Shown here piece after piece: positions 1 to 64,000 of a stretch of 64,000 nt of DNA. The stretch lies in assembly GCA_963669175.1 (NCBI GenBank), contig OY769902.1, forward strand, positions 1,888,001 through 1,952,000, given 5' to 3'. The notes below the pieces were generated by a model. It was not told the origin of the DNA, did not search any database, and saw only the letters and a program-made list of their open reading frames with translations. The position numbers and the translations under genes are program-made. This DNA is from a bacterium. GTDB lineage: Bacteria; Electryoneota; Electryoneia; Electryoneales; Electryoneaceae. Position 1 is the first letter of the stretch; the number at the start of each line of letters is the position of its first letter.

Positions 1-177
1 CTGATCGACGCGACCCGTAATTCCGGCCTGCCCATCAAACCGTTGGCTCAGATTAAGGACGAAGTTGAGAGACTTATCGGTGGCCCGCCCGCAAAACCAG
101 TGCTGGGCGACAAGGATGTAGCCGTGATCAAGTGGGTGGACGGTACAGTAATTGATACGGTTAAACAAGTGGTGTAA
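1..177 (+). CDS. citF: 3' end of citrate lyase alpha subunit / citrate CoA-transferase (partial)
   Basis: Frame 1 reads LIDATRNSGLPIKPLAQIKDEVERLIGGPPAKPVLGDKDVAVIKWVDGTVIDTVKQVV*, which resembles the CitF C-terminus (GDKxVAVIxxxDGTVIDxVxQV). Not in the ORF track. Confidence 0.7.
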   Translation: MIDATRNSGLPIKPLAQIKDEVERLIGGPPAKPVLGDKDVAVIKWVDGTVIDTVKQVV

Positions 178-179
178 GT

Positions 180-204
180 AATTAGGAATTAGGAATTAAG
201 AATT
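180..204. repeat. Short 7-bp tandem repeat (AATTAGG x ~3.5)
   Basis: aattaggaattaggaattaagaatt directly after the citF stop. Confidence 0.6.
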
Positions 205-341
205 GCGGACTAAAAATCGGAGAATTGGAAGACATCGCGGTGATCAACTTGGTATTCCGCCTGCTGAGGGTGCGACAATACTTTCGATACTCACTTTATT
301 AAAGAGAATGTTATCTGACAAGCTCCGCGATCAAGGCGATG

Positions 342-583
342 GAAAATCGGGACTGCTACGCTTTTCTGCAAGAGATGTTGCCTGTATATAAGGTGAAAAC
401 CTGGTTTTGCAGATAAACACTGCTTTTCTTAGCAGAAACAGTGCAGAAAAGGTAGCTGTCCCATGATTTTCCGGCTGATCTCGAACAATAGCAGGCGAAA
501 AATTCGGTACAGTCACCTTTTCATGAACCCTGATTTGATAGTCTTGCAGTTGCGAACATGAAAAGGTGACAGTCCCATTTTTC
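342..583. repeat. Cluster of four REP-like hairpins (A-tract/T-tract stems, GGGAC/CTGTCCC-type loops), subfamily 2
   Basis: 342 gaaaatcgggactgctacgcttttc; 446 gaaaaggtagctgtcccatgattttc; 497 gaaaaattcggtacagtcaccttttc; 560 gaaaaggtgacagtcccatttttc. Confidence 0.7.
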
Positions 584-738
584 GCTGTCCCCTGTCATCA
601 CTTCCTTACAAGAATTTCGATTGATTCTCTGTACAAGGTGTTGCGGACCGGAAAAGTGTCTTTATTTTAGAATAACCGAAGGAAAAGCTGTCCTGTAACT
701 GAGATATGATCCGGTCCACTATTCTATTGAGGACACTC

Positions 739-3051
739 ATGAAAAAGCGACTTTTTACCCTCATCCTTCTTGCAGGATTAATGTTCACTGCTGCCGGATT
801 CCTTCAGACAGCACATGCTCAATCCAGATCGTTACTGGATCAGGGATTGCTCTGGCAGGATGATCTGTTTATCAGGAACCACCATTACCGTCCCATTATG
901 GTGGATGACTATATCTACGTGGCAGGAAGGTATGGCATTTACCTGTATAAGCTGGAAGGGAATGATATTGTCCCCTGTGATACACTACCTGGAAACACCA
1001 TTACTGAAGGCAAGGATTTCTTCGTTCTAGACAGCCTGGTGATCTGGAGAAGCAGCAGGTTATATATTGCTGAACGGCGTGGTGACCGTCTTCATAGGAT
1101 CTATGAAGGGATTCCGGATTGGAATTGGGGCAACGATTGTATCTTTTCCAGCGACAGTTTACTGTTGCTAGGCGGCACGCTGATCAGTTTTCACGATCCG
1201 TATAACCCGCAAATTACCTGGCAGACTGACGAACTCCGGTTTGATAATAATACCATATTTCATGAAGGACACTTGATTTCTATCAATGAAAACTGGCATC
1301 CTGAAGTGAAAGTGTTTGATGTTTCGGACCCCTGGCAGCCAGTCCTGGTAGACAGCCTCTACATGAATAACCCGGTTCAACAGAATAACTGGCGGCCTAA
1401 AGCCATTGGAGATGTCATCGCTATTCCGGAGCGGGATCAGATCCGATTTTTCCACCTCAATGATGCTTTTGAAGTCGATAATGTGTACGCCTGGGAGAGC
1501 GATGAGTATTTCAACAACTGGGATAATATTGAAGTTCTTCGCGATTCGCTTTTTATCAGTTTTAACCGTATTCGTGCTGGGCAGTCTCCGTTGGCGGCTA
1601 TCTTTGATCCAGATGAATATCTGCAGGGTATCTGTATTGAGTTGGTGGAACTGGATGAAGACTGGACTGGATGGAGTACCGTTTCCTATGAATATCCCTA
1701 TTCGGCTTCAGGAAATAAATTCCTGATTTCTTCCACCAATACGACGGATTCCAGATTGTTTGATTTTACCTGTTTGGAAACTCCCACCATGGCGATGGCG
1801 ATTGATCGTGACGCAGTCTACACTTATGGGGGTGGCTTGTATGATTTAAATGGTGACTATCTTTTGAAAGAAGAAGGGGGTCACCTGGTATTGTATAACT
1901 TGACAGTCTCGTCCACGCCAAGGGAGATTGCACGAACCAGAAATGCGCCTGGGGCAGCTGTTGCCAGTTTTTCTGTTCTGGATTCATCGGTTATTGTGTC
2001 CGGTTCTGATCAGGATACCAATGAATACGGATTGTATTACTTCATTATTCAGGAAGATGGTGATTTGCATTGCCACCGTATCTATTCCACATCTGAGGTG
2101 CCGACCTGCGAACAGAATAACATTGACTTGTTTGAGTATGAAGATGATCTGTATGAAGTAACCTACTGGGATAATACAGTTTACGTGAACAGGTTCGCTC
2201 CGCATCGTGTCGTCGTTGTCGCTACCCTGCAAGTTGGTGGTGGTGGCGTGAACAACCTGATCGTAAATGACCTGGGGATATTTTGCACGGTAGGTAATGG
2301 GATCAGTCCCCTGGTTTGGTGCTTGTATGATCCGGAAACAGAATCTCTGAGCCATCAGACTCAATTGAACTATAGTCATCCTGTCCAGGACACGGACAAT
2401 CTATGTTCTGGTGATGAATGGATCGGGGCGGGGAGCACCCTGTTTCGTTGTATAGATGGCGAGTTGGAAATGGAGCATGTGTTTCTGAATCAGAATGGGA
2501 CACAATGTGATGGTGTCATTTGTGCTGTCGGGAATGGGCGAATCGTCATCCAGAAAACAGACACCAACTCGCCAACATTTTTCATCTTTCCATTGGATGA
2601 GGATGGAGTTGTGCTGGGAGATACGCTTGGTATCGTGCATGATGTAACCGGGAATTATAGCTTCACACGGAACAATATCTGGGCGGAAAACACCAATGCA
2701 CTGATGCGTTTTCGCTTTAACGATATGGAATGTGCCTCAGATGAACATTCATTCTTCGAGCATGAGTTGCCCTCTGAAATGAGCCTGGCCGCTCCCTGGC
2801 CGAATCCGTTCAATTCGGAAACCCGTATTCAGTACCGGCTCCCGGAAGGAGGGATGGTGCGTTTGCGAGTGTTTGATATTCTGGGCCGCGAAGTACTACG
2901 CCTGCGTGATGGGGTGCAACCTGCCGGGCAGCATGAGGCGCGGTGGGATGGGACAACAAGGGATGGAATGGCGGTGGTGTCGGGCGTTTACTTCGTGCAG
3001 CTTGAATGCGAAGGTCGTCTGGCTGTGCAGAAAGTGCTGCTGGTGAGGTGA
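739..3051 (+). CDS. Secreted beta-rich (LVIVD/beta-propeller-like) protein with FlgD-Ig / T9SS type A C-terminal sorting domain
   Basis: Signal peptide MKKRLFTLILLAGLMFTAAGFLQTAHAQ (ATG 739, GAGGA RBS). C-terminus WPNPFNSETRIQY...VFDILGREV...SGVYFVQL...KVLLVR. Confidence 0.8.
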   Translation: MKKRLFTLILLAGLMFTAAGFLQTAHAQSRSLLDQGLLWQDDLFIRNHHYRPIMVDDYIYVAGRYGIYLYKLEGNDIVPCDTLPGNTITEGKDFFVLDSLVIWRSSRLYIAERRGDRLHRIYEGIPDWNWGNDCIFSSDSLLLLGGTLISFHDPYNPQITWQTDELRFDNNTIFHEGHLISINENWHPEVKVFDVSDPWQPVLVDSLYMNNPVQQNNWRPKAIGDVIAIPERDQIRFFHLNDAFEVDNVYAWESDEYFNNWDNIEVLRDSLFISFNRIRAGQSPLAAIFDPDEYLQGICIELVELDEDWTGWSTVSYEYPYSASGNKFLISSTNTTDSRLFDFTCLETPTMAMAIDRDAVYTYGGGLYDLNGDYLLKEEGGHLVLYNLTVSSTPREIARTRNAPGAAVASFSVLDSSVIVSGSDQDTNEYGLYYFIIQEDGDLHCHRIYSTSEVPTCEQNNIDLFEYEDDLYEVTYWDNTVYVNRFAPHRVVVVATLQVGGGGVNNLIVNDLGIFCTVGNGISPLVWCLYDPETESLSHQTQLNYSHPVQDTDNLCSGDEWIGAGSTLFRCIDGELEMEHVFLNQNGTQCDGVICAVGNGRIVIQKTDTNSPTFFIFPLDEDGVVLGDTLGIVHDVTGNYSFTRNNIWAENTNALMRFRFNDMECASDEHSFFEHELPSEMSLAAPWPNPFNSETRIQYRLPEGGMVRLRVFDILGREVLRLRDGVQPAGQHEARWDGTTRDGMAVVSGVYFVQLECEGRLAVQKVLLVR

Positions 3052-3058
3052 CTTTCTT

Positions 3059-3362
3059 GGCCCCGCCAGCTTGCTGGCGGCGGTCTATTCTAAATAAAAC
3101 AAAGAAGATAGTCCACTGATGTGTGAAAAATTGGGACAGACCCGTAGTGGTCTGTCCCATTTTTCGTTGCGGATCGGGGTACCCCTCCCTAAAAAGCGAC
3201 TACAGAAGGATTAGCTTTTTGAAATAAATTAAAATAAACCCCGCTGGGCAGCCGCTTCCACTTCGCTACAGCGTGCTTCAAGCCAGCGGGGCCAAATGCT
3301 TGTCATCCAACCCCGCAAGTAGTTTCTTTTTTACCTTTTTCACTTTCTACTTTTTTCACTTC
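3059..3362. repeat. Composite intergenic repeat region: inverted GC-hairpin module, GGGACAG hairpin, 9-bp-period T-rich repeat
   Basis: 3059-3100 is an inverted partner of 3225-3295 (ccccgctgg...ccagcggggccaa). Hairpin aaaaattgggacagacccgtagtggtctgtcccatttttc at 3126-3165. tttttcact-type repeat at 3322-3362. Confidence 0.7.
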
Positions 3363-3365
3363 TCC

Positions 3366-4937
3366 CTACTTCTTCCTCATCGTCACAACCGGCACGATCA
3401 TCTCTTCCAGTGATATGCCGCCGTGGAGGAAGGAATCACGGAACTTCTCCGCGTACCGATTGAACTCGTTGGGATAGACGAAGAAATGGTCCTCACGGGC
3501 CATGATCAGCTCATGGTTCATGCCTCCGCCTTCGATGCCCCAGGTTTCCGGTTCACGTACCCGTATGCCGTCCTTATCATTCACCTTCAGGTTACGGCCC
3601 TGTTTGTAGCGCAGGTTGGGTGAGGTGTCACGGTCGCCGACCACCTTTACCGGCTTACGTGCCCGGATGGAACCGTGGTCACTGGTCAGGACGATGGTCA
3701 CACCACGTTCGCCGAAGGTACGCAGCAGCTCAAACAACGGCGAATGCTGGAACCAGCTACGGACGATATCACGATAGGCCGCTTCGTCCGGGATCAGACT
3801 CTGGATGACTTCTTCCGTGCTGCGGTGATGCGCCACGATATCCACGAAGTTGAAGACCATGGAAACCAGCGGAATATCAAAGTAGTCCGATGCTTTCCGC
3901 AGGGTTCGCTGTGCTTCATCCGGGTCAAGGATCTTGGCGTACTTGGGCTCGGGCGATGGGAATGCGCCACGTGCTTTCAACTGGCGGTCCAGGAGCTGAC
4001 GTTCGAACCGGTTGAACGAGGCGATGTCTTCCTTATGCAGCCGCTTCCACAGGTCAGGATGAACCTGCGGGAATTGTACCGGCCAGAGACCGCTGAAAAT
4101 ACTGTTGCGTGAGAAAGGAGTGGCACTGGGTAGAATGGTAAAGTAGTGATCGGTTTCGATATCGAAATACGGGCGCAGCATGGGTTCTACCGCCATCCAG
4201 TGATCCAGACGCAGGCAATCCAGCACCAGGAACAGCACCGGCTCGCCTTTCTGCATCAGTGGCATCACCCATTCCGGGATAACGTCCAGGCTCAACGGGG
4301 GACGGTCTTCCCTGACCGAACGTACCCAGTAGGGATAGTTTTCTTCGACATAGCGTGCGAACAGGGCATTGGCCCCCTGCTGCTGTTCGTCCAGCAGTTC
4401 CTGCAAGCCGGGATCACGCAGGGTCTGGATGTCCAGCGCCCAGCGGGTCAAGCGTTCCTGCAAGTCGATCCATTCGTCCCATTCGAGAGGATCACGCAGC
4501 TCATCGTTGATCCTGTTCACCGCGGTGACATAATCCTGTGTGATACGGCGTGCGCTGATCTCACGTCCATCGAGCAGCTTCTTCAATGCGCTCTGGATCT
4601 GGCTGGGATTGACCGGCTTGGTCAGGTAATCGTCGATACGGCTGCCCAGGGCTTCTTCCATCAGCGATTCTTCTTCGCTTTTGGTGATCATGATGACCGG
4701 AAGGCCGGGCCGGATTTTTTTGAGACGCATGAGCGTGGCGATGCCGTCAAGTCCCGCCATCTGCTCGTCCAGCAACACCGCGTCGTAGTTCTCTCTCGCT
4801 ACCGCACGGACAGCATCTTCGCCGGAAGTGACCCCGTTGACTTCGTAGCCACGTTCACTCAGGAACATGATATGAGGTTGGAGCAGCTCGATTTCGTCGT
4901 CTGCCCAGAGGATTTTTTTCACTGCCATCGCTTGCAT
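3366..4937 (-). CDS. porX: PorX-type response regulator (receiver + PglZ alkaline-phosphatase-like domain)
   Basis: N-terminal receiver (ILWADDEIELL...LLDEQM...MITKSEEE...YLTKPVNP). PglZ motifs LDCLRLD, LPSATPFSRN, TSDHGS, FLHGGISLEEM. Likely start ATG 4937 with GGAG RBS. Confidence 0.9.
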   Translation of the reverse strand: MQAMAVKKILWADDEIELLQPHIMFLSERGYEVNGVTSGEDAVRAVARENYDAVLLDEQMAGLDGIATLMRLKKIRPGLPVIMITKSEEESLMEEALGSRIDDYLTKPVNPSQIQSALKKLLDGREISARRITQDYVTAVNRINDELRDPLEWDEWIDLQERLTRWALDIQTLRDPGLQELLDEQQQGANALFARYVEENYPYWVRSVREDRPPLSLDVIPEWVMPLMQKGEPVLFLVLDCLRLDHWMAVEPMLRPYFDIETDHYFTILPSATPFSRNSIFSGLWPVQFPQVHPDLWKRLHKEDIASFNRFERQLLDRQLKARGAFPSPEPKYAKILDPDEAQRTLRKASDYFDIPLVSMVFNFVDIVAHHRSTEEVIQSLIPDEAAYRDIVRSWFQHSPLFELLRTFGERGVTIVLTSDHGSIRARKPVKVVGDRDTSPNLRYKQGRNLKVNDKDGIRVREPETWGIEGGGMNHELIMAREDHFFVYPNEFNRYAEKFRDSFLHGGISLEEMIVPVVTMRKK

Positions 4938-4988
4938 CGCGTTTCTCCCTGATCGATTCTTCCACCTGTAAACGTGTTCACACATCGA

Positions 4989-5945
4989 TCAAGAAAACAG
5001 CGCGTTCTCCCAGTTTTGTTGTTCTTCCTGAGACATGATACCGGCGCGGGATGCCAGTCTTGCCGCAGCGACAGTCAGCACCCTGTACACGTCTTTCCCT
5101 AACGGATCGTTCCATTCCTCCAGGTGCGAGAGCACCGCCTTGAGATCACCCCGTCGCACCGGGCCGCTCATGGCCTGGAAGGATTCCCAGCCCCATTCCT
5201 CAGCAGGTGGTTTTTTCCAGTCCGGTTCAAGATTACGGACCATGCCCTTCACCAAAGGTAACAGGGCTTCTATTGCTTCACGTTCATTTTCAACGATGCC
5301 CTGCAAACGTGTCGCTCCCAATTCCATCAAGATCGGAAGAAAATTGGATGCCAACACACAGGCATGGTGATAACGTATCCGGTCTTCCGCAGCGACACGT
5401 ATCGGGTGTGCCCCCAGCAAACGCGCCATCTCCACCGCAACCGGCCAGGCATCTTCATCCGCGGTGACCCCGACATGAATGCTGTTGAACTTGCCTTCCG
5501 GAACCTTGTCCGAACAGGTGAAACTCTGCATTGGGTGCCAGGCCATGCGCAGGAAACCGAGATCAGCCAGTGGAGCCAGTGGCTCCAGACCATAACGTCC
5601 GGCGAGGTGCGTTACGACCGGACGATGTTCCTGGCTTCCGAAAGATATGCCACTTCTTATCGCGTTGTCGGCAATGTTGGCGGCTACGTTTTGAATCTCA
5701 TTATCGGGAACAGCGAGAATCAAAAGGTCGACATCAACGGGGAGAGTGTCCAGCATGAAAACATCACGTCCATCGGAAGCGGCAGTTTGAGCATGGGTAT
5801 CCTGTTTCTGCAAGGCGATACCCATCGGTTTGATACCACGCCTCATCAATCCTCGTGCGAGGGGACGTCCCACCGCGCCATACCCGACCATGGAAAAAGT
5901 GCTGATCTTTTTAGAGGCAGGTTGACGCGATGCAGGATTCATCAT
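4989..5945 (-). CDS. Rossmann-like + DUF2520 oxidoreductase (PanG-like)
   Basis: GYGAVG Rossmann motif, LAVPD, HPMQSF, YHHACVLASN, SGPVRRGD. Confidence 0.85.
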   Translation of the reverse strand: MMNPASRQPASKKISTFSMVGYGAVGRPLARGLMRRGIKPMGIALQKQDTHAQTAASDGRDVFMLDTLPVDVDLLILAVPDNEIQNVAANIADNAIRSGISFGSQEHRPVVTHLAGRYGLEPLAPLADLGFLRMAWHPMQSFTCSDKVPEGKFNSIHVGVTADEDAWPVAVEMARLLGAHPIRVAAEDRIRYHHACVLASNFLPILMELGATRLQGIVENEREAIEALLPLVKGMVRNLEPDWKKPPAEEWGWESFQAMSGPVRRGDLKAVLSHLEEWNDPLGKDVYRVLTVAAARLASRAGIMSQEEQQNWENALFS

Positions 5946-6400
5946 TCGACTCCTTCAACATGGATGCCGTTTCGTCTGAACAGGGCGACAGTAACACCTT
6001 CACCGTCAACACGTTTGCCGCCGACCTTGATGCCGTCACAACCGCAGGATGGGCTGTTCGTCTTCATCAGCGCCTGGGTTGCGCCGGTGATACGTGCGAT
6101 TTTGAGCGCTGCCTGGGCGCCTTTGATGAACTCATTGGATACGTCCTTGCCGGTTTCGATCTGGACTACATGGGCGGTTCCGTCAAGAACATCGTCACCA
6201 CTCCCGCCACGGATCTCTGCGGCTGGGCGTGGAGTCGGCAAACCGCCCAACTGTTCCGGACAAACCGGAATCAGTTCCAGTTCTTCGGTCTCGAAACGCT
6301 TGCTCAGCTCTTCCGACCAACTGTGGTTACCGTCATACCGGCAGTGAATGCCCATCAGGCAGGCAGACACCAGCGTTTTTGTCTTCTTTTCCGTAGCCAT
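5942..6400 (-). CDS. DUF523 family protein (2-thiouracil desulfurase TudS-like)
   Basis: VSACLMGIHCRYDG, CPEQLGGLPTPR, KTNSPSCG. Likely start MATEKK at 6400. Confidence 0.85.
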   Translation of the reverse strand: MATEKKTKTLVSACLMGIHCRYDGNHSWSEELSKRFETEELELIPVCPEQLGGLPTPRPAAEIRGGSGDDVLDGTAHVVQIETGKDVSNEFIKGAQAALKIARITGATQALMKTNSPSCGCDGIKVGGKRVDGEGVTVALFRRNGIHVEGVE

Positions 6401-6569
6401 TGGTTTTCGCACCCGTTGATGAACCCTGAACCTTCTTGAAAGATACAGAGAAGCGGCATTTATTCCAATTGATGACGGTGCGGAAACAGGGGTGTATGGG
6501 GAATAAGTAGCCCGGTCATGCCTGGCCGGGTCATGCTTCAACTCAAACGAACTCTGATTGAAGAACCTC

Positions 6570-6779
6570 GAGATCCCCGTTCAAGCCGGGGATGACATAT
6601 ATACCGGGGATGACATATATACCGGGGATGACATATATACCGGGGATGACATATATACCGGGGATGACATATATACCGGGGATGACATATATACCGGGGA
6701 TGACATATATACCGGGGATGACATATATACCGGGGATGACATATATACCGAGGATGACATATATGCCGAGGATGACATA
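6570..6779. repeat. GTCATCCCC-type palindromic element followed by an 18-bp tandem repeat (9 perfect + 2 degenerate units)
   Basis: gagatccccgttcaagccggggatgac, then unit ccggggatgacatatata from 6586; the last two units read ccgaggatgac. Confidence 0.95.
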
Positions 6780-6818
6780 AAGTAGGAAAGTTGGTGATGA
6801 TACTTGATACGGATCTGT

Positions 6819-7060
6819 CAGCAAAAGGGGACTGTTTTCTTTTCGTCGCGTGGAGGTGAGATGTTTTGCGATACAGGTAATCGAAAAGGTGACTGTACCC
6901 TTTTGCCTGTGATCCAGCTTTTCGCTCTGATCGGTTTTCTGAGGTTGAGCTTCACCTCACCGAAAAGGGTACGGCTTCCTTTTCCGAACCTGCATCAAGA
7001 GAGTCTTGAATATGGCGCGGAGAAAAGGATTCCGTCCCCTTTTCGTGCCTGTCTTCGTTT
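6819..7060 (+). repeat. Four-hairpin REP array (module A), copy
   Basis: H1 aaaaggggactgttttctttt, H2 aaaaggtgactgtaccctttt, H3 aaaagggtacggcttcctttt, H4 aaaaggattccgtcccctttt. Closely similar to 15414-15654. Confidence 0.9.
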
Positions 7061-7288
7061 TGAAAGACCACATGCGATACTACCATTCCGACGCACTCGT
7101 GGTGAAGTGATTCGAGATAACTTTTGTGTGAGTATTCCGGCAGCGTTTTGAGTTGAAGTATTCTCATGAGTACATCGGGCAACCCAACCTCTGTTTGCAG
7201 GGATGACATGTTTTTATATAAACAAGGGACCATCCCTTGGGGCAGTCCCTTGATATCATCCAACTAAACAGTTTGCAAAACAAATAAC

Positions 7289-9082
7289 CTACAAACCGAA
7301 CTTCACCTGTTCCCCGAACGAATCCGCGTATTCGAGTTCCTTCAGGTAGGTGTCGCCATCTTTTTTGAAGCGCGGGAAAATCAGGCCACGTCCCAGCGGG
7401 AAATCGGACGTCCGTTTTTCAACTTCCGGCTTCAGATCATCGGTAAAGACAATAGCCTCACGCAACGCGATGACTCCAGCTTTGTTTCCGCTGGCTTTCA
7501 GGTCGCCAACCTCTTTCAGCATAGCGGCGACAGCATCATGCGCCTTGTCGAAATCCCAGGCGAACTTCGTCTTGCCGTCCTCTTCGACCTTCATAATGAT
7601 GCCCTGATCGAGGAAGCGGTGGAACATGCCGTTACGCGCTTTGTTGTGAGCCTGTACCGGATCGAACTTCAGGCTGGTGATCATGCTGATCAGCATGTTG
7701 TCGTAGCAGGCTTTCTGTTCGTCAGCCGTTATCACGCCATCATCTACCAGTAGTTGCGAGGACCACATGCCGAACAGTTCTGCACGGCTTTCCTCCAGCC
7801 AGGAATACTCGTCTTCGAGGTAATCTCGTGCCTGCCCCTTGCTGTGTTCTGGGTCCATTTTTCCCGTTGTGTGGCCGATCTCATGCAGCGCGCTGTGGAG
7901 CTGGCCGCCGTCGAACAGGAGTTCCTTCACCGTCTCGAATTCGGCTTTGGTCAGGAATTCTTCCGACGCAAGGCTGCCGGCAACCTTGTGGACTGCACGT
8001 CCGGTGTTGACATAAACCATGTTCACTGTGCCGACATTCTGGATAACCCAGTCATCATTCGGCAGGCTCTGTGCGATGGTGGTGAAGGGGCCGGTAACAT
8101 AATCGCCAGCCCAGGTCAGGACATCAACGAATTTCAGCTTGGGTAACGTAGCCGGATCGATGGTTTCGCGACGGTGTGTCCAGGGCGCGTTGGCCTCCCA
8201 CGCCTGCACATGATCGACCAGCGCTTTAAGCAGCGCTTCCGCTTCACGATTGACGACATAGACACCACCCGATGCCGCACCACGAGCGTTCTTGAAGTTG
8301 TCGAGATAAACTTCCAATGCTGTGCTGATCACGATATCAACATCACAGGTATGCTTGATCCAGGTGTAATCCGCGAGACGACGTGCTTCTTCCAGCCCGG
8401 TCTCGAGTTCCATGATCTTGGCGTCAAGGTAAAGCTTGAAACTGGGACAGGAGGTCAGGTCACGTGCGATCTTGAGATGATCAACCGCCGGACGGATTTT
8501 GTCCTCATACCAGTCTTCATTGCGTGCTACCACAGCCAGTCCGGTTTCGTCGCGGATGACAATGCTGTTGACCATGTTCGCCGCTTCACCCAGTGAGTTG
8601 AATTCTTCTTCGCTGAAGTCGCGCGGGTAGAAATTGGCCAGGTCCGGGGTGGGCATGGGGTGCGTCAAGAGAACGCCAACATCGGACAGATCCAACATTG
8701 CAGTTCCACCGGCGTTTTCCGCCAATGTCTGCAACTCGTCCATCGGGATATCGAGCAGGCAGTTTTTCCGTGGCAGCAGGGCATAGGGGCTGTTCTGCAA
8801 GTCTATCATTGCAGCATAGTCTGCCAGTTTCTGCCTGTTATCGCCTTCGGCTACTGCGAGCAGCGCATGCACGAGGCGACGAATGGTCGATGTTTTCGGT
8901 TCATACTGTTCACGAAAGATCGGGTTCATGGCGTCAGCAGCTTCAACCAGATGTCCCAATACCTGAACGTCTTCATCGCTTAAAGCATCAACAGGAAAAT
9001 CCACCTGGACAATCGCCGCTTTGCGTTGCGGTTCACCATGTTGACGATAGGGAATAAACTGAACTTCGGATGGTTGTGACAT
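7289..9082 (-). CDS. Peptidase M49 family (dipeptidyl peptidase III-like) zinc metallopeptidase
   Basis: ANFYPRD, AQSLPNDD, HEIGH zinc motif, LEESRAEL. Likely start 9082 with GGAGA RBS. Confidence 0.85.
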   Translation of the reverse strand: MSQPSEVQFIPYRQHGEPQRKAAIVQVDFPVDALSDEDVQVLGHLVEAADAMNPIFREQYEPKTSTIRRLVHALLAVAEGDNRQKLADYAAMIDLQNSPYALLPRKNCLLDIPMDELQTLAENAGGTAMLDLSDVGVLLTHPMPTPDLANFYPRDFSEEEFNSLGEAANMVNSIVIRDETGLAVVARNEDWYEDKIRPAVDHLKIARDLTSCPSFKLYLDAKIMELETGLEEARRLADYTWIKHTCDVDIVISTALEVYLDNFKNARGAASGGVYVVNREAEALLKALVDHVQAWEANAPWTHRRETIDPATLPKLKFVDVLTWAGDYVTGPFTTIAQSLPNDDWVIQNVGTVNMVYVNTGRAVHKVAGSLASEEFLTKAEFETVKELLFDGGQLHSALHEIGHTTGKMDPEHSKGQARDYLEDEYSWLEESRAELFGMWSSQLLVDDGVITADEQKACYDNMLISMITSLKFDPVQAHNKARNGMFHRFLDQGIIMKVEEDGKTKFAWDFDKAHDAVAAMLKEVGDLKASGNKAGVIALREAIVFTDDLKPEVEKRTSDFPLGRGLIFPRFKKDGDTYLKELEYADSFGEQVKFGL

Positions 9083-9248
9083 GTGTATCTCCGGGTTAAT
9101 CATGTTGGCTTGTAAGAGGAGAAGGTAGCAGAGTCAGATAACCTTATCAACCTTGTGGCTCGGTTGATAAGTGATAGCTCGATCTGGATGTCAATGGATT
9201 GTTTTTCTTCAGTTCAAGGTTAGTGACGCGAGTTTGTCAAGTTTATTT

Positions 9249-10718
9249 TTACTTCCTGAACTTGCTGGTCACCAGCTTTTTCATATTATCCAACTGCTGT
9301 CTCTCCGTTTTAAAGGCCAGCAGAATCACCCCCAGCAGAACAGGCGCCAGCAAAGATACTCCGGTTTTAATTCCCAAGCGCAAGAAAAGCCCATCCATAG
9401 TGTAATGATTCGTGAGCCAGATGATGGCGCCGGACAGAGCTGTCATCAGAAATACGCCAAGGAGGTTATAGGGAATGAAGTAGCGTTTCTGAGAAAATAC
9501 ATACATGACAACATTCATGATCAAACGTGCGCCAATCAGACCGTAAACCACCCCTAAACCGCCAAACCTCGGCATCAGCAGAAAAACCAGTCCGACCAGG
9601 GTCACCAGGCCGATTCCGCTGACCACCGGCATCGGCCCCTGGCTTTTCCCGGACTGAACCCCGGTAACCAACAGGTTGTACATCACCAGGAGCACAGAGA
9701 TAAATGCAACCGGAGCAATGTATTTCTGGGCATCAAAATAGGCTGGTTGAGTCATGAGGTAGAGGACTTCCGGTCCCCAGATAGCGATTCCGATCCAAAG
9801 GTATAACATCAAGCCGGTGAAATAGGTAAAAGCAGCTCTGAAGAAGAGTTGCGGTGATTCGCCCTCGGACAGCATCTGGAATTTTATTGCCGCATAACCC
9901 TGTGTGAACGCCTGGTAAATGAACTTGCCCGGCATCGAAATACGTTCTGCAATTCCATACAAGCCGACTTCGGCCAGATCGATTCTGTTCTTGATAATGA
10001 ATTTGGTGAACATCTCCGAAGATTGAACCAGGATAAAGTTTGGAACCAGGGGCACTCCATATACCAGCATACGTTTCAGCAGGGTTCTGTCAAGTGAAAA
10101 GCTGATTACATCACGGCTCGATAGAACAACGATTGTCAGGTTAAACAGAATGCCGACCAACTCGCCGATGATGAAGCCGATAACACCCATCCGGAATACG
10201 ACAATGAGAAGAATAGCCGTGATTATCGAAACGAGCACGTTGGTTATATTTGCCCCAACGACAGTTTTTACTCTTCGCTTGGCACGCAACGAATTGACCA
10301 GGATCATTTTTACTGAAATGATCGATGCTGAGAGTAATTTTATCCTGACAATCAGGTTAATGTTCGGGATTGTTGTTTCGAGCAGGGTCGCCGAAATGAG
10401 GGGCGTCAGCAATTGCAGTATAATGAAGAGAATGATTGTCGTAAATGACACGAACAGAAATGCCGTACTGGTAACAAGCGAAGGACTGTATTCTTTCTCG
10501 AAGTAATACCGGAATACAGTATGGGCCAAACCCAGCTGAGCGATAGTGATATAGAAGGGGATGAATACGGTAAGCATAGCAATGATACCGTAATCTTCCG
10601 GGGTTAGGTATGCCGTATACAGAGGTAATAAAAGAAAGCCTGCGACCTGTCCAATGATACCGGACATCCCGTAGGTCATGGAGTCTTTTATGACCATCCA
10701 AAGGCGTTTACGAAGCAT
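9249..10718 (-). CDS. Oligosaccharide flippase (Wzx family)
   Basis: Many TM segments, LLPLYTAYLTPEDYG motif, position at the end of a sugar cluster. Confidence 0.85.
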   Translation of the reverse strand: MLRKRLWMVIKDSMTYGMSGIIGQVAGFLLLPLYTAYLTPEDYGIIAMLTVFIPFYITIAQLGLAHTVFRYYFEKEYSPSLVTSTAFLFVSFTTIILFIILQLLTPLISATLLETTIPNINLIVRIKLLSASIISVKMILVNSLRAKRRVKTVVGANITNVLVSIITAILLIVVFRMGVIGFIIGELVGILFNLTIVVLSSRDVISFSLDRTLLKRMLVYGVPLVPNFILVQSSEMFTKFIIKNRIDLAEVGLYGIAERISMPGKFIYQAFTQGYAAIKFQMLSEGESPQLFFRAAFTYFTGLMLYLWIGIAIWGPEVLYLMTQPAYFDAQKYIAPVAFISVLLVMYNLLVTGVQSGKSQGPMPVVSGIGLVTLVGLVFLLMPRFGGLGVVYGLIGARLIMNVVMYVFSQKRYFIPYNLLGVFLMTALSGAIIWLTNHYTMDGLFLRLGIKTGVSLLAPVLLGVILLAFKTERQQLDNMKKLVTSKFRK

Positions 10719-10808
10719 TGTATCGACCAATACATGTACTACAGACTTGCCCTTGAAGGCGTGTATGACCACCTGGGAGTTTCAGTCTGAGTGTACCTGA
10801 AAAGTGCC

Positions 10809-11342
10809 TCAATTTCTACAAAAGGATTCGATGGCAAGTTCCAGCTCGTTTCTGTTCGCGAGCAGGAAGTGGGCCGCCTCACGTAATGCGCCGGACCCGC
10901 CAGCCACGGCTAATACCATGTCAGCACGATCCTTGATAAAGGGGTTGGCATCCTCAACGGTAAAGAACAAGCCAACTTTGCCGAGAAGAGAGGCATCGTT
11001 GATCTCATCACCGATATAGGCGATCTCCTCCTTCTGCAAACCATGGTCAGCCAGGATTTTCTCCAGGATGGCAGCTTTGTCGTGAATGCCGGTGAAACAG
11101 AGTGTAATGCCAAGTTTCTTTGCGCGACGAACCACAAGCTCGGTTTTCTCGCCGGTAATGATCGCGACATCAATCCCAACCTGCCTGAACAAGGCTACAC
11201 CGACTCCATCACGAACATTGAATTTCTTCAGTTCGTCGCCCTGTTCACCGTAGTACATACCACCGTCGGTGAGAACGCCATCCACATCCGTGATGAACAG
11301 TTTGATCGCTTTGCATTTCTGTTTCATCTGGTCAGGCGACAT
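10809..11342 (-). CDS. HAD IIIA phosphatase, KdsC/KDN-9-phosphate phosphatase family
   Basis: DVDGVLTDGGMYY, TGEKTE, YIGDEIND, GGSGALRE. Confidence 0.85.
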   Translation of the reverse strand: MSPDQMKQKCKAIKLFITDVDGVLTDGGMYYGEQGDELKKFNVRDGVGVALFRQVGIDVAIITGEKTELVVRRAKKLGITLCFTGIHDKAAILEKILADHGLQKEEIAYIGDEINDASLLGKVGLFFTVEDANPFIKDRADMVLAVAGGSGALREAAHFLLANRNELELAIESFCRN

Positions 11343-12375
11343 CGAAATCCTCCAGCTTCAACAGGTTGCTGGCTTCGATATCTCTGAGCGCACGTTTGCC
11401 GACGATCTTCTTCCGGTCTTCCCATTTCAGGCCATCACCAGGACTCAACATCACCAGGTTTTCTTCTGTCAGGATGTCGCCTGCCTTTATAGTGTCACGT
11501 GCTGCCAGTGATCGCTCCAGTTTGACTTTCGCGCTCTGTGCGGCTGGATGAACGTCCTTTTTCTCCTCACCCATGGCCATTTCTGTATTACGGATATCGC
11601 GTGTCATACGATACAAGCCATCCGGCGCAAGTGAACCGGCATGATCCGTGCCTTTCATGGCACGGTCCAGGGTGAAATGTTTCTCGATCACGGTTGCACC
11701 CATACCAACCGCGACAATCGGCATGGCGATTCCGATGGAGTGGTCGGAAAAACCGATCTCCAGCCTGGGAAACTCTTTTTGCAGGTAATGAATAGAACGC
11801 AGATTGATGTTCTCGTAACGAGAAGGGTACTCGGAAAGACAATGCAGCACACTGATTTTCTTCGGGGTGCTGGAAAGAATATCCAGGGACTGACGTAATT
11901 CATCCATGGAACAAATCCCGGTGGACACGATGATATGATGGGATAATTTTCCCAGCGCCTCGATCAGCGGAATATTGGTTACGTCCCTGGAGGCGATCTT
12001 GATGGCATCGATCTTAGCCATGTCGAGCAGCTTCAATGTTGCAGGCGAGCAAAGGGTTTCGATAAAATCAAGCCCTTTGCTATGGGCATAGCGTTCCAAT
12101 TCAGCGTGTTGCTCATAAGACAATTCCAGCGCCTGCCTGTGTTCCAGGTATGTAGGGCCAAACGAATTTGCATTGACATAAGGTTTGGCTGCGGCTTCGG
12201 CACTCAGCTCTTCCGCGAGGTCACGCTTGGTAAACTTGACCGCGTCAACACGTGGAAGCTCACGTTCGAAGTAACGGTCTTCTATAGGTGCTGCGGCAGC
12301 ATCAATCAATTGCCGGGCGATATCCATGTCGCCATTATGATTCTGGCCGATTTCAGCAATGATGTATGTGTGCAT
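11332..12375 (-). CDS. NeuB-family synthase, KDN-9-phosphate synthase-like, with SAF domain
   Basis: IIAEIGQNHNG, KFTKRDL, KIASRD, HCLSEYP, FSDHSIG, IEKHFTLDR..GTDH. Confidence 0.85.
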   Translation of the reverse strand: MHTYIIAEIGQNHNGDMDIARQLIDAAAAPIEDRYFERELPRVDAVKFTKRDLAEELSAEAAAKPYVNANSFGPTYLEHRQALELSYEQHAELERYAHSKGLDFIETLCSPATLKLLDMAKIDAIKIASRDVTNIPLIEALGKLSHHIIVSTGICSMDELRQSLDILSSTPKKISVLHCLSEYPSRYENINLRSIHYLQKEFPRLEIGFSDHSIGIAMPIVAVGMGATVIEKHFTLDRAMKGTDHAGSLAPDGLYRMTRDIRNTEMAMGEEKKDVHPAAQSAKVKLERSLAARDTIKAGDILTEENLVMLSPGDGLKWEDRKKIVGKRALRDIEASNLLKLEDFDVA

Positions 12376-12480
12376 GACAACTCCTCTTTCGGATCATGAT
12401 ACTAACCAGGGTACAAATGAACAATAAGGTGCTTCATCTAAACAAGATCAGTTCTAATGATAACACTCGATTATGAGTGT

Positions 12481-13329
12481 TTAATAGTCAAACTTCAGTA
12501 GTTTTTCCAACCCTTCGATCGGTAATTGCTCCCGTGCTTTCAGCGCACGTTCATGGTTGCGTTTCTGAAAATTCCCGAAACTGATGGAATTTCCATCCGG
12601 GAGTTTTACAGGCGTATCATCCGGCGGTTGCTCCAGTTTATCCATGTGATCTAATGCGTGAAGCGTGTCGCGCAGGGTTGGAGAGTATTCACCGGCATAC
12701 AACTTGTCATAAAGTTTCCGGAATAATGCCAGATCTTCCGGGGTGTCAAGGGTGATCCAGTATTTCGGGCGATTGACATCTTCCGGAGCTTCAAGAACCA
12801 GGCACCTGAAATGTTCAGGATCAAAGGCCCACAAGGTCATATACTCCGACTTGTCCGGATCGGGCATCACTTCATCGTGCAGGGGATTCAGCATTCTGCG
12901 ACTCATCACCTCGGGGCAGAATCCATGCGGCATGCCACTGACACGGGTATAGTCCGCGTCAGACTCGATATGAGCACGTACTTCCCAGTCGAGGATTTCG
13001 ATCGGAGTAAGAATGTTGTCGCCGGTGACACGGATTACCGCGTCCGCGTTTTCTGTATCTGCCACATGGATCATACGTGACAACACATCCAGCTCGTCCC
13101 CTTGAAATCCCTTGATCCCATTTTTTTCTGCGATATCGATAAGAATCGCGTCGTTAGGGTTCGTGGAGGTGCAAAGCACAATTTCATCAACAGTCTTGGA
13201 AAATTTCAGCCGATCAATCAACCATTCAATAGCCGGTCTGCCGTGAATATCAGCGATAGCCTTTTTGGGAAGCCGTGATGATTTCATCCGGACGATCAGG
13301 CAAACCGCAATTCTTTTCCCGTTATACAT
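12481..13329 (-). CDS. SpsF-like / CMP-nonulosonate cytidylyltransferase
   Basis: VRMKSSRLPKK, GDELDVLSR, RVTGDN, TLDTPEDL. Confidence 0.85.
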   Translation of the reverse strand: MYNGKRIAVCLIVRMKSSRLPKKAIADIHGRPAIEWLIDRLKFSKTVDEIVLCTSTNPNDAILIDIAEKNGIKGFQGDELDVLSRMIHVADTENADAVIRVTGDNILTPIEILDWEVRAHIESDADYTRVSGMPHGFCPEVMSRRMLNPLHDEVMPDPDKSEYMTLWAFDPEHFRCLVLEAPEDVNRPKYWITLDTPEDLALFRKLYDKLYAGEYSPTLRDTLHALDHMDKLEQPPDDTPVKLPDGNSISFGNFQKRNHERALKAREQLPIEGLEKLLKFDY

Positions 13330-13345
13330 GAATATCTCTCTTTGT

Positions 13346-14359
13346 TTACTGTAGCTGGTTCAAGTAAATGTTCCGGTACCTGGCCAGCGGCTCTTTGGCC
13401 TGTTTTCCGATGACCAGATTGGCTTCCGCAGGGGACAGGCCGGTTCCTTCGCCACGCATGAACGCGATATCATCTCCGGAAATGACTTCCCCCGGCTGAA
13501 TGTCCCTGGCTGCGACAACCACTTTCTTCATGTTGGTGCGATATCGCTTTTCTCCTTCGGACATCTCGACAAAGCTTCCATTGCCAAGAGCTTTGTCTGC
13601 TGTACGAATCAGATTAACCAGCTTCTTCAGATCAGCAGGATCGACGGACGATTCATAGTCGATGCCTTTCAGAGAACGATCATCGGTGTAATGCTTCTCG
13701 ATGTAATCTACACCGGCCCCGACAGCGATCAACGGTAAGATCATAGCTAATTCTTCACCACCATCGGTGTGATCCATGTAACCGATCTCGCAGGCGAACA
13801 TGCGTTTGAGAGTCTGCATGTAACGCAGGCGGGATTCCAGCGGATCTGTTGGGTAATCCTGATAACCGTGCATCAGGATAAGCCGTTCACAACCTGCGTT
13901 TCGGACACACTGAACGGCGTTTGAGATCTCATTCAGCGTCGAACCGCCTGCGCTCAAGCTGACGGGTAATCCTGTCTTACCGACTTTTTCCAGCAAGGCC
14001 ATGTTGCTGATGTCGGTTGAGTGCAGCTTGATGACGTTTGCCCCGGATTCCAGCGACAGCTCGAGGCTACCCTCGTCAAAGATGGTGGACCAGATTTCCA
14101 TGTCATACTGCTGTGCATGCTTGAAAGCCAGGCGCCATTCTTCCGGCTTGATCTCAAGTTTCTGCATCAGTTCGAAATTGAAGTAATAGGGGCTGAAGAC
14201 CTTGTTGGTGTCGAAAACCTGGAATTGCACAATATCAGCGCCCGATTCAGCAGCGATGTCGATCAGTTTGCGTACCTGGTCAATATTCCCTTCATGGGCA
14301 CAAGCCATCTCTGCAATGATGCGAGTTCGTGAAGGTGGAAGAAGAACCGATCCCTGCAT
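13346..14359 (-). CDS. Second NeuB/SpsE-family nonulosonic acid synthase with SAF domain
   Basis: IIAEMACAHEG, GYMDHT, IEKHYT, C-terminal SAF domain. Several motifs diverged (VQFQ in place of VKFQ). Confidence 0.8.
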   Translation of the reverse strand: MQGSVLLPPSRTRIIAEMACAHEGNIDQVRKLIDIAAESGADIVQFQVFDTNKVFSPYYFNFELMQKLEIKPEEWRLAFKHAQQYDMEIWSTIFDEGSLELSLESGANVIKLHSTDISNMALLEKVGKTGLPVSLSAGGSTLNEISNAVQCVRNAGCERLILMHGYQDYPTDPLESRLRYMQTLKRMFACEIGYMDHTDGGEELAMILPLIAVGAGVDYIEKHYTDDRSLKGIDYESSVDPADLKKLVNLIRTADKALGNGSFVEMSEGEKRYRTNMKKVVVAARDIQPGEVISGDDIAFMRGEGTGLSPAEANLVIGKQAKEPLARYRNIYLNQLQ

Positions 14360-14564
14360 GGCTGATCCTTGTTTCGGGTTGATGAATCGTGTTTGCCGTC
14401 TACATCTGAACTACGCAACTTACCACGCACTATGGATAGTGTCAAGCAGCAATGGTGGACAAGGTGAGTATAACGGATATGCAAAGACATATTTATGTAA
14501 AATGTGAGCATTTGAAAAGTATTTCATTGGATAAAATGTTTTGGGTGGAACAGAGAATTTCCGC

Positions 14565-15383
14565 TTATTCCAGGAATAGCGCCAGCTCATCGTTTTCAGC
14601 GGGGGCGATGGAAGGAGGTACAGGGGGCTGGTATGCAGGTCCACGTAATATCCGGATACTTCCGAACAATGCGCTCTGCTTGACCATGATTTTTCTGCTG
14701 CGGATCAGTTCCAGAATCGCCAGGAATGTTACCACCGCTTCAATCCGTTCGGTGAAACCGGCGACGAGGTCTTCGAACTTCAACGATTCCTGGTCTTTGA
14801 GAACGGTCAGGATCAGCAGGGTTTGCTCTTCGACTGTGACCTTGAACATGGCTAGCTGACGTGGAGTGCTCTTCGCCAGCCGACGTGTAACTTCACGGAA
14901 TGCTTCGGCCAGGTGTACCAGTGACACATCTTTGAGCATGGCCTCGGTTTCGTCCGGCTGAGCAATTTCCGCCGCCTCGCCGCGTGGGAAGTATTCCCGT
15001 TGTGTCGCTTCGCCTTCCGCCAGCTTGCGTGCGGCGGCGACAATCGCACGGTATACTTCTTCCAGGTCTTCGTCACGATCCAGGATCAGGTCACGTTCGA
15101 ACAGCTCTTCCTGTTCATCACCGGGCAGCAGCGCCTTGATTTTCATACGGATCAGCACTGCCGCGATGTAGAGCACTTCGCCCGCATCATCGAGATCCAG
15201 GTTCTCCATGGACCGGGCAAAGTTGAGAAAGTCTTTGGCAATTGTCGCGAGATGGAGTTCAGCGAAATCGATCTGTCGCTGCCGTACCACGTGCAGCAGC
15301 AGGTCCATCGGTCCCTCATAAACAGGGATCTCAATCTTGAATCCGGAATCGGACAGGATATCCTCACGCTTGTTGATAATCAA
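14565..15383 (-). CDS. scpA: Segregation and condensation protein A
   Basis: YEGPMDLLLH, LIRMKIKALLP, VVTFLAILEL. Confidence 0.9.
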   Translation of the reverse strand: MIINKREDILSDSGFKIEIPVYEGPMDLLLHVVRQRQIDFAELHLATIAKDFLNFARSMENLDLDDAGEVLYIAAVLIRMKIKALLPGDEQEELFERDLILDRDEDLEEVYRAIVAAARKLAEGEATQREYFPRGEAAEIAQPDETEAMLKDVSLVHLAEAFREVTRRLAKSTPRQLAMFKVTVEEQTLLILTVLKDQESLKFEDLVAGFTERIEAVVTFLAILELIRSRKIMVKQSALFGSIRILRGPAYQPPVPPSIAPAENDELALFLE

Positions 15384-15413
15384 TGATACGGCACGGACCT
15401 GCGATTTTCAATG

Positions 15414-15654
15414 CAGCAAAAGGGGACTGTTTCCTTTTCGTAGCGTGGAAGTGAGATGTTTTGTGATACAGGTAATCGAAAAGGTGACTGTACCCTATTG
15501 CTTGTGATCCAGCTTTTAGCTCTGATCGGTTTTCTGAGGTTGAGCTTCAGCTCACCGAAAAGGGTACAGCTTCCTTTTCCTCAAAATTATCGAGATTGTC
15601 TTGATTATGGCGAGGGAAAAGGATTCCGTCCCCTTTTCGTGCCTGTCTTCGTTT
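15414..15654 (+). repeat. Four-hairpin REP array (module A), copy
   Basis: Same H1-H4 order and closely similar spacers to 6819-7060. Confidence 0.9.
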
Positions 15655-15793
15655 CGCAAGATCGTGAATTCATCACTTGTGTATTGGATCACCAAGATCC
15701 TCACCAACCTCGACTTGCTCTTCTGTTCATCCAGTAGATCATTTAATGTTGGAGTGGTGAATAGAGTAGTGAAGGGAAATTTTTAAGTATTTG

Positions 15794-16810
15794 TCAGGGC
15801 AATACAGCTTTGAGGATGGTTTCCGCTTTCAAGGTGGCGAGGCAGCCGTCACGCCCGCATTTACCCTTACAACCAGAGGGGCAATGTTCTGTATCCGGGT
15901 TGACCAGGCGGATCTGTTCTTTGGGCACCCATGGCCGCCAGCGCTCGGCGGAGATTGGCCTGTAATGCCCGTAAAACGACACGACCTTTGTTCCCACTGC
16001 CGCAGCCAGGTGAAGTGGTCCGGTGGAGGAGGCGACGACACGTTCTGCACCTGCCAGCAAACCAATCAACGCCCGCAGAGTTGTCTTTCCGGCAAGGTTG
16101 AACACACCCAACCCGCCATCCTCGGACAAACCGAGCCGTCGCAAGAGGGGCATGGTCTCTTCTTCGCTACCGGTTAACACGACCGGCACATGTTTCGTCA
16201 ACCGGCTGACCAGGCTGGCATAGGTGTCATACGGAAGGTTGGGCGCGGACCCACGTGACCCCGGATGCACAACCACATAGGGGTGCTTGGGATCGAGACC
16301 CTCGACAACAAGCAACTCCGCAGCCAGCTCACGATCTTCTTCGGACACATACACTTTCGCCCAGGGAGCGGTATCGTTCCAGCCAAACGGGGTTAACAGC
16401 TCAAGATTGTATTCGGATTCGTGTTTGCCGCCCTGCTTGCGACTTATGGAAACCGGTGCGTTAAAGAAAACCGAGTAGGCGCGACGCGAAGTGCCGATAC
16501 GCAGCGGAACTCCAGCGCGCCAGAGCGTCCAGGCCAGGCGTAGTTCCGGGCGCACCACAATCGCCGAATCGAATTTTTGTTCGTGCAGCAACGTACGCAG
16601 GGCACGGTTGTCATTCGAATCTGTGTGAATGGTGTGTATACAGGGATTGTTTCGCAGGATCGGTTTGGTTTGCGCCGATACCAGGGCGTGAATTTTTGTA
16701 TCCGGCCAGGCATCATGAAGCGCTTGGAAAAGCGGCGTTGTCAGCACCAGGTCACCGATAGCGTCTGTGCGACAGACAAGAACTTTCCCTCCGGGTGATG
16801 CTGCGGTCAT
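15794..16810 (-). CDS. Glycosyltransferase family 9 (heptosyltransferase-like)
   Basis: RTDAIGDLVLTTP, HPGSRGS, NLAGKTTL, STGPLHLAAA. Confidence 0.9.
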   Translation of the reverse strand: MTAASPGGKVLVCRTDAIGDLVLTTPLFQALHDAWPDTKIHALVSAQTKPILRNNPCIHTIHTDSNDNRALRTLLHEQKFDSAIVVRPELRLAWTLWRAGVPLRIGTSRRAYSVFFNAPVSISRKQGGKHESEYNLELLTPFGWNDTAPWAKVYVSEEDRELAAELLVVEGLDPKHPYVVVHPGSRGSAPNLPYDTYASLVSRLTKHVPVVLTGSEEETMPLLRRLGLSEDGGLGVFNLAGKTTLRALIGLLAGAERVVASSTGPLHLAAAVGTKVVSFYGHYRPISAERWRPWVPKEQIRLVNPDTEHCPSGCKGKCGRDGCLATLKAETILKAVLP

Positions 16811-17670
16811 GATACGTTGTCTTTCCCGGAATCAGCTTCTTCCGGATAGGTTTCAGCCAGTTTGGATGCCGTCAGCACAGCTCCCTCTCCACGAGCGATA
16901 AGCGCGGCCTTGATATACCTGAGGAAGGTGGAATAAGCGCTACTTCCCGCCAGCAGGGCGCCACGCAAACCATCACGCCAGCCTTGTTTCAGGCAATACA
17001 TCTTGATAAAGGTCGCCAGCGCATGTGAGAATGCCGTAAAGACTCCCGATGATTTCCCGGCATTAACCGTGTCCTGGGCGGTAAGCGTAGTGTAACGGTC
17101 CAGTTTCAGCAGGTAATGAGCAAACGTAGCATCTGTATGATGCTGCAGCACTCCGTGCAAAGTCCCGACCGTTCCGTCAACGATCAGTTTCTCGTGGATA
17201 TCGCTGTCATCAAAGCGCGCTTTCCCGGAACGAATCAGGCGGACAAGCTTCTCCTGTCCCCAGCCGCCATGGCGTACCGGTTTTCCGAGGAACCAGGCAC
17301 GGCGTGTCAGGATGAAGCCATCAGCCTCTCCGGGAGTCTGCACTGCCTGAAGAATTGATTCTGCGAGTTTGCGTGAGACGATTTCATCCGCGTCAAGAGA
17401 AAGAATCCACTCGCCGGAAGTCTGTTCGAGCGAAACCTGTTTCGCCTTACCGAATCCCTCGAAAGGAATCTGTACGACTTTCGCTCCCAGTTTTTTAGCC
17501 AGCCCCACAGTGTTATCGGTAGACCCGGTATCGCAGACGACGATCTCATCCGCGAAGCCCACGGATTTGAGGCAGGCTTCCAGACGTCGCTCCTCGTTGA
17601 GTGTGATCAAGGCGACACTCAAACACGGACGAGAAAGTGACACATGCTGGTGTGAGGAATTCAAGACCAT
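16807..17670 (-). CDS. Glycosyltransferase family 2 (WaaE/KdtX-like LPS core)
   Basis: ITLNEERRL, DTGSTD, WILSLDADE, IHEKL, GWRDG. Confidence 0.9.
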   Translation of the reverse strand: MVLNSSHQHVSLSRPCLSVALITLNEERRLEACLKSVGFADEIVVCDTGSTDNTVGLAKKLGAKVVQIPFEGFGKAKQVSLEQTSGEWILSLDADEIVSRKLAESILQAVQTPGEADGFILTRRAWFLGKPVRHGGWGQEKLVRLIRSGKARFDDSDIHEKLIVDGTVGTLHGVLQHHTDATFAHYLLKLDRYTTLTAQDTVNAGKSSGVFTAFSHALATFIKMYCLKQGWRDGLRGALLAGSSAYSTFLRYIKAALIARGEGAVLTASKLAETYPEEADSGKDNVS

Positions 17671-17937
17671 CCCGCAATATACAACCAGAGAGGTAGCACA
17701 ACCATAAAAGCAGGTATTACATTATTGTTTTAGTAAAACCTAATTCAATAAGGAGAGTTTTACTTAACTTGAGGTCATTGCAGGGGTTAAGCTGCTGTAC
17801 CTGTTGTCCGGCAATGCTTTATTAGTAAAGAGAGAAGTATTTGGGTAATATGGGGCGAATGATTAGCATCATGGGAAATTGCCTCCTAAATTAAAGTTTG
17901 GGTTGTTTGACAGGGACAGTTTACTGATGAGGGAACA

Positions 17938-20900
17938 ATGCGACGGAAACTGATCGGGCTGCTTGTTCTATTGGCAGCGACAGACACTTTTGCACGGGCC
18001 GCATTTGACGAACTCACACCACTAACCGTTCAGGAAGTTTTCAGTTACCAGAGATTACCTGCCGGTGTCCAGCTTCAATACGAAGCTCCTGAATTGAGCT
18101 GGACGACAGAAGCCGAAGGCGATGTGCCGATCCTCCAGGGCGCTGGAGAAGAGTACATCCCGGGCGCGCCAAGATTACCCCTTTATTCACGTTTGATTGC
18201 AGTGCCGGCCGGTATGGATCTCAGGGTGCGAGACATTCAGATTGGTTGGGCGGCCACACAACAAAGGAAGATTGCCTGGAACAATGGCGCCAAGGAGGAT
18301 GCGGAGTACGATGAATCTGCGTATTTTTCCGTCGCAGAGCAATCGCAGCAGACTGTTACGGTGGGAAGAACAGGACGCTGGCGGGATCTTCGCATGGCAC
18401 AGGTTATCGTACGTCCCATGATGTATGATGCAGTGACCAACGAAGTCCGCATGGCAGAAACCATAGACATCCAGTTTGATTTTGTGCCATCCGAAGAACT
18501 TGACACATACAACCCGCCAGGTGTCAGCGAAGCTTTGCTGCCACTCTATCGTTCTTATGTGATGGGCGCAGAGGATGAGCTGGATGAATTGGAACCGGAA
18601 CGTGGGACCTACCTGATTATTGTTCCGGATGCCTACGAAGAACTGACAGAAGACTTTGTCGAGTGGAAAAGTCGTTTGGGATATCATGTGATCGTAGCGC
18701 CCACGAGTCAAACGGGCACGGACTACGATGATATTCATGACTATCTGGATGATCTGTATGAATCAGCCAGCATTCCCCTGGATTACGTGCTGATTCTTGG
18801 TGATGAAGATACGCCTGCGAACATCGAAGCGCCGACGATTCCGGGAAGTCCTGGCCATAATCCCACAATCGCCGCTGACTACAAGTACTGTTTCGAACGG
18901 AACCAGACCAACATCGCGGATGTATTGCCACGTTATTTTGTTGGGCGTCTTTCCGTTGATAATGTCACGCAGTTGAACACAGTCCTGGCAAAAACAATGT
19001 TCTATGAGATGACACCCGGTGGGGAAGGTGTCGGACTGGACCGTTTTGAAGAGGCCATGTTCATTGCCTGCCTGAATCCTGGTGTATCAACCGGGATGAC
19101 CAAGCGTTGGGTTGCTGCGAAAATGCTTGCCGATGGCGGCATTACGAATGTAGAAGATCTGTACGATTCATATTCTAACGGTTTATCCCTGACTACGGTC
19201 ACCAACACCATCAATGCTGGTGTGTCCTGGATTAACTACCGTGGTTACGGAGCCTATGACAGTTGGGCCGGCCCGTACTGGGGTAACGCCCAGATGGATG
19301 CTCTGGACAATGAATTCTTGAATCCGATCGTGACCAGCATGGTATGTGGCGGGGCTGCATTTGACCGTCCCCAGGCAGACCCATGTTTCGGTGAAAAATT
19401 CATCCGCCAGGGTACTGCCCAAGCGCCAACCGGCGCCGTTGCCTTCATGGGACCGTCCGAATTGGATACGCATACCAAGTGGAACAATGCCATGGACGGT
19501 GGATTTTACCAGTCCATGTATGATAACGATTTAACCACACTGTACCAGTGTTTGATGGGGGCAAAGCTTGAGCTTTTGCGCTGTTATCCAAACAGTTGGA
19601 ATGCCAACGGCAACTCCACTAACAGCGTATGGTTCTACTGGCATACCTACAACCTGTTGGGCGATCCCGCACTTCAGGTCCGCAGGGAAGTGCCGTTTTC
19701 TTTCAATGTTGATCATGCCAGTACGATCAATGACAACGACACCTACTTCCCGGTGCATGTGACCAATACCTTAAATCAACCTATAGAAAATGCACGTGTT
19801 GTGCTGGTTGAGAACGGTGCGGACATCATCGCTTCTGTATTGACGGACGAATCCGGGAATGCCTCTTTGATGCTGCCGGGCGGTCCATACAACGAAGATT
19901 TGAACTTGACCGTGTCACGCCGTGATGCGATTCCATACCTCGATAATCTGGATGGTCTCGGCGCGCCCGGTATTTCTCTTGTGTCGGTAGATGTGGAGGA
20001 GACTGAGGGGAACCAGAACAACAACCTTGATGGGTATGTGAATCCCGGTGAAGTAGCTGATATCGTGGGTGAATTCCACGTGGAAGATCCTGATGGGATT
20101 GACAATCTTTCCGTAACAGTGTCCCTTCCACAGGGTGGCGGTGAGGTCACGGTCAATACGGAAGATTTCGGAGATGTCGGCTATAACGCCACGATTGATC
20201 TGACAGAAATCATGATCGCTTTCGATCCTGAAGTCCAATACGGACAGCTTATCCCGATCAGGTTTACCTTTGAAGGTGATGATTTCGAACAGTCCCATCT
20301 TATCCAGTATGACGGCATCGAAGCGCCGGCTTTGACCATCAGCGAAATGGCGTTTGATGATGAATGGGGGCCGGGAGATGTGGGGGACCTGAACATCGAG
20401 TTGTTGAACTCACACCCCGCATTGTCCAGCGGTGAGATAACAGGCACCCTGATCTCGCTCAGTTCCTACGCCATTATCGTGCAACCGGTTCGCACCTGGA
20501 ATTCGATAACACCGGGCGGCAGTTCACTTCCGGTCGCGGCTTTCCAGGTTATGGCCACGGAGAGCGCTTATCCGGGGCGTGAGTTGCCGATGACGCTGCA
20601 ACTCGAAACAGACGATGGCTACCAGACCTACATCGATGTCGTATTGACAGTAGACGGCGGCGACGAGCCCACTTCGCCCACTGGTCCTGCCGGACCTGGG
20701 TACTACATGTTTGAGTGGTTCTCTGCTGATGAGTTCGATTCCGGGATGCCATTCCTGCTGGAAATGGAATATCAGTCACTGACGATAAACGGTTCCCAGG
20801 TCAATGGGCTTGTTGATACAGGTAACAACCAGGATCAGGTCGTTGATATTAACCTTCCCTTTGAGTTTTCCTACTGGGGCGAAACCTACGACAGGGTTAC

Positions 20901-23232
20901 GCTCTGCTCAAACGGTTGGATGAGTTTCGAAGATGAACCCAACCCGTATTTCCGTAACCGTCCGATTCCAGGACCGTTAACCCCTTACGCCGCGATTATG
21001 CCGTTCTGGGATGACCTGAAGAACGGTACAGTCTACACCTACCACAACGAAGATGAAGCCTGGTTCGGCATCGAGTGGTACAACTGGGTTCCCTACAATG
21101 GTGGATCGACCATGCGGTTCCAGGTCCGTCTGCTTGACCCGGTAGAATGGGGCGAGATCGGTGGACAGGGCGTTATCATCATGATGTATGATGCCGTCTA
21201 CAACAATGACGGGTCTGAGAACTACGCCACAGTGGGTATGACCAGCCCGGACGGAAACGATGGTATTCAGTTTACCTTTGCCAATGAACATGATCCGACA
21301 GCGCATGATATCGAAGATGTGGCTGCTATTGTGATTGCGATTGGCGAGGGCGGTGGTCTGGATGATCCCTGGTTGCTGGTCCAGCCGCCGATTATTCAAA
21401 CCGCATTGCAACAGGACCATACCGGCGCCATCGACATTGCCCTGCAAAACAGCGGTGATATGGGGCTGGAGTATAACATCCTTGTCGAGGGCATCTGGCC
21501 GGAATGGAGCCTGGAGAATCCCGGTACGCTTGGTGAAGAAAAGGATTCTGAAGGCGGTTCAGACGAACTCGATGAACAGGGTGGCCCAGACGGGTTCGGC
21601 TACCGTTTCATTGATAGTAACAACCGGTACGGTCCCTTCCCGGGATGGTTGGATATTGCTTCGGAAGAAAACGAAGTCGAGATGTTCGGCGAAGATAACG
21701 ATCCGAAGCTTTCCAATGAGCTGGAACTCCCGTTTGATTTCCCCTTCTATGGCATGAACTATTCCACGTTCTGGATCTGCGATGCCGGGTACATGGTCTT
21801 TGTTGACCCGGAAGGAAACGGCGAGGTCATTAACACGGATCTGCCGCGCGACTATTCACCGTTGGCAGGTATTTTCCCGTTCTGGGATAACATCGGCATT
21901 AACAGCGATGATGCGAAGATTTATACCCAGGCTTACACGGATTCATTTGTTGTAACCTGGGCAAACATCACGCATAACCTGTGGGAAACCAATGGAGGTC
22001 CTTACACATTCCAGGTATTGCTGACTACAGATGGTGCGATTCATGTACGTTATGATGAATCCATGCACCCGAGTTATCGCAGCTCTACACTGGGTATCCA
22101 GGACCACACTGGCGAATACGGCATTACCGTAGCGTACGGGCAGCCGGCGGAAAGCTATATTGAAGCCGGTCTTTCGGTACGCTTTACCCCGCCGGCATTC
22201 TTCCATCTTGCGACAACGAGTGGTCACCTGGATGGCGAAGAAATCCTGCCGCTGACCATGGACGTGTCGGCTGAGAATTTACCGGTTGGTGTGTACGTCG
22301 GTCGTATGCTGATCTGGTGTGACGATACAGAGCAGGAAATGATGATTCCGGGCACGATGATCGTGACCGAAGGGCCGCCTTCCGCCGCGCCACGGATCAG
22401 CCATCTTGTCGGTGAAACGGCGATGATTGGTGATCAGTTCCACCCGTTCGCGCTTGATCCCTGCGTGTTCGATACCGCGTTTGCTGATGACGAGATTATC
22501 TGGGCAGCTTATGGTGATCCCGCCATTGAAGTGACCATTGATGAGGACCGTATCGCGCATCCGGAGAAAGTGGATACGTTGTGGGTTGGCACAGCGACAA
22601 TCACCTATCGTGCGACCAATCCTGCATTGGCGTATACCGAACACCAGGTGACCTATTCAACCGGCGGTGGGAACAATGCGCCACGGTTCGATACGGTCAG
22701 CCCAACGGATTTCAAAGAACCGGTGAACCTGGACAGTCAATACGATTTCAGTGTTGAAGTGTCCGACCCGGATGAGGATGAGGTGACTGTCAACTGGTTC
22801 CACGGGGACGAGGATCTTGGCGAAGGTTTATCTACGAACGTCACCTTCGATGCGATCCAGTTCGATTCCGTGCGTGCAGTAGCGTCCGATGGCACCACCC
22901 AACAGACTCATACCTGGTGGATTGATGTCCAGGACCTGGCCGCCCCGGAAGAATTCACCGGGCTGCCGTCGTCGTTTACGGTCGAATCGCTCTACCCGAA
23001 CCCGTTCAACGCGTCCATGGTGGTTGCGTACGCACTGCCACGCACGGCGGATGTGGAACTGCGCGTGTTCAACCTGCTGGGCCAGGAAGTCGCACGTCGG
23101 AATCTGATCCAGATGCCTGCCGGGCACCACCGAATCGCGTTCAACGGCGAAGATTGGGCGAGCGGTGTCTACTTCCTGTCATGGAAGGCTGGCGGCGTGT
23201 ACCAGGTCCATAAGGCGATCCTGCTGAAGTAA
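17938..23232 (+). CDS. Gingipain-like C25 family protein: propeptide, C25 domain, Ig-like repeats, T9SS CTD
   Basis: Propeptide PGAPRLP...IAVP; YLIIVPD...FVEWKSRLGY; YVLILGD; VGRLSV; YNLLGDP; C-terminal YPNPFN...SGVYF...KAILLK. Confidence 0.9.
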   Translation: MRRKLIGLLVLLAATDTFARAAFDELTPLTVQEVFSYQRLPAGVQLQYEAPELSWTTEAEGDVPILQGAGEEYIPGAPRLPLYSRLIAVPAGMDLRVRDIQIGWAATQQRKIAWNNGAKEDAEYDESAYFSVAEQSQQTVTVGRTGRWRDLRMAQVIVRPMMYDAVTNEVRMAETIDIQFDFVPSEELDTYNPPGVSEALLPLYRSYVMGAEDELDELEPERGTYLIIVPDAYEELTEDFVEWKSRLGYHVIVAPTSQTGTDYDDIHDYLDDLYESASIPLDYVLILGDEDTPANIEAPTIPGSPGHNPTIAADYKYCFERNQTNIADVLPRYFVGRLSVDNVTQLNTVLAKTMFYEMTPGGEGVGLDRFEEAMFIACLNPGVSTGMTKRWVAAKMLADGGITNVEDLYDSYSNGLSLTTVTNTINAGVSWINYRGYGAYDSWAGPYWGNAQMDALDNEFLNPIVTSMVCGGAAFDRPQADPCFGEKFIRQGTAQAPTGAVAFMGPSELDTHTKWNNAMDGGFYQSMYDNDLTTLYQCLMGAKLELLRCYPNSWNANGNSTNSVWFYWHTYNLLGDPALQVRREVPFSFNVDHASTINDNDTYFPVHVTNTLNQPIENARVVLVENGADIIASVLTDESGNASLMLPGGPYNEDLNLTVSRRDAIPYLDNLDGLGAPGISLVSVDVEETEGNQNNNLDGYVNPGEVADIVGEFHVEDPDGIDNLSVTVSLPQGGGEVTVNTEDFGDVGYNATIDLTEIMIAFDPEVQYGQLIPIRFTFEGDDFEQSHLIQYDGIEAPALTISEMAFDDEWGPGDVGDLNIELLNSHPALSSGEITGTLISLSSYAIIVQPVRTWNSITPGGSSLPVAAFQVMATESAYPGRELPMTLQLETDDGYQTYIDVVLTVDGGDEPTSPTGPAGPGYYMFEWFSADEFDSGMPFLLEMEYQSLTINGSQVNGLVDTGNNQDQVVDINLPFEFSYWGETYDRVTLCSNGWMSFEDEPNPYFRNRPIPGPLTPYAAIMPFWDDLKNGTVYTYHNEDEAWFGIEWYNWVPYNGGSTMRFQVRLLDPVEWGEIGGQGVIIMMYDAVYNNDGSENYATVGMTSPDGNDGIQFTFANEHDPTAHDIEDVAAIVIAIGEGGGLDDPWLLVQPPIIQTALQQDHTGAIDIALQNSGDMGLEYNILVEGIWPEWSLENPGTLGEEKDSEGGSDELDEQGGPDGFGYRFIDSNNRYGPFPGWLDIASEENEVEMFGEDNDPKLSNELELPFDFPFYGMNYSTFWICDAGYMVFVDPEGNGEVINTDLPRDYSPLAGIFPFWDNIGINSDDAKIYTQAYTDSFVVTWANITHNLWETNGGPYTFQVLLTTDGAIHVRYDESMHPSYRSSTLGIQDHTGEYGITVAYGQPAESYIEAGLSVRFTPPAFFHLATTSGHLDGEEILPLTMDVSAENLPVGVYVGRMLIWCDDTEQEMMIPGTMIVTEGPPSAAPRISHLVGETAMIGDQFHPFALDPCVFDTAFADDEIIWAAYGDPAIEVTIDEDRIAHPEKVDTLWVGTATITYRATNPALAYTEHQVTYSTGGGNNAPRFDTVSPTDFKEPVNLDSQYDFSVEVSDPDEDEVTVNWFHGDEDLGEGLSTNVTFDAIQFDSVRAVASDGTTQQTHTWWIDVQDLAAPEEFTGLPSSFTVESLYPNPFNASMVVAYALPRTADVELRVFNLLGQEVARRNLIQMPAGHHRIAFNGEDWASGVYFLSWKAGGVYQVHKAILLK

Positions 23233-23256
23233 CGATTTGCTTTAACATGATTTTTC

Positions 23257-23290
23257 AACGGGTGACCGCGAAAGCGGTCACCCGTTTTTC
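23257..23290 (+). terminator. Rho-independent terminator
   Basis: aacgggtgaccgc-gaaa-gcggtcacccgtt followed by a T-tract. Confidence 0.85.
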
Positions 23291-23293
23291 AAT

Positions 23294-23896
23294 TGATTCA
23301 CAAGATGTACAGGATGATGAAGGATGAACAGGATAGAAAACAATTGATGTGACAACTATCAACCTTTTAACTTTCGAACCTACTCTGGGTGGACCGATAC
23401 ACAAGTGATGAATCTTCGCATCAGATGCAGTAGGAATACTCTCATGATTGTTGAAATTATTGCTTCTCTTGGAGTGCGTCGGGATTGATCACAAGCTGGA
23501 TATATTACTGTTCTCGATTTTATTCCGACATAATAAAGATTGCCGGGAAAAGGGGACGGGATCCTTTTCCTCGCGCGCATATGAAACACTCTCGCCGAAC
23601 TTGTGGAAAAGGAAACTGTACCCTTTTCCGTGTACGTCCTGCCTGCTCTCAAGAAAAAGGGTACAGCCACCTTTCCCGGTCCTTGCTCACAGCGGGAAGG
23701 CTTTGCCCCAGGGAAAGGAAACTGTCCCCTTTTTCCATATCCTTATCCTTTATTCCAACCATATGGTTGACCTTTCACTGATCTGGCACATGACCACGTG
23801 ACGGAATAATAATGGGAATCGCTATAGCAACCAGGGACTGCCCCGGTTTTCATACTGATTCACAAGATTACAGGATGATGAAGGATGAACAGGATA
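23294..23896. repeat. AGGAT 9-bp-period direct repeats (23294-23335, 23856-23896) bracketing an inverted four-hairpin array (23546-23736)
   Basis: tgattcacaagat(g)tacaggatgatgaaggatgaacaggat occurs twice. The reverse complement of 23546-23736 gives H1-H2-H3-H4 in the usual order with largely different spacers. Confidence 0.85.
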
Positions 23897-24166
23897 AAAT
23901 GATATTTATAGTAGAAACTATTGTACTGTATGACTTGTTGTTTCTTTTTTCACTTTTCTTGTCCGCCGAGGCGGATTCACTGACTACTTTTTTCACTTCT
24001 TCATATCATTCCCGGCCAAGTATGGCCGGACTGCCTTTCTTTACCTTTTTTACTTTTTCTACCTTCTTTACTTCTTCCTTCTAAATCTTTTTTTTTCGAA
24101 GGATACGGTCGATTTGCTTTTTGCTTAATGAATAACTAAGTTTTATATCCAGTGCATGGAGAGACT

Positions 24167-27100
24167 ATGAAACAAATGAACCGCAGGTATTTTTGTAAGC
24201 AGTATGTCGTTCAAGCGCTTAGGAACACCCACACACAGTTCAGATGGCATTGCTTTCCCCGCCTTTTCTATCTGATGCCAGCCCTCGTGTTGTCAGTTTG
24301 TACCCAACTCCGGGAGGCTCTCGTGAGTATGCTGGATAGTTCAGGATTCCCGACTTGCTCATCAAATGCGGTGCAGAGGAAAGAACAGGGAACATCGCTG
24401 CTATCTCGTGAGCGTCCACTTTCGAAACCGGCAAATCGGGCCATGCGAAATTGGCACGTACGCAAGCATCCCCGGCTACCTTTTTCACCTTTTTCACTGA
24501 CTACTTTTTTCACTTCATTATGTCATCCTCGGCTTGAACGGGGATCTCGAGGTTCAACGCATCAATCATCCCCGCTTCGCCATCCGCTCCCGACTTGCTC
24601 ATCAAATGCAGCGCAGAGGGAAGAACAGGGAACATCGCTGCCACCTCGAGAGCGTCCACCTTCACAACCAGCAAATCTGGCCATGCGTTTCTCTGTTTCT
24701 TTTTTCACTTCGTTATGTCATCTCCGGCCAACATGTCATCCCCGGCCTGAACGGGGATCTCGCAGTATTACCAGTCGATCAGCCCAGTTTTCTGTTTCTT
24801 TTTTCACCTTTTTCACTTTCTTTACTTTTTTCACTTCGGCTCAAGCCGAGACCTTTGTCTCCGGCGAAGTTTCCGGCGTGTGGGATGTGGACGGCTCCCC
24901 CTATCTCGTTACCGACACCCTGATCGTCCCCGGAGGCGACACGCTCCTGATTGAGCCGGGAGTGATAGTCGAATTTCAGGATCAGACCGATTCGCTCAAG
25001 TATCCCGTCATTGTCCTTGGAGCGTTGTTGGCGAATGGTGCGCTTGGTGATTCGATTCTGTTTGTATCAGAGGACTTCGCTTTCGGGGGATTCAGGGCGC
25101 CAATGGATTCCGAAGGCTCACGTATCGAGATGGCCTATTGCGTGGTAGATTCTGTTCAATGGGGATTTGATCTTTATCATGGCTCAACTCATCTCCAACA
25201 CTGTCGAGTTGTCGCTTCCTATCGCTTTTTCAAAAGTGAATTCAACACAGATACTATCGAATATTGCATTTTCCACGCTATTGTCCCGGATAGCGGCTAT
25301 CCTCTGTTGAATATCTCCCTCCTCTACGGTGAGGACTATACATTCATTCATAACACCGCGCCCTATGGGAATGTTGCGCTGAACGGGAACTCAAATCCAG
25401 TTTATCAAAATTTTTTAGGCCAGCTAAGCGTTCGGTCAGATACAACAATCATTCATGATAACCAGTTCTATAATTGCAGCACGATTCCCCCCCTGGCTCA
25501 GACCAGTCATGTTGACTTCTATAATAACCAGGTGCGGCTTGAGGATTCAGTCAACATTGCACGTTGTGTTACATTTAGAGAATCCGAAGCAATGGTCCAC
25601 AATAACACATTTCCAAACCTGCTTGCTCACGATTCTTCTGTTGATATCTTTGATAACATCATCATTTCAGACCGAACTCCCCATCACGCAACGATTGTAT
25701 TGAATACATGCACCGGAACGGTACACCGCAATGTGATTTCTGGTGATGCTTATGCAGATAACTTTCGTCTTGATCTGGGTGGGAATATTACTGTCAGCAA
25801 CAACACAATTAAAGTGAATGGGGACCGAGGTATCTGGCTTCGAACGGATGTAGAAACCACCATCGAGAACAATATCTTTCTTGGAGATGGGGGATCTTGT
25901 ACAGCGATTGAACGATCAGTGAATGGACTTCAGCCAGCCAGTATCAGTTACAACAGTTTCTATGAGTTTGAAGAAATCACGGGCGATGTGGAGCTGGACG
26001 AGGGTAACCTTTTTGAGAATCCCTTCCTGGCGGGCGGTGATCCCTGCGACTACCACCTCCAGGCGAACAGTCCCTGTATTGATGCCGGTGATCCGGATAG
26101 TGTGGACGATCCGGACGGCACACGAGCCGATATCGGGTGTTATTACTACGATCAATCCATTGATAACCCACCGGTTCAGACCATCCCTGAAGAAATCTTC
26201 GCGCAGACAGGACAACAGCTCTGTATCCAGATCACCACCACTGATGACAACGGCCCGTTTGACTTCACCTTCCCGGATCTACCCGAGTGGTTGAGCGAAG
26301 AGGATGAGCTGGACTGGGTAAGCGACACCACAGCCGTATCGGGAACCGTACCCGAAGAAACGGAAGATTTCAGTTTCACGGTGATCGTGGAGGATGGCGA
26401 AGGACAGACCGATTCGTCGATTGTCACGGTGGATGTTGACCAACGTAACCTGTTATATGGTGAGATCAGCGGTGTATTGCATGTTGAAGACAGCCCGTTT
26501 TACGTGGTGCAGGATATTATCGTCCCTGAAGGCGACAGCCTGGTTATCGAACCGGGATGTGAGTTGCAGTTCAGGTACGTGGAGGATGAGGAGCAGAGGA
26601 TCGGTTTGGATGTATATGGAAAACTTATCGCTGAGGGGACGGTTGTTGACTCGATTCAGTTCAAGCTTGATCAGAACAATCAAACTGAACAGATTTGGCA
26701 AGGTGTCCGCCTAACTGAAAATCAATCAGATACAAGTATTATCTCATATTCAGTTTTTCAGAATGCTTATTGTGCAATCGAGCTTTCAGACACATCAAGA
26801 GCGATTGTGTCTCATCTTTTTATTCATGACTGCCCCACCGGTATGTTTATCAGGGATAGCTCATGGGTGCAAATTGACTCATGTAGCTATTTTGCCACCC
26901 TTGATAACAATACCTTTATTGCTGGTCTAAATTCTCATATTTATGTTACAAACTCTCATTCAGTTGATATTAGTGAAACTCAGGATAATACGCATATATC
27001 AACATTTACATGCTACAATTATATACGAGAATGTGTGTTTTATGGTGGGTTTTCTAATATGATAAATATGCAAGGGGTTGTTGAGTTTATTAACAATCGG

Positions 27101-27901
27101 GTCACTAATGTACAAATTGGGATGTACTTCGGCAATTGGTCATCAGGATATATATATAACAATAATTTTAAAAATGATTTGGATAGTTTATCAACGGGAC
27201 TTCTACTTCAGGATGGAGATTTCGTTGTGAAAAATAATATATTCTCTAATAATTATTACGGGATAAAATTATACCCTTATGCCAGTATGGAAGAGTATCC
27301 AGAAATAGAAAACAACATATTTGTTAATAACAACTATGGACTATATCATTATTATGGATTTGATGCATGTATGACGGCAAGATATAATTGCTTTTTTCAA
27401 AATGATACTTCTGCAACCAACTGCATATTGGATCAAACAAACATTTTCGCTGATCCACAATTTGCAGACACACTTTTTCATTTCTATGAGACATCACCAC
27501 TTATTGATGCAGGGAATCCAATCGACAACTGGAACGATATAGACAGCTCAATATGCGACATAGGCTTGTGGGGAGGTCCTTATGGGGATAGTTATGAGTA
27601 TTTTGTTGGGATCGAGGAATCTCTAATAAAACCTCCTTCATCCTTCAGATTGTTACCGCCATACCCGAATCCTTTCAACGCATCCTTGAACATCATGTTA
27701 GAACTTCCTGTTTCTGCCGAAGTAAGCATTACTCTTTATAACATACTTGGTCAAAAGGTACGAGGAATACAAACAAGCAAACTCACTGCGGGACTGCAGA
27801 CCATATCTATAAATGCGGCGGACCTTGCTTCAGGGATTTACTTCATCGAGACAAAAACACTTGGTTATATAAAACGATCACGTGCCGTATTGTTGCGATA
27901 A
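24167..27901 (+). CDS. T9SS-CTD protein with two right-handed beta-helix modules; repeat-derived N-terminal extension (start uncertain: 24167 or 24683)
   Basis: Two modules, each starting SPY/FxVxxxxxVPxGDxLxIEPG and ending SPxIDAGxP...DIG. C-terminus YPNPFN...YNILGQKV...SGIYF. Mature N-terminus likely AQA|ETFVSG. Confidence 0.8.
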   Translation: MKQMNRRYFCKQYVVQALRNTHTQFRWHCFPRLFYLMPALVLSVCTQLREALVSMLDSSGFPTCSSNAVQRKEQGTSLLSRERPLSKPANRAMRNWHVRKHPRLPFSPFSLTTFFTSLCHPRLERGSRGSTHQSSPLRHPLPTCSSNAAQREEQGTSLPPRERPPSQPANLAMRFSVSFFTSLCHLRPTCHPRPERGSRSITSRSAQFSVSFFTFFTFFTFFTSAQAETFVSGEVSGVWDVDGSPYLVTDTLIVPGGDTLLIEPGVIVEFQDQTDSLKYPVIVLGALLANGALGDSILFVSEDFAFGGFRAPMDSEGSRIEMAYCVVDSVQWGFDLYHGSTHLQHCRVVASYRFFKSEFNTDTIEYCIFHAIVPDSGYPLLNISLLYGEDYTFIHNTAPYGNVALNGNSNPVYQNFLGQLSVRSDTTIIHDNQFYNCSTIPPLAQTSHVDFYNNQVRLEDSVNIARCVTFRESEAMVHNNTFPNLLAHDSSVDIFDNIIISDRTPHHATIVLNTCTGTVHRNVISGDAYADNFRLDLGGNITVSNNTIKVNGDRGIWLRTDVETTIENNIFLGDGGSCTAIERSVNGLQPASISYNSFYEFEEITGDVELDEGNLFENPFLAGGDPCDYHLQANSPCIDAGDPDSVDDPDGTRADIGCYYYDQSIDNPPVQTIPEEIFAQTGQQLCIQITTTDDNGPFDFTFPDLPEWLSEEDELDWVSDTTAVSGTVPEETEDFSFTVIVEDGEGQTDSSIVTVDVDQRNLLYGEISGVLHVEDSPFYVVQDIIVPEGDSLVIEPGCELQFRYVEDEEQRIGLDVYGKLIAEGTVVDSIQFKLDQNNQTEQIWQGVRLTENQSDTSIISYSVFQNAYCAIELSDTSRAIVSHLFIHDCPTGMFIRDSSWVQIDSCSYFATLDNNTFIAGLNSHIYVTNSHSVDISETQDNTHISTFTCYNYIRECVFYGGFSNMINMQGVVEFINNRVTNVQIGMYFGNWSSGYIYNNNFKNDLDSLSTGLLLQDGDFVVKNNIFSNNYYGIKLYPYASMEEYPEIENNIFVNNNYGLYHYYGFDACMTARYNCFFQNDTSATNCILDQTNIFADPQFADTLFHFYETSPLIDAGNPIDNWNDIDSSICDIGLWGGPYGDSYEYFVGIEESLIKPPSSFRLLPPYPNPFNASLNIMLELPVSAEVSITLYNILGQKVRGIQTSKLTAGLQTISINAADLASGIYFIETKTLGYIKRSRAVLLR

Positions 27902-27996
27902 AAAAAAAGCCGTGCAGGTATGTGCTTGGAGGCTTAACCTGCACGACTTCAACAAAAGATCTGTCAAAAGTGACAGACGAACATCAAGGTAAGGAG

Positions 27997-28092
27997 ATGA
28001 AAATGCAGAAGAAAACCCTTTACACGCTGACCATGCTCCTGATTCTAAGCAGTGTGTGTCTCAGTCAGACTGTTATCATTGATAAAAACTAG
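27997..28092 (+). pseudogene. Truncated secreted-protein gene (signal peptide only), cut at the AAAACTAG repeat ladder
   Basis: AAGGAG RBS, then MKMQKKTLYTLTMLLILSSVCLSQTVIID-KN*. The stop codon is supplied by the repeat (aac tag). Confidence 0.6.
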
Positions 28093-28453
28093 GGACTAAA
28101 AACTAGGGACAGACGGTTAAAAAACTAGCAAAAAACTAGAAAACTAGGGACGAAAACTAGAAAACTAGGGACAGACGGTAGAAAACTAGGGACAGACGGT
28201 AGTTTTTATTTCTTTCGGGGCCTTCCTTCAGGTAAGGGATGGAGCCTTCGTCCAGTTCTATGTTCCAGATCAGATACCCACTCTTTGCTTCCCAAGGGAC
28301 GTCCGGTTCAAAAAAACTAGGGACAGACGGTAGTTTTTATTTCTTTCGGGGCCTTCCTTCAGGCAAGGGATGGAGCCTTCGTCCAGTTCTATGTTCCAGA
28401 TCAGATACCCACTCTTTGCTTCCCAAGGGACGTCCGGTTCTGGTATTGCGATT
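28084..28453. repeat. Nested ladder of partial copies of the transposase 3' end and terminal repeat
   Basis: Nine extra copies of AAAACTAG with variable extension into the element. Two carry the repeat plus the last codons of the transposase (28182-28309, 28313-28452). Confidence 0.9.
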
Positions 28454-28456
28454 AAA

Positions 28457-29366
28457 AACTAGGGACAGACGGTAGTTTTTATTTCTTTCGGGGCCTTCCT
28501 TCAGGCAAGGGATGGAGCCTTCGTCCAGTTCTATGTTCCAGATCAGATACCCACTCTTTGCTTCCCAAGGGACGTCCGGTTCTGGTATTGCGATGTAATA
28601 GCTCCCAGAATTCAGGATCATGCGGTTGATCCAGGATTGCTTTCCAGTCGTCGAGGTCTGTCTTTTCCGGCCAACGTGAGTTGACAAGTAGCGGATCGCT
28701 TGCGTGGCCAAGATGATGGTGCACACTTGACCAGGGCCAATCTGTAGCATCTTTGATCAGCCCGGCTCGTACCGGATTAAGTTCAACATATTGCGCGGCA
28801 CGATACAGATGTTGATCATCCAGGGCACAGGAGTAAAAACGTCCCTGCCAGAGGTGGCCGACCAATCCAGTCCTTCGGTGCATGTGCTGAGCATACACCA
28901 TGTGAGTAGTGGCCAGGGTACGTGCCATAGACGTTGTTGTCAGAGGATATACGATCAGGTTAACATGATTGTTCATCAGGCAGTATGCCCACACTTCCAG
29001 TTTATACTTCCTGCCATACTTTTCCAGCAATTCCAGATACTTCTGAAAGTCCTCCTCATCAGCGAAAACATCTTGACGGTAGTTGCCACGTTGTGTCACA
29101 TGATAAGGCAATTCCGGCTCCTGGAAACGCGCTTCTCGGGGCATGATTTCTCCTGTAAATATGCGAAAACAGGGACACTGACCCTTCGTGGTCTGTCCCA
29201 TTTTCGCGGTTAGATGATGCCAATGATACCGATCTAGACAGTCTCTTTGACAACCACACAATAGTACAATTCTACACGAGACACCTGTAATAAGCCATAC
29301 TGAAGATAACTTAACTCAAGAAATATTTCAACAAATATTCTCAAAAACTACCGTCTGTCCCTAGTT
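28457..29366 (-). mobile_element. Y1 HUH transposase element bounded by 24-bp inverted repeats AACTAGGGACAGACGGTAGTTTTT
   Basis: Left IR 28457-28480; right IR 29343-29366 (aaaaactaccgtctgtccctagtt). Internal GGGACA/CTGTCCC hairpin at 29166-29206. Confidence 0.8.
28479..29144 (-). CDS. REP-associated tyrosine transposase (RAYT / Y1_Tnp, IS200-like HUH)
   Basis: MPREAR...YHVTQRGNYRQDVF...AYCLMNNHVNL...GHLWQGRFYS...YVELNPVRAG...WPWSS...GRPRKK. Start 29144 with AGGAGA RBS. Confidence 0.92.
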   Translation of the reverse strand: MPREARFQEPELPYHVTQRGNYRQDVFADEEDFQKYLELLEKYGRKYKLEVWAYCLMNNHVNLIVYPLTTTSMARTLATTHMVYAQHMHRRTGLVGHLWQGRFYSCALDDQHLYRAAQYVELNPVRAGLIKDATDWPWSSVHHHLGHASDPLLVNSRWPEKTDLDDWKAILDQPHDPEFWELLHRNTRTGRPLGSKEWVSDLEHRTGRRLHPLPEGRPRKK

Positions 29367-29384
29367 AAAAAGAGTTGCATTAAG

Positions 29385-29420
29385 AAGCGGTTTACGTTTG
29401 CATGACGTAAGCCGCTTTTG
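29385..29420. terminator. Hairpin, probable terminator for hisC
   Basis: aagcggtttacgt...acgtaagccgctt. Confidence 0.55.
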
Positions 29421-29459
29421 TTTCTCTACGAAAAATGTAAAACTGATCGGGTGATCAGG

Positions 29460-30563
29460 CTATTTCTTTTCTCCTTCGAAGATATCGCGCAGCACATGTA
29501 GCAGGAAGGTGGTTTCTTCACGGCTGCCGATGGTGATACGGACACAGTCCGGGAGACGGAAGGCGGTCATCGGGCGTGCGATGACCCCACGCTTCAGCAT
29601 TTCATCACTGAACCAGGTCGCTTTCTTTGCGCTGCCCATCGGGATCAGGACGAAGTTGGCCACACTGACCGGGATCTCAAACCCAAGGCGGCGCAGTTCT
29701 CCGACGAGGCGACGGTGATTGTCCCGCCAGCACTTGATCGTCTCGGTCAGGAAGTCACGATCCTCAAGAGCGCCCAGCCCGGCCGCCTGGGCCAGGGAAG
29801 TCGGTTCGAAGGGCAGCTTAACTTTCAGGATGTTCGAAATGATGCTGTCATGCGCGACACCGTAACCGATACGCACCCCGGCGAGGCCGTACGCCTTGGA
29901 GAAAGTACGCAGGGTGATAACCTGATCATGACGATAGTCCAGGCTGTCCGGGTACTCGATCCAGTCACGAGCGTACTCGAAATACGCTTCATCCATGACC
30001 ACCAGCGGTCCCTCAGGCAGCTTGTTCAGGAATTGTTCGAACTGAAGGATATTGAATGCCGTCCCGGTCGGATTGTTGGGGTTGGCAATGTAGATCATCT
30101 TCGTTTTCGGGGTGACAGCCTTCAGGATAGCGTCCAGGTCGAAGGTGTAGTTTTTCAAAGGAACCGTTACCGTCTTCAGGTTCTGCGCATTGCAGAGGAC
30201 ATAGAACCCGATGAAAGTACCTTCAGCGGTCACGATTTCATCATTGGGGCGTAAATAAGCCCGCATGACTGCGGATAAAATGGATTCACTGCCTGAGCCG
30301 ACGGCCACGTGATTAACACTGATTCCGTGTGTTTTCGCCAAAGCGTTACGAAGGTCTATTCCTGAGTTGGGATAAATATGCAGGGTGCTGATGGCTTCTT
30401 TGATGCGCTGCATGGCACGTGGTGACGGGCCACGTGGATTTTCATTGCTGGCCAGTTTAATGATTTTTTCAAGGCCTAGTTGACGACGGATCTCTTCAAT
30501 GGATCTTCCCGGCTGGTAAGGCACCAGCTTCTGAATATGTTTCGGTGCAATTGGCACGTTCAT
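29460..30563 (-). CDS. hisC: Histidinol-phosphate aminotransferase
   Basis: KLASNENP, NPNNPTG, DEAY, RTFSKAYGLAGVRIGY. Confidence 0.93.
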   Translation of the reverse strand: MNVPIAPKHIQKLVPYQPGRSIEEIRRQLGLEKIIKLASNENPRGPSPRAMQRIKEAISTLHIYPNSGIDLRNALAKTHGISVNHVAVGSGSESILSAVMRAYLRPNDEIVTAEGTFIGFYVLCNAQNLKTVTVPLKNYTFDLDAILKAVTPKTKMIYIANPNNPTGTAFNILQFEQFLNKLPEGPLVVMDEAYFEYARDWIEYPDSLDYRHDQVITLRTFSKAYGLAGVRIGYGVAHDSIISNILKVKLPFEPTSLAQAAGLGALEDRDFLTETIKCWRDNHRRLVGELRRLGFEIPVSVANFVLIPMGSAKKATWFSDEMLKRGVIARPMTAFRLPDCVRITIGSREETTFLLHVLRDIFEGEKK

Positions 30564-30637
30564 CGTCTACCGTCCTGTCTCTCGCCCCCGGCGAGGTTTA
30601 CCTGCTGCCAGTCTATGGTTACGATCGCGCAACAGAG

Positions 30638-31757
30638 CTACGCTTTATCCGGATGTTTCTCCCGTTTCTTGCCGATCAGAAGTGCGGTGATGAAGGAGTG
30701 AATATCACCGTCCATCACCTGGTCAATGTTTGATGTTTCCACGCCGGTCCGCAGATCCTTCACCATGCGATAAGGATGGAACACATAGCTGCGGATCTGG
30801 TTTCCCCAACCGATCTCGGTCTTGGTGTCCTCGAGCGCCGCTTTCTTCTTTTCTTCCTCTTCCAACTGTTTCTGGTACAGTTTGGATTTTAGGAAGCTCA
30901 TCGCCTTGTCCTTGTTGCGGTGCTGGCTGCGCTCCGCCTGGCAGGTGGCGACGGTATTGGTTGGGATATGAGTGATACGTACCGCGCTGCTGGTCTTGTT
31001 CACATGCTGACCACCGGCGCCGGAGGCGCGGAACGTGTCAATCCGCAGGTCGGCAGGATTGATTTCGATTTCTACGTTGTCGTCCGCACGTGGATAGACA
31101 AAGACACTTGCGAAAGAGGTGTGACGGCGTGAATTGGCGTCGAAGGGGCTGATTCTTACCAGTCGATGAACTCCTGCTTCGGCACGCAGATAACCGAAGG
31201 GATGGTCGCCTTCCACTTCAATGGCGGCATGCTTGATGCCCGCTTCTTCACCGGGTTGAAGGTCGATCACATCAAAATCATAATTCTGCCGTTCCAGATA
31301 ACGGACGTACATACGCATGAGCATTTGCGCCCAGTCCTGGGATTCAGTGCCGCCGGCGCCTGGATTTATGGTAAGGATACAAGCTTTGGAGTCGTTGGGA
31401 CCGGAAAGCATGGTCTGCAGCTCCATCTCTTCCATGCGTTCCTGCAGGTCTGCCAGCGCTTTTTCGACATCACTGGCGGAGCCAGGGTCTTCCTGCATCA
31501 GTTCGAGGTAGACTTCAAATTCGGTGATATCCGTATTCAGCTCATCAAATTTCTCGACAACTTCACGGTGGCGGCTGGCCTGTTTCAACACTTTTTGAGC
31601 GTTTTCCTGGTCATCCCAGAAGTTTTCTGCGGTTGACTGTTGCTCAAGCTCTTCCGCCTTGACTCTGTGAGAGTCAAGGTCAAAGATACCCCCGAAGATT
31701 CGAGATCTTTGTAACCAGGGGTTCCCATTGTTCACGTGCTTCGTTTTCGGTGATCAT
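30638..31757 (-). CDS. prfB: Peptide chain release factor 2, with programmed +1 frameshift at 31685-31679
   Basis: Frame 0 reads MITENEAREQWEPLVTKISNLRGYL, then CGGGGG-TAT-CTT-TGA-C. SPF and GGQ motifs lie in the +1 frame. Confidence 0.95.
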
Positions 31758-32270
31758 GCCACTTCCTTCAAAAAAATATCCTTTTCCCCGGATATATTCG
31801 GGTATTCATTGGCCAGAGATTGAAGCATCCGGGTAGAGGAGGATCGTCTTTTCTCTTCCTGAATCCAAACATGGAAGATAACTTATCTTTATGGCTCTCT
31901 CAACAGGAGTATGGCGAGTGAGAAGTGTTTGTATACCATAGGGTATGGAAGTAGGAAGTGGATACTGAGTATTGTATTTTTAACGAAAAAACCTGTGACA
32001 AGTATAACTGTGATTTTATATGATTTGTTTTTATAAAGGAATAAGTATGCGATATAAGAATTTGCGAGAGCTGAGAGTCGAAGTAAAAAATTTTTCGTTT
32101 GTTAGTGTTTTTCGGCAAATGAGTTCGTACTTTCTTACGGGTGGGTGTGGACTGCCGTATTTCGGACAGTTCTTCAGGGATGTTAAAAGCATAGGATTTT
32201 GGGAAACCGGCTACAGTACTTCTCCTTGCACGGTTTTCGCTGTCGGTCCTGATCACGCAGGGACAGGACG

Positions 32271-33869
32271 ATGCGAACCATATCGATCATTGTAACACTG
32301 GTTTTACTTCTTGGGTGCAACGCTTTCGCTGCACAACAGGAGATCTCCGGAGCCGTAGAAGGTGTCTGGGTCAGTGGTACATCCTACTTCGTAACCGGCA
32401 GCATCACCGTTGAATCCGGCAAGAGTCTGAGTGTTCAGAACGGTGTTGTTGTTGAGTTTGCTCCTGGCACGTGCATGTATGTGAACGGTCACCTTGAGGT
32501 CAAAGGTGAGCCGACCAATCCAGTCATTTTTCGTGCCGCGAACAGCGCTCCTGGTTCCTTTTGGCATGGATTGCGTATTGAGAATGCAACTTCGCGTGAA
32601 GGTTACACTGAGTATTTGAGTATTTCAGGGACTCGCGGTGGTATCAAAATTCTGGACAGTGATTTCGATCTTTCATACACCAGTATTGATGTTGAAGTTT
32701 ATCAGAGAGATGCTGGTGACTGGTATGGTGCGGTGAAGGCTCTTGGCAGCAGCACGAATGTGACTCTGAATAGTGTAACGGCTACTGTGCATTCTGACAA
32801 TCCTTTTGCATATGTCATCCTTGGATCTCAGTCAACCATTGATATAATCAACGGTTGTGATTTTAAGCTACTCGTGAACAATCCCGTGACACGTGGTCTT
32901 GGCCAGACCATCTATTTTGATCAGGTAACCGGGAGTATACGAGAAAGTTATATCCATGCAGAGTCCAATTGCGACATAGCGCCATACAGCTACAGTGAAG
33001 TTGTAGGGCTGCTCCTGCTTCAGTGTCAGAATTTCAGGTTTGATCATAACGGCATTACGGTGATGAGCGGTGTCACAGGAAATTATTCTGCAGCGATTCG
33101 TATTGCGCCTGGTGATACTGAACGTACCTTTTTTACCCTTGATCACTGTAGTATCGACCTGGTTCCCTTGAGAAGTGATATGATGCCGATACGTGGTGTT
33201 GATATTCAATCCACCGCGACTGTGGATATCAGGAACACCATTTTTGCCAACCGTACCGAATATAGCGAAGACCTGGTCTACGCTCTCCATGCATTGCAGC
33301 CCGAAACGATGGATACCTATGTGTCGCTTTCGTACTGCGATCTCTATCATGTCCAGATACCCGAAAATAGCGGACATATCTCTGTTGAAGATTTGACATT
33401 ACGTGTAGAAGATCCGATGTGGGACACGGCGAGCGACATTCTCTTCTCGCTTCGTGATGATTCACCCTGTATTGATGCTGGTGATCCTGATCCGAACGAT
33501 ATTGATCCGGATGGGACGAACGCAGATATCGGGATGCATTTCTTCTACCAGAATGATGCGTACGAAGGTGAAATAACAAAGGGCTTGTTACCGTCAGAAT
33601 TCAGAATCGCATCTGTGTATCCGAACCCCTTTAACAGTTCAGCCTTTGTGGAATTGGATCTTCCAGCGGACGGTCACGTTACTGTTGAGGTGTTTAACGC
33701 ACTGGGACAGCAGGTTGCTGTTCTTGCCGATGGCATTTTACAGGCTGGTAGCCAGCGTCTGGTGTGGGATGGGACAGCGTATTCACAGCCTGCCGCAGCA
33801 GGGGTATATTTTGTGCGGGCTTCCAGTGGGAAAATGACCGCTTCAAACAAGTTGCTTTTATTACGCTAA
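32271..33869 (+). CDS. Secreted beta-helix protein with T9SS CTD
   Basis: Signal peptide; SPCIDAGDP..DPDGTNADIG; YPNPFN...FNALGQQV...AGVYF...KLLLLR. Confidence 0.85.
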   Translation: MRTISIIVTLVLLLGCNAFAAQQEISGAVEGVWVSGTSYFVTGSITVESGKSLSVQNGVVVEFAPGTCMYVNGHLEVKGEPTNPVIFRAANSAPGSFWHGLRIENATSREGYTEYLSISGTRGGIKILDSDFDLSYTSIDVEVYQRDAGDWYGAVKALGSSTNVTLNSVTATVHSDNPFAYVILGSQSTIDIINGCDFKLLVNNPVTRGLGQTIYFDQVTGSIRESYIHAESNCDIAPYSYSEVVGLLLLQCQNFRFDHNGITVMSGVTGNYSAAIRIAPGDTERTFFTLDHCSIDLVPLRSDMMPIRGVDIQSTATVDIRNTIFANRTEYSEDLVYALHALQPETMDTYVSLSYCDLYHVQIPENSGHISVEDLTLRVEDPMWDTASDILFSLRDDSPCIDAGDPDPNDIDPDGTNADIGMHFFYQNDAYEGEITKGLLPSEFRIASVYPNPFNSSAFVELDLPADGHVTVEVFNALGQQVAVLADGILQAGSQRLVWDGTAYSQPAAAGVYFVRASSGKMTASNKLLLLR

Positions 33870-33887
33870 TATTGCACGACCTTTCTC

Positions 33888-33912
33888 AAGCGCTCACAAG
33901 AGCGCTTTTTTT
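33888..33912 (+). terminator. Rho-independent terminator
   Basis: aagcgctc-acaa-gagcgctt + ttttt. Confidence 0.7.
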
Positions 33913-34011
33913 CTAGCCTCTTGAGCACGATCTCTTGCAATACGACTCTACTGTGCATAGTTTGCATGATTGGCTGCAAATATCGCGCAGTTGTTCATGG
34001 TGGGGGGAGAT

Positions 34012-35076
34012 ATGTTTTGGAACTTCTTGAAGGATAGGATGTTGCATCTGGCACAAGTATTGACAGTTGCTATTCTTGTGCCGCTCCTGTTTTCTGTCAA
34101 TGGCTGTGAATGGAATCCGGAACGTGATAATCCGGCTGATCCAGGCTCAGATTTATTTGAGAATACAGGTATTGTTACTGTCAGTACTGTTGATTACCAG
34201 GGTAGTCCGGTCAATAACGCTGTTGTTCGTGTATCTGCTAACAGCAACGGCTGGGTTACCAATGATGATGGTGAAGTTGACATTGTATTGGATGCTGGTC
34301 AGTATATACTGTTCGCAGAGAAAGAAGGCTATACAGCCGATCCTGACACGATATCGATTAGCGCAATGAATTCAATTTCAGAGTCGATTACCTTGCATGC
34401 TGTTCCTGTTATAGATAGTGTCAAGGTCGTTTTCTGCCGAAGTTACAGCGCTTTGAATGTGGTGTATGTTGATGTTAATCAGATTCTGGTTTCTGTTTGG
34501 GTACAGGATGAAGATGAAACTGAAGGTCAGTTGGATGCAAAATTTCTGGATCCAATCAGCAACCAGCAATATGTCATGAGTTATGTGAATGAGAACTTAT
34601 ACCAGGGACTCATTGATTTTGGGCAGAACGGCTATAGTGATATTGCGGCTCGAGTAAATCGCCCATTTGTCGTGACTGTTGCTGATGCAGATGATCATGA
34701 AGCCACCAAATCCGAGGTTATGTACCAGGTATTCCAGTATAATGGACTTTATGCCGCTTTCGTTTTAGGGGGGGGGCCAATTGGTGTGAAGGCAGATTCA
34801 GTCGAATTGCTGTGGGACGCAATGACCGGCTTTACGTTTTGGCCAACATTCTGTTATGTAGAGATTTTCGATGAGGATTCTCAAAACTACAATGAAGACA
34901 GTGACTTATTCCTTGATACTCTTTTTTACAACAACGATGCCACCAATGTGTATTTTGAAGGATTGGACTTGAGTGAGTATTCCAACGAAGTATTTTCATG
35001 GCGGTTATCGCTGATGGATGCATATGGGAATATTTACCGTTCAGCCGCACGGGATGTGGCCATTGTTGCGAATTGA
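34012..35076 (+). CDS. Putative lipoprotein with carboxypeptidase-regulatory-like Ig domain
   Basis: Lipobox VNG-C followed by ERDNPADP; V..A.V...TNDDG...GQY...AEKEGY. Confidence 0.7.
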   Translation: MFWNFLKDRMLHLAQVLTVAILVPLLFSVNGCEWNPERDNPADPGSDLFENTGIVTVSTVDYQGSPVNNAVVRVSANSNGWVTNDDGEVDIVLDAGQYILFAEKEGYTADPDTISISAMNSISESITLHAVPVIDSVKVVFCRSYSALNVVYVDVNQILVSVWVQDEDETEGQLDAKFLDPISNQQYVMSYVNENLYQGLIDFGQNGYSDIAARVNRPFVVTVADADDHEATKSEVMYQVFQYNGLYAAFVLGGGPIGVKADSVELLWDAMTGFTFWPTFCYVEIFDEDSQNYNEDSDLFLDTLFYNNDATNVYFEGLDLSEYSNEVFSWRLSLMDAYGNIYRSAARDVAIVAN

Positions 35077-35105
35077 TTTAAACATGGAGTCGTACATAGA
35101 AGCTT

Positions 35106-36629
35106 ATGCCTGCCAATGTTAGTGATAATACGCAGACCGTGATTCCGCCGGTTGATGATTTGAGCCCGGAAAGCCTCCAGGCATTGCTGGAAGTTACCCA
35201 GGTGTTAACCTCTATTCTTGAGGGCGAGGCGGTTCTCAAGAAGTTGCTGGATATTGCCGTTGAAACGGTTAATGCTGAAACCGGTTTTATTGTATTAGCA
35301 GATGGCGATGTCGAAAAAGAAGGTTTTCCGATCCGGGTAAGCTACAACCTTCCGGAAGATGCGCTGGATGATCCGGCGCGTCCCTCAAATAGGATTGTCC
35401 GGCGTGCCCTGGCGGAAAAAGAAGCAGTCCTGGTTCATGATGCTCGCACGGACCCACGTTTTGCCGGCAGCGAGAGTGTGATCATGCACCAGATTACCTC
35501 GGCCATCGCTGCTCCCCTTGTTATAAAAAATACTTCGGTTGGTGCGGTATATGTGGACAGCCGGGGCGACCGGGTCAAGTTTACCGAAGAGAACAAGCAG
35601 TTTTTCAATGCCCTGGCGATTTTTGCGGCAATGGCCTATCAGAATGCGACACGTTTTGACCAGTTGCAAGATGAAAAGGCCGCACTGCAGACCGAGGTCG
35701 AGAAACTGTATGGATTTTCTGAAATTGTGGGTGTTCATCCTTCTATGCAGGAAGTGTTCACCCTGATGCAGAAAATCATCAAGTCGGATATCAGTGTATT
35801 GCTGCAGGGAGAAAGCGGCACAGGTAAGGAACTGGTCGCACGTGCGCTGCATTACAACGGCCCGCGTCGCAACAAACCCTTTGTCGCGCAGTTCTGTGGC
35901 AACTTGTCGGAAAACCTGCTGGAAAGCGAACTTTTCGGGCATAAGAAGGGCGCCTTCACCGGGGCAATCCACGACAAGATGGGGCTTTTTGAAGTCGCCA
36001 ATGGCGGCACCTTCTTCTTGGATGAAATAGCCGATATCAGCCCGCAAATCCAGGCAAAACTGTTGCGTGTATTGCAGGACGGTGTTATTCGCAGGGTTGG
36101 AGGAACCAAGTATCATCAGGTGGATGTCAGAATTATCTCCGCCACCAATAAAAGCCTGGAAAAAGAGGTTGAAGAAGGCCGGTTCCGTGATGATCTGTTT
36201 TACCGCCTCAATGTGATTGCTGTGCGCATGCCATCGATTCGAGAACGACGCAGCGACATTCCTCTGCTGATTGATCATTTTCTTCAGAAAGCGGCTACCA
36301 AACACAAGCGTGCGGTGAAGAAGCTTAGCCGAGATGCTTTGAATCACACGATGGACTATGGCTGGCCCGGCAATGTTCGTGAGCTCGAAAATGCAATAGA
36401 ACGTGCTGTTGTGCTATCCGGAGACAACCGGACAATTGAAACCGATGATCTTATCATTCCCAAGCAGGAGACTTCAGGACGCATGACACTGAAAGACTAT
36501 GAGAAAGAGATTGTCCTGAAGACGTTAGACGAGATGGAAGGAAACAAAACCCGCACCTCTGAAGCGCTTGGTGTCAGCCTTCGGTGGTTGCATTACCGGT
36601 TAAACGAGTGGAAGACAGAGGAAAAATAG
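35106..36629 (+). CDS. Sigma-54-dependent activator, GAF-AAA+-Fis HTH
   Basis: GAF domain; GESGTGKELVA, ESELFGH, GAFTGA, FLDEI, WPGNVREL. Confidence 0.92.
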   Translation: MPANVSDNTQTVIPPVDDLSPESLQALLEVTQVLTSILEGEAVLKKLLDIAVETVNAETGFIVLADGDVEKEGFPIRVSYNLPEDALDDPARPSNRIVRRALAEKEAVLVHDARTDPRFAGSESVIMHQITSAIAAPLVIKNTSVGAVYVDSRGDRVKFTEENKQFFNALAIFAAMAYQNATRFDQLQDEKAALQTEVEKLYGFSEIVGVHPSMQEVFTLMQKIIKSDISVLLQGESGTGKELVARALHYNGPRRNKPFVAQFCGNLSENLLESELFGHKKGAFTGAIHDKMGLFEVANGGTFFLDEIADISPQIQAKLLRVLQDGVIRRVGGTKYHQVDVRIISATNKSLEKEVEEGRFRDDLFYRLNVIAVRMPSIRERRSDIPLLIDHFLQKAATKHKRAVKKLSRDALNHTMDYGWPGNVRELENAIERAVVLSGDNRTIETDDLIIPKQETSGRMTLKDYEKEIVLKTLDEMEGNKTRTSEALGVSLRWLHYRLNEWKTEEK

Positions 36630-38329
36630 GCGATTTCGAAATCGTCCGAGAGCTGTCGCGTTCCTCCGTTACATCAGTTTTTGAGGGATACCAGGCTTCA
36701 CTGGATCGTACAGTTCTCATCAAACGCCTGCACCCACAACTTGCTGATGATGACGACCTGCGCGCCCGTTTTGAACGGGAGGCGAAGGCACTCGCTCGCA
36801 TTAAACACAAGAATATTGTCCATATATACGATTATCAAGCCTCCCCTGAGTCCGTTCACCTGGTCACAGAATTTGTATCTGGTGGATCACTCGCAGATCG
36901 TCTGAAGCAACTGGGAACACTGACTGAACGTGAAGCGGTCGCTGTTGCGGTTGATGTGCTGGAAGGTCTGAAAGTGGCGCACCGCGAAGGGATCGTCCAC
37001 CGTGATATCAAGCCTGGAAACCTGATGGTGGGGCATACCGGGCAGATAAAAATCACCGATTTCGGACTTGCCCAGTTCGAAGGATCGCCTTCGTTGACCA
37101 TGCAGGGAATGGTCATCGGTACGCCCGCCTATATCGCGCCGGAAGTGATCTCCGGCAGTCCAGCCGGGCCGCGTAGTGACCTGTTTTCGTTAGGGGTGAC
37201 CCTGTATGAGCTGATGACCGGGGTTAATCCCTACCTCGCAGACAACATGTCTGAGACCCTGAACAGGATTATCAGCCTGAAGCCGCAGCCTCTGGACGGC
37301 ATCAATCCGGAAATGCAACGCCTGTTGTTCAAGTTGCTGGAGAAGAAGCCGGACCGACGTTTTACCAGTGCAGAAGAAGCTTTGAAAGAGATCGCGCCGT
37401 TGGCTGAGAAATACCAGGTTGAGCGCGGTTGGGTTGATGTGGAACCGGAAGGTTCCAAGGTCAGGACAACGGGGGCTAAAGACTCTGAATCGCTTATTCA
37501 ACCCAGACCCCGTCGGCAATTGTCCCGGACATGGGTCATTCTGTCCGCTATTGTCATGGTTACTGCCAGCATTCTGGTATATCTCCTGATCCAGCATGCT
37601 ACCACGCCAGACGAGATTATCATTAATGAGACTCCTGTTGACAGTATGCTTACTGAAGTAACAACTCCGGATACTTCACAGGCGGTTCAACCTGATAGCC
37701 AGGAAAGCAGACCTCAGCAAGATGATACTGCACCGGCAACTCGTCCGGTTGAGCGTCCCATTGAAGAGCCGGTACAGAATCCCGCTAGGCAACCAGATAA
37801 AACTGCTGCTCAGGGTAGTGAAACGGATTCGAGACGGGAAACCGGCAATGATGCGGTAGTTGATGCGCCGGAAGTAGCGATTCCACCGGTTACAGGCACT
37901 GCTTATTTGTCGCTGCATGTTACGCCCTGGGCCAATGTTTATGATGCTGACGGAAACTTCATTGTGCAGACGCCTACGGATAATATCATTCCGGTAGATG
38001 CCGGCGAAGTGCTGCTGACATTTTCCAATCCTGATCTGCCGCCGTTGACCAGAACATTTACAGTTGAACCGGATGACACTCTGCGACAGACGATTGATCT
38101 GATGAAAATGGTGGGCGAAATATCTTTCATTAATGCGACTCCCTGGGCGAGAGTATTCCTTGACGGTGAACCGCTTGAGACCACGCCGATATATAAACGT
38201 CTTCTTTTACCGTTTGGAAAACACATACTCCGTTTTGAACATCCTGACTTCCCGGTGCATGAAGAAGAAGTCGTGCTGCAACCGGGTGATACACCACGTT
38301 CGATTGTCGTTGACCTGACCAGCCAATAG
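36608..38329 (+). CDS. Membrane Ser/Thr protein kinase with C-terminal PEGA-like domains
   Basis: HRDIKPGN, DFGLA, GTPAYIAPE, DLFSLG, one TM helix, PWA.V repeats. Likely GTG start at 36608, overlapping the upstream gene. Confidence 0.9.
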   Translation: MEDRGKIGDFEIVRELSRSSVTSVFEGYQASLDRTVLIKRLHPQLADDDDLRARFEREAKALARIKHKNIVHIYDYQASPESVHLVTEFVSGGSLADRLKQLGTLTEREAVAVAVDVLEGLKVAHREGIVHRDIKPGNLMVGHTGQIKITDFGLAQFEGSPSLTMQGMVIGTPAYIAPEVISGSPAGPRSDLFSLGVTLYELMTGVNPYLADNMSETLNRIISLKPQPLDGINPEMQRLLFKLLEKKPDRRFTSAEEALKEIAPLAEKYQVERGWVDVEPEGSKVRTTGAKDSESLIQPRPRRQLSRTWVILSAIVMVTASILVYLLIQHATTPDEIIINETPVDSMLTEVTTPDTSQAVQPDSQESRPQQDDTAPATRPVERPIEEPVQNPARQPDKTAAQGSETDSRRETGNDAVVDAPEVAIPPVTGTAYLSLHVTPWANVYDADGNFIVQTPTDNIIPVDAGEVLLTFSNPDLPPLTRTFTVEPDDTLRQTIDLMKMVGEISFINATPWARVFLDGEPLETTPIYKRLLLPFGKHILRFEHPDFPVHEEEVVLQPGDTPRSIVVDLTSQ

Positions 38330-38491
38330 GACCATTTTTCTTTGCTCCCTGTGTGGGATGCTACTTTTCTCTTGCCTTCTCCTTCCTCAAACATGCACAT
38401 TCACTATTCAGTGGCTTTGATGCTATGCGGGACTTGCCACTGCCGGTTTGTCACCGTTTCTCGCAGATAACAGACTCTTGCAGGAGGTTTC

Positions 38492-39895
38492 GTGGGGTTG
38501 TTCGGTGGGACCAAAGATCCCTATCGCAAGCTTAAAAAAGCGATAGGAGACCACAAGGTTCTGGATCGGTTGGAGGACCGCATGGTGTACGCGGTTGATG
38601 CCAGCTATACCGCTCCTCCGGGCAATCATGATCCGGACCTGGTGGTCCTTGCAGAAAACGCAACTGATATCGTTGAAACTGTCCTGTTCGCACGTGAAAA
38701 CGAGATGAAAATCATTCCCCGGGGAACCGGTACCGGTATGAGCGCCGGAGCAGTCCCGCTGGGTGGGGGAATTGTCATCTCAACTGAACGGATGAAACGG
38801 ATTATCAACCTGAATACCAATGAACGCTGGATTCAGGTTGAGCCGGGATTGACCACGGCGGAAGTGAAGGAAGCTGCCGCGAAAGAACGTCTGGCTTATC
38901 CGCCGGATCCATCCAGCTACAAGATCAGCTCCATCGGTGGTAACCTGGCCGAGAATGCCGGCGGATTGCGTTGCGTCAAATACGGGACAACCAAGGATTA
39001 TGTCCTGGGCGTTACCTATGTCAATGATCAGGGCGAGATTTGCCATACCGGGGAACTGCTGGATAAACCGTCCGCCTATGATCTAACGCCGATGCTGGTC
39101 GGTTCTGAAGGGCTGTTCGGGATCATTGTTGAGGCGCGGCTGCGTCTGATCCCTGCACCGAAGGCCACCTATACCGTACTGGCGCATTTCAGCGACCAGT
39201 ATCGTGCGCTGGAAGCGATTGCTTCTTTTCTGCCTGAGCTGGTGCCGTCCGTTTGTGAATTCATGGACAGCGCGGTGATCGAAGCGATTCGTCAGCATGA
39301 TCCCTATCCCTTCCCGGAGGGCACGGACGCTGCGTTGCTGGTAGAGACTGATGGCGAACTGGATACCGCCAAGCGTGAAGCGCAACGGGTCATGGAGGTG
39401 TTGCGCGATTACGGAGCGCTGGAAGTCCACACGGCGAAGAACCCGGCAGAGCGTGAACGGTTGTGGAACCTGCGACGCCTGATCTCGCCCAGCCTGAGCC
39501 GTATCGCTGATGGAAAGCACAACGAAGATGTTGTGGTTCCGTTGGGCAATATGGCAGGCTTGCTGGAACGATGCAGCGAGATCGCCGAAGAATACGGTGT
39601 GGTGATCCCTGTGTACGGGCATGCCGGCGATGGCAACCTGCATTTGAACGTGATGTATGAGAAATCGGACCAGGGCGCGGCAAAACGTGCCCATGACGCG
39701 CTTGAAGAGTGTTTCCATACGGTTGTGGCGCTGGGAGGCACAATCAGCGGTGAGCACGGGATTGGCGCATCAAAAAACCGGTACATGAAACAGCAGTTCA
39801 GTGATGACGAGCTGGAAGTTTTCCGAGCGCTGAAACAGGCTTTTGATCCTGAGTCGATTTTTAACCCTTTCAAAGTACTCCCACCATCACGTTAA
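38492..39895 (+). CDS. FAD-linked oxidase, GlcD / D-2-hydroxyacid dehydrogenase family
   Basis: PRGTGTG, YPPDPSS, IGGNLAENAGG, GSEG, GHAGDGNLH, SGEHGIG. Confidence 0.88.
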   Translation: MGLFGGTKDPYRKLKKAIGDHKVLDRLEDRMVYAVDASYTAPPGNHDPDLVVLAENATDIVETVLFARENEMKIIPRGTGTGMSAGAVPLGGGIVISTERMKRIINLNTNERWIQVEPGLTTAEVKEAAAKERLAYPPDPSSYKISSIGGNLAENAGGLRCVKYGTTKDYVLGVTYVNDQGEICHTGELLDKPSAYDLTPMLVGSEGLFGIIVEARLRLIPAPKATYTVLAHFSDQYRALEAIASFLPELVPSVCEFMDSAVIEAIRQHDPYPFPEGTDAALLVETDGELDTAKREAQRVMEVLRDYGALEVHTAKNPAERERLWNLRRLISPSLSRIADGKHNEDVVVPLGNMAGLLERCSEIAEEYGVVIPVYGHAGDGNLHLNVMYEKSDQGAAKRAHDALEECFHTVVALGGTISGEHGIGASKNRYMKQQFSDDELEVFRALKQAFDPESIFNPFKVLPPSR

Positions 39896-39925
39896 AACGT
39901 GACTTGGTACAACCTTGGGTGAGTC

Positions 39926-41245
39926 ATGGCAGAACGCATTCCTTTTGAGAACGTCCATCAGACCGTTCAACAGCATCTTCAGGCGGAGGGGTATCCCTTT
40001 GTCTATGATTACGAGCATTCCCATGGTAGCTGGCTGAAGGATGGCATATCCGGGAAAGAATACCTGGATATGACCAGCTTTTTTGCCACTAATCCGCTGG
40101 GGCATAACCATCCCCGGCTGACGGATGGTGAGGCTGCGGAAGCGCTGGCCAGTGTGGCTCGGATCAACCCGGCCAACTGGATGTTTTATACACGTGAAGT
40201 GGCTGAATTTACGGATACATTCTGGAACACTACCATACCGGAAGCGTATCGGCATCTTTTCCTGATTGCCGGTGGCGCTCTGGCAGTTGAGAACGCCCTG
40301 AAAGCGGCGATGGACTGGAAAGTGCAGCGGAATTTTACCGCCGGACGCACGAAAGAGGTTGGGCACCAGGTCATGCACTTTAAGCAGGCGTTTCATGGTC
40401 GCAGCGGTTATACGCTGAGCCTGACCAACACCGCGGAAGAGAAGATCCGTCATTACCCGAAGTTCGACTGGCCGCGTGTTCATAACCCGGTCATCCTCGA
40501 TTTTGCCAACCCGGATGAGGAGCGGGTACTTGCCAGTGAACGCTGGGCGGTGGAGGAGATCGAGACTGAATTTGCCCGACGTGGCAGCGATATTTGTGCC
40601 ATTATCATTGAACCGATACAATGCGAAGGCGGAGATAATCATTTCCGTCCGCAGTTCATGCGTACCCTGCGAGATCTGGCGGATAAACATGACGCCATGT
40701 TGATCTTCGATGAGATCCAGACCGGTATGGGCGTGACCGGGCAGTGGTGGGCGTTTGAGCATTTCGACATGATGCCCGATATGGTGGTCTTCGGTAAGAA
40801 AGCGCAGGTTTGCGGCTTCTTCTGCGGTCCACGTATTGACGAAGTGGAAAAGAACGTGTTCCGTACTCCCAGCCGGATCGCGTCAACCTGGGGCGGGAAT
40901 CTTGTCGATATGGTACGCGCTACCTGGTATATCCGAATTTTCCAGGAAGAGAACCTGCTGAACAACGCTACCGACATGGGCGACTACCTGCTGAAGGGAC
41001 TGGGAGAGCTGTCAAAGGAATACCCGGACCTGGTTGCGAATCCACGTGGACGCGGGCTGCTGGTATCCTTTACGCTGCCGGACAAACTGACACGCGATAA
41101 AATGCGGAAATTCCTGTTTGACCGTGAAGTCCTGGCCCTGGCGAACGGCCCCAGCTCCATTCGCTTCCGTCCCGCGATGAACGTAACAAAAGACGAGCTG
41201 GATACCCTGCTGGAACGGACACGGAATGCGCTGAAAGCAATGTAG
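39926..41245 (+). CDS. lat: L-lysine 6-transaminase (class III aminotransferase)
   Basis: GGALAVENALKAAMDWK, FHGRSGYTLSLTNT, EPIQCEGGDNH, FGKKAQV, SRIASTWGGNLVDM. Confidence 0.88.
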   Translation: MAERIPFENVHQTVQQHLQAEGYPFVYDYEHSHGSWLKDGISGKEYLDMTSFFATNPLGHNHPRLTDGEAAEALASVARINPANWMFYTREVAEFTDTFWNTTIPEAYRHLFLIAGGALAVENALKAAMDWKVQRNFTAGRTKEVGHQVMHFKQAFHGRSGYTLSLTNTAEEKIRHYPKFDWPRVHNPVILDFANPDEERVLASERWAVEEIETEFARRGSDICAIIIEPIQCEGGDNHFRPQFMRTLRDLADKHDAMLIFDEIQTGMGVTGQWWAFEHFDMMPDMVVFGKKAQVCGFFCGPRIDEVEKNVFRTPSRIASTWGGNLVDMVRATWYIRIFQEENLLNNATDMGDYLLKGLGELSKEYPDLVANPRGRGLLVSFTLPDKLTRDKMRKFLFDREVLALANGPSSIRFRPAMNVTKDELDTLLERTRNALKAM

Positions 41246-41299
41246 AAAGTAGTGGATTCTTGATAATATTGCAGTACTCGAAAAAAAATGTCGCATCAT

Positions 41300-41346
41300 G
41301 TCATCCCCTCCCCGAATGATATAGTCGGGGATCAACCGGGGATCTC
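41300..41346. repeat. GTCATCCCC-type palindromic element with a nested hairpin
   Basis: gtcatcccc-[tccccga-atgatatag-tcgggga]-tcaaccggggatctc. Confidence 0.65.
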
Positions 41347-41735
41347 GAAGTTTTGCTGTCCTATGCAACATTATTTTGCAGCCCAACATAGATTTATATG
41401 CATGCACAGATTCTTACAGTCTGTGCATGCTTTTTTGAGTTTCAAAGTTTGAAAGTTGAGAAGTCGGGCGGGTGGCCCTACTCGCACGTGATGATTTGAC
41501 GTCCATAAGGTTGATGGATACTGTGTTGAAGCAACAATACACGACGCAGCATGGAGTGAATAGGGACGGAGATTTGCCTGGGGGCCTGTTTGCAGCTTAT
41601 GCATTATCCCGATACTCTTATGAGGATTGGATGCGAAAAGGGTACAGTGGGAGTTTTTCTGCTGAAATGCGCAAAGAAGCTATATCACTTGGGCATCGGA
41701 TCCCCCGTCAATCAAATGAGTATGTTATCCGTATC

Positions 41736-41778
41736 AAAAAACTACCGTCTGTCCCTAGTTTTGGTTCTAGTTTTGGTT
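41736..41778. repeat. Solo copy of the transposase terminal repeat with a 12-bp junction duplication
   Basis: aaaaaactaccgtctgtccctagttttggtt-ctagttttggtt; identical core to 29343-29366. Confidence 0.9.
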
Positions 41779-41949
41779 GAAATCGTCTTGTCACCCTTGA
41801 CGGCAGCAAGCGCTACCGATGCCTTGAACTGCGCGGTTAACTTTCTGCGGGATCGCTTCATCTTCCGCTCCTTCCGAAGAACCTACGGTCCTTCAATGTA
41901 GGGCGGAACCATCAACTAAACTACTGTCCAATTTTGGGGCCCCTCTTCA
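41775..41949 (-). mobile_element. IS3-family remnant: left end plus first ~28 codons of orfA, truncated by the repeat
   Basis: End TGAAGAGGGGCCCCAAAATTGGACAG; AAGGAG RBS; ATG at 41861 gives MKRSRRKLTAQFKASVALAAVKGDKTIS, typical of an IS3 OrfA HTH start. Confidence 0.75.
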
Positions 41950-42088
41950 ATGGATATTCATCTTAATGCAGTTTATATCAACACAATACAACTGATTTGT
42001 ACAGCATTTTTCAGGGTACAGTTTGCTCCGGTATCCCTTTGCGTGTCTATTCGCTGTTTTGCTGACACATAGAGGCTGTGTTCCGGTA

Positions 42089-42336
42089 ACCGCCCCGGCA
42101 GGGGCAACCTGTATTAGCCCCGGGCAGCCGCCGTCTGTTTGGCGGCTACCCGGGGAGATGAATCCCACCACTTTTACTCCGGTAGGAGTAACCTGAATAT
42201 TATTATAGGTATACAGCGTGAATTGAGTAGGCAACCCGCTACCGGGGTTGGCAAGAATAGGACACTCTTTTCCCACCGTGAGCGCCAACCAGACGGCGCT
42301 GGACGGTGGGCTAATACAGGGAACTACTGCCGTGGT
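42089..42336. repeat. Inverted doublet of GC-rich hairpins (another REP-like family)
   Basis: cctgtattagccc (42108) / gggctaatacagg (42308); hairpins at 42118-42155 and 42272-42310. Confidence 0.65.
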
Positions 42337-42506
42337 TCTTGTACTGGACATTCCATCAAATACCACATCTGAAATTGCATTGGTAAAATATTCGGGTTAG
42401 AAGGTGTAAGTAAAAAATGTAGAAAAGGCAAAGAAAGAATTGACAAACTGCGTAGCCAGAAGTGCTTGTAAGGTAGAAGGGTTGTTCCTTTTGCCAGAAC
42501 GAATAA

Positions 42507-42540
42507 TAAAACAAGGACGACCCAATCGGATCGTCCTTGT
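42507..42540 (-). terminator. Rho-independent terminator of the amt-porin unit
   Basis: Minus strand acaaggacgatcc-gatt-gggtcgtccttgt + tttatt. Confidence 0.7.
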
Positions 42541-42611
42541 AGTGTATCTCTATCTGCGATCCGGAAGCTTGTTTATCCGCAAGGAGGAAGATACCGGATC
42601 GCGGGGGCAGT

Positions 42612-43646
42612 TTAGAATGTATAGGTCATCTCAAAAGCGATGGTGCTTTTGCTTTTGGTCAGGCCATCGTCGCCATCGTCGAAGTAGTCTTCACCGGCCA
42701 TGTCCATCCGGTACTCGATCAGGGCGCCCATGCCGTTGCCCAGGTAGAAGGTCGGGGCGATGGTCAGTTCGCTGAGTGTCAGCTCTGCCGGATTACCATT
42801 GGCATCCATCCAGCCAAAGACATAAGCGTCACTGTCAGTGAAGGAGCCGTAGCGTACTGTCAGGCCAACCATCTCGGTGAAATCATAATGAGTCATGACC
42901 ATGAAGCCGTTCCAACCGAAATCGTCTGTGCCGTTATCAAAGGTGCCCATATTGTACTCACCGCCGACGATCCAGTTTTCCTGGATGTAATAACCGAAAT
43001 CGATGTCGGTTATGGTGGTGAGTGTCAACTGGTCTTGATCCTCGGTGCCGCTGATGTAGGACAGGTGAATGAAGAACTTTTCGCCCATGCTGTAGCCAAC
43101 CTGGCCGCCATATGTCATGGCTTCGTTGCTGTTTTCGTTCATGTCCATGCCGTTGGTGGCATACGCGGTCAGATTGACGCCGTAGCCGACATCAGCCATG
43201 GCCATCAGACCGGTGGCGTTGGTCGGGAGACCATGATCGAAGACCAGGGTGTGGGAGAACTGGAACATGTCGGGAGCGTCCAGCGCTTCGAACCCGATCG
43301 GCACATTCCACTTACCCATGCGCATGGTAACCTTGCCGCAGAAGGGCATACGGTAGTCCATATACCCCTGTTCCGCGTCCAGTTGCCAGCCGTTGCCGAC
43401 CTTGACCCATTCCACATCGACACGCAGCGCGCCGGCGCCATCACCGATCAGACGGGCCACATCAATTTCAGCCTGGTCCAGGCCGAATGTGTTTTCGTTG
43501 GTATTCAAGTTGCCGGAGTAACTGGCATCCACAAAACCACTGATGGACGTAACAGCTTCATCCGTAACAATCGTAAGATCCTGTGCAAACAGTGGCATTG
43601 CGCACAATGCCGCGATCACGCCTGCAACCAGCAATTTCTTGAACAT
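42612..43646 (-). CDS. Outer-membrane beta-barrel porin (BBP2-like)
   Basis: Signal peptide; ISGFVDASY, LDQAEI, MGKWNVPIGFE; alternating strands; C-terminal Phe (MTYTF). Confidence 0.8.
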   Translation of the reverse strand: MFKKLLVAGVIAALCAMPLFAQDLTIVTDEAVTSISGFVDASYSGNLNTNENTFGLDQAEIDVARLIGDGAGALRVDVEWVKVGNGWQLDAEQGYMDYRMPFCGKVTMRMGKWNVPIGFEALDAPDMFQFSHTLVFDHGLPTNATGLMAMADVGYGVNLTAYATNGMDMNENSNEAMTYGGQVGYSMGEKFFIHLSYISGTEDQDQLTLTTITDIDFGYYIQENWIVGGEYNMGTFDNGTDDFGWNGFMVMTHYDFTEMVGLTVRYGSFTDSDAYVFGWMDANGNPAELTLSELTIAPTFYLGNGMGALIEYRMDMAGEDYFDDGDDGLTKSKSTIAFEMTYTF

Positions 43647-43797
43647 CAGGTGCTTCCTCCCCATATGATGGTCACTTTTCGTTCAACATCGAAACAAGGT
43701 AGTGTTCAAGCTCGGAAACTCCAATAAAGGAGCCAGCTTGCGTATAAAAATACAGGGAAGCCGCCTCAAATAATGAGAGCGACTTCCCCTGCAAACA

Positions 43798-45027
43798 TCA
43801 GCCTAAATCACCACGTTCGCTCTGGTAAGCGCGTTCACCATGAACGGCTTCATCGAGTGTCGCTTCTTCGATTTCACTGGTGCGGACCTTGGTGATCTTG
43901 TTAATGATCCACAACATGCCATAGGTGAAGACAAAGGCATACACGGACGAAACGATGATCGCGACAAGCTGCTTTACAAAGAAGCCGCCGTCACCCTCAA
44001 GCAGACCAGCCTGGCTGTTGACCGCTGTAGAAGCGAAAACGCCGAGCATGATCACACCAATCATACCGCCAACACCGTGGACGCCCCATACATCCAACGC
44101 ATCGTCCCAGCGAAGCTTGTTCTTCAGATTCACCGCGCCGTAGCAGACCAGACCGGCGACGATACCGATGATCGCTGCGGAGGTCGGTGTGACAAAACCG
44201 GCAGCCGGGGTAATCGTGGCCAGACCGGCGACAGCACCGGTAAGAAGGCCGACAAACTTCGGCTTCTTGACCAGGGACCACTCGAGGATCATCCAGGTTA
44301 CGGCTGCGCAGGATGCGGCGATGTCGGTATTGATGAACGCAGTCACGGTGACCTGGTCAACACGAAGCTCGCTACCGGCGTTGAAACCGTACCAACCGAA
44401 CCACAGAAGACCGGTGCCAAGGGCGACCAGCGGAATGCTGTGCGGTTCGCTGTCTTCCTTCAGACGACCACCGACAAAGAGCACGGATGCCAATGCGGCC
44501 ATACCGGCTGTGTTATGCACGGCAATACCACCGGCGAAGTCAAGAACGCCCCACTGCGCCAGGATGCCACCGCCCCATACCATGTGGACGAAGGGGAAGT
44601 ATACAAATACGAGCCAGGCAATAAGGAACATCAGGTAAGCCGGGAAACGAACCCGGTTCGAGAAGGCGCCGGTAATCAGCGCGGGGGTAATGATCGCGAA
44701 CATCATCTGGTAAGCAAAGAACAAGTATTCCGGAATGTCGCCAGACATGGTGTTCAGATCGACACCGTGCAGGAATGCCTTGTCAAAGTTACCAACAATG
44801 CCCAGGAAATCCGTACCACTGGCTGCATCGCCACTGAAGCACATCGAGTAGCCAAAGGCAAACCAGACGATGGTTGTAATGCCCAGGGAAACAAAACTCT
44901 GGGTCATAATGGTCAACACGTTCTTGCGACCAACCAGTCCGCCATAGAAAAAGGCCAGACCCGGTGTCATCAACATCACCAGACTGGTGGCGACCAGCAT
45001 AAAACCAACATGGCCCGTGTCCAACAT
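43798..45027 (-). CDS. amt: Ammonium transporter
   Basis: MTPGLAFFYGG, DFAGGIAVH, WFGWYGFNAGS, DDALDVWGVHG (both conserved His present). Confidence 0.95.
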   Translation of the reverse strand: MLDTGHVGFMLVATSLVMLMTPGLAFFYGGLVGRKNVLTIMTQSFVSLGITTIVWFAFGYSMCFSGDAASGTDFLGIVGNFDKAFLHGVDLNTMSGDIPEYLFFAYQMMFAIITPALITGAFSNRVRFPAYLMFLIAWLVFVYFPFVHMVWGGGILAQWGVLDFAGGIAVHNTAGMAALASVLFVGGRLKEDSEPHSIPLVALGTGLLWFGWYGFNAGSELRVDQVTVTAFINTDIAASCAAVTWMILEWSLVKKPKFVGLLTGAVAGLATITPAAGFVTPTSAAIIGIVAGLVCYGAVNLKNKLRWDDALDVWGVHGVGGMIGVIMLGVFASTAVNSQAGLLEGDGGFFVKQLVAIIVSSVYAFVFTYGMLWIINKITKVRTSEIEEATLDEAVHGERAYQSERGDLG

Positions 45028-45496
45028 GGAGAACTCTCCCTTCCCATGGTAGTGCAGGATAGACTGTCCATCCCGCTTGAAGTATGTACAAAATCTGAAA
45101 CAGGTAGTAGTACCCGTGGTTTTGACGTTGGATGATAAACACTAACTGTAATAAAAACAATCGGGGAGCACCTGAAATCTCGGTGAAAGTACCCTGATCG
45201 GACCGGGTAAAACGGGTGCTGTTTTCTAATGGAAATGGATTGAATAGTGTTTCTTGGGTGTGTCGTGGTGGGAAAATGCCTTGCAGTGGGCTAGGGATTT
45301 TCCCGATGCTGTTGAGAAGTTATTGATATTTAAGTGGTTGACTTGTGAAAAAATGAACCAGATTTTCAGGAATCGGATTTCCGGATCAAGGCAATTTCTG
45401 TTTCGCTGAGTTCGTAACTAAGGGAATTGGAAGTCTGTTTCCTTCAAGGATGCACGGGTAAATTTGATGAAGGATTATACAGGGAAATATCTGACA

Positions 45497-45654
45497 GAAA
45501 ATGGGGACTGCCACACTTTTCGCAGCGAAGATGTATCGGATTGTTGATTTCTGAGAAAACATGTTGCGAAAAGGTAGCTGTCCCGGCATTTTCCTCAATA
45601 CTGGTTTGACTGTTCTGTATTCGAATGCGCGAAAGGGAAATAGTCACATTTTTC
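45497..45654. repeat. REP-like hairpin cluster, subfamily 2
   Basis: gaaaatggggactgccacacttttc; gaaaaggtagctgtcccggcattttc; gaaagggaaatagtcacatttttc. Same order as 342-583. Confidence 0.65.
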
Positions 45655-45749
45655 GTCTGTTTATCCATTCTTCGCAAAGCGATTTTTAAACCATCAAAGA
45701 CAGTGAGGAACCGAGAGATGTCACATGGGTATCAATGGAAATTGTTCGA

Positions 45750-46784
45750 CTACAAAAATGAGGTCTGCATATTTGCGTTGGGTGAGCCGGGAGTATGGCC
45801 CAGGATCTCAAAGGCGAGTGGAGTGGCAACACGTCCACGCTGGGTGCGTTCCAGCATGCCCTGTTGGATCAGGTAGGGTTCGTAGAGTTCCTCGATCGTA
45901 CCCGCATCTTCACCGACAGTGACAGCGACGGTTGAGAGTCCTACCGGACCGCCACGATATTTCACGATAATCGCCTCGAGAATACGTTTGTCCATGTCAT
46001 CCAGCCCACGTTCGTCAATCTCGAGCCGTTCCAGCGAATTACGTGCGAGCGCATCGGTAACCACGCCCTGGCCTTCCACTTCGGCAAAGTCACGCAGTCT
46101 TCTCAGGAGACGGTTGGCGACACGGGGAGTGCCACGACTGCGGCGTGCGATCTCACCGGAAGCGCCATCGCCGAGCGTGACCTGTAACTTTCCGGCGTTG
46201 GCGTTGACGATGGTCTCAATCTCGGAAGCGTGGTAATAGTCGAAACGGGACGTGATACCGAAACGTGCGCGCAGGGGGGAAGTGAGTAATCCTGCGCGAG
46301 TGGTTGCGCCAACCAATGTGAACGGAGGAAGATTGATCTGGACTGTACGTGCCGCCGGACCGCTGTCGATCAGGATGTCCAGACGGTAGTCTTCCATCGC
46401 CGGGTACAGGTACTCCTCGACGACCTTGTTCAGGCGGTGGATCTCATCAATGAAAAGGACGTCGTTTTCTTCCAAATTGGTCAGCAGTCCCGCAAGGTCC
46501 GCGGCTTTTTCCAGCACGGGGCCGCTGGTGGCGTGCATATGCACCCCGAGTTCATTGGAGATGATGCCGGCGAGAGTGGTTTTACCCAAACCGGGAGGGC
46601 CGTAGAACAACGTGTGGTCCAGCGCTTCGCCACGCTGACGAGCTGCGGTGACGAACACTTCCAGATTGCTCTTCAGCTTCTTCTGACCAATGAAATGCTC
46701 AAACGACTGCGGCCTCAGCGAACGATCCAGCTCGATGTCGCCGGGTACAGTCTGCGGAGCAGTGATTCTCGGTTCCAAATCCAC
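45750..46784 (-). CDS. ruvB: Holliday junction branch migration helicase
   Basis: [40 protein letters not shown]. Confidence 0.97.
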
Positions 46785-47002
46785 GGGAACAAATTCGTTT
46801 CAGGATACCTGTCCCGCCCCATTTGCGGGATGAATAGCTTCAACAACGCTGCAATATAGGTATCATTTGTTCAACAGGCAATGAGGGCAGGGATATCATA
46901 TGTGCGTGTGAAGAATGATGCAGAAAATGAGTACGCCTCGCAGGGCAGTGTCCTTCGTTGCTTAGAAACCGTACCATAAGGCAGTCCAAGAAAGGAAGTT
47001 TT

Positions 47003-47971
47003 ATGATAGAGAACACTGTTTTTACTGATCCGAATCCTGCGATCACGCAAGCGGTTTTGCAGGCTGCGGAAGCTACGCACCTTGTCCAGTTGGACGCTCG
47101 CCGTGAAGATGCCTGGTCCAAGGAGGACAAAACTCCGGTGACGATTGCGGATCTCACGTCTCAAGCCATCATCCTCGGAGCCCTGATCCAGGTGGCGGCT
47201 GAAGAATGTGTCATCGCCGAGGAAGAGGCGCTGGTCTATGATGATGACGAACGCCTGATCCGGATTAGTGGCCTGATTCATAAGGTTGCCGGGGAATCTT
47301 TTTCATTGGATGAACTGAATCATCGTATCGGTCATCGTGGCGATCCTAAGCATAAACGTCGCTGGTTTGTCGATCCGATTGATGGCACCAAGGGATTTCT
47401 CAAGGGGCTGGCGTATGCGATTGGTGTAGCGCGTGCGACCGATGGTGAGCTGGATCAGGCATGGCTGGCGGTGCCAGGTGGGGAGGAATTGCTCCCCAGG
47501 ACGTCCGGAAAACTGTTCATGGCGGCCAAAGGACAGGGCGCATGGGTGCGTGATTTGCGTCCGGACGCTCCCTGGTCACGGTTGCAGACTTCGCCGGATA
47601 TGCCGGAAGAGATCAGGGTTGTCGGATCACGTGCGCATGGTCGCGGGGTCGGGCCGGATGAGTTGAAAGAAGCGGGTTTGCAGGCGTCTTTCCTGCCTCT
47701 GGACAGCATGGCGAAATACGTTGCTGTAGCCACAGGAGAAGCGCATGTGTATGTCCGTGAACCGCATCCAAAATTTGGACCGAATATGGTTTGGGATCAC
47801 GCGGCCGGTTCGCTGATCGTACGTGAAGCCGGGGGCATTTCTACGGACCTGGACGGGAAAGCGTTTGATTTCACGCATGGCACCCGCCTGGTTGAGAACA
47901 ACGGTGTCCTGACCGCCAGTTGCAAGCCCCTGCATGACAAGATGCTGAAATTGCTGGAAGGATGTGAGTAG
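47003..47971 (+). CDS. Inositol monophosphatase family / 3'(2'),5'-bisphosphate nucleotidase
   Basis: KEDKTPVTIAD, DPIDGTKGF, WDHAAG. Confidence 0.85.
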   Translation: MIENTVFTDPNPAITQAVLQAAEATHLVQLDARREDAWSKEDKTPVTIADLTSQAIILGALIQVAAEECVIAEEEALVYDDDERLIRISGLIHKVAGESFSLDELNHRIGHRGDPKHKRRWFVDPIDGTKGFLKGLAYAIGVARATDGELDQAWLAVPGGEELLPRTSGKLFMAAKGQGAWVRDLRPDAPWSRLQTSPDMPEEIRVVGSRAHGRGVGPDELKEAGLQASFLPLDSMAKYVAVATGEAHVYVREPHPKFGPNMVWDHAAGSLIVREAGGISTDLDGKAFDFTHGTRLVENNGVLTASCKPLHDKMLKLLEGCE

Positions 47972-48044
47972 AGAGACTGCACATTTTAGCAATAAAAATC
48001 AGATTTTCTATTGCCCGGAGCATGGGAATCCTTTACTTTTCAGC

Positions 48045-49025
48045 ATGTTTCTAGATCGACTGACTATAGAGGTGCAGGCGGGTGACGGCGGCAACGGGGT
48101 GACCTCGTTCCGGCGTGAGAAGTTTGTACCCAAAGGCGGGCCTGACGGCGGCGACGGCGGCCGTGGGGGCCATGTAATTCTACGTGTGGACGAAGGACTG
48201 GCGACCCTGCTGGATCTGCGTACCATGCCCCAGATTAAAGCCTCAAACGGGCGTCACGGCGCTGGTGCGAAGAAGACCGGACGTGGCGGCGAAGACCTGA
48301 TCATCCGTGTTCCACCAGGCACGCTGGTGTTTGATGACGAAACCGGGGAACAGGTCGCAGACCTGACTGAGCATGCGCAGGAAGAAATTGTCGCGAAGGG
48401 CGGGCATGGTGGGAAAGGGAATTCGCACTTTGCCACTCCTCAGATTCGCGCCCCGCGTAAATCCACCCAGGGCGGAGAGGGCCAGAAGAAGATCCTGCGG
48501 CTGGAACTGAAGCTGATCGCAGACATCGGACTGGTTGGCTTGCCCAATGTGGGAAAATCTACCCTGTTGTCTGTCATCAGCGCCGCGCGTCCCGAGATTG
48601 CAAACTATCCATTCACGACACTCACGCCCCATCTTGGAATGGTAAAAGGCCAGGGCTGGCGCAACTTTGTCGTGGCTGATATTCCCGGTCTGATCGAAGG
48701 CGCATCGGAAGGGAAGGGGCTGGGGCATCAGTTCCTGCGTCATATCGAACGCACTCGCGCCTTGGCAGTCCTGGTTGACTCACTGGATGAGAAGCCGGAC
48801 GACACGCTGACGACCTTGCTGGACGAATTGGGCGCGTTTAATCCCGCATTGCTGGAAAAACCACGTGTGGTTGTCCGGTCACGTTCTGATCTGGGCGGCG
48901 AGCACTGGGACAAAGAGCAGCTCCGCTTCTCAGCGGCAGCACGAGAGAATATTCCGGAATTATTGCGTCTGTTCGAACAAATGATACGAGAAGCTGATGA
49001 CACACCTTCCGAGAACGACTGGTAG
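48045..49025 (+). CDS. obgE: GTPase Obg/CgtA
   Basis: MFLD...GDGGNG...GGPDGGDGG; GLPNVGKST; YPFTT; DIPGLIEGA. Confidence 0.95.
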   Translation: MFLDRLTIEVQAGDGGNGVTSFRREKFVPKGGPDGGDGGRGGHVILRVDEGLATLLDLRTMPQIKASNGRHGAGAKKTGRGGEDLIIRVPPGTLVFDDETGEQVADLTEHAQEEIVAKGGHGGKGNSHFATPQIRAPRKSTQGGEGQKKILRLELKLIADIGLVGLPNVGKSTLLSVISAARPEIANYPFTTLTPHLGMVKGQGWRNFVVADIPGLIEGASEGKGLGHQFLRHIERTRALAVLVDSLDEKPDDTLTTLLDELGAFNPALLEKPRVVVRSRSDLGGEHWDKEQLRFSAAARENIPELLRLFEQMIREADDTPSENDW

Positions 49026-50211
49026 GGACGCTATTGGCCCACGCTATTGGCCGGGGTTGGCGTTACTGGATGTTCAAAACGATGCTGCTACGCTCGAAGA
49101 AGAGAAAGCGGTGTTATTGGCTCTGTTACGTGCCAAAGAACTTGGCAGCCAGACGGCATGGAAAATCTCGGAAGTATTTGATTCCGCACGTGGAATCGTA
49201 GCGGCAGATGATTCAACGCTGCAACACATCGGTGAACTCAAAGCCGAAACGATACAGACATTCCGAGCAGCGCTTTCCAACGGGTTCGGGTATCGTCAGC
49301 TCGAGATTGCGAAGAAGCTCGGCGTGAATATTCTTGTGGCAGGCGAAAAGGGGTACCCGACTCTTCTGTCGCAAGCCTTCTCACCGCCAGCTATCCTCTA
49401 TGCCTGGGGCAATCCTTTACCTGCCGATGATCGTACCGTGGCTATGGTCGGCAGTCGAAAGGCGGATGATCCCAGCAAGGAACTGGCGCATCAGATCGGC
49501 GCCGGGCTGGTTAAGGCAGGACTGACGACGATTTCCGGTATGGCATATGGCATCGATGCCGCAGCACACCGTGGCTCGATGCAGGAGGGCGGACATACGG
49601 TTGCGGTTCTGGGCTGTGGAGTGGATGTGGTTTACCCACCTCAGCACAAGAAGTTGCGTGACCAGATTATCCGCGAAGGGACTGTGGTAAGCGAGCTGTT
49701 CCTGGGCGCAGGACCGGAAGCCAAACACTTCCCCATGCGAAATCGTATCATTGCCTGGATGAGTACGGCGACAGTTGTTGTGAAAGCTGCACAACGAAGT
49801 GGGGCCTTGATCACGGCTGCGTATGCCTTGCAGGAAAACCGTGAAGTGTTCGCCTGCCCCGGGCATCCGTTATCGCCGGGATATGCCGGAACCAATCACC
49901 TGCTCAAACAAGGGGCGCACATTGCTCGTCATGCGGGTGATGTACTGGAGGTCGTTGCGCCCATGGTCGGGCTGGATCTGGCGACAGGGCAGGAAGAGCT
50001 GAATCTGGATGCAACACCCACCGGACTGGACAAGGAAGAAGAACTGATTTATACCACACTTGATCCGGTCGAAAAAATCCATGCGGACAAACTGTCTGCG
50101 ATGATCAACCTGGACACATCACGCCTAGGCGTTTTACTTCTCAGCATGGAATTGAAAGGATTGGTAAAACGGCTGCCGGGTGACCACTACGTGCGCGTGA
50201 TCACCCGGTAA
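48997..50211 (+). CDS. dprA: DNA-processing protein A (start uncertain)
   Basis: VGSR, SGMAYGIDAAAH, VLGCGVD, FPMRNRII, SGALITA, C-terminal winged helix. Confidence 0.92.
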   Translation: MTHLPRTTGRDAIGPRYWPGLALLDVQNDAATLEEEKAVLLALLRAKELGSQTAWKISEVFDSARGIVAADDSTLQHIGELKAETIQTFRAALSNGFGYRQLEIAKKLGVNILVAGEKGYPTLLSQAFSPPAILYAWGNPLPADDRTVAMVGSRKADDPSKELAHQIGAGLVKAGLTTISGMAYGIDAAAHRGSMQEGGHTVAVLGCGVDVVYPPQHKKLRDQIIREGTVVSELFLGAGPEAKHFPMRNRIIAWMSTATVVVKAAQRSGALITAAYALQENREVFACPGHPLSPGYAGTNHLLKQGAHIARHAGDVLEVVAPMVGLDLATGQEELNLDATPTGLDKEEELIYTTLDPVEKIHADKLSAMINLDTSRLGVLLLSMELKGLVKRLPGDHYVRVITR

Positions 50212-50228
50212 CGCATCGATCATGTGAA

Positions 50229-51182
50229 TCAGTCCACCAGTGCTGGATTTGTTGCCAGGAATACATCCAACCATTCCACTTTTGATTGGCGTTGACCACC
50301 ACCGGGGCTACTTCCAGGCCCACCGCCCGGGCCGCCTCCACCAGGACCTCCTCTTCCGCCCATGCCGCCGCCACCCATACCGCCACCTCCCATGCCACCG
50401 CCAGGAGGGCCACCACCACCGGGACCACCTCCACCGGGGCCACCACCGGGACCACCGCCGCCGGGACCGCCTTCTCGATCCCCGCTGCCGGTTGCGGTAA
50501 GCTCGAGCCCCACGCTGAGCTTCTCACCGGGCGCGACATCAAGGCAGAAATGATTCGGATTTCTGTTCAACGGAATGGCCAGTTCATAGGCGATACGGTC
50601 ATTCTCAAGACGGGCGCATGCAGCGCGGGGACCATCGGAACCGTCGGCCGCCAAAAGGTCAGGCTGGCCGGAACCTGCGTACTGACAAACGATCATGTTC
50701 CAGACATTATCACCTTCCGGCATTTGAAAACGTGGTTTGCTGGTATCACCGGGAGCCATGTTGCCGCCAAAGGGGCGATCTCCACCGGGACCACCCTGAC
50801 CGCCGGGGCCGCCGTCGGGACGTCCACCACGATCATTGCCGTCACGGCCCAACTGCTCACCGCGATATTGCAGCTTCATGGTCTTCTTGTGCTTGCCATT
50901 TTCGTTGACCCAGAAGTTGACACCGGGCATGCCTGCCTTGCCATCCAACTTCTGCAATACCAGTACGTAGACAGTGTCGTCACTGTTTACCAGGCTTACG
51001 GATGTGCTGTACTTCTCAAAAACAACACGGGGGTATACTTCCCAATCGTCAAAATCACCATCAATCACCAACGGCGATGACAACCATAAGCCATCCAGCG
51101 CCCCGCCCCTGCAACCGATAAGGGCAAGGGATCCAATGGCTGCACAGAATACAAGCAGACTTGCCTGCTTTAGGCTCTGCAT
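50229..51182 (-). CDS. Gly/Pro-rich putative lipoprotein
   Basis: Lipobox LIG-C; IDGDFDDW; GGPGG/GGMGG tracts. Confidence 0.7.
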   Translation of the reverse strand: MQSLKQASLLVFCAAIGSLALIGCRGGALDGLWLSSPLVIDGDFDDWEVYPRVVFEKYSTSVSLVNSDDTVYVLVLQKLDGKAGMPGVNFWVNENGKHKKTMKLQYRGEQLGRDGNDRGGRPDGGPGGQGGPGGDRPFGGNMAPGDTSKPRFQMPEGDNVWNMIVCQYAGSGQPDLLAADGSDGPRAACARLENDRIAYELAIPLNRNPNHFCLDVAPGEKLSVGLELTATGSGDREGGPGGGGPGGGPGGGGPGGGGPPGGGMGGGGMGGGGMGGRGGPGGGGPGGGPGSSPGGGQRQSKVEWLDVFLATNPALVD

Positions 51183-51338
51183 GATGCTCCTTCCAGGTAT
51201 CACCCAAGTTCAGCTTCCCCTTGATGACGCTGGAGGTCGGAGGAGGTTTAATATGTGCAGCGATTACGATACTGAGCTTCGAATGACATGTCGTTCACTG
51301 TCATTTCCACCAGCGCGGCCGAAGGGTTCAACAGTTCA

Positions 51339-52925
51339 CAGGATAAACAGGATAGCAAGGATATAAAGGATAGCCATTGTTACTGTTATGATTAATCTCA
51401 GGAAATACCCAGGCACTGTAGTTGTCCTGCCCATCCATCTCTTCCTTTGAATTCTTGATCCAGAATACCCGAGAACCTGTCACATTCCCGACTTTGCCTA
51501 TCAGTTTCTGAAGAGAGTGAAAGCTCTGTTCCCATGCCACGTGTAACAAAGGTATCCACATCATCGCAAGGTAAAATCGGGCCACCCGTCTTCAGCAAAA
51601 GGGGACTGTTTCCTTTTCGTTGCGCGGAGGTGAGATACTTTGTGATGCAGGTAATCGAAAAGGTGGCTGTACCCTTTTGCCTGTGAAGAAGCACAACACT
51701 CTTTTCTGTCCAAAGCGATCAGGTTTTATCACTGCGAAAAGGAGACCTGAAGTGAAAAAAGTGGGCAGTGAAATAGGTGAAAAAAGTAAAGAAGGTAAAA
51801 AACGTAAAAAAGGTCGGGTGGCCAGATCCGCAAGTGACAATGTTTCCATTCTATCTGAACACGGAATACGTTGCGAATACCACATGACAAGCCAAATCCA
51901 GGAGCGCATCTGGACGAGACCAACTTGCAGCAAAAGGGGACTGTTTCCTTTTCGTTGCGCGGAGGTGAGATACTTCGTGATGCAGGTAATCGAAAAGGTG
52001 GCTGTACCCTTTTGCCTGTGACAAAGTGTAACGCTCTTTTCTGTCCAATGCGATCAGGTTTTATCACTGCGAAAAGGGTACAGTTTCCTTTTCCGCAAGG
52101 TCAGCGGGAGTGTCTGGCACAGGACGTGGGGAAAAGGATCCCGTCCCCTTTTCGTGCAAGCCACCTGTAGCCCGGCCATGCCTGACCGGGAAAAGCTGTC
52201 GTGTGGTCGTGTGGCCCGAGTCGCAGATGATGCTCCTTCCACTCTGGTACAATTGTCAACATTCGTAGTCATTTCCACGCTTGACGCAGCACAAGAGCGC
52301 CTCGGGATTCTACAAACAAGCGGACTAACTTCTTGATAGAATTTAGAATAGACCCCGCCGGGCAGCCGCCTTTGCTTCGCTACGGCTCGCTTCAAGCCGG
52401 CGGGGCCAAGCTACACATCTGCAGCAAAAGGGGACTGTTTCCTTTTCGTTGCGCGGCGGTGAGATACTTCGTGATTCAGGTAATCGAAAAGGTGACTGTA
52501 CCCTTTTGCCTGTCAAGAAGTACAACACTCTTTTCTGTCCCATGCGATCAGGTTTATCACTGCGAAAAGGGTACAGTTTCCTTTTCCGCAAGGTCAGCGG
52601 GAGTGTCCGGCACAGGACGTGGGGAAAAGGATCCCGTCCCCTTTTCGTGCAAGCCACCTGTAGCCCGGCCATGCCTGGCCGGGAAAAGCTGTCGTGTGGC
52701 CCGAGACGCAGATGATGCTCCTTCCACTCTGATACAATCGTCAACATTCGTAGTCATTTCCACGCTTGACGCAGCACAAGAGCGCCTCGGGATTCTACAA
52801 ACAAGCGGACTAACTTCTTGATAGAATTTAGAATAGACCCCGCCGGGCAGCCGCCTTCGCTTCGCTACGGCTCGCTTCAAGCCGGCGGGGCCAATAACGG
52901 ACACACACTTCAAGCGGCGGGGCTA
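51339..52925 (+). repeat. Composite repeat block upstream of the AT-rich cassette
   Basis: AGGAT repeat 51339-51371; partial module A 51593-51742; A-rich 9-mer block from 51747; two ~490-bp tandem units (51928-52421, 52422-~52894), each module A plus GC-hairpin module B. Confidence 0.9.
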
Positions 52926-53037
52926 ACAGTGCGACACTTGGCTTTCCTCAAAACGCTACAGCTACACATCGAGCAGGGAAAGGATACCTGATACTCGAAG
53001 AGTCCTGAGCATTTCTTCGAATATATGTGCGGAGATC

Positions 53038-53067
53038 TTGACTTTGCATGGGGGGGGGGGGTAGTAT
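53038..53067 (+). promoter_or_regulatory. Sigma70-like promoter with a G12 tract in the spacer
   Basis: TTGACT (53038) - 18 nt (ttgcat + G12) - TAGTAT (53062), upstream of the 53196 gene. Confidence 0.5.
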
Positions 53068-53195
53068 TTTGATAATGAAACAACGATGTCATCCTGTTTC
53101 TATTTCAGGATGAAGGACTGTATAGAAAGCATGCGTCGTTTCCAATCTCAAAAAATGAGATACGGTGCATGCAATAAAGGATAAAGGAGAGTGAC

Positions 53196-53591
53196 ATGAG
53201 AAGGATGAGGAAACCACTGCTTGCATTAGTATTGCTTATTTCCTTGGCAATGGTAACAAATATCATTGCAGAAGTTATTTATTATAATGAATTTACTGCC
53301 GGAGATGCAGTGACTTACAATTACACTTGTACTGCTTCTGATGGAAGGGATCCGGCAACATCCCATGTGGATGCTCGTAACCTGACCGGAAGTATCAGCG
53401 CATCTGTTTTGGTTACTCATAATGGAGTTGATGATTGTTGGATTTTTCTTAGGTCAGCAACATATGAGTATCGAAATTGGGGAAATTTACTATGGAATAC
53501 ACAGAGCGACAATAACAATACAATAGCGCATCATGTGGATGATGGATCCAATGGTATCTGTATTTTTAAGACGGTTGTGTATCCAGATTGA
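53196..53591 (+). CDS. Small secreted hypothetical protein
   Basis: AAGGAG RBS; signal peptide MRRMRKPLLALVLLISLAMVTNIIA; AT-rich. Confidence 0.7.
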   Translation: MRRMRKPLLALVLLISLAMVTNIIAEVIYYNEFTAGDAVTYNYTCTASDGRDPATSHVDARNLTGSISASVLVTHNGVDDCWIFLRSATYEYRNWGNLLWNTQSDNNNTIAHHVDDGSNGICIFKTVVYPD

Positions 53592-53691
53592 TCTGATCAG
53601 GTAAATTCTTTATTTATAGGTAGATAAAGAAGAATGTGTTGTCAGTCTTCAGTTGATAACACATTCTTTCATTTATACAGGAGTTTCTGTT

Positions 53692-55968
53692 ATGAAGGAA
53701 GCATGTATTTTATCCATAATGGTAGTTTTAGTTTTAATAGTTGTCGTATGTGGTAATGCTGCCATATTACGTGTGCCCGGTGAGTATAATACTATTGCAG
53801 ATGCTTTTAATTCTTCACAAGTAGGCGATACCGTATTGGTATACCCGGGTGATTACAATGAGAGCATAATCATTGATCATGATCTCAGCCTCTTCGGTAC
53901 TTATGTATTCACACATGACAGCTCGGAGATTCACGAGACCCAACTGATTGCCTTAACGAATTCACGTATTCTGGATATTGTTGGTCCTGACATTCGGGTA
54001 AGCATAGAAGGCATACTTTTTGGAAATGGATACTTGGCGGATGAACAGGAGTTTGGCGGGGCAATTCGCGCAAATCAATCAGAACTATTACTTAAGAACT
54101 GTATATTTACCAGTAATTATGCAGAGTGCGGTGGTGCTATTTATACAGATAGTAGCTCTGTTACGGTGAATAATTGTCAATTTTCACAAAACATGGCAGG
54201 CTACAGTGGGGGGGCGATGCATCATTCCTGTGGCTATAATGAAATCAAGAACTGTGTTTTTGCACAAAATATATCGGGTTGGATCGCTGGTGGAATAACA
54301 GGAGTAAACTCAACCAGTATTGTCAATGATAATGTGTTTAAAGAAAACAGAGGATTGACATTTGGTGGAGCAATTAATCTTGGATGGGAAGGTCAAAAGG
54401 CAACGATAAAGGAAAATGTAATAGTAAATAATCGTTCTACTTTTGGAGGAGGTATATTTATATCAGGAATGGATTCTGTATGGATAGAAAGTAATTATAT
54501 TGCATTTAACCTAGCAGATGAGGGTGCAGAAGTTAATACAGGTCTTGGTGGAGGGTTAGTAGTAATAGATAGTGCTGCATATTATGAAATATATAAAAAT
54601 AACTTCTATAATAATGTTTCATATTCTACTGGTGGTGCTGCAGTACTTGGCTCTACTTCATTGGTTTATGATAATATTATAAAAAATAATAAATCAAGGA
54701 GTGCCGGAGCTTATGTGGTAAAACAGGTCAATGATTATGAACCACACGTAGAATCATATAATAATCTGATAATAGGTAACCTAAGGGAAGAAGAAGAACC
54801 ACAGTATCAATATTTTGGCGCTATTGATGCACGGGGCTATTCTCAACTTATGGCCTATCATAATGATATTTACGGTAATCGACCTAGAGCAGCAGGTTTC
54901 TATATTGAGGATACTCTGGAAACCGTTATGAATGTGACAAACAACTACTGGGGCCATCCATCCGGTCCTTATCAGGCGAATCAAAATCCCGGCGGATTGG
55001 GAGATACGGTCAGTACACTTCTTGATGTTATCCCTTTCTCTTCAACTCCCTTTACGAATTTTCGAAATCCTGTTGGACCGGTATTGAATCATCCGAATGA
55101 TGGCGCAATTAATGATACCCTTCCGATACGTTTCACCTGGGAAGAAGCCACAGATCCCAATCCGGATGATACCATTCATTATATCCTCGAATTGTCGCTG
55201 GATGAGGAGTTCACCGATCCGGATCAATACTATTTCATTCCCCAGCCAAGCCGTGTTGTGAGCTGGTTTGACTACGAGAACACCTATTACTGGCGCGTGA
55301 TCGCCTACGATGATGTCTGGTTGATGGATACCAGTGAAGTCCGTGAACTTCGTGTCACCAGTGAAGGCTTGCCCCCACGTATCTTTAACCTGCTATCGCC
55401 GCAAGAGGATGAGTTGATCCTTGAGACGCCGGTTACGTTTACCTGGAGCCGTGCCCTGGATTTTACCATCGGGGATACGGTCAGTTATACGCTGGAACTG
55501 GCGCCCATAGCCCAGTTTGATGACCCCATTACCTACCCTGTCGGGATGGATACTTTCTTCACCGTGGATGAATCCCAGTTTGAATGGGAAGAGACCTATC
55601 GCTGGCGTGTGGTGGCTGAGGATATTTTCGGGCATCGACGTTTCTCCAGTCAGATGTTTGACTTTTTCCTGACCGGGGTGTCGGAAACCGCGAAGGAAGG
55701 ATTGCCGGAAACGTGGGATCTCAGCGCTCCGTACCCGAACCCGTTCAATGCGCGCATGGCGGTGATTGTGAGTGTGCCGGAACGTGGGCTTGTGGATGTT
55801 GACGTGTTCGATGTGCTGGGACGACAGGTAACAAGATTGCACCGTGGGGAGCTGACTCCCGGCTGGCATCGGATCGGTTGGGAAGCCAACGCGCCTTCCG
55901 GAACCTATTTCGTTCGCGCCCAAAGCGGCCACTGGTCACAAGTCAGGAAGGTATTGCTTCTGAAGTGA
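53692..55968 (+). CDS. Secreted beta-helix protein (GGAI/FxxN repeats) with Fn3-like domains and T9SS CTD
   Basis: LRVPGEYNTI...GDTVLVYPG; repeated GGAI/FxxN; NYWGHPSGP; YPNPFN...FDVLGRQV...SGTYF...KVLLLK. Confidence 0.85.
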   Translation: MKEACILSIMVVLVLIVVVCGNAAILRVPGEYNTIADAFNSSQVGDTVLVYPGDYNESIIIDHDLSLFGTYVFTHDSSEIHETQLIALTNSRILDIVGPDIRVSIEGILFGNGYLADEQEFGGAIRANQSELLLKNCIFTSNYAECGGAIYTDSSSVTVNNCQFSQNMAGYSGGAMHHSCGYNEIKNCVFAQNISGWIAGGITGVNSTSIVNDNVFKENRGLTFGGAINLGWEGQKATIKENVIVNNRSTFGGGIFISGMDSVWIESNYIAFNLADEGAEVNTGLGGGLVVIDSAAYYEIYKNNFYNNVSYSTGGAAVLGSTSLVYDNIIKNNKSRSAGAYVVKQVNDYEPHVESYNNLIIGNLREEEEPQYQYFGAIDARGYSQLMAYHNDIYGNRPRAAGFYIEDTLETVMNVTNNYWGHPSGPYQANQNPGGLGDTVSTLLDVIPFSSTPFTNFRNPVGPVLNHPNDGAINDTLPIRFTWEEATDPNPDDTIHYILELSLDEEFTDPDQYYFIPQPSRVVSWFDYENTYYWRVIAYDDVWLMDTSEVRELRVTSEGLPPRIFNLLSPQEDELILETPVTFTWSRALDFTIGDTVSYTLELAPIAQFDDPITYPVGMDTFFTVDESQFEWEETYRWRVVAEDIFGHRRFSSQMFDFFLTGVSETAKEGLPETWDLSAPYPNPFNARMAVIVSVPERGLVDVDVFDVLGRQVTRLHRGELTPGWHRIGWEANAPSGTYFVRAQSGHWSQVRKVLLLK

Positions 55969-57158
55969 AAAAAGTGGGCAGTGAAATAGGTGAAAAAAGT
56001 AAAGAATGTAAAAAACGTAAAAAAGGTCGGGTGGCCAGATCCGCAAGTGACAATGTTTCCATTCTATCTGAACCCGGAATCCGCAACGAAGACCACACTA
56101 CAAGCTGAATTCAGGAGCGCATCTGGACGAGACCAACTTGCAGCAAAAGGGGACTGTTTCCTTTTCCGCAAGGTCAGCTGGAGTGTCCGGCACAGGACGT
56201 GGGGAAAAGGATCCCGTCCCCTTTTCGTGCAAGCCACCTGTAGCCCGGCCATGCCTGGCCGGGAAAAGCTGTCGTGTGGTCGTGTGGCCCGAGTCGCAGA
56301 TGAGATTGTTTCCGCTATGCCTGATTCATGAATACTCTGTTCATGTTGGAATAGGTGAGGAAGCCAGGAGTGGATCGGGAAACGACACAAACAAGCGGAC
56401 TAACTTCTTGAATAAATTAAAATAGACCCCGCCGGACAGCAGCCTTCGCTTCGCTACGGCTCGCTTCAAGCCGGCGGGGCCAATACCGGACACACGCTTC
56501 AAGCGGTGGGGCCAAGCTACACATCTGCAGCAAAAGGGGACTGTTTCCTTTTCGTTGCGCGGAGGTGAGATACTTCGTGATTCAGGTAATCGAAAAGGTG
56601 ACTGTACCCTTTTGCCTGTGACAAAGTGTAACGCTCTTTTCTGTCCAATGCGATCAGGTTTTATCACTGCGAAAAGGGTACAGTTTCCTTTTCCGCAAGG
56701 TCAGCGGGAGTGTCCGGCACAGGACGTGGGGAAAAGGATCCCGTCCCCTTTTCGTGCAAGCCACCTGTAGCCCGGCCATGCCTGGCCGGGGAATACAGTC
56801 GGATGGCCCTAGTGAATCGGGAAAACGATGCAAGCAAGCGGACTAACTTCTTGATACAATTTATAATAAACCCCGCCGGGCAGCCGCCTTCGCTTCGCTA
56901 CGGCATGCTTCAAGCCGGCGGGGCCAATAGGATACATTTTCAGCCAAAAGAAAATGTTGAAAACAGTCGAGGTGAGCGCCTTTATTGAGAAAAAGCAGCC
57001 CGGGTGCAAGCACGCCGGGCCACGCAATATTTGTTACAATGTACAGGATTAACAGGATATTAAGGATATAAAGGATGTATCATAATTGTGCTAACATCAA
57101 GTAAAAAAGAGAAAGTCTTAATCCTGCACATCCTTCTCATCCTTCGCATCCTGTAAAT
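55960..57158 (+). repeat. Composite repeat block downstream of the cassette; direct repeat of the upstream block
   Basis: 55960-56302 matches 51747-52229 with a 140-bp internal deletion. Module B at 56391-56483 and 56835-56927; full module A 56528-56790; AGGAT repeats 57044-57076 and inverted 57121-57158. Confidence 0.9.
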
Positions 57159-57183
57159 TCAATCTTGATCCAACCAAAACGGA

Positions 57184-58287
57184 CTAATGAATGATATGCA
57201 GCAGACGGTTCCAGCGGACGATCTGCCAGATTTTGGCTGCCTTGTTGTTGAATGAGAAATACAGGATCATGGCTTCCCCGAGCACCAGCTTTTTCGGGAG
57301 GAATCCCCAGTACCTGCTGTCCGCTGAATTGTCACGGTTATCACCCATCATGAACAGGTGGCCTTCCGGGACGCGGATAGGGCCGTAATTGTAACGGCTT
57401 CCCCGATACATGGGGAAGGGGCAGGTTTGCAGGAACTGCATCATCCTGGCTACCGTTTCCGGATCGCCATTGTGCATGTCCGGGAAAGCGAAACTGAAAA
57501 TCTCGGCATATTCCGGTGTGGGGATGACCTGACCGTCAACAATCAAGCGACTGCCCTCGATTTCGAGAGTCTGCCCGCCCACCGCGACCGCTTCGGCGAT
57601 ACCGGTATCCATGAGGACAAATGTCGCTTCGGGGACAGTCACTGGCCCGTAATGGAATGAGCCGGACGCTCGTCCGATTTCCCAGCCTTCAAGCAATTCG
57701 TTTGGAGGTGGCGTGGAACGTGGCGGCCCCCATTTCCCTTTCGGCGGCAGCGGTGATTCTTCACCGTCGATATACAGGGTCTTGTTTTTCACTTCTACCA
57801 CCTGCCCTTCGGTGGCGACACAACGCTTGATATAGTTTAACCTCTGGTTCACCGGGTAACGGAAGATGATCACATCGCCGGGTTCAGGATTCCAGATGGA
57901 AGGAACACGAAAATAGGGAGTTTCAAAGCCAATATTCGTATAAGGAATGCCAACCCAGTCCGGTGTGCGGACGCCATATTTAAACTTGTTCGCCAGCAGG
58001 AAGTCCCCGACCAGCAGGGTGTTTTCCATGGAACCGGAGGGGATACGGAACGCTTCAGCAACAACAACACGGATGAATGTTACAATCAGGACGACTTCAA
58101 CAATCGTATACACCCAGTCCAGTAACCAACCACGTTTACGACGCAGCTCTTCACGTTTCCTCTTCTGCTCCTGTCGCCAGTGCAGGAATTTCTGCAACGC
58201 GTTCAGGTCTTCAATTGGTTCAGCAGGGACTGATTCCGGTGAGGGGGAGGAGTCGTGCTGTGGGGCATTCTTCTGTTGTTTGCTCAT
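57184..58287 (-). CDS. lepB: Signal peptidase I
   Basis: [36 protein letters not shown]. Confidence 0.95.
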
Positions 58288-60095
58288 GAGTCTACCTTTA
58301 ACACCGCCAGAAACGCCTCTTGCGGAACCTCAACCGATCCCAGGCGCTTCATCCGTTTTTTACCCTCTTTCTGCTTCTCAAGCAGCTTCCGTTTACGCGT
58401 AATATCACCGCCGTAACATTTGGCTGTAACATTTTTACGTAGCGCTTTTACGGTACTTCTCGCGATAACTCGTGTGTTGACCGCAGCTTGGATCGCTACT
58501 TCAAACATCTGCCGTGGGATCAGGTCTTTCAGCTTGTCAACAACCTTCCGGCCCCATTCATAAGCTTTGTCCTCATGGACGATCATGGACAACGCATCCA
58601 CCGGGTCACCGTTGATCAGGATGTCGAGACGCGATAGCTGGGCTGGTTCGTAGCGAACAAACTCGTAGTCAAACGATGCGTAACCGCGTGTCTGGCTTTT
58701 CAGGCGGTCATAAAAATCGAAGACAACTTCGGCCAGCGGGAAATCATAGGTCAGGTTCACTCGTGTTGTCTCGATGTATTCCTGGCTGACAAACTGACCA
58801 CGACGTTCTCTCGCCAACTTCATCACCGGCCCGACATACTCGTCTGGGGTGATTACCTGTCCACGTACAATCGGTTCTTCGATATGATCAATCATACCCG
58901 GATCGGGAAAATCGACCGGGTTGGACAACCATTCTTCCTTGCCGTCCGTATGCACAACCTTGAATCGCACACTGGGAACCGTGCTGACCAGGTTCAGATC
59001 GAATTCTCGTTCCAATCGTTCCTGTATAATTTCCATGTGCAGCAGGCCCAGGAAACCGCAACGGAAGCCGAAGCCAAGCGCCGTTGAGCTTTCTGCATCA
59101 TACCGCAGGGAGGCGTCGTTCAGTGCCAGACGATCCAGCGCGTCCCGCAGGTTCTCATATTGCTCATGATCCGCCGGGAACATTCCCGAGAAGACCATGG
59201 ATTTCGGTTCTTTATATCCCGGCAGCGGTGTGGGCATATTGCCGGCGCCTTTGCGAAACGCCATGACCGTGTCACCGACTCGAGTATCACGGATTTCCTT
59301 GCACCCGGTCACCAGGTAGCCGACTTCACCTACACCGAGCTGCTTGCGTGGAAGCTTCTCAAGCCTAAGGACGCCCAACTCTTCTACAAGGTAGCGTTTG
59401 TCGGTCTGGTAAAAGAGGATCTCCATATCCGGTTTAAAAGTGCCGTCCACAACGCGGATATAGGCGATAGCGCCCTTGTAGTTGTCGTACATGGAGTCGA
59501 AGATGAGCGCTCTCGGAAGAGCGTCCGGATCGCCTTTGGGCGGCGGCACCTTGTGAACGATGGCTTCCAGTAGCGCGTCGATGCCGACACCTTCTTTGGC
59601 GGAAACCTTCAGGATCTCTTCTTCATCGCAACCAATCAGGTCAACGATTTGTTGCGTGACTTTGTCAACCTGCGCGGAAGGCAGGTCGATTTTATTGATA
59701 ACCGGAATGATTTCCAGGTCGGCATCCACAGCCAGGTAGAGATTAGCGAGGGTTTGCGCTTCTACTCCCTGTGCGGCATCGATGACCAGCAGGGCGCCTT
59801 CAGCAGCGGCAAGGCTGCGGCTGACTTCATAAGAGAAGTCCACATGCCCGGGCGTGTCCACCAGGTTCAGGATATATTTCTGTTTATCTTCCGCGATATA
59901 ATCCATGGTAATCGCGTGAGCCTTGATCGTGATGCCACGTTCCTGCTCAAGTTCCATGGAGTCGAGAACCTGGGCGCGCATCTGCTTGGAGGTGAGAGTA
60001 GCGGTAGCCTCCAGCATGCGGTCTGCCAGGGTCGATTTTCCGTGATCAATGTGCGCAATGATACAGAAATTGCGTATGCTTTTCGGGTCTGACAT
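58284..60095 (-). CDS. lepA: Translation elongation factor 4
   Basis: [53 protein letters not shown]. Confidence 0.98.
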
Positions 60096-60414
60096 GGATC
60101 TTCGTTGTACTCGTTAGGGCCAGTATGTCTGTGTACGTTTTGAAAAGAATCAGGTTCCATCCAAGGACATTACAATCTTGCAAGATACGGTTTTTCAATC
60201 GATAGAAGAAAGAGGTCAATTGTTGCCCGGAGATGAATTTATGAGAGAAAAATGCCCGTATGGATTTGATTTGATGACGTGGACGTGTATTTTATTGACA
60301 CATTCGGTCTTGGCCAGATCGAGTTACACGCATCCCCGGAAAACTTGTAAAACCTGATGTTCGGGTTCTACTGCCACGAGGTCTTTTCCATCCGAACGAA
60401 ACAGGAGAAGGATC

Positions 60415-63400
60415 ATGCACGCTGCAAACAAGATTCGGATCATCTTTCTTCTACTTTTACTTGTAATTCCCGTTTATGGCCTGAGTTCAGAGCTGGATGA
60501 ATCCGGCGGTCCAGATGAATACGGGTACTATTACATCGACAGTGAAGAGATTGGCGGACCACAGTACAACTGGGTAGACATCCGTCCCACTGGGGGAGAT
60601 TCCATCCCGGCGGATCTATGGGCGGATGAGTCCTATGTGGGGCCGATATGGCTCACCTTCATGTTCCCATTCTATGATGAAGAATACGGTTCTGTTCTCC
60701 TGAGCAGCGAAGGTTACCTGACTTTTCTCAATTATGAAGATCCCCCCGTATCGCAAAATGTTGCCATCCCGGATACCAGCCCACCGAACGCCATTATTGC
60801 TTGGTTCTGGGATAATCTGAACCCGGTTTTCAACGGCGTTGAACCTTCCGTATGGTATGGTGAAACAGGTGATAGCGCCTTTGTGATCCAGTTTCAATCT
60901 TTTTGCACGGGTGATGATGAAGACAACCTGATCCAGGCAGAAATTCTTCTCTATGAAAACGGGGATATCGTTCTTCAGTACGAGTCCATCCCGGACGGTA
61001 TCAACCTGACAGGAAAAACGATCGGTATTGAAGATGAAACCGGAACTGCCGGGTTTACCGTATCCTACAACAATGAACCGGCAAATTACCCGCTGGAAGA
61101 GCTGGCCATTCGTTTCTACCAAATCCCTGACAATGCCATTTTATCGGGCATCATCACGGATCAGGAAACCGGCGAGCCAATCGAATATGTGACGATTACC
61201 TGCGGCGAGATGCAGGATGAGTCGGATGAAGATGGGCATTATGAAGTGGGGCCGCTCTGGTCAAATTACCCGTTACAGGTTATCGCGCAGTGGTATGGGT
61301 ATTTCACTCATATAGACACAGTTACGCTGAATCCGGAGGTCAATACCTACAATTTCTCACTACTGCCCTGGCCGGAATCTTACCAGTCGTGGTCAACTGA
61401 TTTTGAGTCCAACCCGGATATGTTTACGAACCTTCATGCTACTCAGGATTGGGAGTGGGGAGACCCTGACGGAGGCGCAGCTCATTCCGGTGAGCTCTGC
61501 TGGGGAAACTCCCTTTCCGGTGAGTATGCAAACGGGATCGCCGATACCCTGATCAGCATGCGTGAATGGTATATCGCAGGTGAAGACGCTTCATTCAGTT
61601 ACTGGCACTTCTATGATTTTGAAAACAATGTTGATGGGTATCATCTGCTTATTTCCTCGGATTCATTGGAAAGCTGGCAGTTGCTCACGCCCAATGACGG
61701 CTATTCCAGCCAGAATGTGAGCAGCCTGGCCAACCAACCCGGCTTCTCAGGCAATCTGGGCGGAGAGTGGGAAGAAGTTGTTGTCAACCTCAATGATTGG
61801 GCGGACGAGGAGGTTTTCCTTGCATTTGTCATGGGTACTGACGGAGAAAATACAGCAACCGGTGTTCTGATCGATGATTTCTCAATCAGCCTCCCCACAG
61901 GATCAATAGAAGGCGCAGTGGTTATCAACAGTAACGAACCTGTCGTTGAAAATATTCCGGTCTTCCTGTACGAACCTGTTGATCATTCGCCTGTGCTTTA
62001 CGATACCACAGACGTTGATGGGGAATTCGCTTTTCATGGCCTGCTGCCGGAAAGCTTTTTCATTCACATTGATCATAGCGGAATTTTCCAGGATTGGAAT
62101 GATACTGTTGTTGTCGCATTGAATGACACGTTACAGGTCGAGGCTGAAATCGATTCCATTCCGCTCTATTCCTGTACTGAAGTTCAGCAGGAACACAATG
62201 TTGGCGACCTCGTGCGTGTGAAAGGTATCGTAACCCTGGGGGATAATATCATCAGCGATGAGTATTCTCAGTTCTACCTGCAGGACATGAGCGGCATGGG
62301 GCTTGAATTGTATTCGGATGAAGCTCCCGATCCAGCGGCGCCGTTGTACCAGGGGATCGAAATTCACGCCTGGGGGGAACTGCAGGAAGATGACGAGAAT
62401 ACGGTCCTGGTTGATTATGAGTTGGAGATGCTCTCAACCGGTAATACACTGCCTGCGGCACAGGAGTTGACCTCGCTGGAAGCATCGACCTTCGACAGCC
62501 TCGAAGGATGCCGCGTCATGGTAAGCGGACGTCTGATGGATACGCCGGAACCCGGTGGCAGCTATTCCATACGTCTCGATGATGGCTCCGCACAGCTACA
62601 GGTGCATCTGTATGAGAACGCGAATGTTGTTTTGGTTGATTATCCACGTTTCAGTTGGTTGACCATCGAAGGTGTGCTGACCCATAATGTGCTGGATAAC
62701 CTGTGGCTCGTTCCCGGATGTCATGGTGATATCACGCCCTATGTGTACCCGCCTCGTAATTTTACCGCCGACCTGGATACGGCTACCGGAATCGTACACC
62801 TGGATTGGGAACATACCCCGCAACCGGGGCAGTTGTATGAACTGATCTATGATGATGACGCCTATACCGGAAGTTATCATGTTGAAGACTATGTCATGTC
62901 CACACGTTTCAGCCCTGAATTGCCCTGCCAGATCACAAAGCTGAAATTCTTTACCCTTGCTACGGATGATGATGCAACATCTTTTGAGGCCGAAATTTAT
63001 CCCTGGATCAGGCAAGCCCCTGATACCGAACCGTCCTGGACCAGCACGCTGGAAGCGAACAACATGGCATGGACTGAAATCGATTTGAGCGACCAGAGTG
63101 TTGAATTCAATGGTGATTTCACGGTTGGTTTTGCCGCTGGAGAAGATCCGGTAAGCCTGGCCTTTGATGCAGGGCTGGATAACGGCAGAAGTTTTGATTA
63201 TGACGGAACCGAATGGATACGCTGGCACCAGGCCTACCTGATTCGAATTGAGGTGATTTACGAGGATGGAACCCTTGCAACGCTGAGTCCTGTTGCAGGT
63301 GAAGATGTGAAAGTATCAAGTGAACCGCGTGAATACCTGGCGCTTGATGGTTCCATCGGGATGACTCGGCCGGTGAAGACGGTAGCCGAGGCAATTGACG

Positions 63401-63915
63401 GGAACCACGAATTGCTTTCAAATCCATCCGGTGAACTGGATGAATTCTCAAACTTCATGGTCATTCGTGACGGGCATGTTATCGCGGAACCCCTGTCTTC
63501 CGCCTATCACGATACCCTGCCTGAGTTTGGTGAGTATCTCTACTCACTGCGTTCGGTGTATGATGAAGCAAACTCAACCGTTACCGGCCCCATCCAGGTT
63601 GATTGGTATGATACCCGCAGCGATGAGCCGGATACTCGTGAACTCCCGGAATCCTACGCGCTGGAAGCGGTCTGGCCGAATCCGTTCAATTCAAGCCTGA
63701 CTGTACGATTAGCTTTACCGGATGCGGATGCTGTAACCATTCACCTGTATGATATTCTTGGCAGAGAGGCGCTACAGCAAAACCTTGGAACACTCCATGC
63801 CGGGCATCCGCAATTCAGTTTCACGGCGGATCACCTCCCAAGCGGTGTCTATTTCCTGAAAGTGCAGAGTCAACACGGGATCAATGCTACACGGAAGGTT
63901 GTGCTTCTCAAGTAG
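60415..63915 (+). CDS. Multidomain secreted protein (GGPDxYGY module, carboxypeptidase-regulatory-like, OB-fold-like repeats) with T9SS CTD
   Basis: Signal peptide; GGPDEYGYYYIDS; WPNPFNS...YDILGRE...SGVYF...KVVLLK. Confidence 0.85.
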   Translation: MHAANKIRIIFLLLLLVIPVYGLSSELDESGGPDEYGYYYIDSEEIGGPQYNWVDIRPTGGDSIPADLWADESYVGPIWLTFMFPFYDEEYGSVLLSSEGYLTFLNYEDPPVSQNVAIPDTSPPNAIIAWFWDNLNPVFNGVEPSVWYGETGDSAFVIQFQSFCTGDDEDNLIQAEILLYENGDIVLQYESIPDGINLTGKTIGIEDETGTAGFTVSYNNEPANYPLEELAIRFYQIPDNAILSGIITDQETGEPIEYVTITCGEMQDESDEDGHYEVGPLWSNYPLQVIAQWYGYFTHIDTVTLNPEVNTYNFSLLPWPESYQSWSTDFESNPDMFTNLHATQDWEWGDPDGGAAHSGELCWGNSLSGEYANGIADTLISMREWYIAGEDASFSYWHFYDFENNVDGYHLLISSDSLESWQLLTPNDGYSSQNVSSLANQPGFSGNLGGEWEEVVVNLNDWADEEVFLAFVMGTDGENTATGVLIDDFSISLPTGSIEGAVVINSNEPVVENIPVFLYEPVDHSPVLYDTTDVDGEFAFHGLLPESFFIHIDHSGIFQDWNDTVVVALNDTLQVEAEIDSIPLYSCTEVQQEHNVGDLVRVKGIVTLGDNIISDEYSQFYLQDMSGMGLELYSDEAPDPAAPLYQGIEIHAWGELQEDDENTVLVDYELEMLSTGNTLPAAQELTSLEASTFDSLEGCRVMVSGRLMDTPEPGGSYSIRLDDGSAQLQVHLYENANVVLVDYPRFSWLTIEGVLTHNVLDNLWLVPGCHGDITPYVYPPRNFTADLDTATGIVHLDWEHTPQPGQLYELIYDDDAYTGSYHVEDYVMSTRFSPELPCQITKLKFFTLATDDDATSFEAEIYPWIRQAPDTEPSWTSTLEANNMAWTEIDLSDQSVEFNGDFTVGFAAGEDPVSLAFDAGLDNGRSFDYDGTEWIRWHQAYLIRIEVIYEDGTLATLSPVAGEDVKVSSEPREYLALDGSIGMTRPVKTVAEAIDGNHELLSNPSGELDEFSNFMVIRDGHVIAEPLSSAYHDTLPEFGEYLYSLRSVYDEANSTVTGPIQVDWYDTRSDEPDTRELPESYALEAVWPNPFNSSLTVRLALPDADAVTIHLYDILGREALQQNLGTLHAGHPQFSFTADHLPSGVYFLKVQSQHGINATRKVVLLK

Positions 63916-63938
63916 TAGTGTCCTGTGTTACAATTTTT

Positions 63939-63984
63939 ACCCGGGAGTAATGCGCCTTGACGCATGTTATTCCCGGGTTTTCTT
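63939..63984 (+). terminator. Probable terminator hairpin
   Basis: acccgggagtaa-tgcg...cgca-tg-ttattcccgggt + tttctt. Confidence 0.65.
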
Positions 63985-64000
63985 GTGGTGTTTCGTCTCT

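Follow-up and report, generated by a model that had tools for sequence, protein, structure and literature searches.

The ladder of nested partial repeats beside the single-copy transposase gene in this stretch is real, and it is one instance of a one-sided footprint that recurs elsewhere in this genome as well as in distantly related bacteria. Our preferred reading, to which we give a probability of about 55%, is that such ladders arise as successive local tandem duplications, in which a Y1 HUH enzyme would nick one strand, a host polymerase would extend the free 3'-OH, and the extended end would be re-joined to the 5'-phosphotyrosine.

Anatomy of the ladder and of its locus

The window (the whole stretch of 64 kb that was analysed) contains AAAACTAG on the + strand at 28085, 28099, 28121, 28132, 28140, 28153, 28161, 28182, 28313 and 28455, all ten exact and as listed in the preliminary description, and at two more sites on the - strand, 41755 and 41767. 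These 12 occurrences compare with 1.16 expected, and 0 of 100 shuffles reached 12. With the intact copy beginning at 28455 as the reference for length, nine partial copies with a common start precede the intact element, which lies 3' of them (Table 1). The earlier statement that all copies have the same start and variable length holds for the nesting and the one common end, but the boundary itself is fuzzy, at 6-11 nt outside the GGGAC core. Among the ladder copies the A-run preceding CTAG varies from 4 to 7 A, and the junctions carry 0-3 unmatched bases. Units 8 and 9 each contain at least 33 final codons of the transposase gene, in agreement with the remark that the two longest copies hold its last codons, and unit 8 also includes the complete terminal hairpin. 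The T at 28233, pointed out before, is in the assembly the sole mismatch found in the 128-nt unit, both other long copies (unit 9 and the intact one) having C. The 140-nt unit looks recent because it is identical to the intact copy.

Table 1. Features of the ladder, the transposase locus and the second repeat copy (window coordinates)
Feature	Position	Strand	Remarks
ORF start, signal-peptide-like	27997..28092	+	interrupted by the ladder
Ladder unit 1	28085..28096	+	12-nt prefix of the element end; one extra A before, T after
Ladder unit 2	28099..28117	+	prefix, 19 nt
Ladder unit 3	28121..28128	+	8 nt
Ladder unit 4	28132..28139	+	8 nt
Ladder unit 5	28140..28151	+	12 nt
Ladder unit 6	28153..28160	+	8 nt
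Ladder unit 7	28161..28181	+	21 nt, reaching through GGTAG
Ladder unit 8	28182..28309	+	128 nt, single mismatch to the intact copy
Ladder unit 9	28313..28452	+	140 nt, no difference from the intact copy
Intact terminal repeat, gene 3' end	28453..28481	+	overlaps the stop codon
Y1 HUH transposase gene, single-copy	28479..29144	-	221 aa from Met
Strong hairpin between gene start and far terminal repeat	29163..29207	-	-14 kcal/mol, z -4.5
Terminal repeat, gene 5' end	29343..29366	+	perfect 24-nt inverted repeat of 28457-28480
Second repeat copy in the window	41742..41774	-	one 12-nt duplication (AACCAAAACTAG twice) on the outer side

In a relative represented by run X1, the interrupted ORF continues beyond 28083 with sequence that is not present in the source genome.

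The preliminary description had argued against a pure assembly artefact and proposed a read-level check across the ladder. Runs X3 and X4 come from one sample, perhaps the one that yielded the genome, so that they check the assembly independently of the assembler but on what may be the same sample. A Logan contig of 1766 nt from these runs spans 27900-28211 with 0 differences to the assembly, and a 62-nt contig joins 28423-28484 at single-copy depth; Logan contigs drop minor variants, and among those listed none lies over 28212-28263 or 28368-28419. The depth of the 140-nt unit is 117 in X3 and 80 in X4, against 46 and 33 for the remaining gene (~2.5x single-copy). The argument is borne out by the short ladder, carried unchanged in the contigs of both runs, and by the depth ratio. 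Nested repeats are difficult for assemblers and the genome was assembled as a single contig, but an artefact in this repeat-rich stretch is rejected as next to impossible, since the independently built contigs agree with the assembly in the short ladder and have depths in the expected ratio, and like ladders are present in many assemblies from other groups.

The transposase matches Pfam Y1_Tnp at 49.4 bits (cut-off 23, residues 13-122), NCBIfam REP_Tyr_transpos at 69 bits (E 3.9e-19, under the cut-off of 80) and NCBIfam transpos_IS200 at 21.2 bits (cut-off 55). The profile matches support the initial assignment to the RAYT type of Y1 HUH transposase, though the REP_Tyr_transpos cut-off is missed. 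By tblastn the genome holds one full-length copy, the next match being 46% identical, and it has 10 Y1_Tnp genes in all, of different kinds. The HUH motif reads H-V-N (NNHVN) rather than His-hydrophobic-His, with an Asn codon at 28959-28961 (H63N). All nine aligned relatives have the second His (NNH-x-H), and so does the relative in run X2, whose codon at the place of the Asn is CAC (His). The catalytic Tyr is kept, and Y120, E122, N124 and P125 of the Y-x-E-x-NP helix are invariant in the relatives' alignment. The protein ends in GRPRKK; a Pfam search of its last 83 residues for a C-terminal HTH gave no match at E up to 10.

As single-stranded DNA, the intact terminal repeat at the gene 3' end folds (-4.2 kcal/mol, z -3.7) into a hairpin whose 9-bp stem carries an 11-nt loop, GGGACAGACGG. 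The stem is A/T plus one C-G, and its sole GTAG lies in the 3' arm, which is not the GTAG-tagged G+C-rich palindrome of REPs. The outer side of the repeat at the other end of the element shows no stutter. Between that repeat and the gene start lies the strong hairpin, which contains GGGACAGAC and has similar copies elsewhere in the genome.

Recurrence in the genome, the congener and distant relatives

The 17-nt repeat core occurs in 35 copies in the genome, with inverted doublets ~65 nt apart at three loci. Of the 26 repeat arms, 13 have exact tandem duplications at the outer edge, compared with 7 of the 249 AACTAG sites taken as background (p 9e-11). A polarity check on other genome copies, suggested at the outset, was positive: within 300 nt of a full repeat copy there are 38 prefix fragments on the 5' side and 5 on the 3' side, and suffix fragments number 4 and 2, respectively. 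The 13 arms yield 27 reconstructed events, in which, counted from CTAG|GGAC, units start between -11 and -6 and end anywhere from -1 to +133. This count is too low: because of junction fillers, just one of the nine units in the ladder beside the transposase gene (a 142-nt step) was recovered by the reconstruction. Units always span the 6-11 nt directly outside the GGGAC core, and their inward reach ranges from 0 to 140 nt. Microhomology (1-4 nt of ambiguity) is found at 16 of the 27 junctions and none at 11. The unit ends follow AG, AC, GT, CG, TC or AT, with no shared motif, and inspection by eye of the genome's arms gave no common dinucleotide at unit starts or ends.

The duplications are local. 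Units include outer bases specific to their locus (gaga, gta, cataa, aaccaa), and longer ones run on into the downstream sequence of their own locus. Because the locus-specific flank is often included, the units are local duplications and not transferred copies of "the end". The side of the ladder is set by element orientation, not by replication direction: with ori at ~0.775 Mb and ter at ~3.425 Mb from GC skew, 7 of 15 arms in one fork direction and 6 of 11 in the other carry duplications. A link to the lagging-strand template was looked for and not found.

The same polarity (78 vs 5) is seen in an unrelated hairpin family, GTCATCCCCGG..CGGGGATC, which has equal 18-nt units at 6585-6780 of the window and is likewise indifferent to fork direction (15/32 vs 22/42). 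This family was pointed to by a generic ladder detector, which returned 42 + 47 loci, mostly ordinary tandem repeats, and was otherwise non-discriminating. A search for Y1 genes beside the family gave none within 1.5 kb of four paralogues, and a single look-alike hairpin within 700 nt of five further Y1 genes.

The footprint also extends beyond this genome. The repeat of the congener G001 is identical to that of the source genome, although DNA identity across the gene is only 69%, and outer-edge duplications occur in 10 of its 20 arms, with unit starts likewise near -11 to -6. Relatives with 30-50% protein identity from several phyla, which have the TAGGGACA core in common, carry duplications at 14 of 55 arms, compared with 67 of 2227 random anchors (3%, p 2e-9). 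Of the 55 related loci, 42 had near full-length matches and were searched for inverted repeats, and 7 of these gave none. The arm count covers 28 loci (56 arms) with a repeat of at least 12 nt holding GGAC or GTGAC; this rule excluded L030, a clear ladder by eye, and one arm (L008 DN) was dropped as a run-of-N artefact, leaving 55. The ladders of several relatives consist of nested suffixes that finish at TAG|GGAC, and the multi-step ladders of L023, L021 and L040 are free of fillers only with TAG|GGAC as the fixed point. Such suffix ladders would fit nicking of the opposite strand, or else a strong stop at that point. The X2 relative (~95% identical) carries its own, different unit of about 261 nt, where a contig runs from 28717 straight into the start of the repeat and the depth over 28457-28717 is 22x versus 9x. 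A ladder of a transposase end, as first described, is thus found at such an end, but ladders also occur at gene-less inverted doublets, in the congener and in distant relatives.

How the units may arise

So, what makes the units? From the sequence we infer an enzyme, a nicked strand and a polymerase step, and the cycle would run as follows. The enzyme would nick the strand 5'-flank-AACTAGGGACAG-3' roughly 6-11 nt beyond the outer side of the GGGAC core, the predicted nick strand being the AACTAGGGAC strand, 5' of GGGAC, and would remain attached to the 5' phosphate on the element side. A host polymerase would elongate the flank's free 3'-OH inward along the element while the old strand is displaced, and the copied tract would often end at the core edge and sometimes reach 10-140 nt or longer. 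Attack of the extended 3'-OH on the phosphotyrosine would close the strand again with the copied tract now present twice, and the next round of replication would fix the duplication. Repeated cycles would accumulate units with a common outer boundary and differing lengths. The TAG|GGAC-fixed ladders of relatives may reflect the same cycle started by a complementary-strand nick, with synthesis running outward.

The scheme of nick, re-initiation and strand transfer put forward in the preliminary description fits the anatomy, but the link to the enzyme is one that we infer, and the enzyme of this copy carries H63N. That substitution stands against our reading, since the 140-nt unit is nevertheless identical to the intact copy. 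Also against it are the fuzzy outer boundary with its variable A-run and junction fillers, microhomology at more than half of the junctions, the multi-step ladders of L023, L021 and L040, which point to TAG|GGAC as the fixed point, the low recovery of the ladder beside the transposase gene by the reconstruction, and the second hairpin family with its equal polarity. Moreover, the TnpAREP enzymes that have been studied cut at CT/CA sites, and the units here have no matching dinucleotide at their starts or ends.

Duplication may, unlikely though we judge it, come from host replication alone, with a polymerase stalling at the hairpin or at bound protein and the nascent end slipping or switching template without any HUH nick. 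The 16 junctions with microhomology suit such a process and the 11 without it do not. The repeat is able to fold, but a near-palindromic hairpin is expected to stall polymerases from either side, and the one-sidedness by sequence is strict (38:5 and 78:5). The second hairpin family, with the same pile-up, including equal units, and no adjacent Y1 gene, speaks for a host process, as does H63N in the resident enzyme; in both families, however, ladder side is independent of fork direction, and the units of 128-140 nt here and ~261 nt in X2 extend far past the hairpin with the outer boundary unchanged. Even if host replication alone were responsible, it would have to account for a one-sidedness that is strict and defined by sequence.

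Arrays of the short motif might instead be under selection as sites for regulation or protein binding, such as by an AT-hook-like transposase tail. GRP-type tails bind A/T tracts, and the element offers both a GRPRKK C-terminus and an A/T-rich edge, but we regard this as very improbable, given that unit number, length and filler vary by locus and between close relatives, that the different unit in X2 already suggests a lack of conservation at orthologous loci, and that long units duplicate coding sequence. A CTAGG-directed nick from very-short-patch repair was set aside because the edges in relatives are ATAGG or TTAGG. Equally improbable is abortive transposition in trans, with truncated single-stranded ends inserted at the edge of another copy: every unit starts with one motif, and IS200/IS605-type elements insert beside a short motif abutting the left end (PMC3333891), but the idea is rejected because the units bear the flank bases of their own locus and the long ones its downstream sequence, and because each of the 27 events can be reduced to a local tandem duplication that is exact or nearly so.

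If the nick-and-extension reading is right, it may hold more widely. We propose, tentatively and at somewhat less than even odds, that in living cells RAYT/TIRYT-type Y1 HUH enzymes serve as site-specific "nick-and-prime" duplicators, whose ladders would record nick position, strand and tract length. The same process could then seed REP/BIME-like arrays and duplicate neighbouring coding sequence.

Relation to known systems

The preliminary description knew of no account of such a process for RAYTs. The literature searched held no description of nested partial-repeat ladders, and the word "truncated" is absent from the searched text of the core papers; supplementary TIR lists and BIME alignments, outside the search, might show some. 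The idea of the mechanism, however, is published: Ton-Hoang et al. 2012 (PMC3333891, Fig. 7B) proposed BIME amplification via cleavage, polymerase extension and Tyr-5'P attack. According to PMC8266576, TnpAREP cleavage yields Tyr-5'P and a 3'-OH, and the covalent link is resolved by whichever 3'-OH is supplied. Both papers state the in vivo mechanism of repeat spread as unknown.

The locus resembles a REPtron with its TnpAREP (RAYT) in having a single-copy Y1 HUH gene between two inverted short repeats, with further copies of the repeat scattered through the genome singly or as inverted doublets. It differs in the lack of a GTAG-tagged G+C-rich palindrome, in the mere 35 copies and in the NCBIfam score of 69 versus 80. 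Tandem addition by cleavage, 3'-OH extension and Tyr-5'P attack is proposed both here and in the BIME model of PMC3333891. The tandem units share one end (in the 27 events and in G001), as from the first cleavage of Fig. 7B, but they are nested partial copies rather than whole BIME units, and their variable ends are without a CT-type second cleavage motif.

For the spread and array formation of REP, REPIN and TIR families, the ladders would, if they are enzyme footprints, be in vivo evidence for the nick-extend-rejoin route, so far only drawn as a model; cut position and strand would become predictable for an unstudied subclass, and hundreds of natural events could be mined from genomes without biochemistry. 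The ladders also show one route to short tandem repeats and duplicated gene ends beside domesticated transposases.

TIRYTs and TIRtrons (Di Nocera et al. 2013, PMC3733652; subclass 2.1, Quentin et al. 2018, PMC6006769) are similar in having a RAYT-like gene with terminal inverted repeats, and the core AGGGACAG resembles the published GGGG[AT][CG]A[CG], matching it at 7 of 8 positions. Their repeats likewise form small families in dimers and clusters. For the C-terminal HTH of subclass 2.1, Pfam gave no match in the last 83 residues here.

With IS200/IS605 elements (IS608, ISDra2) the locus shares the Y1 HUH fold and a hairpin near the end, which those elements recognise in "peel and paste" transposition; they cut in the flank, at a short and constant spacing 5' of the hairpin, so that the flank keeps the 3'-OH and the element carries the Tyr. 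Unlike them, it has inverted-repeat ends instead of two hairpins on one strand, a single gene copy, a transpos_IS200 score of 21.2 versus 55 and no lagging-strand-template link.

Products with one end fixed by an HUH nick and the other variable are familiar from rolling-circle replicons (M13, pC194) and from IS91 and Helitrons. Most of those events delete sequence or capture it by read-through, and they take place on replicons or transposons, whereas the ladders described here are short nested tandem duplications made in place on the chromosome.

Terminal repeats stacked beside the transposase gene

The sequence AAAACTAG starts ten times on the forward strand between 28085 and 28594, and a sequence search returned exactly the positions that the preliminary description had listed. 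The window has 12 occurrences in all, versus an expectation of 1.16, and 12 was reached in none of 100 shuffles. Nine outer copies (units 1-9) precede the innermost one (28455 onward) and match it over 12, 19, 8, 8, 12, 8, 21, 128 and 140 nt. They are separated by 0-3 unmatched bases, and the A-run preceding CTAG is 4-7 long. Units 8 and 9 duplicate the final codons of the transposase gene.

Features at and around the ladder (window positions)
Feature	Position	Strand	Remarks
18-nt units	6585-6780	-	about eleven units (ATGTCATCCCCGGTATAT) stacked 5' of full hairpin ATGTCATCCCCGGCTTGAACGGGGATCTCGAG of the second family
1249-aa ORF	24152-27901	+	beta-helix and NosD repeats, C-terminal sorting domain of Por/T9SS type; its end lies just upstream of ladder
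13-nt inverted repeat	27907-27949		after the 1249-aa ORF
Signal-peptide-like ORF	27997-28092		interrupted by ladder; only its start kept
Unit 8	28182-28309	+	128 nt; single mismatch, at 28233, to innermost copy
Unit 9	28313-28452	+	140 nt; identical to innermost copy
Perfect 24-nt inverted repeat	28457-28480 and 29343-29366		brackets transposase gene
Transposase gene	28479-29144	-	Pfam Y1_Tnp 49.4 bits (cut-off 23)
Leader hairpin	29163-29207		-14 kcal/mol; in transposase gene 5' leader; holds GGGACAGAC, the terminal repeat's loop sequence

An assembler artefact is ruled out by independently built Logan contigs and by the depth ratio in two runs, in agreement with the preliminary description. 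The assembly is a single 5.45-Mb contig, and 86% of the words sampled from the stretch were found in two runs of one sample. A 1766-nt Logan contig spans 27900-28211 with zero differences, covering the seven short units plus the beginning of unit 8, and a 62-nt contig crosses the junction of unit 9 with the intact copy at single-copy depth; the listed pieces show neither the T at 28233 nor the junction between units 8 and 9. Depth over the 140-nt unit is 117 and 80, versus 46 and 33 over the remaining gene. The runs possibly derive from the same sample as the genome, and this support is independent of the assembler rather than a second strain.

The innermost copy is an element's terminal repeat. 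As single-stranded DNA it is predicted to form a 9-bp A/T-rich stem with loop GGGACAGACGG (-4.2 kcal/mol; 2 of 200 shuffles fold equally well). The transposase stop codon lies inside this repeat. The gene is present once in a genome with ten Y1_Tnp genes of various kinds. The second His of its HUH motif is Asn (H63N, codon AAC at 28959-28961). H63N is strain-specific, since all nine aligned relatives carry His, as does a ~95% identical relative in metagenome run X2 (G at 28961, giving CAC). To judge from the sequence, this change may impair the enzyme. PEGRPRKK forms the C-terminus of the protein (28479-28500, minus strand), with a second TGRP motif ~30 residues before. The RGRP-K tail, kept in 8 of 9 relatives, resembles an AT-hook; the edge of the repeat consists of an A/T tract. 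Look-alikes of the leader hairpin occur on the whole-genome contig (C1) at C1:1271995, 1590816 and 2196896. A 46% paralogue at C1:3618164-3618823 is likewise flanked by similar hairpins.

A relative in run X1 continues beyond 28083. Because that continuation is missing from the present genome and the element's other flank (29370-29460) is unrelated, the insertion site seems to have lost adjacent DNA.

One-sided local duplications across the genome

The 17-nt core of the repeat has 35 copies in the genome, some in inverted doublets spaced ~65 nt, an arrangement like that of REPINs and MITEs. Polarity, on which the preliminary description had hung its reading, recurs at these other copies: within 300 nt of a full copy, fragments that begin like the repeat (at least 6 nt) number 38 on the 5' side and 5 on the 3' side, and fragments that end like it 4 and 2. 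The nesting extends beyond the single gene end described at first, as gene-less copies also carry ladders (35 loci read; eight partial units at C1:1142507(-), for example). AACTAG is rare (332 in 5.4 Mb). Parsing gave 48 seed units in 17 clusters, 41 of them 1-7 nt from the next unit, with lengths from AACTAG on of 6 (17 units), 7 (5), 10 (6), 14 (3), 15 (2) and 17 (3), and singles to 138.

Ladder units are local duplications. They include a few bases from outside the repeat that are specific to each locus (gaga, gta, cataa, aaccaa), and the long ones copy the inner sequence of their own locus. Exact tandem duplications were undone stepwise in innermost repeat arms, with one mismatch allowed from 12 nt. 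This recovered 27 events in 13 of 26 arms, an undercount, since the ladder of the window itself was undone by one step only. Control AACTAG sites away from the repeat had a duplication in 7/249 (Fisher p 9e-11). In all 27 events the start of the copied tract falls 11 to 6 nt ahead of the CTAG|GGAC boundary (the core edge) and its end between -1 and +133 (seven times exactly at the boundary); 16 of the 27 junctions show 1-4 nt of microhomology.

By GC skew, the origin lies at about 0.775 Mb and the terminus at about 3.425 Mb. No link of ladders to fork direction was found: 7/15 arms with the AACTAGGGAC strand as lagging-strand template carry ladders, as do 6/11 of the others. It is thus the orientation of the element itself that sets the ladder side. 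An unrelated second hairpin family, GTCATCCCCGG-N4-8-CGGGGATC (74 full copies), has 78 lone 5' halves upstream and 5 downstream; for lone 3' halves the counts are 5 and 2. It too is unlinked to fork direction (15/32 vs 22/42), and a search for a Y1 gene beside it found none.

Ladders in relatives

The congener G001 has an identical repeat in 21 copies, with a gene just 69% identical in DNA; a duplication is present in 10 of 20 arms (starts -11 to -6, ends -2 to +11). Relatives of the gene from other phyla (55 loci, 29-56% identity) have flanking inverted repeats with a common (A)nTAGGGACA core and, at many loci, ladders on the outer side. An exact duplication abuts the edge in 14/55 arms (15/56 before a run-of-N artefact was dropped) versus 67/2227 random anchors in the same loci (p 2e-9). 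By these comparisons, ladder-forming is conserved as a behaviour. The multi-step ladders at L023, L021 and L040 are nested suffixes, made of exact copies of the 8-11 nt directly before TAG|GGAC with no filler. The L023 gene (L023:2501-3365) is probably disrupted, having 11 stop codons within 865 nt of the matched frame, and both its repeat arms have clear ladders. In the X2 relative, a short contig joining 28717 to the repeat start, and depth of 22x versus 9x over 28457-28717, hint at a different long unit of its own.

Origin of the ladders and likeness to known elements

In studied RAYTs, according to PMC8266576, cleavage frees a 3'-OH and leaves the enzyme attached to the 5' phosphate, a link that any 3'-OH offered to it can resolve. 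Ton-Hoang et al. (PMC3333891) proposed that host polymerases extend the 3'-OH and that a BIME unit is added when a 3'-OH of the new strand then attacks the Tyr-5'P. A simpler version of this cycle fits the ladders: a nick ~10 nt outside the core would be followed by extension over a variable distance and closed by re-joining. Such a cycle would account for four features: the units have an outer boundary in common, their inner ends vary with a mode at the core edge, they originate locally, and fork direction has no bearing on them. In some relatives, the suffix ladders fit either a mirror event, with an other-strand nick at the core edge and synthesis outward, or a hard stop at that edge.

The nick, re-initiation and strand transfer of the preliminary description agree with the ladder anatomy, but several observations count against an enzyme: the fuzzy boundary and the fillers, the lack of a CT-type motif at either unit end, the junction microhomology, a second family with no known enzyme, and H63N in the resident enzyme, although the 140-nt unit looks recent. 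Slippage by host functions only is a possible source of ladders; however, it does not account for a near-palindromic hairpin stuttered on one sequence-defined side only, or for 128-261-nt units keeping the same boundary.

The element works like a REPtron. Its closest likeness is to the TIR-flanked relatives TIRYT/TIRtron (Di Nocera 2013), which Quentin 2018 assigns to subclass 2.1. Unlike RAYT/REP systems, the gene falls under the NCBIfam REP_Tyr_transpos cut-off (69 against 80) and the repeat is without a GTAG palindrome; no Pfam C-terminal domain was found in the protein. The literature describes tandem REP/REPIN clusters that include flanking DNA; in the main text of the papers searched, nested one-sided partial ladders were not found. 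Both the element and its chemistry are already known; the footprint seems to be new, as does its breadth.

A third nested-prefix ladder, from a different repeat, lies at C1:2591470-2591520 (aaaactggcag / aaaactg / aaaactgggtg / aaactggggccacccgcc), and that repeat resembles the GGGCCACCC-type repeats flanking the Y1 paralogue at C1:4081921-4082439. Long arrays of 17-44-nt tandem repeats (C1:2671453-2671960 and C1:1502399-1503840) lie next to further small IS200-like Y1 genes (C1:2672127 and C1:1503099).
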